64,000 bases of DNA from Tubulanus polymorphus. Its lineage: Eukaryota > Animalia > Nemertea. The stretch spans positions 9,203,222-9,267,221 of the forward strand of contig NC_134030.1 of the NCBI RefSeq assembly GCF_964204645.1, written 5' to 3'. The notes beneath the pieces were generated by a model, which did no database searches, was not told the DNA's origin, and was given only the letters and a program-made list of their open reading frames with translations. Of the stretch, positions 1 to 64,000 are shown piece after piece; position 1 is the first letter of the stretch, and the number at the start of each line of letters is the position of its first letter. A program made the translations under genes and the position numbers.

Positions 1-1
1 C

Positions 2-1033
2 AGATACACCCCCGATGCGTGCAACGAATATTGGGGCAAGAAGGATTGTCAACAGACTTGCGGACACTGCAGCCGGGGCCTACCTGTTATACCATTTGAT
101 TCGAGCGCGAATGAACCCGGCACCGATGTCGGCATTTTTCCATCGTAAGGAAGAAATTGTTTCTGGTGTCATTTTCTGAAAATTAGGTCACTACCGCACA
201 GTCCTATGAAAATGTATTGTCACTCGCCTTATCGAATGAATATCAATATCATAAAACAATCGTAAAATATTGTCTATATTGTTTTTATATAGACAATACT
301 TTAAGATTCGTGTATGCTTTCGACATTACAGACTTCGTATAGAACTTATAAGTATATTTTGTAGATATGCTATGATTTATCGTTGTAATGTATATACATG
401 TATATTGTTTTCGATTCCACGTTTTCTTTTGTCATTTCAAGCACGAATTATGGAATCCTTTATTCGCGATCACAGTGATGATAAAAGAGCATCCATATTT
501 CAAATAATAAACTTTTGAAAAGCAGATTTCATTCATTCATTCATTCATTCATTCAAATTCAAGTTCAAGTTCATTTATTTCATAGAAAAGTTTGATTTTT
601 TTATAAATGTATATTAAGATGCTGAAATAGATGAATGTTCCGTGACTGTATAATTTTTCTATGAGAGCCAAGCAAAGCCTAAATGCCCGCTAAAGCAAGC
701 CCCCAGGGCCCAGTTGCACAATCGTGACTTAAGTCAAAAAGTGGTCTTAAATCTTAAGGTTGGTCTTAAGTTGTTAGATTGGCTATAGAACTAAGTTGGT
801 CTTAGACTGGTCTTAAGTCTAAGCCATGACTATGCAACTGGCCCCACGATTGAAAGATATATTAGGCTATTTTACAGTGTATTCGATGAGGTCTTTTAGA
901 TTCGTTTTTTCACGATATTTGCAGGTGCGTAGACAACAGTAGAGAATGCTGGCACCTGTTGGCGAATAATCGTTGTCACGAGCCTCATATTATGGGTAGA
1001 TGTCCGCGAAGTTGTGCAGGTTGTGCCGACTGA
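2..1033 (+). CDS. 3' end (last two exons) of a multi-ShKT-domain protein; 5' part lies upstream of the window
   Basis: Exon ..2-144 reads RYTPDACNEYWGKKDCQQTCGHC (ShKT C-terminal CxxTCGxC), then linker SRGLPVIPFDSSANEPGTDVGIFP. Donor TC|gtaagg at 145 (phase 2) matches acceptor tttgcag|G at 924/925. Exon 925-1033 reads CVDNSRECWHLLANNRCHEPHIMGRCPRSCAGCAD*, a complete six-cysteine ShKT pattern. AATAAA at 1091. Confidence 0.85.
529..554. repeat. (TCAT)n microsatellite
   Basis: Tandem TCAT units. Confidence 0.9.
706..845. mobile_element. MITE family A (TIR ggg(c)ccagttgca, internal CTTAAG repeats) in the ShKT intron
   Basis: Inverted termini gggcccagttgca...tgcaactggcccc. Related copies at about 52648-52775, 56375-56525, 56582-56710, 56835-56970 and 60459-60592. 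Confidence 0.8.
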
Positions 1034-2293
1034 TGAAAGTCTTTCGCTGTACGTTCGGGTGGTTGGAACCGAAATACGAATATAATGACAAATAAAGCTG
1101 TATCAAACCACAGCAAAACCTCATTTTTGTCTGTTTATTTTCGCAAGTCGATCGATGTCGGCGATGTCGGTGGATCGAATCATATCGGAAAGTATTTGAA
1201 TAGATGGTTAGAAAAATATATAGATTTCAATACAAAACAGAGAACCATATCTAAAACAGGTTTTGAAAAAGACTCTTTTGAATCGACGAATAATGCATTT
1301 TATGGAAAAACGTGTGAAAATATTCGAAATATATATTCTGTATAGAAATATCATAAACATAATTAAATTCTATCTGGATAAATTACATATTATATGCTTA
1401 TTAGAAAATTATGATAGGAAAATATAATATTATGTAAACTAATTGAAATATGACGTTTTCAGATTAGGGTATGAGGTATGAGTGAGTGAAATAAAAATTG
1501 AATTCATGCCTGCGAAGATTCAATTTTTATTTTATTTTATTCACTCATACTCATACTCATTACTTATTTCAACGCCATTGCTTCTGAAATTATCGCATCT
1601 AAATGATCTAGATATCAAAACTTGTTCGTGTTGCTTATTGTATGTATGGTTTAACAGATGTATGGGTGCGACGACTTAAATTTCGTTATCAACCAGATAT
1701 TACCACCATTTCCCATCATCGCATTGCAATTCGCGCTCTAAGTTGAACTATTCGATCTTAACGTCCTGGCCGTTTGTCTAAGTTCGAGGATGCCACAAGT
1801 GTTTTGAAAGAATGATATCGATTGTATCAGCAGAGATGAGTTCTCACATTTCGACCTAGAAACATCTTCCGTACGCGATTTTACAACAATGCGATTTGAC
1901 ATTGCAAAGTCGTAATGTCATTTGAAGGTCATACAATTAATTATATGAAGCAGGTCAATAACAACATATCCTGTTTTCTTTTTAAGTCCTCATTTTCTGT
2001 CCATCGATTACAGTAATTTTCGGGTATTCCAATTTCTGAGGTTTTGTTTGTTTTTATCTTGTTAAAGTTAAATTTCTTCCAGCGATGAAGCGACGAAAAG
2101 CGTAGTTTTATCGAATGAATCGAAACAAAATAGACGGACGCGAACACTTTGTCAGCTGCGCTTATATTCTAAAAATCAGTCGAATTTATTTCCACCCGAA
2201 CAAAACAACTACATGAATGAGCCTCGTGACCGTTGGGTCTTCACACTAATTATCCATTTATTGTACTGAAGATTTTGGAAATCATTCGTTAAA

Positions 2294-4761
2294 ATGTATT
2301 CGTCGGTGCTGCCAGCAATTCTACTATTTCTCCTCGGTGAGTCTTGACAATTCTTTTTAAAGAACTTTATACAGCTTTTTAACTTAAAAATCGTCTTACT
2401 TAATGAAATGAAATAGAAAAATTCTAAAACATAATGACTAACATTTAGTTATCTCAACTATTTATTACAATCAAGCTTCCGTAGAAATTTCTAATAATTG
2501 TAAATGAATAAGATCAAATTTTCAATTTTTACTAATGATGTCAAAATCAGCAAAATTTTTATCAATCGTAGATGCATTTTCGTCGATAAATATCTCAACA
2601 AAAAGTCAATTCTTTTTATTTTTCGTAAATGGTGTCCTCGGGACGCCTCCGTAATAATAAGATGGATGAAAAAGCAATTATTTTCTTACGTGTGCATTCG
2701 CAAAACTAATAAAAAATGACTTTACTTGTGTGCGAACGTCAACGATGTCAAAACCTCAATCATATCAAAACAGATCAGACGATGATTTCTAGAGAGAGTT
2801 CGAAACTTGACCACTTTTTACTTTTTGATTTTTCAACAAAGATATTTGTTTTTGGATTTGAACAGAGTGGATTTTAAACTTAAACAGAACAGAGTGGGTT
2901 TTTTACTCTATAATCAGTTCTCCGTGTTTGAATGTGGCTTTTCTACTAACCAAACATAGCTTTTCCTTTTAGTTAAGTTTCTATAAACATTATTATCCGG
3001 TGGATGATTCTCATATGTCATCTTACATAGATTCGTCGAACTAATTAAGTGATGTGCATAATGCAAAATCATGTCGTTTTCAAAAAATTATTTTCAAGCT
3101 ATCGCTCAATCGGTGAGAGGACTGAATGATGAAGCTAGATTAATCAAAAGATTGAAAGTAATGTATCCCGATAGGTCGGTGAGACCGGTCGTTAGCTCAA
3201 CCGACAAGCTGATCGTCAAGGTCGGAGCTTATCTTATGAGAATAAACGAATTAGTAAGTTGAAGATTTCAAAATGCTATTCTAAAAATGTACATGTTTTG
3301 CTTCTTCTTTAAGCAATTATCAAACAAACCCCAAAACATCCATGCATCATGGATTCTGTATATTCGTCTATTTTAGAATACCAAGCGTAGTTTATTGTCG
3401 TTGAATGTTTGGATGAGATACGTAAGTATATACAGCAAGAAGCTAGGTCTAGCTGAAGCATAACCGTTTTCAAGGTCATGTACGAACATATAAGTCAATT
3501 ATGCGTATTGTGTAGTCTACAGGACCAAGTTCCACAGTTGTGGGTTGGCGTTAACTCTGAGTTAAAGTTAGTTCATTTTCAAGAGTTAACGCTGAGTTAA
3601 ATCTTAATTCAGAACTGTGGAACTGCACCCAGTATATTCACAAATAGAAATTAGTTAATCACTTTTATACTAAGAAAACCACGCCTAACCCGGACTTGGA
3701 CCCGGACCTATCCCGGACCTAACTCAGACTTTTTACTAACTCGGACAAAATGAAATCATTTTCAGACTTCCTAACATATCTTCCTATCCTTAACTCCTAA
3801 TTCGCCTACCTCGGATTGATTCTGCCGGTCCTAGCTTGTTCGAATTAGGCGAGGTTTACGGTATAGATCTAGTGATGAACATTTACATACGTGTCGTGGA
3901 CGCGTGACAAATGAATTGTCTTTCAGTCGTTGTTATAGCCAGCGATAATACGAATGTCAATATCTCTAATTATCAGGGATGGCATGATAATTTCTTAACA
4001 TGGGATCCAGCACGATTTGGTGGAGTAAAGAATATCCGTTTGCCGATTAAGGATATCTGGGTGCACGACGTTATCCTCTATAACGCGTAAGTATCTAAAA
4101 ATTCTGCAAATTGATGTTCGGTCGTCAGAATACGGCGTAAATTCCGACTAAAACTCAACTAATTTCCTCGTATTCTAAACTGAAACTATGGGGGCGGTTT
4201 TTGTTTTTAGAGGTTACACCAAGAATGGTTTGGGAGGTCAAACGTTGGACACGGCGTCGCTTGCGCTCGTCAGCCATAATGGAGATGTCACGTGGATTCC
4301 ACCCGCTCAATTGAACGCTTTAGTAAATACGACTGTTACGGAAAATGACGAAATAGATTGTGAACTCCGATTTGGGTCATGGACTTATCCCAAAGATTTG
4401 GTAAGTCTTGGTATTATATACCTCCAAAGGTTTGCGTGAACTTCGACACAAAACTTAATACATGTTATTAATTTCAAATTTGATGAAAGCGCTTTGGTTG
4501 ATGAGATTTGATAATTTGCAAATCACTTTTCTCCTTTCTCAGGTGGATGTCGACTTCGTCACAGAAAATCCGGGCATGGAACTAGTGTATTATGCGGAAC
4601 ACCCTAAGTACAAACTGGTGAGCAGCACGGCGGTGAAGGTCGATAAAAAGTACCCCTGTTGCGAAGAGATCTATCCGTATTTGGGCTTCCACCTTAAACT
4701 TAAAGACAGGAAGAATTGCGCATCAGATGAAGATGATGCCGATGACGATGAATTGGAGTAA
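2294..4761 (+). CDS. Secreted acetylcholine-binding-protein-like protein (nAChR alpha-type ligand-binding domain only), copy 1, 253 aa
   Basis: Exons 2294-2336, 3099-3253, 3377-3421, 3977-4086, 4211-4400, 4543-4761; all GT-AG, in phase, 762 nt total. Signal peptide MYSSVLPAILLFLLAIAQSVRG. Motifs: RPV, loop D NVWMRY, WxD..LTWDP..FGG, loop A WVHDVILYN, VTWIPP, loop B FGSWTY, loop C YPCCEEIY. The 45-nt and 110-nt exons are typical of nAChR genes. Stop falls before any M1 helix; AATAAA at 5062. Confidence 0.93.
3522..3630. mobile_element. MITE family B (ccagttccacag TIR, gagttaactc core), present only in AChBP-like copy 1 intron 3
   Basis: Inverted ends caagttccacagtt / aactgtggaactg; absent at the equivalent site in copy 2. 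Related copies at about 16362-16470, 19049-19197, 29903-30003 and 54659-54745. Confidence 0.7.
3669..3864. mobile_element. Old Tc1/mariner-like MITE in intron 3, shared by both AChBP-like copies (copy 2 about 8070-8238)
   Basis: aaaacc(a/t)c(g/a)cctaac...taggcgaggttt termini, repeated tcggac motifs, TA flanks; present in both paralogs. Confidence 0.6.
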
Positions 4762-6209
4762 CTCGTCACCAATTATACGTACACTATAAACACACCATAC
4801 ACTAATTGTATACAGTTGAATATTTGAATTATCCTAAAATTTCTTATGGAATCTTTTAGAATGGCGCATTATTCACTTACGTATAGTAGTCACATAACCC
4901 CGGTTCAATGACAATAGAATTCATTAGAAAATTACCCTGAAACCAGTATTCTTCAGAAAAACCATAGAAGTGCAAGTGAACCTATAACAATAGACGCTGG
5001 GTAGAGCGCGGCGCAAAATAATCTTGCAAAATTACATAGACTACAGATACAACGGACACCTAATAAAAGTTCAACGAAAGATATACATAGTCCTTTAATC
5101 TTTATTCACTGTCGGCTCAATCTCGTCTGGTGGATACATTCATTTCAACAAAGGCATCAAGCGGCGGTTTTGTAGGTTTCAAGAATTCGATCAGTGGAGT
5201 CATAAATACTCTATATGAAGTATTTATATTTCATAGATAATGGTTGTCAGCTTTCCGTAATAATTTTTACATATCCTACCAGTTATTGTTGATTTTGTTG
5301 ATACTCAGAAATAAGGTTAGCCGAAAAAGGAAAAGCACCGTCGTCACCTTGACAACCAATTATTGCAACACTGTACCTGTTGTCAGGGTGACAACAATCA
5401 GCCTCCGAAGCCCCAAGATGTTGTCTTTCCATCAGTACCAAGAAAGTCCGAATGGCTCGCCGATTGAAGAAAATCGATTTTCTAGCCAACTTTTGACAGT
5501 CATCTCCCATACTATCAGGCTGGCCGGCCAGTGCATGGCGTCAAAGAAGCAACGACTGTCGAACGCTGCCAGTACACGTATGTTTGAACGGTCAGGGCGG
5601 ATCCCAGAATTTGTCCAGATTCTAATAGATACGCGGATCAAAAGATTGTTAGAGACGATTGTATTTGCGGTGAGCCCAAGCCCTATGCTCTGTGTCAAAC
5701 ATGTTGAGCAAAGCAAGTGCAGTTCGTCTTGTAGTAACGAACGGTGTTGGACGTGGTTTTCACATTTGCCCCCAAGTCACAGAGAGGACTGTTGTACCCT
5801 GTTGGCCTCCTATTCCTAGAGACAGCTTCGAAAAATAGGTATTCCGCCTAAACGAGTGCAGAAGACGCGTTGTCATTTGAGGGGTTCTGGGTCTACTAAT
5901 TTTCAAAATAACGTCCCCAGAGATACCAAAACATCTCCATTTTTGAAATTTTTTTATCAAAATTAGATCTCTGTTGAATCAATTTTCTGACCATTTTGCC
6001 AGAAAGTCGGGGTCCAGTACTATAAAATGCCTCATGGTGGAGATGAATTTCACGGCATTTTCACTTTGTTTTTGTAAGAACATCTTTAAAAAATGTATCC
6101 AGTTTTGACTTCAAAGCGTTCTTGTTTTTGAGGGACCGACGGTATCCAGTCTTCTTGAACGTCCCCCAGATCCGCACCCGGTAGGGCCGTACAGGCATTT
6201 GTGATAATA

Positions 6210-6310
6210 TAACAGTAGGGAATGTAGGGCATCTTTTGGCGAATATATATTCGTTCTCGCGAGCCTCATATTACGGGTAGATGTCCGCAAAGTTGTGGAG
6301 GTTGCGATGA
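6210..6310 (+). pseudogene. Frameshifted remnant of the terminal ShKT exon, carried by the tandem duplication
   Basis: Aligns to about 935-1035. NSREC / HLLAN / EPHITGRCPQSCGGC are recognisable but separated by indels; the first Cys and the splice acceptor are missing. Similarity continues into the 3' UTR (about 6310-6430 vs 1035-1150). Confidence 0.8.
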
Positions 6311-6953
6311 CAGATGTCGTTCGTTGTACGTTCGGGTCATTGGAACCAAAGGTACGAAAATTTGATAAACGAAAGCTATCAAACCACAGCAAAACATCGT
6401 TTCTATCTTTTTATCTTTGCCAGTCAATCTATATCGGTAATAATGGTTGATCGAATTGAAAAGTGGTGGCACGAATGAATGAATTTGACCTTATTTCCAC
6501 GCCATTACTTATGATGAAATTATCGCATCTAAATGATCGAATGATTCTCGATTATTACAAAAACTAGTGCGTTTTATTGAATGTGGTTTGATATGTAAGG
6601 TGCAATGACTTTAATCCCATTATTAGCTATGAATACTCCCATCATCGCATTGCACTTCGCCCCCGAAGTTGAACTGTTATCGATTGTGGCAGCAGAGATA
6701 AATTCTCACATCTTGACCCAGAAACATCTTCCGTACGCGATTATACAACAATGCAATTTGACATTGCAAAGTCGTAATGTCATTTGAAGGTCATAACGAT
6801 GATAATAAACAAGTCAATGACAACAGATCTTGTTTTCTTTTATCGGTGCTCGTTTTGTATCCATCGAGTACAGGTAGTCTCGTGACCGCGGGGTCATCGC
6901 ACTATTAATCCCAATTTATTGTTCCGAAGATCGTATGGAAATCATTTCTTAAT

Positions 6954-9154
6954 ATGAATTCGTCGGTACTACCAGCTATTTTGCTATCTCTCCTCGGTGA
7001 GTCTAAAAAGTTTTTGAAAAATTATCTACAGCTTTTGAATTTAACAGAAATCGATCTTCTTACCTTATGAAATAGAATAGAAAAATTCTTAAACACAATT
7101 TAGATTACTCAATTCTAAAACAAAGTTTAAATTATTCATTTAGAAAAATTTGTATAATTGCTGATTCCGTATTGGATAGGTTAAAAAGCAATTATTTTCT
7201 TACGTCGGCTTGACTTACTAGTTAGTGCATTCGCGAAACTAAAAAGAACTTCACTTGCATTGACGTCAACGATGTCAAAACCTCCAACACGACATAACAG
7301 ACTGACGATGAGTTCTAGAGAGAGTTCGAAACGCGTCCTCTCTTATTAATTGTAGATTTTTAAATAAAGACTTTTGTTTTTAGATTTGTACAAAGTGGGT
7401 TTCCACTATATAATCTATTCTCCACGTTTGAGTATGGCTCTACTACTCAAACATAACTTTACCAAGTTTCTATAAACATCAGACCCGGTGGTTGATTCGT
7501 ATATCTTTATGTCATCTAGAAAGAATCGTCGAACTAATGAAGAAATGTACATTTACCATTATGTTCGCTTTTTTGATAATTTCAAGCTATCGCCCAAACG
7601 GCGAGAGGACTGAATGATGAAGCTAGATTAATCAAAAGATTGAAATCAGAGTATCCGGATAGGTCGGCAAGGCCGGTCGCTAGCTCTTCCAACAAGGTGG
7701 ATGTCAAGGTCGGAGCTTATCTTTTCAGGATAAACGAATTAGTAAGTTGAAGATTTCAAAAATTTAAAAGTATTTGCTACATTTCTTACATTTCTCCATT
7801 TCCCTATGGAGTGATTACTCCAAGAATAAACCAACCCCCGTCATTATAATCTATGAATCATCTATTCCATATGTGTCTATTTTAGAATACCAAGCGCAAT
7901 TTCTTGTCGTTGAATGTTTGGATGAGATACGTAAGTACAGCAAGAACCCATAGATCTAGCCGTTTTCCAACGTCTTATACGAATATTCAAACGTTTTAAG
8001 TCAATAGTCGTTCTTCGCTGATTAAAGTCTATTGAAAAATATGAATTAGCTTATCACTTATATACGTACTACAGAAAACCTCACCTAACTCGGACATCAT
8101 AACCAACTCAGACTTTTGACTAACTCGGACATTTTTCTGTTTTCTGAGCACATTTCGCTACCCTTAAGTCGGACTTCGTTTACCTCGGACCGATTTTGCC
8201 GGTCCCAATTTATTCGCGTAAGGCGAGCTTTGCTGTATAAATCAGATGGTAAATATCTACGTGTGATGGACGCGTGACAAATGAATTGTCTTGCAGTCGT
8301 TGTTATAGCCAGCGACGAATGGCCATATCATTGATCTCTAATTAACAGGGATGGCAGGATGATTTCTTAAAATGGGATCCAGCACAATTTGGAGGAATGA
8401 AAAATATCCGTTTGCCGATTAAGGATATCTGGACGCATGACGTTATCCTCTTTAACGCGTAAGTATTGAACTCTGTACAAATTGATATTTATGGCGTAAA
8501 TTCCGACTGAAATTGCATGCGAGACACTGTGGTCCAATACAAAGTACTAATTTCTTCGTATTCTAAACTGAAACTAGAGGGCAACGATTTTTGTTTTCAG
8601 AGGTTACACCAGGAACGGTTTGGGAGGTCAGATGTTGGACATGACGGCGCTGGCGCTCGTCACCCATACTGGATATGTCACGTGGATTCCACCCGCTCAA
8701 CTGAACGCGTTGGTAAATACGACCGTTACGGAAAATGACGATATAGATTGCGAACTCCGATTTGGATCATGGACTTACAGCAGAAATTTGGTAAGTACCG
8801 TAATGATATATATATCTTCAATAATCTGCGTGAACTTCGACATAAATTTCAATACACGCAATTCATTTCTTATTTGATGAAAGCGCGAGTTGGTTAATGA
8901 GATTTGATAATTCGCAAATAACTTTTCTCCTTTCTCAGGTGGATGTCAACTTCATCAGCGAAAAACCGGGCATGGAACTGCTGTACTATGTGGAACACCC
9001 GAAGTACAAACTGGTGAGCAGCACGGCGGTGAGGATCGAGAAGAAGTACCCCTGCTGCGAAGAGATCTATCCGTCTTTGGGCTTCCACCTTAAACTTAAA
9101 GACAGAAAAGATGTTAAGCCAGATGATGATGATGATGTTGACGATCAAATGTAG
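6954..9154 (+). CDS. Secreted AChBP-like protein, copy 2, 252 aa
   Basis: Exons 6954-6996, 7587-7741, 7886-7930, 8349-8458, 8601-8790, 8939-9154 (759 nt). Same phases as copy 1 and same exon sizes except the last. Signal MNSSVLPAILLSLLAIAQTARG; loop A WTHDVILFN; FGSWTY; YPCCEEIY; tail KDVKPDDDDDVDDQM*; AATAAA at 9381. Confidence 0.93.
7302..7337 (+). ncRNA. Minimal hammerhead-ribozyme-like motif (Penelope-type) in intron 1 of AChBP-like copy 2
   Basis: CTGACGA-T-GAGTTCT-agag-AGAGTTC-GAAA-CGCG-TC: intact core boxes, 7-bp stem II (two G-U pairs), palindromic ACGCGT stem III, GTC triplet, AATAAA downstream. Stem I pairing is poor. Degenerate counterpart at 2776-2811. Confidence 0.55.
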
Positions 9155-9649
9155 TAACTCGCGGAAATAGTTGAATATTTGAATTATCCTAGGTCTTCTT
9201 ACAGCATCTTTTAGAACGGCACTTAAATTCACTTAATTGTCATATTTACCCGATATTTTATGGTTCAATTAGAATAGGATTCATTAGAAAATCGCACTAA
9301 AATCTACTCTTTAGAAAACTAGACAATGGGTAGGAAGATTTTATCTTATCCGTATAAAACGCCCGGTAGAAACTACACCTAATAAAACTTTAATAGAAAA
9401 ATGAATATATGTAGTTTTTTTTTTCATTCACTGTCGGCGCAATCTCCTCTTGCTGATACATTCAACAAACAAATTGCGACATTTTTTATAGGTTCAGCAC
9501 TCGTTTCAAGAACTAGACATTGTTCAGTGGAGTCAGGCACCGGTCGCCGGTCGCCAGTGGTGTTAAATAGTTCAGTTGTTGGCCCACTGGCCGCCACTCG
9601 GGATATGAAAGTGGTGAAAAACGTTTCCTTGAAATTCTCGCCTTAAAAC

Positions 9650-9770
<121 letters not shown>

Positions 9771-10312
9771 AAGAAAATAAAAGTATCTCAAAGAAAATAA
9801 AAGTATCCTCAGGAAGGGGTATACCCACCGAAAATTTGATGTAAATAAATATTTGTCGAATGACTTTTTGAACTGAATTGACGAACTGCACTGAATCGTA
9901 GCTATTCATCTATTCATATACTTGTATACTCTAAAACTACATGAAAAAATAAAGAAATCGAAATTCATTTTTCAAATTTTACTTTTATTCGTATTTAATG
10001 AAGATACCCGGTATTGTATTGTATAAGAGAAAGCAGGAGACGACGAATAATTAATACTCTGTCCGTCATCTCTCGACCATACAACGGGGCGGCTGCGCAT
10101 ACATTTCATTCATTGTATGTACATGTGTACCCAACAAATCCGAATAAACACAAGCAGAGACGCAAAATACATGTAGCTCGTCGATGACACATCACTGGAT
10201 GAAATATCAACCGACCCCAGCAGGGCGAATATCGGTTTTCGTAGTTCGTCATTTCAAAAGACGGCCATCTTGCAATTTCAGCGACCCTTTTACTCTTTCG
10301 GGACTACGTATA

Positions 10313-10488
10313 CAGTGGATCCTCGTTAATACGTTTCCTGTGGGCAAAAGTGAAATTGTCGTTTTAAACGGGTTTCGTTTTATCTAAAACTTGATTGATA
10401 TAAACATGTTAGAAAGGGGGAAATGCTGGAGATCATCGTAATAAACGGTTTTCATCTCAAACAGAATCGTATTAACAAGGTTCAACTG
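10313..10488. mobile_element. Tc1/mariner-type MITE with TA TSD; second copy at 21917-22089
   Basis: TA|cagtggatcctcgttaatacg...cgtattaacaaggttcaactg|TA; the second copy aligns along its length. Confidence 0.8.
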
Positions 10489-10948
10489 TATAAAGAATAG
10501 ATAGGATCATCGGCTGACTTTTCGTCTGCCGCCGAAACCGAATATTACGCAAAACTGGTCAACATACTAGAATAACGTAAACATGCATCGTCAACGAAGC
10601 ATATATTTCTCGATTGGAGGTAGGGATCGATATTGTAGTATACTCATCGGTCAGTTCGATACTGTAGTTTTCATCGGTCAGTTCGAACCGATTGGGGTTT
10701 TTTTCAATGAGTTAGAACGTTCCTCCAATAAGATTTCTGACCAAAAAACGACGGCATATTCTCCGTACTCATCAATAATAAATACACATAGCTTACATAA
10801 TATAAACGCAAACTAATAGAAATGACCGCTATGTGTACAAATCGCATCATATATGCAGTTTTTGAGACATACATTTAAACAATGAATATATGCATATTCA
10901 ACTGCTTCGATAGTATTTGTTATGGACAAAACTTTATCGGAAAGTTAT

Positions 10949-11238
10949 CAGGGGCGGATCCAGCCTAAAGCTGCTGCCACTTGAGCGGTGCTCATGTTTG
11001 TAGAAGTAATTAAAATGGCCAATTTAAAATTAATTGAAAAGTGGTCTCATTTCTTTCATGAATGATATTTCCTTAAACAGGTCGAAATGACATATTTTGT
11101 GGATGCATAGAAGGATGTATTTGGTGCCTCAAATGTGCTCAGATCGCATTCTCAGAGCCCTAAAAATTCAAAAATTTTCTCGACGTGCCCTTTCACAGCT
11201 TAGCAGTACAGGTACTAAGAAACCTAGATCCGCCCCTG
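10949..11238. mobile_element. MITE with caggggcggatc TIRs; related copy at 49507-49829
   Basis: caggggcggatcca...tagatccgcccctg, flanked by a gttat direct repeat. Confidence 0.75.
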
Positions 11239-14200
11239 GTTATTGATAATAGCAAAAATACTCCTCCTTATGTATTTATGATAAAAGGGAACCCCTACAT
11301 CATTCGAGTTTTCGTACAACAGAGTCACCCAGGAGCCGGCGCATTGGCTCATTGGTTGAACCATTCGCGGGTCGATCTGCTGATGAAAGGGCTATAAGGG
11401 CTTATCATTGGTAAGTAGATTACGTAGACCACAATATAACGTAAGTTGCATCGAGCATGCAAGTAAAACATATATACATACTTTACTAACGTGTGCAACA
11501 TTGAAAGACTCCTTAAAAACTGAAAGTGTCATCGTTTCCTATACATGCGAGTAAAACTAGCATCTCACGCAATTAGACTTCGTCATTCTAAGAACAAACA
11601 TATCGTACCATAATTCCATTATTCTAAAATATATTACATTTTTTACGAAGCGAACATTCAACCGGAACTCATCGCTTTAAGGTACATTATCGACAACGGT
11701 ACATAAGCTAAGCTTTATAAGTATATATATGTATATATATATATATTACGATATAGTTGTATAGTCTTTTAGTCCTAACATATAAATTTGCTTAAATGAT
11801 AAAAACTCGCGCACTCTCTGGAAGCATAATATAACAACATTTCTACCATATAAAAATGTGTATTATGATGTGTTTCATATACGTAGTGATTGATGTTAAC
11901 ATTTCGTATCAAATATTCATTCTTCAATTCTACTCGTAGTTCACTTAAATGTTCTCTATGATCCGATAAACATGATGAAAAATCATAGAAACGAAACAAT
12001 TTTTATGAACGTTTTTCCTAACGTAAAACACCATCAGTGTCTATCGCTATGAAACGATAATTTTCCTTACGAAAATGGACCGAACACACGCACACGAATA
12101 GTACACCAACTCGAATATAGTCGTATATTATCGTAAGCAGATTTACAAGGCCGATGTCAAAATGTCGAATACGTCAAAAATTATCACGAAATCGTCGATT
12201 TCGCATTAGCGTGAAAATACATTTCAGATATACTTTAGGCAACAACATGAGTAAAATACAACACAAGCGGAAATTCAATTGATACGGTAGATTTTGCTCT
12301 ACTCGGTACAACGTACTAATCTCACGTGCCAGACGCTGAACATTTGGACATCGGCATCATGCAAGTCCATGCACCAACTAAGCAAAGCTTGTCTTGAGAC
12401 AAGCTTACGTTGGGCTGCGACACGACGGACCCACACATCTGCAATTATCAGCAACTGGCGAGAATTTATTCCGTCCAACTGTTCGGCATTGCAACCCGAC
12501 TCGACACTAGCGGAATCCTATGAGTTGCCTATGTCCTAGTCGGGTGTATTGCATTCTAGCCAGTCATACATGCGCATATGCATACGACTGTACCGAGTAA
12601 AGCAGAGTCTACTAATATACAAAAGTAGGTTCATCGCGTTACTTTATATATATATGGGGCCCTATACTTGATAACATATAAAGATCGAACGAAGGTCGAT
12701 ATCCACCTAGACCGAGATGTCAGAAAAAATAGACACGAGGAAAATAGAAGCACCAGGCTTTTAAGTTCTACCGTCGAGGAACGAACATTTATCAGTTCAA
12801 TTCCTGTACAAGGTTTTACATGAAGAGACATTAGACGTTTCAATGCATTTAAAAACCTATTTACAATACGTCGTCAGACAAAAAAATCAGAGTCCGGCAC
12901 AGAGTTTATAGAATTACCATTAACATAATTACGTCTTTTGTTTTTACAAAGCCAACAAATCACAATCAATAAATATCTAGTTATCTTTAATTTCATAAAT
13001 ACTATCATTATCTACTGTTATCATTATCATATCTTTGATAAAGATTCCTCACAAATCAAACTAACCGTACCAACAACAACTAATACATCGTGTAACGAAC
13101 CGTAGCGCGACGATTTTGCGACGCAAAATGTTTTTCCGTATAAAAACGATCGATAAAATTCCGTCAAATAATATTACTCTCCGCAAATATACAGTTTTGC
13201 CTTCTCCATCGTAAATAATCGTCATTGTGATAATACATATCATACTGGTCATTTTAATTGCTGAATACTATAAAGACTGAGAGATCAACATTTATATCTT
13301 CCTCTTCTTAACTGGGTTCTCAATAATGATTTGTGCCCATAGATTTTTTGAAGTGATTTCTAATTCATGAGATGAAGGTATAACGATACATTTAGCAAAT
13401 GACTTGTCCTCGTTGGGTAAGATATCTTTGCCTGTATACAGGAAACATTGATGCAATGTTAATTTTACTTTCTTAAATTTGTAATCATAAATGTAGCCTT
13501 TGTGCTTTGCGAGGCCTGCATACGTCATGTTCCGCTTATAAACTATGTTCAAATCCATCATACAAATCAAGACGAGCACCGTAAACTGACCGATTCAGTT
13601 ATGTTTTGAAGATAAAATTCATCAATGAGAACCCAGCTTAGAACGTAGAACAATACTCAATAACAGGATAGCGTTTTGACGTTGGCGGAAGTCAATCGGA
13701 CATCGCATTAGATTCGTAACTAATTCCGAGCTGATTAGACCAGTAGACGACTGGTTAAAGATCACATTGTTAACATTGAGAAAAAATACTGGCTTGCATT
13801 ATCCGTTGAACGGGAACTACACTTAAAAACTAAATACGCCATGACAAAGTTAACACCTGTCATAACGAATCTCTTACCACTGCCCCATTATCAAAACTGG
13901 GACATCTAGTTCTAAAGCTTTCGTAAGTCCAGGCAGGGTATGTGTTTCTATACAGTTCGACAATATGTTACAATCTTCCTACACAGCAGACTTCTGAAGT
14001 TCTTTTAAGTACGTGAGTTTGCCGAACTTTGCAAACCCATCTCTCACGTATACAATTTCAAGAATTATGTTTTATGTATATGTAAGGGTAAGAAGTGGCT
14101 AACGTTTGCCCCCGATGATGTTTTACGTACTTTACGAATGGCCCCCCGAATGTCACGAAATGAAATTCATTGTCGCAATGCGCGCTATGTATCGCTATAA

Positions 14201-15283
14201 GTAGCACCTTGTAGAATTACTAATTATATGATAATAATATATGCGTGTGGCATGATATTGAAAATTATACTACATGTACATATTCTCAACTATGGCGAGT
14301 ATTACGCAAGTGAACATTTCAGTAAAATACGTCGTCGCTGAGCCTCCCCGTTTTTTTTCTTTTGCGAATTAAAACATCTGGCAGTTTGAAAGCGATTAAT
14401 GAAGAGCCACCTGGTGATGTAGATCGAATCATGCATTATATGCGTTGTCTTTTTTTGCGGATGGCGGTGGAAAGCAAGTCTGCAGCAGGCAAGTTTCTGG
14501 TCGTACGGGAAAAAAATTCGAAAACAAACTAGAAAAACGCTGCTGTTAGACAGAAGAAAACTGTAAATTTCTGAACGCCAAAATGCCCCTCGATTAATAC
14601 TGACATATTACTTTCAAACTCTCAGGTGATATATATATATATATTATTTTTCGCTGGCCGGAAATGATAAAAACTTCTTCTTACTGCGGGTTGTACTTTT
14701 TAAGAAGACACATCTAGAAGGTACAATGACGACGGTTTATGGCGAACCACCAGGTTCCTCAAGTTTATGTATTGCATGGGTCAATTTCGAATATTCCACA
14801 ATTGAATAAAGGTACGTTTAGTCGAGCTTACAATCCAACGAGCAACTTTACACCATACAGGCAACTCATGGCTATCGACAGCCTAGAGTTGGTGGGCAGT
14901 TCATAGTAGGCCCCTGGTGTGCATTGGTAACTTGCAGCAACTCGCATTTACCCTATCTATCCCTTGTCAAAACCATTTGTTGCACCTAATGGTTTTAACC
15001 ATGCTATCGTACCTATCCTACAGCAGAAGTAGATAAAGATCGGAACTGATAGCAACAAGTCTTAATATACCGGATATTCTGAAGAATACCTGTCGTAGCC
15101 CGAGCAAGCAAACCTAAGCGTACCTTTAGGTCATTTGTATTTATATTCGCGATGTACATAGGAAAATATCGAAATTTAATCTGGTTGTTGTTATTGATTT
15201 CAACTGTACAAATGATGATGATACGAGTTTTAAACAACATTATCGATACTGCGATGATGATATATTCAGAGTTGTCAATGGCG

Positions 15284-18200
15284 TTATACGGCCGACGACG
15301 TCGACATTCGTCCGCTGTTCGATTGCTGTTGTTGTTGTTGCGGTTGATACTGGTGCGACCGACGCGGGTCCGGCGACGGATTCGCTGTCGAGCTCGCCTG
15401 TGATATGTCTTGATTCGAATGGGCGTCGGCCGTCAGACGATCCCGCGAACGCGACATGGAGCTGTCACGAGATCGCGAACCTTGCTCCGGGCCTGTAAAA
15501 AGTAAACTCGCGGTAAATATTTACGCATAAGATCATGGATACAAGGGCCCAGCACTCAATTCTTCTTTTGCAATAACTAAGACAGAGAATCCTCCTTACT
15601 CGTTACTGTCCAACTCGTTAAACCAATAAAGTAAATGGGATTTACCAAATTCATTTAGAAAACCTTCAATTTCCCCGATTTACAGTTCTGTGAAATACAC
15701 ATGTAACTATTTTCAGTTTACAGTTGATTAAACAATTTCTCTTACCCTATCTATACTAAACAAATTGGACCTAAATCTATATTTGCATGCTAAACTAAAT
15801 TTAAGAATGGAAAGAGTTGGAGGCCATATAAAAATTGAAGACAGTATGGAACTAGGATTTTCATGCATGTCTACTAATCTAAGAGGCACACCTTTTCTAA
15901 CTCTACTGACTCTTTACTAGGAGTATCTGCAAATAATTCAGGTGCATCAAAGTCAAACCAACTTCCTGCTTCGTTTGGGACCTACATGAGTCTCCATCAT
16001 CTAATAGACAACTTCCAGTTGAGCCTTAGAAGACCAGCCTTCTTTAACTGGGTTAAGATTTGACCCAGCTTAGGTTTGAACTGTGAAAGCTGAACCGGAG
16101 GTACTGCCACATTAAAATAGGGATCAACTAATTCAAAAATTCAAAGATATACAGTTGACCTTGCTTAAGTCATCAAATGGTATATTACGCTTTTCAAGGA
16201 ATTACAAATTGTAAAGAAACACACAGATGACTTTAAGCTACATGTAATGTGATATGACTTAGAAAGGTCAATGAAGAAGGAAATTTTGTTCATGTATCAA
16301 ATGGATAATTGAGCTAGGACATTTTGCGATTCCGAGTATAAGCAGAGAGGAGGTTTGACACTGGATCCAGTTCCAAAGTGCGTGTACTTGGTTAACTTGA
16401 CTCCAGAGTTTAGCTCATTTCAGATGTTTTTTACCCATCAGTTCACACAAGACTTAAAGAACTGGATCCCGATGCCTATACGATACTATTGAAATAATCA
16501 ATATAAAGAATATACACCAATCAACACACACCATTCTTTCTACCTGATTTCCGTCGTTTAAACAGTCGTTTCAAGCTGCTGCCAATTGAACGTGATTTCT
16601 GTAGGTTGGAAGTCTGACCAGGAATATCTACATTATCTAAATCTTCTGCAAAAACAAAGAAAAATAACTGAATATAATTTTCCCATTTTACATTCATCAT
16701 CATCATACACAGGTACTGTCCAATTTCTTGAAGATTTATCTCCGAAATTGGCAGTTGATGCATATCCTATAAAAAGGATGCATGTTTAGAATTCAAGTCT
16801 AACGTATTACTGTATAATAGAAAACCGTACATACAGTACAAAATATCAACAAATGAAAAAAATATCAAAATGATTACGGCAAGTGAAATTTGACCCATAG
16901 TGATATTTAAAGTTCAACTTTTAGGAGATTTTGTGAAATTTGACCCGCATTGATATCAAAAGTTCAACTTTTTTGAGAAATTGTACCCACAATGTTTCAA
17001 TATCCAATATGAAGTACTATACATTTCTTGGATATAGGAACTGAAACCAGTTACAACAAATACAATTCAATATCAATTTCATAACACCAGTGTAATTAGT
17101 GGTGATGCCCGTTATTTCTAATACATTGTGATCTTTTGTTAAATCTAAACAGTCATTTAGGTGCATCTACTATGCGCTAAACAAATATATTGATAGTTAA
17201 ATATTTTTGTAAAAAACTGATTTATAAGAATACACAAAGTGATCCGTAAGATGTATCTGAAAAGTAGCAAAGCACTTAAGCCATCCAGCCAGCCACATAT
17301 GCACTTTAGAACCTTGCACAGCAACTACTTTTTAGTATTTACCCAGCTTTTGGATAATAAAGCTATAGCAAGACTGTTAACGCATCATCCTCCCCCGGCA
17401 GGGATTCGAACCTGATGGCATCGAGATTGCCACGGCACGAAACCCTGCCATAATCGACCGTGTGCGCAGATACATGCGCAGTTCAGATGATGTGATTTTT
17501 AGCCAATCAGAAATCCCGTTTTATTTTAGCCCGGGTTTTCCCATTTATAGTTCTTCCTTGAAATTTGCCTCAACGATTATACAACGAGCAATCTGATTAG
17601 TGCCGCCAGTTTTCGTTCGGAAAGCTGCGCATATACCTGCGCACCCGGTCTACTGATGCAGGGGTTCGTGCCGTGGCTGAGTGTAGCGATGCCATCAGGT
17701 TCGAGTCCCGGCAGAGGGAAGATGTTAACGCATGTGCAGCCGGTTTTTTTAGTAGATTTTCCTGCTTTTTCTGATATTGAGTGGGAAGCAGCATGGTAGC
17801 AGTTGGCTGAAACTTTCATGCGTGAAGATGCTATGCTACTCTCTTGATACACAGCGCATAGGACAGAGACAGAGAATACGCTAAAGCAGGGTTTTCAGTA
17901 CCAAAATACGCATTTCATTTAATCGTTGTACACTGGACTTTCCGGCCAATATTGTTCAGAAACAGGTACCTAAGCTGCGAAAGAAGGTGAAATTATGGTG
18001 CTAGATTCATCAGTAACCTTTTACACATACTCCGATACATTGGGATATGACTGGTGTAAAGAACCTTATATAAAGTCAGATTTTTTCACGGCATGCTCTG
18101 GTTCTCATTTACATTCTACCTTTACCTCTTATGTATATTGGTCCATACTTTTGGGTTATAGATTGAACACGTTTGCCTCCACTGTGATAATACGGTGCCG

Positions 18201-21200
18201 CACCCCCTCCCCCAATTGCTGCACGAATATACTCGTAGCTTGGCACTGGAGCTATAACATAGTAAGCCTTTGCTCGCAATTGGCCAATGAGAAACAAGGT
18301 GCAGTTATTCACATTGCCAGCCAATCAGGAACTGTGTCATTCCCGTGTGCCAGATTGAAAATATCAGTAACCGTAAATCAGAAGAATCAGCTACGAATGT
18401 ATTCGTAGTGGCACTGCGGTGACAGAACCGAAAGAACAAGTATATTCTTAGCTGGTCAGCGAACGTGTTAAGGCAGACGTTTAGTTGGTGCCATCAGGTT
18501 TTCATTTAGATTTGGGTAAGTAGAGGATTATTAAGAGAAGTAACTGAAAACCCTGCGACTAAAAATAGAAATCGATGAGCGTGAAGTAATGAATACACAT
18601 AGCACTACAGATAAGTGGTACAGCCCAGAAGTGAGGTGCAATTAAATCAAGAGACACAACACATATGTTATGGTTAAGTTCTAGCTGATTAAATCTGGGC
18701 AGTACCGTGTATAGGTAACAAAGGTACGTTAAATAGTTATCGCTGTTAGAAATTGCTATGAATATTAATTGCGTAATATATGTATATAGAATCAATGACT
18801 TCCATACTTGTCGTCGTCGTTGTGTTAGCCGTCAAATACGATTGGTTAGAAAATGCGGCGCTACTGCACGAACTAATGTCAAAATCGCTGTCGGGGGACG
18901 GGGTCACTATCAAAACGGACAGAAAAAAGAAAAACAAGATACTTATATATAACAGCCATCAGCTACATGTTTTATGTATCTCGCCTTTCACAGAGGTGCT
19001 GCCTGAAAGAAATGTTTTCTTAATGAACCGCAGATTCCTGGCTGCTAGGACCCAATTCCACAGTTGAGACTTAACAAGTTTGCTCAAAAGTTGGTTAGAG
19101 TTAACCAGTGGATAGTTGACATAGTGACAGTTAAAAGTTCATTGTTACAATGAAATTTATTTGCCAGTTATCTAACCAACTTTGAGCAAACGGCCCCAGC
19201 TTTTTTATGATAAATTACACCCCATCATTAGTCAATAAAAACCTATAACATGAAATTGCGCTCCTGACAACCATGAAATTATGCGAATGAAATATTTTGC
19301 AACGTATCCTCTGCGAAAAGTGAGTAATTTTACATTATTTCACTACAAAAGAAAATTTAGTATCGACCCATGCATGAAATGTGCAATTCGACCGTTTACT
19401 GTTTCAATAAGATGCAAAAGAAATATGTCAATAATAAACAATCAAGAAAATGTACTCAAAAAATGTAATGCCGTAATGGATAGCTTTGAAAAGCAAAAAG
19501 GCTATCTGGTCCCGAGTGACTATGAACTTTTCAAAAAATGTTAAAGCCCCTTGAATGTTCGAAGCATATGTTTACGCATATTCGCATTCTTTTTGAGTTT
19601 TCACATTCATGTCAACACCAATCGCCAGAAAGTTTCTTCATACTTTCCTCGGTGTTACTTCGTTGCCTGACATCCGATAGACATGGCTAGTGTCTTCATT
19701 CAAAACAACCACGGCAGCTCAACACAGGGCCAAATTTGTACAAGCGGAAAACATGAATTTCGTGAAACCCTGTGAAAATGGAAACCAGAAACGATTGAAA
19801 ACTTCAAGGGCTTAATTTACTGATGAGAATAATCAACTAATTCATTGTTTTATGTTGATTATTTCTCTTTTTATCTTTGTATCATTGACAATCATGTAAC
19901 TTGATTATGACGAACAAAATACTAGTCACACCCATAGTTCATAACCTCTAAACTTTTGAAAACTACACATTCACGGCGGAAAATACAATTCTTCAATACA
20001 TTACATTAAGTTTGTTTAACAAAATGTGGACTTGTCGCCATTTCGATACCGGTAACGAAAAAGGTTACAGCGTTACAGTGTTCATGCGAAAATATTGCCA
20101 TTGTAACACAAATTCTTAGGTGAAACATCAAGTATAAGTCAGTGAATGTTCCAGTGAGTTACACAGCCACAATATATCTAAACCACAACCCTGATGTTTG
20201 ATATATAGATAATTTTTTTTGTGCATTAGATAAAAGTTCATATTTATTTCCAAAAAAAAACCGATGTGAAATGGTGAATAAGGATTTTCCATATTCAATT
20301 CAAGGCTAGATATCCGCATGTTAGGTATGGACTTAACTATGTGTGCAAAGCACCCATTTCAATTTTCTTGATGCCAATGAAGCCGTTACAATGTTCATTT
20401 ATACCAAGTATTAAGGGGTATTAAGGGCGAGTCGATGTGCACTACATCATCAATATTGGCGTTTCAAAATAACAATTATAATTGTGAGTTTTGGCATTCA
20501 TTTTCTAATCAAATATATTTCATGACTTTTATTCTTATATTTGATAAATCTTTAAAATTTGAGAGGCTGTGCACTACATCATCAATATACCGAGCTAGAC
20601 TTGTTGCAGTTCAATTCAATTCAATTATTGATATACTTGAATCCAAAATATCTTTATTGATCCTAAATATCATATAGTTTATATCATAATATCTATTGTC
20701 AGTATATGTGTTATTTCTCAAGGCATCAATAAACTTTCGAGTTAGTTTCTTTGTTTAGTGGTTGCAAAAACATAGGTTGCGCGAATAAAAAATAAGATAT
20801 TCAAAGCACAGCAACAGGCTCTCTCTTGGGAGGGCTGCCCCTGATATTTGATATCTTAGTCGAGGCCGGTGAAGTTATTCTTTTCACGCTCAGAACGTGT
20901 AGCATGATTAATGTTAATAGCGACATGCGCCACCTAGGTGGTTAAACACACACTAGAATAGAAACAGTCGAACCTTTACTCCGGCGATCTTCACGGTCAG
21001 AAATATGAAAAAAAGACGAAACATTAATGATAACAATTACGACCGAAGCCATTCTATGGGCCAGCAGCAACATATTAGTATATTACAAGGTTCAAATGAT
21101 CTTTTACTTTTTTTGGGCTATCACTGGAATTGTGCATAGGACAGAGAGGAAAAAAAAACAAATACCAATCGACTATGAACTTAGGTCTGCGAGCAGGAAG

Positions 21201-24200
21201 CAACATTACGACAACATATGAACTGACTTTTCGCGGACTGATTCTACGTTTAATTCACGGATAGTAGTAAAAAATCATAGTAAAACGCAACTATCAAAAG
21301 CTTCATGATGATTACATGATTTTATTCACACGTTTCACATCGTTTCAATTGATTTCGACTCGATTCATCCGAGTCCTTTTCAAGAAACAAATACATACAA
21401 AAATAGACATAGTATTATATTACTAATTGCTTAGATTATCATATATCAGACTTATGATAATCTAAGCAATTAGTAATAGAATACTACGTATATGTTTGTA
21501 CCTATTCATTTCTTGGAAAGGACTCGGAAGAATCAAGTCAAAATCGATTGAAACGATGTAAAACATATAAATGAAATTATGTAATGATCATGAATATTTT
21601 GATAGTTGCGTTTCTACTACTATTAAACCTCTTTTAGATACTTTTTCCAAACTATAATATACTAACTTTCGTTTTGTACGAGTACATAACTGAAGCGTGC
21701 ACGAATTACACATCGTCATAGATCAACAAAAAATGAAACAAAAGCATGAAAATGAATGTGGCTTTCCAATACACAAACGACAAAGTATTCAACCTTAGAA
21801 AAAATCTATTTCAAACGATCAGAAACTCTCTATATCAGTGTATAACAAAATTAGAGTTTGTCAACGGATGATAATCAAACAGCGTGTGATTGAAAAATTT
21901 ACTGTTCCAGTTCATACAGTGGAACCTCATTAATACGGATCCTGTGGGCTAAAGTGAAATTGTCATATTAAACAGGTTTCGTATGATCCAAATGTAAATT
22001 GATATGAATATGTTAGCTGGGACATGCTGAAAACCATCGTAATAAACGTGTTTCATCTTTAACAGAATCGTATTAACAAGGTACAATTGTATTTGAATTC
22101 ATATTCTCAACTTTTCCACCTTTCAACATAAAATTAAGCAGCAAATACATTGAGAAATTTCTTTGAATGGTAGGGCCTCGCTTCACAGTAGTGGATCTGA
22201 CTGGAATATTTTTTCTAATGAATTTGTTTCACCCATGTAGGAATCGAATTAAAACTATAAATGAATCTTGGAAAACAATATCGCCTCAAGTAAATTAGTT
22301 CATGTTTTTGTACTATTCGGTGTCTGTATTTCAAGTAAACATACCAGTTGATCTCGAGCCGTACTGATCGGGAGGTCGTAAATGTTGGTCGTCGTGGTAA
22401 CTGGCACGATCGGCACTTTGAGATCGAGGTTTCTTTTGACGGCTGAACCTCTTCCTGAGTGTGCTGGCTATGGACGAAGATCGTTTCGGTTTGTTTGACT
22501 GACGTTCGGCCGCTGAAATTAACGATGAAAATAAACTGTATTCAAAACTATTCTATATAGCAACAACTAACTCCAGCAAGTGCCTGGAGCTGAGATAGAC
22601 ATTGCATACCACTGGAACTAGTGGCAACTGGTATATCAGGTCCGTAGCATGGGGGAGGGGTAAATACTGCGCAGAAACGTTACAACTATTTACTCAGACC
22701 TTCCGTATAACAATGGAAATCGCTCTCAAGAGTTTCCTTGGAGGAGGGCACCAGACCCCGTTCAGTTCCAACCAAGCTAAAAATGAACACACACCCTCTT
22801 AATCCTCACGCTACCGGCCAGTATAGCGCTGAGATTATGAGATATATCGGAACTGCAAGATATCTTATAGTGGTAACTAACTATGAAATATCTCATAGCA
22901 GCAAGTGACTTTGAGATATCTCTCTAAATAAGACGAGAGAAATGTAAGTGAAACAACACTTCCAACCCAGTTCGAGTACCAGTAATTATACTTATAGTAC
23001 ATTGTTCAGCTCGGTTGTCATGGTTTAGTACATGTACCAGCATGCTAATATAATCCAGTACCGGGTAATCAAAATATACTGTACTAGTAAATAATTTTGT
23101 TTTACACGGATTAATAAACTCATAATAAGTTCTACAGCCATGAGAAATCTTCCCATACAATGCTTGTAAGGTTCTGATTCTGTTGATACTCATTAAATTC
23201 ATCACATGGATATAGGAAGAATTTTCTGCAACATTTGTACCACATGCAGTTCATTACACATGAGACCAATCGATGCAATCAATTTCTAATGTAAGTTGTC
23301 CAATTAACATTAACCGGGTATGTCATACCAGAAATTGAATTATATTTTTCTATCTGGTTGCACAAGATGACAATCAAATACATGCACGCGGTTAAGAGTC
23401 CCAAAAACAATGAAAACGAAGGCATGCAAAATGAAACCAAATGGTAAGTTGATTCGAAAGTGGAGTTATTACATGTTGGGTGAAATGACTGGAAGTACGT
23501 GAAGTTTAAAGAGATTAATCTTCAACTTTGAAACTTAAGACAAAACCTGCAAAAAGCCAAGCAAATCAATTTAAAACTTGCTTCATAAATGTCGACTGTC
23601 ATTCCAGTGTCCAAAACTAGCCCGCTGATACGCAGGTGAGACTAGACCCAGTTAATTATCAGCTTAACCCTTTCAGTGCTGACTTATTAATACTTTAAAG
23701 TGCTGGAGATAATTTGAAAATTTTCAAAAATTCCACCCTAGTGTGTTGAATAATGGGAATACCACTATAGTGCGTCTACACCGCGGCGCGGTGTATCGTT
23801 AGTTACTAGTATTTCACTATGTTTGACAGGTGCTGCCATTTTTCAATAGAGATAATTACTAATTACTAATACATCAATACACCGCAGTGCGGTGTACTAG
23901 CAAAATCCATCACCGATTCATACACCACACTGCGGTGTAGACGCACTGAAAGGGTTAATAGTATGAAGGAAAAATGCACCACGTTGCTAAGTAATCTAAC
24001 CTTGCTCACTTGATGTTGATGACAAGCGGCCATCATCCTTGAGTTCTTCTGTTGGAGTACTTTGCGTCATCTAAAAGATATCCGTACATGAATATTCATC
24101 ATAACTTCCCAAACTTTTCGTTTCTGTTCACAGCTACATTTACTTATGGCAACATTTTTGTAATAAATTCAATATCTTTGACACCATTGCATCACATACT

Positions 24201-27200
24201 CTTGCAAAATACATCCTGCAGCAGTTTGTTTTCATATTTCATCAAATTTAGGTTATCACCGGGTATAAAAAAAGTTAACCTAGCAAATGCAGCCGTGTAC
24301 AAATAAATAATTATCAATGCGATAGACTACATCAACATTTCAGAGAAATACTGATACATACAGATTATCTTCAATTAATCAATTGGTTTGAAAACGTGAG
24401 AAACAAAAGTATAAAAATATGTTATTTCATTCTTAAAAACACATATTAATGAATACAAATGAATTCAACTCTTAGGCAGGTTAATGGGGAGGGGAAAGAA
24501 TATTGAATTTGAAAAGGCAAAACGAGACAGATCGCACTGTATACGTTACCTTGTTTATTTGAAGTATGAACGTTACTAATGTATAGTAGCTTCATCAAGT
24601 GAATGAGTGACAAAGCTACTATACATAAGTAGCGAAAGTACTTCAAATAAACAAGTTAACTATGCAATACAATCTATCTTGTTTTACTTCTTCTACGCCA
24701 GATGGCTCCTCTACGAATCTATTAAATTTGAGAAATTTCGATTCGAAACACTCATTGGGCATCATTTCATTACGCAGTATAAATTTTTGAATGAACTAGA
24801 AACAGAGGAATAAATTATCATCGCACACATGTATTTGCAAACGTTAGTTTAAAATGTCATCTTTGAAACAGCGGGCAAGGTAGACCTCACAGCGACCATT
24901 CAAAATGTTGCCAATTTTTGGGCCCCCTTCATCTTGCATAAAAGTACAGCAAAAGTCGCTTAATCGTCATTGGTTAAGTCATCAGATTACTTATGTTGCC
25001 TCTATTTTTAGTTTAAACTTGTATTTGCAATTCAATTTGTCAAGCAGAAGTCATCAATTGGATAAGCCATCAACATGATGATGCGACCAAGGGAATTTTG
25101 CTGTTTCTCAAGTATGAAATAGGGCCATGACAATGATTTTGCTATATCCAGTGCTTTGTTAACAGTAACATTAGACTAAACAATTTTGCCTAAACATTTC
25201 AGGTACTTCTAGGTTTCTATTGTGTTTTGACTACATTACCAGTAAACCCTGGTACATATTTGAAAGCCACCGTCGATGGCTCAATAAACGAAAGGCCCCG
25301 TTAGTTTTTCAAAGTCAGACATCATAAACAGTTGATGCGAGATACCAAAGTACAGATTAACAATCTCACCTTTTTAGACGCTCTTTTCTATGAAAAACAA
25401 GTAGTGAACATACCGTAAACAAACACGATAATCATTAAAACGAGTAGAAAAACTTCGTGAAATTGTGTGAAAAATCAAGAACAAACTAAAATCTGACAAA
25501 GCTAGAAAAGATTGTGAATTGTCATAAGCGGATAGCATGGTTTTGATAATAGCAGATTTCGGGAACGTAAAAAAGAATTGATTGAAAACCAGACCTCGAG
25601 CTATCTACTTATAGAGATTGCGTAATCGAAAACACAAAAATGAACATTTAACTTCGTTTTTAACGAAACTCTACCTTAATTTCTGGAATTCTCACCGGGT
25701 CCTGATTGTAAGGAGGCCGCAGAAAAAATATACGTATATATGCGATTATTTATTGAGGGAAAAATGTGCAAATAGATTTATTTCACATGTATTCGATATT
25801 GTTGAAAACAATGTTTGAATAATGAAAGCATTAATTGATTCGCTACCTACCGAAAACAATCTTAACAGCATTCGTATTAGTCAATTTAAGAAAATCGGGT
25901 ACATTATTCTATCGTTAAAATCTATCATTGTTGTTTATCAATACAGATATCAGATCTAATACAACAAGCCGTGTTAAGTTAAAAGCGTTCGGGTTACTTT
26001 AGAAGAGGGTTATTACATTGAAAGCATACGGTTCACTACGGAAATTAAATACAGCAAATACCCAAACACCCAACATAAAATGTAGCTACACTACTCATCA
26101 AATTACTCATCAGAGGGAAAATGTGATGAAATTGTAGAAAATTTCTTCAGCTGATGATAGAAATTCATCCACGAAGGATTAGTCGGCGCTATTGCATCCG
26201 CGTGAAGAATCGAAAAAAGCAACACCAAATGGTTCTTAGTGATCCGAAGATCGAAACTGAAGCAGTTATGTAAATCGCTTCATATCGATGGAATATGGTT
26301 AGGATCGGGTGCCCGATTCCAGGATCGATCACTCCAACTCAAACAATTTCGGTGGACGCGTGAGTGTCTCGACTCTGGAACTGGACGCGCATCAAAATCG
26401 GCGACTGAAGCGAAATGTTAATATAGATGCCATCGCTCACAAAATGTTAATTTTTCAAATAGAATCACGAAAGTCATAGACGGAACAGTTCTACTGCTCG
26501 TGACGAAGAATGTTGGAATAGTTACAGAAATGTTTAGTTTCATACAACATTGATATAGTATTATAGTATTATGATTATTATAGATTTTACGTAATGGTAA
26601 AAACATTCGTTACTCCCTGCGTAAATGGCCTCTGGGCAAGAGTCTACAGTGTACGACGGTGGGTCACCAAAACTAGGATGCGGAACCCAGTTTCATGATG
26701 AGTAATGAAGACTCCGTAAACGACTGTGGCAAGCGAGGAACTAACAAACAGTGGTAGTCTATGCCAATATGCTGGATTTTTTCTCAAATTGATTCTCAAA
26801 ATGAATTTCAATTAAATCAATTGGATTATTGAATAAGTCATAATTCAATTAATTGTACGCCTTACATGAACCCAAAAAAATCAATCTGAATTCTACTGGA
26901 GACAAGATTTGACTCACTTTCCATGTGGGAGGCTATAAATCTAAGCTACCCCGGTAATAGAAAATGTACCGGTACCAAATTTTGATTTGAGTCGTCCTGT
27001 TGTTTTGTGAGTACGCCATCTGACGGGATAGTGGTGGTATTGGGGTCCTCATTCATATCAAATTCAATTGTTTATAGCTCACTGGGAAAAATAATTGAGG
27101 AATTTGAGCGCGGACCAGGGAGCAGACGAACACTACTATTTAAGCCGTCCCTGTGGTGTACTTTGCAGACTTTCTTACCCAATGAAGCCAAATGAACACA

Positions 27201-30200
27201 ATTACCAACGAATCAAGACAAAACAACCCGCCTTACCCTTTTGTCACTCTCCCCCGACTTATTGTACGGGGCGGTGGGTGTCTGGGGTTGCTGTTGAATT
27301 TCCCGAGAAGTGGAAGAAGTTAACAAGGTATCGTTAGGACGTGGAACACCTCCTGAAACGTGACACAAGCAACAATACATAACAATGAGCAGGATCGGGA
27401 TAACCATGACAACAAGGTATCTATCTTGTGTGACTGGCAGATGGAATAACGATACAATATCTCGACTCGAATTCAACCAAGATACAAAAACATCCGCTGA
27501 ACGAATGGAACTAGTGCTCAGCACTCAGAAAGACCATGAAAGAACAAGCCAATTTCTGGTATGAAAATAGAGTATATTGAAATGCTACTGATCATATTGT
27601 GTTTTGTATCCTAGCAAAATCAAGTCAAACCCAAGCCAATGTGTAGAAACATAGAACGATTGCAGCTCGTCGCATTTATTCAATGGAGCAGCGGTAAGAT
27701 CAGCCGCTAAAACAAAGAAAATTTTCGATAGATTTTCTAGAATGGCCAGTCGAATTCCGACGCATTCAGATTTAGAGCCCTCAAGAACAGATCAAAAGAT
27801 TCATGGGTTTCAATAGACGAATTCAAAGGTATTTGCCCATTTCAATAAACGCAGGCATTTTCGTCGACTCGGGATGGCATGGGACGCTGGTAGACGCTTG
27901 GGATCATGGCTGCTGGTCGCAGAGAACCACATTGCTACGTGAGCCTGCCTTTGCATAGTCCTTACATTTTGGCGGCAGCCACCTTTGAATAAGTGCGTGA
28001 CTATGCAATCACTCAAGCTAATCACATTGGCTTTTCAAATACTGTCCTGAATAGTGAACTGGCCACATAGTCATTGTGGTCGGTGAACTTTTATTTCTTG
28101 GTCTTATGGAATTCTCCCCTTGTAGCTATTTGAACTTATTGTCATATGCAACCGGTATGCGTTTCCTGCCTCAGTACAGAAACGGTACTTAGGATCAAAA
28201 ACATTAAGTTCATATATCTACAAGGGCACGCTGACCTTACGATCCTGGATATACATGTACAATACATATTCGTTGGCACAAAGTGCCATGTTCCGTACCC
28301 TCATGACTACCGGTAATCGTTAACGAAATACCCATCGGAAGGTGTTAACTTCGGTCAATGGGAATTTCATAGGTGTATCATACAGTACAGTACAGTACAC
28401 ACACACACAACAAAGTGAATAATAGCCAGAACGATTTAACAACTGGGGTATCAATCAAGAAAGCTCCAAAAAACTCCAATACAACCATGCTCCAAAATTC
28501 CGAAAAAGGGCAGTGACAAGGAAAATGCCAATCACCTATATAATAATGATACATAGTACACGAAACCCCTATCATTAGCAGTGAGTGGAAGCGTGGGGCA
28601 AACAAGGTGCCCTGGATAACTATACTTACTTGGGAAGGTAAGGTACTGGCTTTAGCTTCCCTACCCGTACGAGGATGAATAAACGGTGGCCATTCCGTTT
28701 TCTGTTCTACTGCCACACACAGAAACACAATACAAGATATATTCAGTTATTTTGGTCAAAAAGTTCATACAAATGATATGTGGTAAGTGATAAGAATGAC
28801 TAAATTGTCCAAATTTAAACCCCTACAGACCGCAAAGCCACATAGCCTTGCATCTAAAGGCAAACCACTATATAGTTGTAAGTAGTGAAATAATGAAGTA
28901 AGAGGTTCTTTAACCTTATGTAGGTTCAACATTCTATCAGTTAACAACCGAAGGTACCTCAAAACATGGAACAAATGAGAGGCAATGAAGCAACTTAGCC
29001 ACCAAAGACACGCCTATCTACATAGGTAATGTTACAGGGTGGCCACTTTTATTTGACTTTTCCCCTGACTATTCCCTGACATTTACGTTGTTTTGCCTGA
29101 CTCGATCTGCTAAGAATCCAATCAATTAACACAGTCAAGTATGTAAAACATAAATGGAAACTATTTGATCTAGCAATCTCAACAAATTTCCCTGACTATT
29201 CCCTGACATTTTAAAGAAATTTCCCCGACTTTTCCCTGATTTCCAGGTAAGTGAAGAGGCCACCCCAAATGTACATAATGAACAGGAATCATAGCCTTTC
29301 AGAAATACAGGTCGGGTAATAAATATATTGGTGAAGTCTAGAAAAATATTCAAAACCAAGTTTCACCGTCAGGGTATCAAAATAGGTAAATATTATCAAC
29401 AAAATTATCGTCAGGAATTATTTCTTTTTAAGAAAATTCAGTAGAATCATTTCTATTGCGGATGGAAACTAGAGGGCATGCTGTACGTACCAGTTGGACT
29501 AGGAACAGTTCTGCGACTGCTGTGAGGTGATGAATCGACAGAGCTCAGTGGCTTCGCGAAGTCACTCGTCAAGTCAACCCGATCGGTACGGTTTGGCGAT
29601 TCTACAAAACGCAAAAACACTCCCTATCAGCCATTAGCGATTTACGGTTCACGGAAAGAAAATACTGAATTTACAGAAACAAAAAAATGTTCAGTTCGCG
29701 TAACGAGAAACATTGTTTTTATTGCCGCACGCAACGCGAGTCTAGCTAATCAAGAAACACTAACACGATAACTAATCAGTGATGGCAAAGACTGATCGAA
29801 ATCACCGCCATTTCAATATCTCATGATACCATAACTACTTCTCTCGTCACTGGTTATGCATGCAATAGTGATTTACCTTTTCAGTTTGGATTAATTAATA
29901 CCCAGGATCCAGTTCCAATGTCATGAGTAAGAGTTAACTCTGAGTTAAAATTAGTTCATTTTCAATGAGTTAACTCTTGACTCACAGCTGTGGAACTGGG
30001 TCTAGGAGCGCTGGGTGATAATTTGGAAATTTTGAAAAAATCCACCCCAGTTATGTTAGATAATGGGTATACCATTAAACTGCGGCGTGGTATATCATTA
30101 GTTACTAGTATTTCACTATGTTTGATAGGTGCTGCCATTATCATTATAAAGCTAACTAATTACTAATAATATCAATACACCCTGATGCGATGTACAAAGT

Positions 30201-33200
30201 CAATCGCCCATTTATACACTGCTCTACAGAGTAGACTTACTGAAAGGGTTAAGTTAAATCATCGAAACGCATAAACAAATATCTGTTTCGTGTTTTGAAT
30301 TTGTTTTCGCTAAACTCAGTGATAAGTCGATAAGCGCAAAGTTCATACGTACCTTGAGGTCTTTCAGTGGTCGTCGTTTGAGTCGTGACGACTAAACCTC
30401 CCGGCATTACGGATCGATTCGTTTCGATCCGTCGACGCGGCGACAGATTATCGGCGGCTCCGATCATCAGTTCTCTCTCGTCCGGCTGAATTCCGGTCTG
30501 ATCGGCGCGTTCCATAAACAAAAACTGAAAAATACAATGACACATCAAAAACAAACCATAGGCAACAACGATTCACGAGTTCGTACTCTGAAATTCCCAT
30601 GCGTCGGTTCCCATTACACTCGTTGCTGAAAACAGAGTTTTTAGTGCCTAGTTCTACCACTAGGTGGCAGACTGGACCCATTCTTTGCACCGCACAACTA
30701 GACCCCCATACTAACATTTTACCCAACTTTCATGAAGATTGACCCACTTTTAACGAAGCTAAGTAGACAGACAGACAAACTGACAGACAGTATAAGAAAA
30801 GGGTCACCAGAAAGCCAGAGAACCAATAAATTCACGGAAACAGGACATCTTATAACTATTTTCTTTTTTCAGGTTGGCTCGTGTCTGTAGTATGTATAGA
30901 TTATTATTTCCATCAAGAAGTAGCATAAGTTTCATCAATGTTGAGAAAAATAAAGGACGTTATTCACTGGCTCAATGCAAATATTAGTAGATTACACCCA
31001 ATTCAAGTAAAAACTGGTCTAGAAAACGATAAACAATATAATTTTTTTCAAACCCCTGAGCACCACTTCTTTTTGTTCTTTTTCCCGATTGAGAAGGCAC
31101 AAGGGGTAAAAGTTGAAACTTCAACCAGGAAACTCTGCTGCAAATCATGAACCCTGCATCCATGAAACCAGTGACCGTTGGCATAAATCACTCCACCACA
31201 ATGCCTCTCAGACTTAGGATGTCAGATTTTCTTTCTGACAGGTGAGTCGACTATGTTAGTAAGTTTCATCAGATACCACCATTAGAAATTAAATGAATGT
31301 TAATGGTTGAATAATAGACATTCCCTGGCAAATAGTGGATATAATTAAGGTTGTACCCTTTTATGGCGTCTGAAACCTCCATCCGAAATCTCTGGTTGGC
31401 TCAACAAAAAATCTGAATCACACCACCTCGACAGAACGGAGGTTTTGGACTCTCCATAAGGTCATGTGACCAATAATAGAGTACGATTGGCAGCAAACGG
31501 ACTCTCCGATCTGATAAAAGCTCAAGAGTTACATCTCTTAAAGACAAATTTCGAGTCCAGCAACAAAGACAGGCCAAAAAGTGACAAAACGAGTACAAAG
31601 CTACTAACAGTTCTGCTAGTGGGTGTATGCTTCGGCCTTGCTATCCCTGGAGTTATGCAAAGACGAAGGTAGTTTTTCGTACATTGAATCGCGATATAAA
31701 CTACCCACCACCCACGAGTCATATACTAATTACCTCGACGGTTATATTTCCTCCTTTTCCGGTACCCGGAGAACGTCCAGCCAGCGGGATAATCTGACGA
31801 CTGCTCGGATTCTTGCACAATTCGTCGACGCTTACGACGGCCATACCGAGGAAATCATCTGCATAATAAAAACAAAATAAATATATTTCGAGACTTTTCG
31901 TTTAATAGTCTACCTAACAGAGGCAAGACTTGCTTATTGACTAGAGTATCACGCTTGTTACGCAGGTATCATTCTGAACAAACCTCCTGAATATAGTATG
32001 ATTATATTATGACTGATGCCTGGCATATCACTTTACGCCCATTTTCAAATCCCGTGAGTTACCCTGATTTTTCCATGTGAAAACACAAAATTCCCTGAGT
32101 GAATCACAGAAATTTCTAGGTTAAAACTGTTATAATCCATTCATTTTTCATTGAATTGTATACTGAAACAGGTGGTCCCGAGTTTTCCAGGTTTTTGATA
32201 GAATGCGTCAAATTCACTGAGTTTTCCCTGATTTTTCTTGCTGATTCCCTGAGTTTTCCAGGTTTTCCAGGTCAGTGGCCACCCTACATTTGTAATCAAT
32301 TCTACATTTCATTTTCAATCAAAAATCTCCGAAATAAGTGAGGACCCTACCACGGCTGAAGCCGATAAAGAATGATATGCGCTTTATTTGCTTCATGAAC
32401 TCCATAACAGAATGCAGTTTTGCAGTTATGAGTCTGTTTACTATATTTCCAAATATTTTCACTTTTCATAAAGTCAATAGTAGAATTCTAAATCAAAGGG
32501 ATTTTTAGAACATGTTGAAGACATATACACTTACCGCCGGGAGGTTTCTCTCGATCGAATACCTCAAATATCAACTCTTTAGAATGCGAATTCAAGTCAC
32601 TGAAACGTGAAACGATGATTTAAGAATTGATTGACATTACTCGTCACGATTCACTGTAAACCCGGAATATCAATACTTACAATAGGAAATGCTCATCCCA
32701 GAACGGATTGACAGTGTTCTTTACGACGCTTGTGCTGTGTTTCTGAACCGGGTCATCCATTTCGACCATGCAATACGGTTCACTGCAGCCTGACAATTCA
32801 GAAATCAAAAATTTCAGCCAATAACGTTTTGGGCCGATTGTTTCTAAAACATCAATTACCGTCTAAACACAGAATTCCTCTGTAATCGTGCTAACGACGT
32901 GAAGAAAGTCAAGTCCATAATCACAGAAAATCATCTTACCAAATGATAATTATCTCAAGATTATTTAGATGTGGCATCTTTTGACTTTTCCACAGCATGG
33001 GAATCATCAATTGGTCCACTGATTAACATAAATCCCCCATTAACCCATTATTAAGCTTTAAAATCATTTAAAGGCTGATGATCCCTGATATAGTTTACGG
33101 TGTATATTGCGATTTCAGTTTCGACTATTCGTATGCATTCATTACCGAAGTCTTTCGAGCCAAGGCCACTTGCTTTCAGTATTTTCACCAGCAGCCGTTT

Positions 33201-36200
33201 ATCTTGTCGGTTGAAAACATCAGAGACGCGGAGGGTACGCGACTGACCCGCTGGCAACTGAAAAATCATTGAATATTCAAGAAAATGATGAATACAAATA
33301 AGCAGGTACTGCCTGATTACAGGTATGCTAAAATTTCACACAAATCTCTACGAATTAACAGACGAAATTCTTCTTAACACCAAATGAACTAATGTAGCTT
33401 GAAATTCAATGAATACTGGGAATAATTCTCAAACAGCAAGTAGGAAAACATTTTCTTAAAAGAATAATCTTCCTCAATTCTTCACTCTTCCCTGGCAGGG
33501 ATTCGAACCTGATGGTATCGAGTCGCCACCGTACAAAATCTGCCGCGCTAGACAAGGTGTGCAGCTACATGGGCAGCTAAAATGATGCCAATCAGAAATC
33601 CCATTTGTTTCCATTTATAGTTTATCCGCAAAATTTGCCTCAGTGATTAAACAACGGCGGCAATTTGGGCATGTAACTGCGCACCCGGTCTAGTGCGACA
33701 GTGTCGTGGCTGAGTCTAGAGATACCATCACGTTTGAATCCCTGCCTGGGGAGGATGCTATCCACTAACATATGAGTGAAAACATGAAAACAAGACAATT
33801 AAAAAGCATCTAAAGAGTATTTCATATACCAATAATGTTTTAAAAGCTGAAAAATATCTTTAAAAACATCTTGATAAAGCTATTTGTAGCATCTGAAGAA
33901 TGTGAGACAGTACAACAAGGTATAAATAAAGCCACGCCCAAAATATATCAATTAATACAAAGTTTACAAGAATCTTAATTGACTCTGAATATTTCAATGG
34001 GAATTCAGATAAGCAATTGCCAGATACCTCTGAATCTGAGAACTAAATATTGGAAGTAACAGAAGACAGAAATAGCCCCAGAACGTATATCAGATATCTG
34101 AATGGATAGATGAAGAGCCCCCACCTAGTCCGCAATCTCCTTTCAAGAGGGGAAATCATAATACGTCTGCGAGTGATCTTATTACACAAACATCACGCTG
34201 TTGTCCAGAAACCATAGCAGAAACTGATTAACGAAAACTAGAGAATGGCAAGCAGTATATAACCTTGGTGTAATCATTGAATCACTCCGAAGTACAACCC
34301 TGTCTACTTTTCTATCTCCACAGTCCGCTCGTTTTCTCTCCGCTGCATGTCCATCCACTTACAATCCTTGTCGCCCAACTCCCGAGCTCTGTGTATCTGT
34401 CGCTCCCTGTCACCGTCTCATCCCGGGCTCAAATATGACTTATCTTAGGATTCGAACGTGTGTTTTAGAGTTCATAACCGGGATCAAACGTAGACGATTT
34501 GGCCTGGGCCAAATTGGCGCGGATCAGGCTTAATTAGAGAGCGCGTTCAACCACGCGTTCGATACAAAACAATGCTTAAACAAAGCTCTGTAAGTAATTA
34601 ACGGAACCAGTTGCAATTCACATGCCCAATTTTACCCGTTCCAAAATTCTGACCCAGGACAAACAGCCACGGGCCCATTTGGCACCTGTGTGAACGGTCG
34701 TTCTGGGCCAAATTTTGTCGCTTGGGCCAAAAACGCTCGAGGAACCAGACCCAGGTATTCACTAAAGTTCTACAACGCTAGATAAACAATTGTACAACAA
34801 TTAGGCAAAACTTCGTGAAGAACTGAGTGCTAGATAAACGAAACGCGCAATATTTTATCAACTGTGTTTATAATGCTCTTTATGTGAAGAATTTGAGCAT
34901 ATATTTGCAAACGTTCTCAGTTACAAGAGGCGTAAATATGTAATATGGCAAAGATTACAGGTTTTTCTCAAGAGAAAGTGATAATTCTATATAGACCAGA
35001 GGTGTAGATATTTATAGAATTGTATGCATATATACCTAATACTTATCAGATGGCTTTGTGGAGATTTTCTCTTGGGGAGCATCCTACCGCGGCAAACGAG
35101 CGCATGAAAAATTGTAAAAAACGCTTTGCCACGCGATCGGGCTAACCAAATAACAAAACTCAAAAGTCGAAGTTCAGAAATAAGAATGCTAAAAATCATG
35201 CGATTGCAAAATTCCTGATTTGGTTAGATTCCAATGAGTAAGGAAAATTGAAAGGGTTTTAAAGGAGTTTTAGTCATTTTGCTTAAATCGAAGGCATTTC
35301 AGGCACCTTTAAGAGCATTTTCTGTTTATGAGTTTTTTTAGGAATCAAGGAGTCGCAAGAACCCCGAAATTTATGTCGGTTAAACGCTTAAACGTTGCAA
35401 TAAAACTATCCAGACACCTCGGTAGGTTTTAAGGCCATGCAGCAATTTCATTTCTAGTGCCGCGCAGTAATTTGATTTGATTTGATTTGCGGCAAAGCGC
35501 GTCGTGCGCCGGAAAATGTGAAAAATCACTCGCATAAATTGACGCCCAGACGCGTTGTCTGGTCTTTCCATCAGACTAAGATGTCTTCTCGGCGGCGCGC
35601 GACGAGCAACGTTTCAACACTACATGTCCACGACAACGATGATCGTCGGGTATGAGATAAGCGTTTATCAATCGGTCACCATGGCGATGACGATGATGCA
35701 AAAGGTTACAAAGACGAACGTTTGTCCTCCGTCTGCACGTAGCAAATATCACTCATTGAGAGAAACCCGCGCGATATCAATTTAAACAACTGTCACAATT
35801 TCAACAATCACTACGTATATTGTCCGGATTATAGAATGACGTTATAGTATGAACAACTCACTCGCGGAGCCTTATATGTAGATCATAATCAGGACGGAAA
35901 CTGATCCAGATTAAGTGATCAATATTATGGAGGTTTTGATTGACGGTAGACGACATTGCGGAGTGGTGTGGGCGAGTGGTTAGAGCGTTTGAGTTTTTGG
36001 GAAGTCAGGTCGTGGGTTTGAAACCTGTACATTACAATAGTGTAATGTAGTGTAACCCCCTCCCCCCCCCTGGGCAAGACACTCATCCCCATTTGTCTCT
36101 CTCCACCCAGGAGTGAGCAGGTACCTGGCGTGATAGATGACTCCTACGCGCCTAGCAGCTGCTCGGATGTTACTTCTCCCCAGGGAGAGATGGCTGATAC

Positions 36201-39200
36201 ATGGTTTGAGATATAGGCTAGGGGTAATAATACCAACTAATGAAAGCACTGTTGAATATTGTATCATAGTGAAAAAAATTGTTTTACTATTATATACATA
36301 TTATTATTCATTATTATTATCAATTATTATTATTCTTTATTATTCTTATCTATTATTATTATTATTATTGTAGTCATTATCATTATCATTATTTATTATG
36401 ATTATAATCTTAATCATCGTTATTATTATTATCATTACTATGACTACAATCAGGGGCTATCGTGTGTGCGAATAGAAATCAGGATTTAACCGATCCGGAT
36501 TACGCACGTTTAGCGAATAAGGAGCATCTATTCTCTATTCGCAGTAGTTATCATTACTTCACTATCAATAACGACGACGGCCGCGACTCCAGAGATGGAT
36601 TAGCGTCGCTTTCATCGACGGTTCAACGCCATGAAATCTGAACTCCGGAGACTGGAACGAATCCGATACGTAATTCATACGGGCGCAAAAAAGCCAATAC
36701 GTATCGCTACGTCGACGTCGCTCGCCGAAACCGAAATTAACACCGTTACACGTTCCGTATACAATGTCAAACGAACATAAAAAATTAACGACGTCGGCAG
36801 CTAAGCGTTTAGCGATGCGGATTACACGGTTTTCGTTACAGACGAAATCAATGAGACTCTATCGACTATAGCTATGAACACACGCGACTACTGGGAAGAA
36901 GATAACCCGTACTATGATATGCGAAAGATTGAAAAGAGGCGGTGGTGTGCGTGGGTACTAATTCTATGCCAAAGCCCGGCGTACATCGACGAAATCATTG
37001 GCGACAACTAAAAAGGCAGATTTTCGGCATATGGGAAGAACTGGCTGGGTCAGTTGCTTGAATGAGTCAATGTGCACGAGCTTGCGATCTATCTCCAGTT
37101 CCGACAAGTTGTTCATGTTCTACTTTTGAGCAACTGGTTGTACTCAAGATTCACCGATATTCGCGCTACATAATCCACAACGCATGGTGCAACTGACTTA
37201 AACAAAGCAAAATGAGACGTAACTTTGGGATGTCCTCTAGAATATTTGCTAGACAACACATCCCAGTTATCGTCAGAAACTGGTCTGTGAGGGTTGTTGG
37301 AATAGGGTTTCTTACTATCAACTCAACGGGATCCATGCAATGAGCCGCTAAGTCGTGACTGGACCTGTAGACTACGCCCTGCAATATGAAACCCGCACAT
37401 AAATGTTTTAGGCGCCTCATTGTCATTGCTTTCACGCGAAAATACATAGCAAACACGAAAAAAAAGAACATAAAACAAGTTTTTAGGTATAAATTCGGTA
37501 AGCAAACTAGCACGAGATCCATCTAGAAAAAAAGTAACTAAAATAAAACGTGCAAGTTTTTAGTTAACGACCGGTGAGCAAACAAACACGATGCAGAATA
37601 ATACGCAATCCTCGCCTGCCAGGGCTGGAATGGATCATACGCGACTCGGGCAAGCGAGGAGGGCTTTATATAACATCAACAATTGTGAGTCAGTATAAAT
37701 AACAACCATATATTTATGAATGAACAAATTCATTAGAAAATACATCAAGCTACAGATAACAGAGGAATAGATGGATTATAGATAGATAGGGGACAAGATC
37801 GTGAACCCTGACAAATTTCGGTATCAATCCACAGAACGGATGATGATCGTTACTTCATCCGCCGCTTGAAGAGTCGTGATCAATTTGATATTTTCGATAT
37901 GTTCTAAACAGTTGTACGATAAATGCGTGCCGAATAAAGAGATTCGTCGTATTAACGAACATGATGTGTAGAGCTTACATAATAGTTCTTTCTCCCCGCT
38001 TGCCAGGGACTCTTTCCTTTCTGCGAATGTTATGCCACGAATGAATTTCCTCGATGTATTCTCGATGATACAATGATCTGCAGTCCCTTCGCCCAGTTAG
38101 AACGCGAGTAGTGTCCGTAGCTGAATCGAGCTCCGATACGCGCACCCATGCTCCTAACGACAAGGGACTGCTGATCTCCATACATAAGCCGCGATCACAC
38201 GGAGACGATTTGGCCCGAGCCAAATTGGCACGCATCAGGTTCCCAAGTCAAATTTAGGTCGTGCCTAATTAGAGTGCGTGTTCACACTTAAACCACTCAC
38301 TCGATATCAAACATTCCTTAAGCAAAGCGAAGTGAGCGGAACTAGTTAGCATTCACATTCAGCGATTTAACCCGCGCTTAGATTTAGCACGGGCCTGCTT
38401 CGAATTTTTTTACCCGGGTCTAATAGGCACTGGCACCCGCGTGAATGGGCCTAATCTGGCACGGGCATGAAAAAATGTTTGCGCAATCGCGGCTATAAGG
38501 TTGAGAGAAAGATCTTGATTACCGGGTATTCAAAACTGTGACATACACTCTGCGCAAGGACAGAACGCTGGATTTGCTTGATTTGCTCGTTTCATTATGA
38601 ACCCTCTCCACTTCTGCATGATTAAGTTAGGAAACGTCTAAACGTTACCCATTGTTTTACCATTTAGAAGTCAGGTCCATATATTTTTCGCTGGCAAGCG
38701 AGGATTGTATTCGAACAAAAGACCAAACAAAGATTTCCGTTTAAAAATATCATATATATATATATATATAAAATCTGACACCGAATACTTTCGATAGTAT
38801 AGAGAGACAATACTCACAATTTGTTGGGTCTTTAAATGGCGGGGCGTTTTTTCCGGCACATCACGTTTCGACGGCGTTATTTCGATAAAGCTTTGATTTT
38901 CGAACAGCTCTAGAACGTCGGGTTTCTGCGTCTGCGAAGGATCAGAGATTTGGATTTTGTTGATTTCAGAAGAAGGGGCACGGCGGGATGAGGTAAGCGG
39001 GATAGGTGACGACGACCCGTCGAAACTACCGGCGTCGGGGTCGGGCGTCGAATTCTCAACGTCCGCGCGTCGAGGTGAAAAATCGTCACCGTTCTCCCGA
39101 ACCGGACCACGTCTTGCACTTTCACCTTTTACCTGAACCTGAACGAACTGACCGACGGAGGCGAAATTTTCAACTCGAGCGGGCGCCGTCGAATTTTCTG

Positions 39201-42200
39201 AGGCCCGATCCCGAACTACAGCGGGTGCATTTTCATCGCCGGGGAGATCGTGCGAGAAATTATCATTATCAGGCGCGTTAGCGTCATAGGACATAGGGGT
39301 AGTAGCATTAGAATCGACAATAACGATACCGGGTACACCTGATTTTTTATTCAGATTATCATCATCAGCCGCGAAAGCGGGAAAATCATCGCCGCGATTT
39401 CGATCGACGACGCGAACCCCTTCGACATCGTCGACCGAATCGTCGCGCTTATTTTTAGAATCTACGACTATTTCTTCGACGGAAATCAAACTTACGGGAT
39501 GATGCTGATCGTAGTCGCGAGGCGGCGCCACCGCCAACGAGCCGTACGAGCCCGTGATGCATGCGTTCATTATCGGTTCCTCGGTGAACAGCGGCGCTAT
39601 CGCGACGCCGGCTGACGGCGGCTTGGCGCCGCCGTACGTCGCGGCATCGGCTCGCCGGTTACCAAAACTCCGATCGGAGCGCTCCGCCCTATTGCTGCTC
39701 ATGATCGATCCGTTCGTTTTCAATTTGGACGGCGACGGCTGTTCGGTTACGTGGACTGATTGGTGCGTATGATTGCGGGCGGAGGTGGTAGTCGAAACGA
39801 AATCATCGCGTTCGAAATCATCCGCATCACCGGGAGGAGGGCCCGCAACCGAGGACGATACGTTATTCGCAGGTGCAGAAAGGTCGGAATGAAACGGGGT
39901 CGAGGAGGACGGGTGATCCTGGGTAGATCATCGGATAACATAGGGTCGGAGGAGTAGATTGAAGGGAGAAGGAAAAAAAGAAAAAAAGTATATAATATTT
40001 AAGCATGCAGTTATTCAGGAACAACTCAAAAACAATACAGAACAATAGTTGCAACAATGACCTGGAGAGTCTACTACTAATTAATACCATTCTACCACTG
40101 CCTTGGTTTCATTGCAGACAATGCTCCATTGAAATCATAAATTGGACTCAATTTCTAACTTAATATGTTAAGCATTTTGCTGCAATTCAATATTAAGAGT
40201 TGACATACGTGCTATTCTCCAGTCCTTAATCTGCGGTCTATCAAGCCCAATGCACACGACACAGGAAAACACAAAAACATGTGACAGGAATGTGTTTCCA
40301 AGCATTTCCCTGTGTCATGTACGTTTAGGTGAAATGAGAAACATGGTATGGGAAACGATGTTTCCACGATCAAACAGGTTTGATTTTGTGCTTCCATGTT
40401 TTCCTACATTATGCGCAACTTGCCCCACGACTGAACTTGTCATTAGTATTCATCAACTCTCCAGGCAAAACAATATTTCTATTACTGAGGCCAGGAACTC
40501 AATGCTAACCGGTTCAATGGTATTTCACTGTTTTACCGTGGTATCTCAACACCATTTCCACAACACTAGAATCAACTAATTTTCAAATTGAATCAAATTC
40601 TAACTTTAAACAGAAGACATTCAACCACCGCTAGATAAACAACCTACCCTATAAAAGGACTTATCAAATCTTGGTTTACTGAAAATGATGCTATTCAATA
40701 CCCTGTGAAAACCTTATGACAAAAGCTTAAAATTTAATTCTTTTTTATTGATAAACCGTGTCCTGGCCCCAGGATTTTCACTACATTTTACATGACAATA
40801 GCATTAAATTTACAGCCTTCAAGTCCACGATATCTGATTAATCGGTCTCGAGTTAATAGTTATTACTGACTCTTCAAAGGACATGACATTGTTACAACAT
40901 GCTGCTGATTAAACGGTATTCCGATCGAATCGGGTTTAGAATGGGAACTGCCGAGAAATTGATTCGGTACAAACACAAAACGCAAAATGGTATTTTTGAT
41001 TAGAATGCGATAAAATCTCTCGTTATCTCTACAACAACTCTGCTCCGTTGTGTACGAATCCAATTCGCACGCTTTCGACAATCGAAATTCGAATCCGGTT
41101 TTTCGTTTATTGAGATATTTCCGCCGTTGCTATAGTAACAGTCCCTCGACGTGCGGGGAAATGAATTTTATTTTACGAAAATAATGAGGCTTCCATTGTG
41201 CAAACCGAGTCCTTCGAGCTCAAAGCGTCAAATTCGATTGATAGAAATTTCATATCATTTTTAAAGAGACACTATCCGCTCATGTTGTTTATGATGACGA
41301 CGACGTGCAGGCTGTTCATTTAGAGAAATTGAATCTGTGCTGTAAATTGAGATTTACGTACATCAGTGTGTAAAGAACGGCTTTGAAAATCTGTATTCAA
41401 TAGCGGGCCTATGTATTGCAGTAAAACAATAGCAAAATAAACATGAAACATTGTTCTTGCCTATTTCAGGGTGGCCACTTAAAATGACTTGCTTATATTG
41501 TGACATGCACGTCGTTTTCTACTGGACTAGATCAGCTAAAGCCTAGCACACATCGACACTGCGATTGGAGACAACTAGTTGCAAGGCAGTTTTCGGCGCA
41601 TGAAAGGAACTGGCTGGATACGATCAGTTGCTTGAATGTGTCGATGTGAGCGAGCTTACGATTGGTAAGCGTCGATCTATCTCCAGTTCCAGCCAGTTGC
41701 CCATGCTCTACTTTTGAGCAACTGGTTGTACTCAATCGCAGTCATATCCGTCGATGTGCGCGCTCTGGATCTCGACGATCGACACGCGCCATGCAGTTGC
41801 TGCAACTGACCGGTTGTAACTAGATTTCGATGTGCGCGGGGTAATCGTTCGGTAGCAACTAGTTGTCTCCAATCGCAGTGTCGATGTGCGCTAGGCTTAA
41901 GAATCCAATCGATTAACGCAAATCAAATATGTAAGACATAGACGGAACCCGTTTCATTCGCACTCTAGCAATCTCAGCAAATTTGAACCGACATATTCAT
42001 GATTTTGAGCTCTTTTGCTAATTTTTTTAAGAAAAGAAAATTCCCAGATTTTCCCTGATTTCCAGTTAAGTGGCGCCACCCTGTTATTTCATCACCATGA
42101 GCAACGCTGAATGAGGTATCGGCGCTGCTACTGTGGCAAGCGAGGATTCCACAAGGTACGCCGGTAACCGCGCTTCCATTCCTTTTCGCATTTCAATTAA

Positions 42201-45200
42201 GTTCCGATCAACTTATCTCATTAGTGAAGCGATTTTCGGCGAAATCTATACCATACATTCACCGTAAAACATCCACTAAAATCTTAAATAAATTCGACGC
42301 CTCGTTTGATAGCGATAAAATTCCAGTTCTATGTTTATCCAAAAAATGAATTAACTTTCGCTACCCTGGAATTTAATTGCTTCCACATTTCAATTAAGTT
42401 CGCATCAACTTTTCTCATTAGTGAAAATTGCTTGAACCATAGCTGTGTGATAGAATTTGGATTTCAGAGCGTAACGAACCAGTTCTGTTGAAATTGAACT
42501 AATTTTAATTACCCAGGGCGCGAAAGTATAACCGAAAGTACTGTCGCACACTCTAGTGTGTGCCGATACACCATTTTACAATATTTTCCCTAATCGCCAA
42601 TTTATCTTAATCTTCTCTGTTCGTAGAAGGTTAGTACGTTTAGTCGGTGTGAATGAGACATTCCACGTATTAGGCGCCGAAAGGGCCATCGCGACGTTAA
42701 ACTTTCCAAAAGATTTCAACGACATCATGCCGACCAAAGAGGATTAGCATCTCGGGCGACGGAAATTGAGTGCGGCGTAATCCACCGCGATCGTCCCTAA
42801 ATCGTGTTCACGAATCAGACGAGATCGATTCAAAGAAAAATCTATCGAGTACCAAAAGCGTAACCACAAACATTTCTATACCAAGATCTACAGATGATTA
42901 TTCTTTTTGCATTATAACACAACGATTAAAAGATGATTTCATTTGCAAAATTTGAAAAGTCAATTTTCGACCTTCCTAGTGGATGCACGACTTACAAAAA
43001 CCTTACAAAAGGAACCCATGCTACGAGCGATGAATCAGGCAATCCGACTGAAGAAGGCTACCCGGTTCTAAGACAAAACTTTTTTTTCTATTTATTTTGT
43101 TTCGTTCGACTATCGTCCGTTCGATACGAATACTATTAGATTATTGAAAGCACAGCGAAAGAACTGAAATTCATCATGAGAACGTACGTAAACTACACAC
43201 GATATCACGAAAGCGAGTAGGAAAAAAAGGAAAAACGAACGGAATACGTTTATCGATTAAAACGTCGTCGCGAAACAGCCGCTGAAAATACTTACTGGAA
43301 CGTGGTTTTGCATAGCGGTCATCGATTCTCGCACGATCGAAGGCATTCCGGGAAGACCAGCGATCGCCTGCGTAGACAGCTGAAAGTGTGTCACCGACGC
43401 CGTTATGTACCGTCGGATCATGTCTTCCACTTGCTGCGTATTAATCGGTTGCTGGAAAAAGATGAAAATCCATTAAACGTGTCTACACTGCGGTGCGGTG
43501 GATAACAGTGATGGACTTTGCTAATACACCGCACCACGGTGTATTGATAGTAATCGGTTATTATCTTCATTGAAAGATGGCAGCAACTGTCTAACATAGT
43601 AAAATAACTAACGCTCAACCTTGAGCCAGAATGGGATTCTCATAGCAGGGAGGTGGTGGTAGAAAACCTCGCCGCTCATAGTTCAAAGACCTATGCAGTA
43701 ATCAAGCAATTCTGTTAATGGCTTCTTACCTGACCCTTGACCGAGTGTGGCTTGACGACCAACACAACCTCTGGAGCACCTTCAAATTTAACAAAAACGT
43801 GGACCTCATCTTGAGCTAATCTAACTTCCGACTTCAACTGCAGAAAATAAAGAAAAATTGAGCTGTTTTATGATAGAGCGAATGCTTTTTTCATAGATCA
43901 AATCTTATTCCAGTCGGAGTTTCTTGCTAGTCCTCGTGTAAATAAAAGACATTGACAAAAAAAACACCATAGACATCAAACAACGGCTAACATGGAGATA
44001 TATACTGGTAAAAGCATATATAATTGATCGGGGTCGATGGCAAGGATTGCCGCGATATTACGTCTCTGAAAAACCAATTCGATAGATCATTAAATAATAC
44101 AGACACACCAAACAGCGGAGGAAAATAATTTATTGACAGTAGGTCTACATTAAACGCGCCAGGCCCAGTTACCCGATATACGTAAGAGAACTACAGAATA
44201 CGCGAATACTAGTACATAATTAAACCAGTACTGTAGCTTTAGTAGCTTGAATTTGGATGGCTAAAAATTCCGAAATTTGGATATAGAAGAAATGGATTGG
44301 TTCCCCGAAGAAAAAATCGAAGGAGCAGAAAATCTAACCAGACATGATAGCCGCGATCACACGAACACGATTTGGCCCGGGCCAAATTGGCACGGATCAG
44401 GCTCGGGCCATATTTGGCCCGTGCTTAATTAGAGAGTTGCGTTAATTCACACGCAAACCATTCACTCGATACTAAACAATGCTCAAACAAAGCGAAGTGG
44501 GTCATTTCCGGTGCCAGTTGCAATTCAAACGCAATCATTTGTCTGGTGCTAAAATTTGGCTCGGGCCTGGTCCGACATTTTTGGTCGGGTCAAATTTGGC
44601 CCGGGCCAAACAGGCTCGGGCCCATTTGGCACCCGTGTGAACAGTTGTTCCTGGCCAAATTTGGCAGAGGCAGGAAAATTCTCGTGTGATCACGGCTGAT
44701 GATAATATACATCATCCCGTAGACGAATTTCAAATCAGAAATCCGAGATATCCCTCGCCGTATAATCCAACCGAACGTATAAATTCACATCAGGACAATT
44801 GCATTTCCTCGAAGTCACGTGAAATGTGCGTCTGGGATATCGCCGTACATCGGTTTTATTTTGTATTCATTTATCAGGATTCCCGAAATGAGCTCGCGGC
44901 TAGCTTTCGGCTATTATTATTCATTCCCGTGTATACAAAAGCTCGGAGAGATTGGCTGAGGTTGAGAAAGCGATAATGAACGAATGAGATGTAGTTATTG
45001 CCAGGTAATACCAACTACTACCAACACTGTACAACCGTACTACCAGTACAACCGTATTCATGAGATAATTGACACCGAACAATCTCGCTTGCGGTACAAT
45101 ATGGACACAGAGAATTGATTGCTAAATCAAAAGCCACTATATATACAACTTAAAATAAAATTTTTGACGCCATAAAAGCTGTATCAATAATGTTTATATA

Positions 45201-48200
45201 CATCGATACCTAGTATGCGCTGTTTAAGGGGTTCTGTGCGAGTCGATGTGCACTTTGTCATCATTACTGGTGTTCACAAAACATCGACTAAAATTATGAA
45301 TTTTGGCATTTATTTTATAACTTAATAGGCCTATCATGTCTCTTATTTCCTATTCTATAAATTTCCATGTCTTTTTAATAATCAATTTTGAGTGCGATCG
45401 TCATCAATGTTGGGCTAGACTGGTTAGACTGCTTAAACTGCAGGAACACAGTAAGCTACTTGCTTGGTGATGTCGTTATTAGCCAATCGGAGATCCCGTT
45501 TTATTTTAGTCCGGGTTTTTAGTTTATCCATGAAATTTGCCCCAGTGTTTATACAAACTGATTTGTCGCAAGTTTTCTTGCGGCAAACCTGGCTATATAG
45601 CTATGCACCGGGTCCAGTGTGGCAGTGCTTCGTGCCGTGGCGAGTCTCGATGTCTACTGGTTCAAATCCCTGTCGGGGGGGGGGGGGGAGGATTGGATGG
45701 GTGGCTATTGGAAGTTCTGGAGATGTAATCGGCGTGGTTTCATACCTCATGAGCATGCATAGCTTTGACCCGAGCTTTTATATGGTATTAATCCCATAAT
45801 AGATGGCATGTGGTATACACATCATATGAAACCATGATTAGTAGCTTTTAACCTCTGATGCAAATTGATTCTACGCAAACATTGTACGCATGTAAGAACT
45901 TCATTTTCATGTCTTTTTGATAATGAATTTCGAGTGTGGTCGTCATCAATATTGGGCTAGCCTGGTTAGACACGGCTAAACTGCAGGATCACCGTCGGTT
46001 ACACTGCGCTAATAACTTAACTCCACTTTCGATCGTCTCCAGGTGAAATTCTACTCGGTAAATCATCGGTAAATCTTACTCAAACACTGGCGTATTGTGG
46101 CAATCATTTGCAGAGCTTTCGCTGGCGGTAACTGCCATTTATCAGATGTATTCAATAAGAACGCCTGCTACTGCCAGTGAATTACGAGAGAGTATCTCCA
46201 GATAATTAATTTGACCATACGTATCATATGTTACCCGAGCTAAATAAGGACAGCGCATAATGAGCCGGTGTACATTGTGACTACAGAAATGTTTGAAATG
46301 TAATAATCCTACTAGTAGACAGATATTAATCTCAAAATTCAGAGATCGTTTAAAAATCCATAGAAGAACAAACAGTTTCATTTTTCAAATATCATGTTGA
46401 ATAAGTCGAACGTTTTCGGGTTAACATATACCCCTTCTCAAGACAAGTCACAAACGATGCGAAACTGCAGTACATTAAGATATGAATTTAACAGAAACAG
46501 GTCTATAGTGGTGCTTAAAATAATAATAATAATTATAATTTATTTTCTTATAAAGCCCAAGTCTAAAACATAATCATTGCGCTTGCCATTAAAAAGAAAA
46601 CATACATAAAATAGAGACACATATTTAAAAAAATAGCGGGAGGTTAGTCAAAAACTTCCTGAAACTGCTGGAATGAATCGTCAAAAATTCATCACCACAT
46701 GTGGGATTTTCTCAGTAATAATCCTAGTCGCAAAAAGGATAAATAAATGCAATATGGGATGTGAGAAAACTTAGTTGTTTTGTACCCCTGTTGTTTTTAT
46801 GACCGACCGATGAGCTAGAATGCCTCATTAACGCTCTAATAGAATAGACCTATCGAAACATGGATACTGGACTCTCCGACTCCTGCGCATAGATCCTTCA
46901 CATTATTTGCAGCCATAACCAACTAGCCTACAAGATAAGTGTAGTTGACTAAATCAGCTACTTCGACAGAATTGGCTCTTAACTCATAAGCCCCAAGACG
47001 AAAGTGGTGGATTAGCCACGAATTTAATGCCAGACTTGCCCCGAACATTGAATCGAGAAAGCTCGGTGGAAGAACCGGACAGCTGCTGCTGTGATAAACA
47101 CACGCGCGTATGTACAGATTTGGTCGAATGCTTTGACAGTATTGAGCGACACGTCTCGGCCCAGGCTGTCACAAATAAGCTGTCACAAGCCGCAATCACA
47201 CGGAGACAATTTGGCCCAGACCAAATTGGCACAGATCAATGAATTTGGCCAGTACCTAATTAGAGAGCACGTTCACACAAAAACCACTCACTCAATACTA
47301 AACAATGCTCAAATAAGCGAGTGCTAAAATTTGGCTGGGTTCATTTGGACATGGAGTGAACAGTTGTTCCGTGCCAAATTTCGCCTGGGCCAAAAATGCT
47401 CATGTGATACAAATGCTATTGAGACAGTTCGGTGGAAGGACAGGGCAGCTGTTGTAAAAAACCGAAAGTATACTCGCGCACTATGTACGGATTTGGTCGA
47501 ATGCTTTGACAGTATCGAGCGACACATGTCTCGACTGTGGCTGTCACAAATAACCGAGTTTCCGTCATATTACGTTAGAAATGGCGATGACACTCTATTA
47601 ATGGAACATCATGAAATTAATTAGCGAATGCCAGTTCCCAGCTGTCGCAGAGCTGAAGAAACAGTGAAATAATGAACACCGAACAAAATTACGCTACATA
47701 GACCTAACAGGCGATGTTCAGCGATGCGGAAGAGTGCAGAGCGACGAATAAAAAATAAGGCCCGTAAATATCAAGTTTGTCAAAACAGAAGCCGTTCCAT
47801 TAAACCAAAAGTTATTGCTGTAAAACCGCGCGCTTCGGTCGGAAGATAATAAGCCGGTGCTCGAGCTGTCGCGCGTCGTAAGGATGATAATACCGTTGAA
47901 TCGGAAGTTGCTTAAGCAGTAAAACAAAACGAGCACCGTCGATTAGATAACGCATCATACTGACATCAATGCGTAGTGTACAGAAAAACCCATCAATGAT
48001 ATTTTCCATGATGAGAACATGAAATATGCAGTATTTAGTTAACAACGACCGATACACGTAGCTCATAACCGGTCTATTTGCATCACACTCGTAACTGTAC
48101 AAACATCGAAAGCGAGCCGATTTTTCTAGTAGCATTAGTAGCAACCGTCACTCGTCTGCTGCGGGAGTATCGGAATAAAAGGTGCGCAGGGACAGCGCGG

Positions 48201-51200
48201 GCTACACAACTGGTTCAATGAACGAATAGCGCGTCTGCGAGGAGCTGATAAAACGTCCTCCCACATTGTATTAAGAGGTTTACACTCAAATCAGACATCA
48301 GCACACGCGCCCGATCAATAGTACTTAAACAACCAACCAGCCTGTCGGAAAAAACCTAGCTCGAGGCACACTTTCCGACTGACTGACTCGGATGAAGAGT
48401 ACTTTTATACCTTCAAACCGTGTTCACTGTTTTAAGCTCTTGCATACTTGAAAGCGTCAATGCAAAATTGAGGTGGCTACCATCCTACCCTGGCAGGAAT
48501 TTGAACCTGATAACACGGAGACGCGTATGAAACCCTGCCGCACTGCTACATGCGCAGCTTGGATGATGCCATTATTAGCCAAACAGATATCCCATTTTAT
48601 TTTAGCCCAGGTTTTATAGTTTATAGTTTATTTATAGTTTATCCTAAAATTTGTCTCAGTGTTTATACAGCAGGCAAACTGATTTGCCGCAAGGCGGCAA
48701 ACCTGAGCACCAGGTCTAGTGCGGCAGGGTTTCCTACTGTGGTCAGTCTCGATACCATCAGGCTCAAATCCCTGCCAGAGGATGGGTGGCTACATGCACC
48801 AGTTCTGGAGATGAAATCAGAGTGGTTGACCAGAGCTTTTATTCGGTATAAACCGCATAAATGATAGCATGGTATCGAATACAAATCATGAAACCATGAT
48901 TAATAGCTTTTAACCTCTGATGCTAATTGATTCTACGCAAACAATATACCCATATAAGAACATTACGCTGGCAATATTGCGTGTTTGATGTCCATAACAT
49001 TTTAATTCTACCTAACATGTACTGGAAAACATCTGTACAACAACCACAGTGGTACTTTATTCGACGACGGATCCGAGTCCATGTTTGTACAACTATATCT
49101 CAATCAGTTAATGATTAATGTATGTTCTATACCTGCAGCTGTTAGTAGGTATTCCCGACGTTTAGTCACCTATCATAATCAAATATCTATCACTTCGACC
49201 ATTTCTCGTAATTCACTTTCAGGGCTGATTAACATTGAGAATCACCTTATTACCGCAGTGGTCATAAAGCTATTCTAAGTTATTCTACTTCAGCAAATCT
49301 CAGTTTCATCAGTTAGTAGGGTTTAAATCTGGAGACGCATAAAGTTACGTTTTGATACTAATGCTTAAGCATATGGTTGATGACGTCATCAGGTCAACGA
49401 CTGCATAAGCTCGCTAGATGTTGTAAAAACTGATAACTTAAAATCTTAAAATTGTTCATCGAAGTTTATCGAACACCGCTAAAAATTGCGCGGCATATTA
49501 TGTGTACAGGGGCGGATCCAGAGCAAAGGGGTCAGGTTGCCCTTCTCCAGGAAAATATTGAAAAAGATACAGATGCCATTTCCGAGATTTGAGCTTGTTT
49601 CAACCAAAGAAAAATACATAGGAGCCTTTAGAAGTCGTCAACAGTACCAAATTTTTCACAGGATATGATTTTCCGGGGCCAACTGAAAATCTAGACGGTA
49701 GCGACTATTTCCATGGTATATGGTGGAAAATACAGTATTTAAAATTAATTACATAAACGGTTATAAAAGCTTTTAAAAAACTTAATAAGGTAGCACGGGC
49801 CCCAGGTGCTACCCCTGGATCTGCGCCTGGTATAGCATGGGCTTTAGTCTGTAAAATGGCCAGGCACTTCTATAGCATCTCCGAACACAGCTTACGTTCC
49901 GAATTCCATCCACGCCATAATTTCTATAATAATATAACGGTGACAGCGCTGTTGAGCCTTTATCTAGCCACGCCACTACAGTGACACTCTAGTCCCATTC
50001 ACGCTTCTCAGAAGATGGCTTAGATCCAGATATCAATACATCACGAGATTCCTGCCACTGCGGAACGCTGCAGACTGTAGTATGGTCCTCCCCCCCCCCC
50101 CCCCGTCTCAATTCCTAGACATGACTGTATAAAGATACTCATCGCCCTGTGGAGACATGCCACACAAACCTTCTACGGTGAGTTTTACAAAAGAAATTAA
50201 CGCTTTAATCAATCTTAATTGATGAATTGATATTGAATATATCTTTTCATATAGAGCGTTTAACTTTTTCGTGAGACTGGGCCCGAGCTGATCATTCAAT
50301 CATGGGTATCATTACAGTCATTGCCCGTCTCAGACGTCTGGCCAAATATGACTGCAACAGCATGACAAATCTAACACGCAACTGCAATATGCGCACATTG
50401 TCCTGCATTGGCGAAGCCCACAAATGGTGACTCTTAACCTAGAATCGTCAATTCCAACTGCATGCTTTTCTAAACCTTTAAATAGGGATGCTTTTCCCTT
50501 TATTCATTTGATTTGGTTCTTAGGTTTGATGACCATTACAACCTCACCACATCTGCTGTGAACATTACGAGAGTTTGACTCTGAATCAGAAAACAAAGTA
50601 CAGATATAGTTGGACTTTACAGATGATATTTCCTAAAATCTCTTAACTTTGAAATAGGGATGCTTGCCCCTTTATTCATTTGATCTGGTTCTTAGGTTTG
50701 AGGACCATTACAACCTCACCACATCTGCTGCGAACATTACGAGTTTGATAATTGGGAATTTCAGTTCCGGTTTGTGCTAGCGATCTAGATGGTTTTTTAG
50801 GCAACATCGGCCCACGTACCTGGCCGTTATAACCATAAAAAAAACCCACCAGTTATTCATGCAATATCAGACAAACACATGCGGCGCGTAGAACCCGAGG
50901 GCAAAACATGCTTCAGCCTCATCTTCCTTAATCTAATCTGTACAACACATAGTGGAACAGTAATTGGTGCCATCGGTCATCTCGCGTTTCATCCGCCACG
51001 AAACCCAGCACTGAAGAAGGACATATCATGATAAGTAGAAGATAAACTACTAACAGACAGACATAAACCTACCTACCGAGATAGAAAGAAGGAGCGGACA
51101 TGAAAGGCTGAAGATAATAAGATCAGTCTCGACTGGGAGCAAATTCAGGGTTATAGAAACAACTGGAAAATTCATTTACGTCCGTTACACTGATCGTATA

Positions 51201-54200
51201 GATCGGGGAAAAAATTTTGGCGTGTACACTCGATGGCGGTCATGTTTACCGAAACTGAAGATTTAACGGATGAGGCATGGCAAGTAATGAGCCAGATATC
51301 GCTACAACCAAGCATCGAGCAGAATCGCCATAAGATCGCATCGATTTCAAATAAACTTACATGGAAACCGACGAAATAAAGCCAGACGACGTGCTTGAGA
51401 AGTTAATCTCAATGTTTCGTTTTAGTTGTAAGAAATACTCATACGGGATACACGTCCACTCAATACTGTAGATGAGTTTAGAAAAGTACGCTTCTCCAAA
51501 TGGAAACTGGATTGGGTAGAAGACTTAAACAGTTTCATGGCTAAAGCAACGCTTGGGGATAGTATTTCAAGCATTAGATAATTCGTTATTCAGCCGAAAT
51601 AGTTGGTAGCGAGTTTCTGCATACCTCATAATTCTACACAATCGGATTGCTCGGCACAGGCATCGCAAACCATTTCCATGGATAGGAGTAGCCGCTGATA
51701 ATCAGGGATAGTTGGCAGCAGGTGTCAAACCATGGTTCTAGTATCAGCAAGATTTCTAACAACCTAATAAATAAATCTGAACAGCGCAGCCTAGCAAGCT
51801 ATACTTAGGACATCGTAACCAGTTTTCCCTGAGAGAAGATGAAAGCTAGGGACAAATCTTTCACCGAGAACCTCTTCTAGAATTCAAAGCCTAAGAAACC
51901 CTGCCAAGTGAAAACCAGTTTGAGAAGCTATGTCATCACAAATGGTTATGGCAATAAACCAATTTGTGGTTTTGTAGACCAATAACATTGATTTGATTTA
52001 GATGATAAGTGGTTGGTTACCTAGCGTAGATGACCAGTTGTACTGACACACACCTGGTGGACTGACGAGTGCCAAAGGAAGAATCCCCAACTGCCGCAGT
52101 AGCCCGCATGCACGCAACATTAAGCACCCATCATATCACCACGACAATAACAGTTGCATGTACATCATCATCAAAACGTATGGAGATAGTTATTGAGAAA
52201 GGTATGCAGTGGTTAGAGGACACATTCAGAGTCATCTCCAGTCGGTATTTAGGATGGATGAGCTTATTTCCTGGCGCAGCAACGACAATTTCCGGTGCCG
52301 ATGATAAAAAGCGTATAGTACAAGTTGTTAAGTCGCAGCCGATACATGCTGCACGCACAGTGGTCAGTCGTATGACAATATGTACTGACAACAAAGAAAA
52401 TATTTGATGTTACAAGACATTCGTTGCATCAGTTGTAGCTTATAGAATGTTGTCAAGAGTTCTTTTATTCCGAGTTTTTCAGCCGAAGGTAACTGTAATA
52501 TCCATGTGTCAATGACTTCAACCGTGATTTCGCAGATTTTGATGCATGACACCAAAGGAGCGAGTCACCGCATCCCAACACCAAACCAATGCCACGCAGT
52601 GTGTCAGAAAATATAAGTTTAATTCTTAATCAAAAATGAACACAAGGGGGCCAGGTTGTGAAGTCATGGCTTTAACTTAAGACCAGTACAAGACCAACTA
52701 TAGCCCATCTAACAACTTAAGACTAGTCTTAAGAAGATTTTAAGACCACTTTTGTAAGTCATGACTGTGCAAATTACTGAAGGTTCCTCATCGTTTCAAC
52801 GAGGACAATTCATGCATAGCCATATCAATCGAAACATTAACCAGACAGGGAGCTCAACAGTTCTGAATGAAATAAACCAATGAAAATTAACCCACAGCTG
52901 CGGAACTATAGTTGCCTATTCCTGGAGCCAGGTGTAACAAAAGCATTCAACACTAATTTTACGTTATTCATAGTCGGTTACTTCATATTTTCAGAGCCGA
53001 ATTATTCCGGGCAAATGGAAGAGAATCTTGTATCATTAATAAGAAGTTTTTGCCATTTGTGACATTATGATATTTTTTCTTCAATTTCATTTTTCTATTG
53101 GGTGAATGTGGGCGTGTATAATGTGATTGCCTGATTGAAGCAGTGTGCGCTGAGGAGACCGAAGCATTTTGCTTCCTGGGCACCTTCGATGACATTACAG
53201 CTCCTGTAATATGTTCATATATGTATTTGATTAAATATCTATAAAAACACCTGTTGTATCATGTTACAATTTCAATATAAATTAAGATTATTATCATCAT
53301 TATTTATCACACAAATATATAGCAGACTTCGGATATTTTGTAACCATAAAAATGTGTCCATCTAGAGTCGTATCCGAGATTACGTATTTCATATAGTGCC
53401 CGACTGAAAATATTCAAAAACATCTGAGTTGAACGGTTATCCGAGTTGGGTAGGGTCGATCTTATCCGGTTTACAATGGAACGAACTCTTTCTTTCGCTC
53501 ACGCTCTCACGTAAATAATACCGCAGCAGCGTCTAGGAATAGCAACACGGCGAGAGAATTGATCAGTAACAGAGCGAGATCATTATTCCTCATCTCATCA
53601 TCGATACACAGACAGATACATCGGTGAATCAGTATTCAGCCACGTACTAAAGACTCCGCTAGCCGACAACTACAACGCATTCTTCGGCTAGGATTCCACC
53701 AGCTCCGTTTAGCAGCAGCAGCAGCTCTGATCGAGGTTTACGCTAATAGTCGGTCTGCTACTTTTTACGAGAGTTCATCTGCATACGAGTTCCTCCTATG
53801 ACTATGCGATTACATACAACCGTTCTAGACTTCATAGTATTACAAAATCACTTGTATCTTAAAAAAACAAGCAAAAATGAGTCCTTTCCATGGCGCATTC
53901 CTCTACCGTCTGCATATCAGCCCACCGACCGGTGATCAATTGCAGTCGGAAAGCGAACGACTGTACCTGGGAAGCCGACAGATCATTTTCACGGTAAATA
54001 CTCCAGCCCAAATTTGACTCGCTGGCTCATTAAACTACCTAGTATCTAGTATTCAGCTCACCAATTGGGAATGAATTTACAATGTAAATCATCTTACAAT
54101 GAAGCAATTACTCTTGGTTCTGCCAGAGCAGACAATACAGAATGAATGTCTCCCTATGTTTTCCACCAGAGGAGAAACGCTTCTTTATATGCCCTCGATA

Positions 54201-57200
54201 TACTGATTACCAAGTTTTTTGGTGCTTTTATCTGTAATCATGAGTGACTGCCCGACTTTTTTAACTGCTATTTTGGTAGGTTCTTTGTTTAGATCACCTC
54301 GATAGCAGCAGCAGCAGCAGCAGCACCACCACCACCACCCCCCCCCCCCCACCACCACCACCACCACCCCCCCACCACCACCACCAGCAACAGCAGCTGC
54401 CTCTGGTTTATTACGCTTACAAATAAAACTGTATCAACAGCCAGTTCTCAACAACCAGTTCTCAGTGGTGAAGACATTATGTGTAAGATAACATAGGTGC
54501 AAATTACGCAACCTATCACATAAAACAATAATTTTGCAATACCAACTGCAGAATGTTGTCAATATGGGTTTTCCAGTGCAAATGCATATATAGGGTGTCA
54601 TGAGCTATTAGTTGTAAACTGAGAAATTAGGCTTTAAACACACAAGTTTCGATCGCCAGGACCAGGTTCCACAGGTGTGAGCTAAGATCTGACCCAGAGT
54701 TTGAAAATGAACTAATTGTAACTCAAGAATTTATTCTGGACCAGGACTCAATAGATATTGGAGCAAAAATTCAGCATTTGGGAGAGGGGGAATTCTGAAT
54801 ATTGTAAGTAACAAATTTGATGCGCGTAAAATAAGCTAGATGGTACAAAAGAATTGATAATCAAGCCCTGCAGAGTGTCAGTATAATAGATTATGAGAAA
54901 GACACGCAACTCCTTTCGCGATCTAGAACTTTCATCATATACAGTCGACATCATACTGGAATAGAACTGAAGTTCAGACAAAGCGGCGAACAACCAGACC
55001 TGAAATCCGAGTATTTCTTCAATTGCTCGATTCTGCAATTTTAAACACCTCTCTGTAGCGCCATAAGATGCGATTCGAAACGCGTGTAGGTAGGTGTTCT
55101 CGAGCATTAGTCAGGTAGCTGGAATTTGCAGTACATCGATACAAAGTATAGCTTCGCAAATTTCATCGCACCTACAATAACAGAAATTCCCACGAATTTC
55201 AAGGATCGGTTTCAAAGTTCTTCGTCGATAAATTCGACTCCGTATCTACATCAGTTCATTTCTTATAACATGGTCCCTACAGATCAGTCATTCCCGGATG
55301 TGCAGAGTATTCAAGGAGTTTTAAAGGAGAAAATTTCAAATTTCCAGGAAGCGTCTGCATCACTGAATTGGTTGAGGTTATTAAATCACAATCGTGAAGT
55401 CTAACTGTACTGACGTTTCGTGACCCATCAGGACACTTTATCAAAGCTGAATGACGTTGTCATTCAATAGACCACCAACTGGCGTGGTGGTCAACTGCTC
55501 GGTCCAGATGTGACTGAGCTCGTTACCCCCCCCCCCCCCTCGCCTCTGTTGATGTTAGGGGTCTTTCGGATCCAGATGGCTTCCTTGATCCACCAAATCA
55601 GTTTGCAGTGGATTGCTTTCGAGTCTAACCATCTGCATCACTTACATATCACAATCACAGTGTTTAACTAATCATCTCATTCCGGGGTTTTGTAAGCACA
55701 TTCTTATCCTATTCACTACCTAAACTTGCTTTCTAATTTCATAAACGCCTAACTTGGTAGAAAAATCCTGGCACCGATTTCTAGGCGTAGTGTACAACTA
55801 CAAACTAGACAATCATTACTAATTGCTTATTTCCCAAAATTGAAGGAGTTTCGGACATTTCGATTGAATTAAAGCAGTTTCAAGCTCCTTTCAGAGCATT
55901 TTCCATTTATGAGGAGGTTTCAAGGAATCGAGGAGTCATAGGGACCCTGAATAAGTCAGCTTTACGGAGCTAAAAATCTCGGTAACCGGGTACGAAAGAA
56001 TACAAAAAAAAATTTCGTTAATTTCAATTCGATTTGACATTTTCGACGGCGATGAATGGAATCGGCTTAGACGATATTTCCTCTAGCGATCTGGGATGAC
56101 AAAACGTTGCCGGAAATGTCACGACTTTGTCAACCTTGTATTTCTCCGAGGAATGATTAGAACGCTTGTACGACAGATAATCAATACATCAATTGCAAAC
56201 AAAATTCAGCACGCGATCAGCCGATCCGCGATCAAACGAAATTCTGCAGCGTCAAGCGTTATCGTGGGTAAGTAACGGCGTAGAACTGGATTCTAGACGA
56301 CCAGGTCGGATTCTGGCCGACCAGGTCTACATCCCGGAGGCGAGGTATATACAACCTTTAATGCTGACGGACCAGTTACACAGCAACGGCTATGATCTAA
56401 CACCGGTCTAAGACAACTTTAGTTCAATCTAACAAATTTAGAATGGCAGTCATAATATTTCAAAAAATTAAAATTAAAATTTTATAAACCTTTGGACTTG
56501 AGTCACAACAGTGCAACTGGGCCCAGAGAAAATCATTATGGCGAGTAAAGTCATGGTGTAGACCTGGATTCTGGACCACCAGGGCCAGTTGTACAGTCAT
56601 GGCTTAGACTTAAGACCAGTCCATAAGACCATCCTTATTCTATAGCCAATCTAACAGTCTTAAGATTCAAGACCACTTAAGACTTAAGTCATGACTGTGC
56701 AATTGGCCCCAGGAAATGGATATTTAGGATGATCATGAATATCATTATGGCGAGTAAAGTAATGGTGTAGACCTGGATTCTGGACCGGATCTACATCCCA
56801 GAGGCAAGGTATTCACAATCCTCTCTATACCAAGGGATCAGTTATACAGTAACAGCTAAGATCTTAGACCTATCTTAGACTGTCTTCTTAGTTCTTTAGC
56901 CAATCTAAAAACTAAAGAATCACAGTCTTAAGTTTTCAGAAAACTTGTGACACAATGACGCAACTGGGCACTGGAGAAAATGTACATCGGGTCGCGATCT
57001 TCTCGCGTTGTGCCTAAGCCATCTAATTGAGTTTTACTAATCGAGTTTTAACAGTTCAAATGTCAAATTTAGGTCGACATCATTGGATAGCTTCGAAAAT
57101 GCTGGCTTAAGCGATAGTAGTAGTCGCCGGCTGAAATTTATTCTGTTTGGCGACGAACGCAAACTTAACCATCATCGTAGATATATCTTATCTGACATCT

Positions 57201-60200
57201 TCGGCGAATCAAATCGATCCGCGCGTCGAAGGAATCATTAATTGATCGGGACGAATCCGACAACATTCCCGACATACTGACTCGTCTTAATTGAACCCAT
57301 ACACGAAAATCTAATTTGACACTTGTGTTCAATCGACGATGTCGGAGAGGAGCGCTCGAACGAATAGGAAATGATGATCGCGACTATCTAAGGCAAACTA
57401 ATTGATGACCTGTTAAAACCAGTTCAATAAGACTCAAACCATCGGTCAATTATCGATCGTTTAGGCGAGCGGAGTTCGATTTCTTACACACACGGCAGAA
57501 TTCTTATTCCCGGGATGATGACGTTTAATTCCTGAATGGTGCATTAGCCATGAATCGGTGGCCAGGGCCGATGATGATGGCTGAGGGAATACGTCTAAAC
57601 GGCCAGATTTTGATATTTAACCCCTTAATGTCTACTATCATAGATGAATGCAAACATAATGCGTTGAAACAATTGCAAGAACTACTATCATTTCCAGATA
57701 AATTTCCAGAACGCCTAGATGCAAATATCGTCTTTTCTAGGAAAGAAATAGTAAACACCATTGTTCTTGCGTGAAAACAGCAACAAATCAGCGTACTCAA
57801 CCAGAGGTTTTAGATGGTGACCATCACTGTCCACAGTAGTAAGTTTATGTGATGGATAGCAGCAAATTCTACCAAAAACACATGCTCAATTTTCAATATA
57901 TTGGAAAATAAAAGCTTTGTGACTAGCATCTGGCATCGACAATGTCGCTAATAAAGAATGAATGTAGCCCCTCTAAAAATCAGCATTAAGAAGAACACAA
58001 CAAGACCAAATACATTCATGTCAAATCTTTCATCGATCACCCCGCCAGAGGCCACTCAGGAATTCAAAGAATCATCCCCTGATTAAGGGGGCAGAGGGCA
58101 GAGAAGAAACCTTCAACCAAGAACCTCAAACCACCACCAGGGTTTCGAACCCAAGAACCCGGGAATGCTGACCTTTAACGGCTCAGCCAATACACCTCGT
58201 TATTTACCCTTTAAGTGTGTCTACACCACAGTGCAGTGTATACATCAGTGATGGACTTTGCTAGTACACCGCATCAGGGTGTATTGGTGTTAATAGTAAC
58301 TAGTTTTTTTCGCTAATGAAAGATGGCAGCACCTGTCAAACATAGTGGAGGAATATTTGTCACTAGCAATACATAGCGATACACCGCGCCACGGTGTAGA
58401 TACATTAAAGTGATGTGTCTGTGATTTAGAACACTGGGGAGGGATTTTCTTTAAATTTCAAATCTCCAGCACTTTTGGATATTTTTTTAGTCAACACTGA
58501 AAGGGATTTGTTTTTAAAAATCTAAATTAGTCCTTCTAATTCTGATTTATACCTTTATGTTATTACAATATAATACAATAACGTTTAGAACGAATATTAC
58601 ATCTGTTACAAAAGCTTGCAAAAAATTTAACGATCAACATCGAAGCAAAAACAAAAGCAGCCACAAATATTATACACATATAGACGAACATTCATTGTGA
58701 CAACGATGATTATGTGCTTACCGTGACTTGAATCTGGCGATGTGAAGCGTGTTAAAATGATACAGGAAAATAGAAATATCTTTACGCGAATCGAATAATG
58801 GAAATATCCAGACGACGTTTATTTATTGATTATCTCGATTTTTAAGAAACCGATTACGACGAGGCACGACTGTATAAATCGTAAAATATGAAGTACGTAA
58901 ACATGTTCGCACGGAATTCGTCGCCGAAATCGATGACAACAGCTTGCGCGTACGCGATGGCTGTAATCAACGGTTGTACGGGTGTATAACGTCTCATAAC
59001 TGGGCCGATTATCGGTGATCTTAAAAACTGCTCCGATGACTTAGTAATCATCAGCGACGACATCTCGTAGAGAAATTCGATTTCTCGCTATAAGACTTGA
59101 TGATTTCAATGCTCGCGAGTTTTTGTCGATCGCTTCACAAGCAATCCGCGTACTTAATATTAATAATTCTTGTGGAGTGCTTTAATTTGACGCCACAAAG
59201 AGATCCAGCAACTCAGAAGAGCTGCATATTGTTCTTGAATACGGGGAAAGGGGAAGCCCTTAAATCTGCACAGTTTTCTTCATAAGCCGCAATCACGTGG
59301 AGACGGTTCGACCCTTGGCTCAGGCCTTGTCTGACATTTTTGCTCGCGTCAAACAGGCACGACCCCTTTGGCACCGGTGTGAATGGTTTTTCCAAGCCTA
59401 ATTTGGCACGGGCCAAAAACGCTAGTGTGATCGCGCCTATTCGCATTTATCTTAATAATGCATCGATACGTGTCCGTGGGTGATATGCTACCATGACCAT
59501 GGACTCCCCGAGTTAGACTCTATCCATGCACTTGCCGCAATTCAAAATTTTGTATTTTCATTGAGGTTTCAATTTTTAAAAGTAATCATTCAAGTCAAGA
59601 AATAGGCTACTGAATTGAAATTTATACGCACGTTGCTGATGAAAATTCGATCTACTATACGCGAAAGCCGATTTATTTGTCTGTCTCTGCTCTGTCAGTC
59701 GATCTACTCAGACTCCGCCAGCAGCAGCGCGTTGAACTGGGTTAATTATCCAATTTGTCGGTTGTCAACTTTTCTTTCAATTTATAGAAATCACGCAGAC
59801 AACGCGACACAGGCCTAGTCAGTTTAATCACTAGAATCTAACCATTTCAGTGTGTCTACACCGCAGTGCGGCGTACTAATGGCTGATAGATTTAGCTAGT
59901 ACACTGCACTGTGACGTATTGATATAATTACTAATTAGTTATTATCTCTAATGAAAGATGGCAGTACCTGTCAAATGAGGTTAAATATGAATAACTAATG
60001 ATACACCGTAGAGCAGTGTAGATGCATTATAGCGGTATGCCTACTATAAGATGCACTGGGGTGTATTTTCTAAATTTTCAAATAATTTCCCAGCTCCTTA
60101 GGGTATTAATTAGTCAGTACTGAACGCGTTAAAGCGTTTCAAAAATGCCATTAGCAGCGTGGGCATTTTCTAGGTCTATACGTGAGTTGACACACCCACA

Positions 60201-63200
60201 GATCAAAATCCATTACCCAAAATCCCAGGATCCGAGGTCATTTCTGACCTACTGCTGTAACAAATGTCGCAGGCACAATGCCAAAGTTTATTCCACTAAA
60301 AATTTTGGTAAATCGAAATTTCTCGATATTTTCCTTGGCTTACCCCCTTTCACCTTCAAGAGGGTGGTCATAAAAAAACTACTCATGCGAAATCAGAACT
60401 TTCATTTTTCAGTTTTTTTAGGGTATTGAATTTCCTGATGCCGAGTTGAGATATTCCAGGGCCGGTTCCATAGTCATGGCTTAGACTTAAGCCAGTCTAA
60501 GACTATCTTAGTTATATAGCTTATCTAACAGCTCAAGACCAGTCTTAAGATTTAAAACGACTTTTGGACTTAAGTCCCAACTATGGAACCGCCACTAGAG
60601 CGTAAGTTCTACAATTTCATAGTGCTCTCAGAGTGCTGAAACCCGTTCTCCTGAAACAAAGTAAATTGAGTAATTCGGCTCGCTACTTTAAACGGAAGCG
60701 ACTGAGCCTGCTTAAAACGTCAGCGCAGCTGAGGTAACAATTCGATCTCTCGATACCCTCGCGGCGGCGCTAATTAAACAGTATATTCTCACTTGCAGCG
60801 AACAAGAGACGAGGGAGTCCACCATCGACCCATATGATTTATTGATGATTAATAGTGGGTGGATGCGCGGTGATTAATAAAACCGTTCCGGAAAATGTGT
60901 GTGCTCTCATTCGCGCTCCTGATAGATGAGTAAACGAGAAAAATGTTTCGTAATGCTCTCTCTCGCCCTCCCTCTCTCTCACACACTCTCTCTCTGCTTT
61001 GATAATAGCACGATCTATCACACCCCCGCCCAGCAGTTCGTCTGTGCACATACACAGACCAGCTGTCGTATCGAAGTGAGTTTAGCTCACAACAATCAAT
61101 TAGATATCGACCAGTCATCGAACATCTAGTGAGAATTGTATACACGCAGCATGATATTTTTACGCCATTTCACTATATTCTAAATTAAATTCTAAAGATA
61201 AGGGCGGCCGTGTTTTTTTCCGGTCGATAAGAGCGCATGCACCTGTAGCGATCAAATCGAAGTTCCCAGTGGCGTTGGAACCGTAGCGACTGCAACAATT
61301 TACTGGATGACATTGTTTTTCTTTCTCTATGACGAAATTGAAGTACACAATAAAAGTAATAAGAAAAACGTGTCAAAAATTGGCCGCGGCATTCAAAAAT
61401 TGCTTCCAATGCACCTGGTTCCAACAGCGTACGCACCACTTATAGTGGAAGAGTTAACATTACATATTATGAAAATCCCACAATATATAAGAAAAAAAAA
61501 AGACCAAAAATGTTTCCTTAAGCTGGTTGTTTTATTCAACGTTTCGACTATAAACCAACAGTGGTCTTCAGGAATACTGAGATACAACAGAAATTGTGAA
61601 AAATATATACAATCCAGAACAAAGAGAAAGAACGAAGTCTCTTAGTTCTGGAACGTATATATTTTACACAATTTTTCTGTTGTATCGCAGTATTCCTGAA
61701 GGTGACTACCAGTTTATAAAGTCGAAACGTTGAATAAAACTACCAGCTTACGCAAACATTTCCTCATCAATGGTAAACATATCACATGATATCAACGAAG
61801 CATCCTATTGGTCGATAAAAATCAATCACTGGCAGATTCACAGGCGACCCGATTGCCGACGTAGATAATTGGTCGAAAATGTGTCAAACACGTTCGATAC
61901 GGGTGATTTTTCCATGCGATTGGGTCGGCCGAATATGTCGGTTGCCTGAGCACACGGACGGATTTTTAGGGCAATTCATGAATGTTGTTACGCGATTGGG
62001 CGAAAGAATATGCACGCGTGTCCCTACCTTTAGATATTAATAGGACCGCCGCATGTTTCGAGCTATTTTTCGGAAAAATTTCTCTCGAGATAGGAGAGAA
62101 AATGTTCTAGTTGATCAGAGCGATGATAAGAGCCACAGCAACATCTTTCATCAATCAAATCAGTATGTCTCGCGATAAAATGATGACAAAATATGGAAAA
62201 TCGCGAACGGTTGTCAGTTCCGATAGTCAACCATAGTCATAGATGATTAAATTAAGTCATTCGTGTTAACAGCTGCAAGTACGCTACATATCAACGCATA
62301 ACGGCAGACACTACGGTCCTTTTGAAAACACTAAGTCAATATCTAAAGCCGCCTGCACACTAACGAGTATTGCGTACCGAAAGTTCGTACGGATTTAGCG
62401 TAGAATGTACGAGCCAAAAAATGCGTTCCGACAAGGGAGCTGTGGCAAGCGTGTATGCATTGTACGAGCATATTCAGCTCATATCTGCAACATTTACAAG
62501 CCCCATTTCATAGGACTTGTAAACATTGCAGATACATCATGAATATAGTTGTTATGCATGCCGCACATTTGCCACAATTCTATCCCCCTTGTCGCGCTTA
62601 TTTGGATGCAAATGAATTCTTCGGTTGCTTTTACTTCTCCCCTTCGCGAAAATCCCGATTGCAAGGGTCTTGCACCAGGAGTATTTTCTATTAATTCTAG
62701 TAGGCCCATATTATGCAGAAAGTGAGAATCAATGACTTTCTTTTCCGAAATCGATATGCTAGCCGCTTTCATCAGTTTTTGTGTTATCATGCATATGCAT
62801 ATCAATGTCGAAAGCGCCGGAAAGTGCGCAGAATTCCCCGCACATCTGAGCGTACTTTGCGCCACGTCGAGAATTATCAAAAATGTTAGATACGTATCTG
62901 GCGACGGGCAAAATATGCTAGAAAATCACCCGCCACACACTCGATATTCGTACGGGAGCCTTGAAAAAAAACTACCGGTAAACTTCAACCCTACAGCCGT
63001 TTAAGCGTAATTCCAACAGATCAATCGAACCGTCATTAAATGAAGGAACGCACGACGTAAAATTGAATTAAATTTTACGCGCCACGAAATTCAATCATCA
63101 ATTCCTGAAACTCATCCATTTTCGTAACCGGCTCAACTCCCCGCGGATAGAAAAACAAGACTAGGAGACGATCGCGACACTGCACGTGCAAAATCGATTT

Positions 63201-63402
63201 TCGGAACACCGACGGGCTCAGAAGATTATCGCGAATTATCAAAACTGAAAAAAATTCTTGTTTTTATCGCGCGTCGACTTACCGGTCCGCGTAGTAGTTT
63301 GACATTTACGTCGCAATTAGTTAGTTCAACTTTAGTAGGCGTTTCCTGCGACACGAGAACCTGGAATGCCAGCTCTGATGAATCTATTATTCCGTGTATC
63401 AC
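15284..63402 (-). CDS. C2CD2L: C2CD2/C2CD2L (TMEM24)-like SMP + C2 domain phospholipid-transfer protein; N-terminus lies beyond the window end
   Basis: Phase-consistent exons 5'->3': 63402-63283 (VIHGIIDSSELAFQVLVSQETPTKVELTNCDVNVKLLRGP, SMP-like), 43837-43730, 43451-43296 (QQVEDMIRRYITAS), 39918-38818, 33257-33146 (DKRLLVKILKASGL), 32789-32681 (EPYCMVEMDDPVQKHSTSVVKNTVNPFWDEHFLF), 32599-32535, 31858-31734 (FLGMAVVSVDELCKNPSSRQIIPL..GNITVE), 30524-30353 (FLFME), 29601-29491, 28709-28630, [25701-25675], [25387-25370], 24070-about 24010, 22512-22345 (STLRKRFSRQKKPRSQSADR), [18906-18808], 16645-16532/16544 (SLKRLFKRRK), 15492-15284 (..STSSAV*). Bracketed exons are less certain. The symbol is a family-level assignment; C2CD2 vs C2CD2L cannot be resolved here. 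Confidence 0.85.
16883..16990. repeat. About 49-bp tandem repeat (2+ units)
   Basis: gtgaaatttgaccc..tgatat..aaagttcaactttt repeated. Confidence 0.75.
17386..17724. mobile_element. Foldback MITE with about 110-bp tRNA-like TIRs and a 9-bp TSD (MULE-like)
   Basis: TSD ttaacgcat at 17377-17385 and 17725-17733; termini catcctccc / gggaagatg. Each arm carries a Pol III B-box (ggttcgaatccc, ggttcgagtccc). Confidence 0.8.
21280..21622. repeat. Long imperfect palindrome made of two inverted Penelope-type hammerhead-like units
   Basis: Arms symmetric about 21450. Left arm (- strand) CTTGAAAAG GACTCG gatgaat CGAGTC GAAATC; degenerate mirror at 21512-21546. Confidence 0.7.
23668..23954. mobile_element. 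piggyBac-type MITE (TTAA TSD, ccctttcagtgc TIR)
   Basis: TTAA|ccctttcagtgc...gcactgaaaggg|TTAA. Other copies at about 30007-30251, 43470-43620 (partial), 58205-58505 and 59838-60131. Confidence 0.85.
24515..24690. repeat. About 170-bp imperfect palindrome with a hammerhead-like unit in each arm
   Basis: Symmetric about 24603. Consensus of the two arms: TTGATGAAG CTAC..GTAG CGAAAGTAC ..AATAAA. Confidence 0.6.
26820..28300 (+). mobile_element. Highly decayed non-LTR retrotransposon (APE endonuclease region)
   Basis: Broken-frame motifs in the expected order: LLETRFDS (approx. xETWLxx), RDSGGIGVLIHIK (approx. RxxxGGGVxxYxK), ELVLS..KDH (approx. LDLxxx..SDH). Many stops. Boundaries approximate. 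Confidence 0.45.
29036..29265. mobile_element. hAT-like MITE (cagggtggccact TIR, ttccctgac repeats)
   Basis: Inverted termini. Related copies at 41467-42082 and about 32030-32286. Confidence 0.7.
30353..33257 (-). CDS. C2CD2L: C2-domain exons of the C2CD2L-like gene (five exons)
   Basis: Exons 33257-33146, 32789-32681, 32599-32535, 31858-31734 and 30524-30353 join in phases 1, 2, 1, 0. They give a C2 fold: LLVKILKA..EPYC..NPFWDEHFLF..LIFEVFDR..FLG..GNITVEFLF. Confidence 0.92.
33485..33757. mobile_element. Copy of the tRNA-TIR foldback MITE
   Basis: cctggcagggattcgaacctgatgg...ccatcacgtttgaatccctgcctggggaggatg. Confidence 0.75.
35959..36440 (+). mobile_element. tRNA-derived SINE with CORE-like central box and (TAT)n tail
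   Basis: A-box tgggcgagtggttagagcg; B-box gggtttgaaacc; ccctgggcaagacact and ctccacccaggag..ggtacc central motifs; 3' (TAT/CAT)n tail at about 36285-36440. Confidence 0.75.
38818..39918 (-). CDS. 1101-nt phase 0-0 exon encoding a 367-aa low-complexity S/D/P-rich segment between the SMP and C2 domains
   Basis: Acceptor ctacccag|GAT at 39919/39918 after a long pyrimidine tract, with an in-frame stop just upstream. Donor ATT|gtgagt at 38818. The frame is open throughout and overlaps ORF 38671..39723. Confidence 0.75.
41540..41897. mobile_element. PIF/Harbinger-type MITE (TAA TSD, about 45-bp TIR) nested in the hAT-like MITE 41467-42082
   Basis: TAA|agcctagcacacatcgacactgcgattggagacaactagttgc...gcaactagttgtctccaatcgcagtgtcgatgtgcgctaggct|TAA. 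Partial copy at about 36973-37200. Confidence 0.88.
44349..44697. mobile_element. Harbinger-like MITE family (agccgcgatcacacg TIR, internal ttggcccgggccaaa palindromes)
   Basis: Inverted termini. Other copies at about 34490-34760, 38187-38495, 47188-47410 and 59284-59436. Confidence 0.8.
48481..48784. mobile_element. Copy of the tRNA-TIR foldback MITE with a 9-bp TSD; partial duplicate at about 45470-45700
   Basis: TSD ggtggctac at 48472-48480 and 48785-48793. Confidence 0.8.
50480..50745. repeat. Direct duplication of about 95 bp
   Basis: aaatagggatgc...aacattacga at about 50480-50570 and 50652-50742. Confidence 0.85.
50745..52600. mobile_element. Two decayed LINE endonuclease-region fragments in opposite orientation
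   Basis: + strand, about 50745-51560: IIGNF, SSFLNLICT, GH traces. - strand, about 51560-52600: VIDTWI and QLVI..RVTN-like traces. Frames are broken. Confidence 0.35.
54303..54395. repeat. Compound (CAG)n/(CAC)n/poly-C microsatellite
   Basis: Direct inspection. Confidence 0.9.
55405..55680 (-). mobile_element. 3' end of a Penelope-like element (GIY-YIG C-terminus plus hammerhead-like motif)
   Basis: - strand WIKEAIWIRKTPNINRGEGG..NELSHIWTEQL, the typical KEAxxI...NRDxG..LS..W tail of PLE GIY-YIG domains. It is followed by TTGATAAAG TGTCC tgat GGGTCA CGAAACGTC at 55444-55412. Confidence 0.8.
56260..56970. repeat. Tandem composite array of family-A MITEs with repeated flanks
   Basis: cattatggcgagtaaagt..ggtgtagacctggattctggacc at about 56534 and 56744, diverged at about 56263; units are interleaved with MITE copies. 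Confidence 0.7.
61508..61761. repeat. About 250-bp palindrome of two inverted minimal hammerhead-like units, each followed by AATAAA
   Basis: Left arm (- strand): CTGAAGA..TAGTC GAAACGTT gAATAAA. Right arm (+ strand): CTGAAGG TGAC..AGTC GAAACGTT gAATAAA. Symmetric about 61633. Confidence 0.75.
63283..63402 (-). CDS. C2CD2L: SMP-domain exon of the C2CD2L-like gene, upstream of a 19.4-kb intron
   Basis: ttccag|GTG...CCG|gtaagt, 120 nt, phase 0-0; joins LKSEVRLAQDEVHVFVKFEGAPEV at 43837. Confidence 0.82.
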
Positions 63403-63446
63403 CTGGAACGGGTAAAAACAGTTTCGACTGAACCAACGGATGAGAT

Positions 63447-63550
63447 AATAACTGGATGCATCATAGAAGTAAAGTCTGTACTATATCTTGTTGAAATAAT
63501 TGGATGCATCATAGAAGCAAAGTCTCTAATACAAGTTGCTGCAATAATTG
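63447..63550. repeat. About 49-bp tandem repeat (2 units)
   Basis: aataa(c/t)tggatgcatcatagaag(t/c)aaagtct repeated. Confidence 0.8.
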
Positions 63551-64000
63551 AGCTATTATTTTTAAAGTAATGTATGGCGTTCTAGCTTTGTAAAATGGTG
63601 TTCTTTGTTAACAGCAGTTAGCTGTTGCTATCATCTGAAGAATTTACAGAATCTTGAAAGTTTGCATAATACAGACCTACAAGTACACTGGATGAACTTT
63701 ATTATATTGACTTGAGGCTGTTAGCATGAAAAAATATGGCGGTAAAACTCTATCTTATCTTGAAATACAGATATTTAAGGTAGTTGAGTATAAAATTTGG
63801 GTCCCTTAAAGAGTTGTTTAAGAAAAAGTGGTCATCTGTCTACCATCAATTTTTAGGCGTATTGAATGAGACATAATTCTTGATATCAAGTAATGATACC
63901 ACTCTATATCTGCTGCGTTTTTTAAATGTACATGTAACAAGTTCAAATTCGGTGATGCGTAACCTGACACTCAAAAAATATTACAATTTTATAAAGCCTT

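Follow-up and report, generated by a model that had tools for sequence, protein, structure and literature searches.

The analysed window, a stretch of 64,000 nucleotides from the nemertean Tubulanus polymorphus (Nemertea), contains two neighbouring + strand genes arranged in tandem, gene 1 at 2294-4761 and gene 2 at approximately 6954-9154. Both code for a signal peptide (judged by eye) followed by a Neur_chan_LBD ligand-binding domain (LBD), and both stop after beta10 without a membrane domain. The six exons of gene 1 were all placed on the + strand. Exon 1 (2294-2336) encodes the signal peptide MYSSVLPAILLFLL and the first base of an Ala codon, after which comes the donor GTGAGT; it was located by a scan that looked for an ATG together with a hydrophobic segment and a phase-1 donor, and has its counterpart in gene 2 at 6954-6996. 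RefSeq XP_074653004.1 (P0048) begins with exactly this exon 1 peptide, and the whole gene 1 model is identical to that protein. Exon 2 (3099-3253), flanked by an AG acceptor and a GT donor, encodes the N-terminal helix and beta1, and the 45-nt exon 3 (3377-3421; NTKRSLLSLNVWMRY) carries the loop-D Trp. The loop-A Tyr and a WxHD motif (His at 4064-4066, where the family has Pro) lie in exon 4 (3977-4086), which alone matches Pfam Neur_chan_LBD with an E value of 1.6e-8. Exon 5 (4211-4400) extends from beta5 to beta7 and contains Val156, the sequon N157-T-T, Cys168 and the loop-B Trp within FGSWTY; it is backed by a Pfam match of the exon and by alignment to Capitella AChBP and alpha3. Loop C (Y-P-C-C-E-E-I-Y, with Cys220/221 at 4657-4662), beta10 and an acidic tail containing Cys240 (4717-4719) are encoded by exon 6 (4543-4761), which ends with a TAA stop at 4759-4761. 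This stop is located 19 residues past beta10, in a last exon that is covered by transcript contigs.

Expression and splicing of gene 1 were evident in two independent transcript data sets, X2 (2014) and X3 (2024), which were used together with the DNA contigs X1. Spliced X2 and X3 contigs reproduced all four joints between exons 2 and 6 (3253>3377, 3421>3977, 4086>4211 and 4400>4543, all GT..AG) with zero letter differences; they begin at 3098 and 3104, at exon 2, and jump from 3253 to 3377. The word-depth of the X3 contig for gene 1 is 592. The 3' UTR can be followed in the transcript contigs over 4762-5080 on the + strand (X2 contig 9, 4542-5080; X3 contig 13, 4542-4984). An acceptor at 3925/3937 after 3253 was dropped, gene 2 being frameshifted there and the RNA joints giving the 45-nt exon at 3377-3421 and an acceptor at 3976. 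Also dropped was a start codon ATG at 3072, which is not accompanied by a signal peptide, opens a frame that is unconserved in gene 2, and lies before the point, 3098, at which the transcript contig diverges.

Gene 2 follows the same plan on the + strand. Its candidate exon 1 (6954-6996; MNSSVLPAILLSLL) is homologous to exon 1 of gene 1; the RefSeq model of gene 2 (P0035) takes 6777-6873 (MSFEGH...) as the first exon instead. Exon 2 (7587-7741, with AG/GT sites and an intact frame), the 45-nt exon 3 (7886-7930) and exon 4 (8349-8458), in which Phe replaces the loop-A Tyr, are all within P0035. Exon 5 (8601-8790) carries the Val codon at 8713-8715, then NTT, and the surviving Cys at 8749-8751; exon 6 (8939-9154) encodes loop C with its CC, an acidic tail devoid of Cys and a TAG stop. 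A spliced transcript contig of gene 2 was not seen in the RNA contig sets that were mapped, X2 and X3 among them. A copy of the last exon of the upstream gene, an ShKT exon whose original is at 935-1180, is present at 6211-6456 on the + strand (blastn, 78% identity); it is frameshifted, its coding sequence being split between two frames. This exon copy travelled with the tandem duplication and provides a local example of decay, in contrast to the AChBP-like pair.

For family assignment, the database proteins P0001, P0048 and P0035 were used in full-length comparisons and the genomic exons were searched singly. P0048 matches Pfam PF02931 (Neur_chan_LBD) with an E value of 7.8e-36 and 124 bits (cut-off 26), residues 27-235 being aligned to positions 2-213 of the 216-position profile, and P0035 matches with 4.3e-37; the Pfam search gave no match to PF02932 (Neur_chan_memb). 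The N-terminus MYSSVLPAILLFLLAIAQS has signal-peptide character, judged by eye, so that each protein is a signal peptide plus an LBD only, and the sequence-only proposal of soluble AChBP-like proteins is borne out. In phmmer searches against the PDB, the extracellular domains (ECDs) of nAChR alpha2/alpha3/alpha4 were found at E values of about 1e-34 to 1e-32, followed by the AChBPs of Aplysia and Capitella (1e-28 to 1e-23). These alignments put the Y, the W, the Y-x-C-C-x-x-x-Y and the loop-D W in register, and the residues of an alpha-type orthosteric site align with those of human alpha2/alpha3/alpha6. The aromatic box consists of the loop A Tyr (Phe in gene 2), the loop B Trp, two loop C Tyr and the loop D Trp, and the vicinal Cys-Cys of loop C is kept. 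Phe in loop A, as in gene 2, also occurs in BgAChBP1 (PMC3423370). An AF2 monomer model (pLDDT 72) gave TM scores of 0.72-0.77 to the nAChR alpha9/alpha3/alpha4 ECDs; it is poor at P0001 residues 76-94, the loop A/beta4-beta5 region, and its C-terminal tail is of low pLDDT, below 50 at the end. The WxPD Pro is replaced by His in both paralogs; of 135 motif instances only three have this His, and each of them belongs to the gene pair. Given this replacement and the poor model near loop A, the binding site may be altered.

The distinguishing feature of the pair is in the Cys-loop segment. Positions 4299-4388 of the + strand translate to PPAQLNALVNTTVTENDEIDCELRFGSWTY, and 8689-8778 in gene 2 give the same peptide with D in place of E; the segment had been located from the sequence alone to within 1-3 bases. 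Both paralogs read WIPPAQLNAL-V-NTTVTEND(E/D)ID-C-ELRFGSWTY, in which the disulfide that in AChBPs joins the end of beta6 to the start of beta7 has Val in the first-Cys column. In gene 1, the Val codon GTA is at 4323-4325, N-T-T at 4326-4334 and the surviving Cys codon TGT at 4359-4361. Exactly 11 residues separate Val from Cys in both paralogs, as the sequence-only reading had it. The Val is the sixth residue past PPA, the very offset at which the first Cys is found in Capitella AChBP, human alpha3, the in-genome paralogs and P0012. Some aligners place a 2-residue gap in beta6 and thereby put Ala, not Val, under the first Cys; whichever alignment is used, Cys is absent anywhere from WIPP to the surviving Cys. 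The loop has 2 residues fewer than the nAChR Cys-loop, lacks FPxD and is acidic, and its NTT is the sole N-glycan sequon of the mature protein, in agreement with the earlier description of a shortened, sequon-bearing loop. The mature gene 2 protein has 3 Cys (186, 238 and 239) and that of gene 1 has 4, the fourth being the tail C240. The earlier view of an unpaired Cys thus holds for gene 2 and is weakened for gene 1, where C240 is a possible intramolecular partner.

This state is reliably read, and the locus is under purifying selection. Exon 5 is covered by DNA contigs (X1) and transcript contigs (X2 and X3) with no letter differences. At each of its three bases the Val codon GTA is different from TGT/TGC, and TGT is the codon in four sister genes; the substitution therefore appears to be old and multi-step. 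The agreement of X1, X2 and X3 and the three-base codon difference exclude an assembly error as well as the sequencing error that had been judged unlikely. Since the transcript contigs of two studies match every joint of exons 2-6, no alternative splice of exon 5 that restores a cysteine is present. In the 34-codon core VTW...WTY, the paralogs differ by 7 synonymous changes and 1 non-synonymous change, so the impression of almost only synonymous changes was correct; the 12-residue loop by itself is too short for a separate selection signal. The remaining 29 codons of exon 5 contain 11 non-synonymous differences (Fisher p 0.0007 versus the core). For the whole pair, dN/dS summed per exon with two split codons left out is 0.41 (Fisher p 1e-4; pN 0.105), and pS of 0.23 is close to the intron p-distance of 0.14-0.21. 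A value of 0.41 indicates moderate constraint only. It is nevertheless significantly below 1, and both copies retain six exons, every GT-AG site and open frames, which upholds purifying selection over decay.

A word-based search for homologs gave just 15 proteins when P0001 was the sole query, most of them fragments of fish alpha3; a profile built from pieces of Tubulanus paralogs was needed instead. The 165 relatives that were fetched contain 175 loop-B motifs, and among these a Cys-loop Cys is missing in Tubulanus proteins only (four genes); the state is therefore not common in AChBP-like families among these relatives. The closest genes form the C4 cluster (P0049 and P0050; loci L003, L004, L006 and L008) of the same genome, which shares with the pair solubility, the six-exon plan, 42-44% identity and a GY-x-N-G-x-GG insertion past loop A. 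Unlike the pair, the cluster has a short C-x9-C loop (TGT codon), keeps the WxPD Pro and is without the acidic tail. The clade of the window pair and the C4 cluster received maximum likelihood (ML) support of 97/95, and 95.6/97 after removal of the loop columns, and the branch to the window pair measures 1.26 substitutions per site. In two ML trees, both computed without reference molluscan AChBP rows, the pair groups with the Tubulanus paralogs and then weakly with P0058 and P0066 (soluble LBDs), apart from the other soluble group. The literature does not resolve these deep splits either (PMC3423370). The sisters of the pair are thus AChBP-like genes of the same genome that retain the Cys-loop, and the loss of Cys in the pair is secondary, inside the cationic nAChR-like clade.

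Two further Tubulanus genes have lost Cys-loop cysteines. P0051 (locus L005) resembles the pair in having only the second Cys left and in a GY-x-N-x-GG insertion; it has Phe at the first Cys position and three Cys in its LBD, and is distinguished by an identity of only 36% and by Ig domains in front of the LBD in the RefSeq model. The ML trees place L005 with alpha10-like receptors, apart from the window pair (99/99 and 94/85). A clade of L005 and the window pair was not rejected by the AU test (p 0.69), and the constrained tree was 6 log-likelihood units higher. P0067 shares the Cys-loop loss but has both Cys gone and is membrane-anchored, with transmembrane segments. The soluble relative P0012 has an intact Cys-loop containing an NVT sequon, and a tail Cys at a distance similar to that in gene 1.

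We compared the pair with described AChBPs and ACCBPs, namely Lymnaea, Aplysia and Bulinus AChBP, Biomphalaria BgAChBP1/2, Capitella teleta AChBP (PDB 4afg) and Haliotis and Pinctada ACCBP. Like AChBPs, the two proteins are secreted, have mature LBD-only forms of ~210-230 residues without a membrane domain, and possess the aromatic box, the loop-C vicinal Cys-Cys and a beta6-beta7 loop of the variable-length kind without FPxD; the best PDB match of exon 5 is Capitella AChBP (E 1e-7). They are unlike AChBPs in the poly-acidic tail, in WxHD for WxPD and in the nemertean host, and the literature search found no AChBP report from Nemertea. Both disulfides have been called strictly conserved in AChBP, ACCBP and nAChR LBDs (PMC3423370), and the pair departs from the described AChBPs and ACCBPs, which keep the disulfide both in the literature (PMC3423370) and in the alignments made here, by its Val at the first Cys. 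A sequon in the loop is not new, having precedent in N130 within the Cys-loop of BgAChBP2 (PMC3423370) and in the NVT of P0012. Some pLGIC channels of Lophotrochozoa, flatworms and nematodes are Cys-less ('Pro-loop receptors', PMC4795631; a schistosome clade, PMC9874803), and their existence in Lophotrochozoa (PMC4795631) indicates that the fold tolerates disulfide loss. The pair resembles these in being animal superfamily members without the eponymous disulfide. However, the 'Pro-loop' pLGICs (Jaiteh et al., 2016) are full TM channels in which both Cys are absent and the F/YPxD Pro is kept, whereas the pair keeps the second Cys, has no Pro in the loop VNTTVTENDEID and has no membrane domain.

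Taken as a whole, these data are best explained, with a probability of about 0.7, by a tandem pair of secreted AChBP-like proteins that have lost the signature disulfide, would form nicotinic-ligand-binding pentamers and presumably hold Cys168 as a buried thiol. With the five aromatic-box positions and the loop-C vicinal cysteines retained, the proteins are likely to be pentamers that bind cholinergic or nicotinic ligands. Homopentamers or gene 1/gene 2 heteropentamers would bind acetylcholine or other nicotinic ligands in secretions or body fluid, where they may buffer the ligand or act as decoys. The beta6-beta7 loop would no longer couple to a channel, a short poly-acidic tail standing in the place of M1; this 11-residue acidic loop has lost FPxD and carries the sequon, which may be glycosylated. 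With Val at the first cysteine the signature disulfide cannot form, and hydrophobic contact between Val156 and Cys168 presumably keeps the beta6/beta7 junction together. Cys168 would be a buried free thiol, and in gene 1 only it might pair with Cys240 instead. The idea of a buried thiol draws on the limited accessibility of the Cys-loop disulfide in nAChRs. The data show the sequence state, the gene structure, the expression and splicing of gene 1, the intactness of both copies and the purifying selection on them, and their sister relation to the Cys-loop-retaining genes; assembly into pentamers, the ligand, glycosylation and the redox state of Cys168 are what we infer.

The Cys-loop disulfide is the namesake of the animal superfamily. 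Whether eukaryotic LBDs need it for folding and assembly or only for coupling binding to the channel is still argued from bacterial homologues and uncharacterised Cys-less channels (PMC4795631). The gene pair offers a soluble alpha-type LBD without the bond, selectively maintained and, for gene 1, expressed, and hence a natural test of the need for the bond in folding; together with the sister genes of the same genome in which the bond is intact, it makes a matched natural pair. AChBP-like proteins are thereby extended to Nemertea. This phylum is known for nicotinic toxins, mainly from hoplonemerteans, which makes a role in self-protection or as a decoy a testable idea.

Other explanations of the lost cysteine were weighed. 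An artefact of assembly, annotation or splicing, with a cysteine in the true mRNA, can practically be dismissed: nothing was found in its favour, the DNA and transcript contigs from independent studies are identical by letter, the joints flank the exon exactly, a single error cannot turn TGY into GTA, and both paralogs share the state. The two genes could also be relics, LBD-only copies drifting to pseudogenes in which the lost Cys marks early decay, as the long branch (1.26 substitutions per site), the lost WxPD Pro, a dN/dS of 0.41 that is not low and the lack of spliced gene 2 RNA might suggest. Yet both copies are intact in their six exons, GT-AG sites and frames while the co-duplicated ShKT exon is frameshifted, dN/dS is significantly below 1, the binding-site aromatics are all kept, and two studies contain correctly spliced transcripts of gene 1. 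The relic reading is thus largely refuted for gene 1, and we regard it as very improbable for the pair.

The remaining alternatives concern the fate of the surviving Cys. Along the lines of the sequence-only proposal, it might be unpaired and surface-reactive, forming inter-subunit, pentamer-pentamer or partner disulfides that give higher-order assemblies, with the N-glycan capping the former membrane face. The three Cys of gene 2 (186, 238 and 239) and of the L005/P0051 LBD leave one free or intermolecular, and the mature protein has no sequon other than NTT; moreover, the single unpaired Cys71 of BgAChBP2 gives disulfide-linked dimers, and Biomphalaria AChBP assembles as 60-mers (PMC3423370). 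The free Cys of BgAChBP2, however, is at a different, exposed site, and gene 1, the copy with shown expression, has four Cys. A residue that opens beta7 normally points towards beta6 within the base of the sandwich. We regard such cross-linking as unlikely. The disulfide might instead have been relocated in gene 1, where Cys168-Cys240 would staple the acidic tail beneath the sandwich, gene 2 having lost or never gained the partner. The number of Cys in gene 1 is even, the tail Cys is 8 residues past beta10, the end of beta10 adjoins the base of the Cys-loop in pLGICs, and P0012 likewise carries a Cys in its tail, about as far along. The tail Cys of P0012 coexists with an intact Cys-loop, though, so a tail Cys need not pair with the loop; gene 2, without a tail Cys, still has Cys186, and the pLDDT of the tail is low, below 50 at its end. 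We find this relocation improbable. Both ideas can be joined in a re-use of the surviving Cys, in which a Cys168-Cys240 staple forms in gene 1, the gene 2 Cys is free to cross-link subunits, pentamers or a partner, and the rewiring is a repeated one (L005 and P0067). Such re-use is unlikely; were it true, the two paralogs would have taken a disulfide-rewired ligand-binding LBD to different quaternary states.

The window, eukaryotic DNA with introns, carries a tandem duplication in which 935-5140 is repeated at 6211-9464 with 75-85% identity, introns included, as judged by blastn. Either copy contains an LBD gene of six GT-AG exons on the + strand: gene 1 at 2294-2336, 3099-3253, 3377-3421, 3977-4086, 4211-4400 and 4543-4761, and gene 2 at 6954-6996 (6777-6873 in the RefSeq model) for exon 1, followed by 7587-7741, 7886-7930, 8349-8458, 8601-8790 and 8939-9154. 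The 'exon 5' label of the sequence-only reading is right by this model; 4299-4388 (+ strand) translates to PPAQLNALVNTTVTENDEIDCELRFGSWTY, and the peptide of 8689-8778 is PPAQLNALVNTTVTENDEIDCELRFGSWTY with a single E-to-D change. Isoform X1 of gene 1 (P0048, XP_074653004.1, 253 aa), found via cluster look-up, equals the six-exon model at every residue, signal peptide MYSSVLPAILLFLLA included. The RefSeq model of gene 2 (P0035) begins MSFEGHNDDNKQ... from the exon at 6777-6873, and the gene 1 counterpart of that exon (about 1915-2013) hits a stop. The homolog of the gene 1 signal-peptide exon at 6954-6996 is intact, reading MNSSVLPAILLSLL followed by a GTGAGT donor; the RefSeq N-terminus of gene 2 may be wrong.

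Identity searches were run exon by exon, and the database proteins P0001 and P0048 (gene 1) and P0035 (gene 2) served for full-length analyses. Pfam Neur_chan_LBD matched exons 4 and 5, and among solved structures exon 5 was closest to the Capitella teleta AChBP (E 1e-7), with human alpha3 and alpha6 coming next. When exon 5 was searched exhaustively with HMMER against 1.84 billion representatives, no more than 34 proteins reached E <= 1e-3; the best match was P0001 (100% identical; RefSeq name 'acetylcholine receptor subunit alpha-L1-like isoform X2 [Tubulanus polymorphus]') and the second-best was only 38% identical. The gene 2 product is named 'alpha-like 2'. Full-length P0048 matched Neur_chan_LBD at E 7.8e-36 and no membrane domain, which, together with the signal peptide, bears out the AChBP-like identity first proposed. 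In phmmer searches against the PDB, P0048 matched the alpha2, alpha3 and alpha4 ECDs (E about 1e-34 to 1e-32) as well as Aplysia and Capitella AChBPs; the alignments showed that the loop A Tyr, the loop B Trp, the loop C Y-x-C-C-x-x-x-Y and the loop D Trp are kept. The AF2 monomer (pLDDT 72) gave a TM of 0.72-0.77 to nAChR ECD structures. Ahead of loop A, where a W-x-P-D motif is near-universal, gene 1 has W-V-H-D (4058-4069) and gene 2 exon 4 has W-T-H-D; His occupied the Pro position in 3 of 135 instances among fetched proteins, all products of this gene pair. The change could affect the binding site.

Val156 of P0048 is the sixth residue past PPA. In the in-genome paralogs and the soluble relative P0012, as in human alpha3 and the Capitella AChBP, the first Cys stands at this offset. 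HMMER and a single MAFFT alignment introduced a gap in beta6 instead; the region is cysteine-free under any alignment, so the reported loss of the first Cys-loop cysteine holds whichever is preferred. Eleven residues separate Val156 from Cys168, and the loop, as had been read, is shortened and sequon-bearing: it is acidic, has neither an FPxD motif nor a Pro, and contains N157-T-T, the sole sequon of the mature protein. The surviving Cys had been described as unpaired. This is certain only for gene 2, whose mature product has three cysteines (186, 238 and 239), because the tail cysteine of gene 1 (cysteines 168, 220, 221 and 240) might pair with it. Both paralogs end in poly-acidic tails, KNCASDEDDADDDELE (4714-4758) and RKDVKPDDDDDVDDQM (9110-9151), in which charge is kept and sequence has diverged; the Owenia soluble LBD P0110 is likewise acidic at its end, and the four sister genes described below are not.

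Searching the 268-Mb assembly in six frames with exon 5 identified 14 places, and the LBD-only genes of Tubulanus number at least seven, spread over three loci. On contig C4, four tandem genes (21.87-21.89 Mb; L003, L004, L006 and L008; RefSeq P0049 and P0050) are soluble and LBD-only, share the exon plan of the window pair, are 82-94% identical among themselves and keep a short C-x9-C loop. A further soluble LBD gene, L005 (G000:C6:20632744-20635905; P0051), lies 11 Mb off on the window's own contig and reads PPVRLISL-F-GGVDDKNIAL-C, the first Cys being replaced by Phe (TTT). Its RefSeq model places two Ig-like domains before the LBD with an N-terminus that begins inside a domain, and is either a genuine Ig-LBD fusion or a merged gene model. 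A profile search identified P0067, on a different Tubulanus polymorphus contig, as a relative of the AChBP-like clade that retains transmembrane segments but not the FPxD motif or either of the Cys-loop cysteines. The state is not common in relatives: in 165 fetched proteins (the best 120 of 1451 matches plus earlier matches, a sample and not a census) with 175 loop-B motifs, a Cys-loop cysteine was missing only in these Tubulanus proteins; about ten of the sampled proteins are LBD-only and come from other animals or environmental assemblies.

Maximum-likelihood trees (LG+C20 PMSF; LG+F+G4 with loop columns taken out) both placed the window pair as sister to the C4 genes (97/95 and 95.6/97), with P0067 next; the cysteine was therefore lost after the split from Cys-retaining genes. 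L005 grouped with alpha10-like receptors in both trees, on a long branch, and an AU test did not reject a clade of L005 and the window pair (p 0.69). L005, the C4 genes and the window pair all carry the same distinctive insertion, GY-x-N-x-GG, following loop A. The genome would have seen two or three independent losses. Both copies encode the Val by GTA, and TGT stands in all four sister genes; the two codons differ at every base, and the replacement is therefore old and multi-step, possibly passing through Phe (TTT), the state of L005.

Four public runs of the same organism contain the stretch, and their contigs were compared over 3090-9089. X2 (study P2, 2014) and X3 (study P1, 2024) each yielded one contig that is a spliced gene 1 transcript, with joints 3253>3377, 3421>3977, 4086>4211 and 4400>4543, all GT..AG and with zero differing letters, and the gene 1 transcript contigs reach the 3' UTR as far as 5080. 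Gene 1 is thus expressed, and its exon 5 is used in the form read here; no contig has a cysteine-restoring splice form, with the proviso that rare isoforms can be missing from contigs. Coverage of gene 2 consists of unspliced, DNA-like contigs only (X1 and X4). Within intron 3 of gene 1, 33 bases (3550-3582) reach contig word-depths of thousands in each of the four runs (24,000 in X1), have many loose ends on both sides, and belong to a very high-copy repeat; one contig joint connects 3587 with 8103, which lies in the corresponding intron of gene 2.

Our preferred reading, to which we assign a probability of about 0.7, is that these secreted alpha-type LBDs form a nemertean-specific clade and function in the manner of AChBPs, with a remodelled loop, a lost disulfide and continued selection; the figure is not higher mainly because we infer the function. 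The beta6-beta7 loop, released from channel coupling, would have been remodelled and lost its disulfide, and the protein would have remained under selection thereafter. An artefact is largely excluded, with a negligible residual chance, since contiguous genomic DNA (X1) and the transcript contigs agree with the gene 1 sequence. Decay is likewise largely excluded and very improbable. Counted per exon with two split codons omitted, gene 1 and gene 2 differ by pS 0.229 and pN 0.105 (dN/dS 0.41; synonymous and non-synonymous rates unequal, Fisher p 1e-4), and intron p-distances (0.14-0.21) are in line with pS. The upstream gene's last ShKT exon (original at 935-1180, the upstream gene ending at 1033) was duplicated as well, and its copy at 6211-6456 is frameshifted; decay has therefore reached neutral sequence of equal age but neither LBD gene, supporting the purifying selection initially proposed. 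The mostly synonymous divergence noted within the segment also stands: the exon 5 core VTW...WTY (34 codons) has 7 synonymous and 1 non-synonymous changes, against 11 non-synonymous changes in the other 29 codons (p 0.0007). Because this core takes in the universally conserved beta6 and beta7 motifs, the 12-residue loop by itself (1 change) is too short to test.

Two other readings concern the surviving Cys. Disulfides between pentamers, as the sequence-only reading suggested, are unlikely, and a relocated C168-C240 staple, for which the tail cysteine of gene 1 offers a possible partner, is slightly more doubtful still. Saur et al. 2012 (PMC3423370) describe the disulfides of the Cys-loop and loop C as strictly conserved in AChBP, ACCBP and receptor LBDs, and AChBP loops vary in length with both cysteines always present (spider paper, PMC4569296). 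The window pair lacks the signature disulfide of the Cys-loop, and we therefore class its proteins as AChBP-like and not as AChBPs in the strict sense. BgAChBP2 similarly has an N-glycan site within the Cys-loop, and its unpaired Cys71 forms dimers (PMC3423370). Cys-less channels, mostly lophotrochozoan, have neither cysteine and retain the proline motif (Jaiteh et al. 2016, PMC4795631; Johnson et al. 2023, PMC9874803), whereas the window pair keeps the second Cys in a loop without Pro. In the literature searched, of incomplete coverage, we found no paper linking Nemertea to an endogenous AChBP and no description of an AChBP without the disulfide. The need of the disulfide for folding has been discussed (PMC4795631; PMC9874803), and bacterial as well as Cys-less channels already show in principle that the fold survives without it; here a soluble eukaryotic protein that is expressed, with Cys-retaining sisters as its matched comparison, opens the question to direct testing.

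Elsewhere in the window, a long (TA)n microsatellite (9640-9770) lies immediately downstream of gene 2. The only GC-rich part, 38-40 kb (GC 0.49 versus about 0.40 elsewhere), holds a 418-codon open frame on the minus strand (38674-39927) with a Ser/Pro/Thr-rich product.
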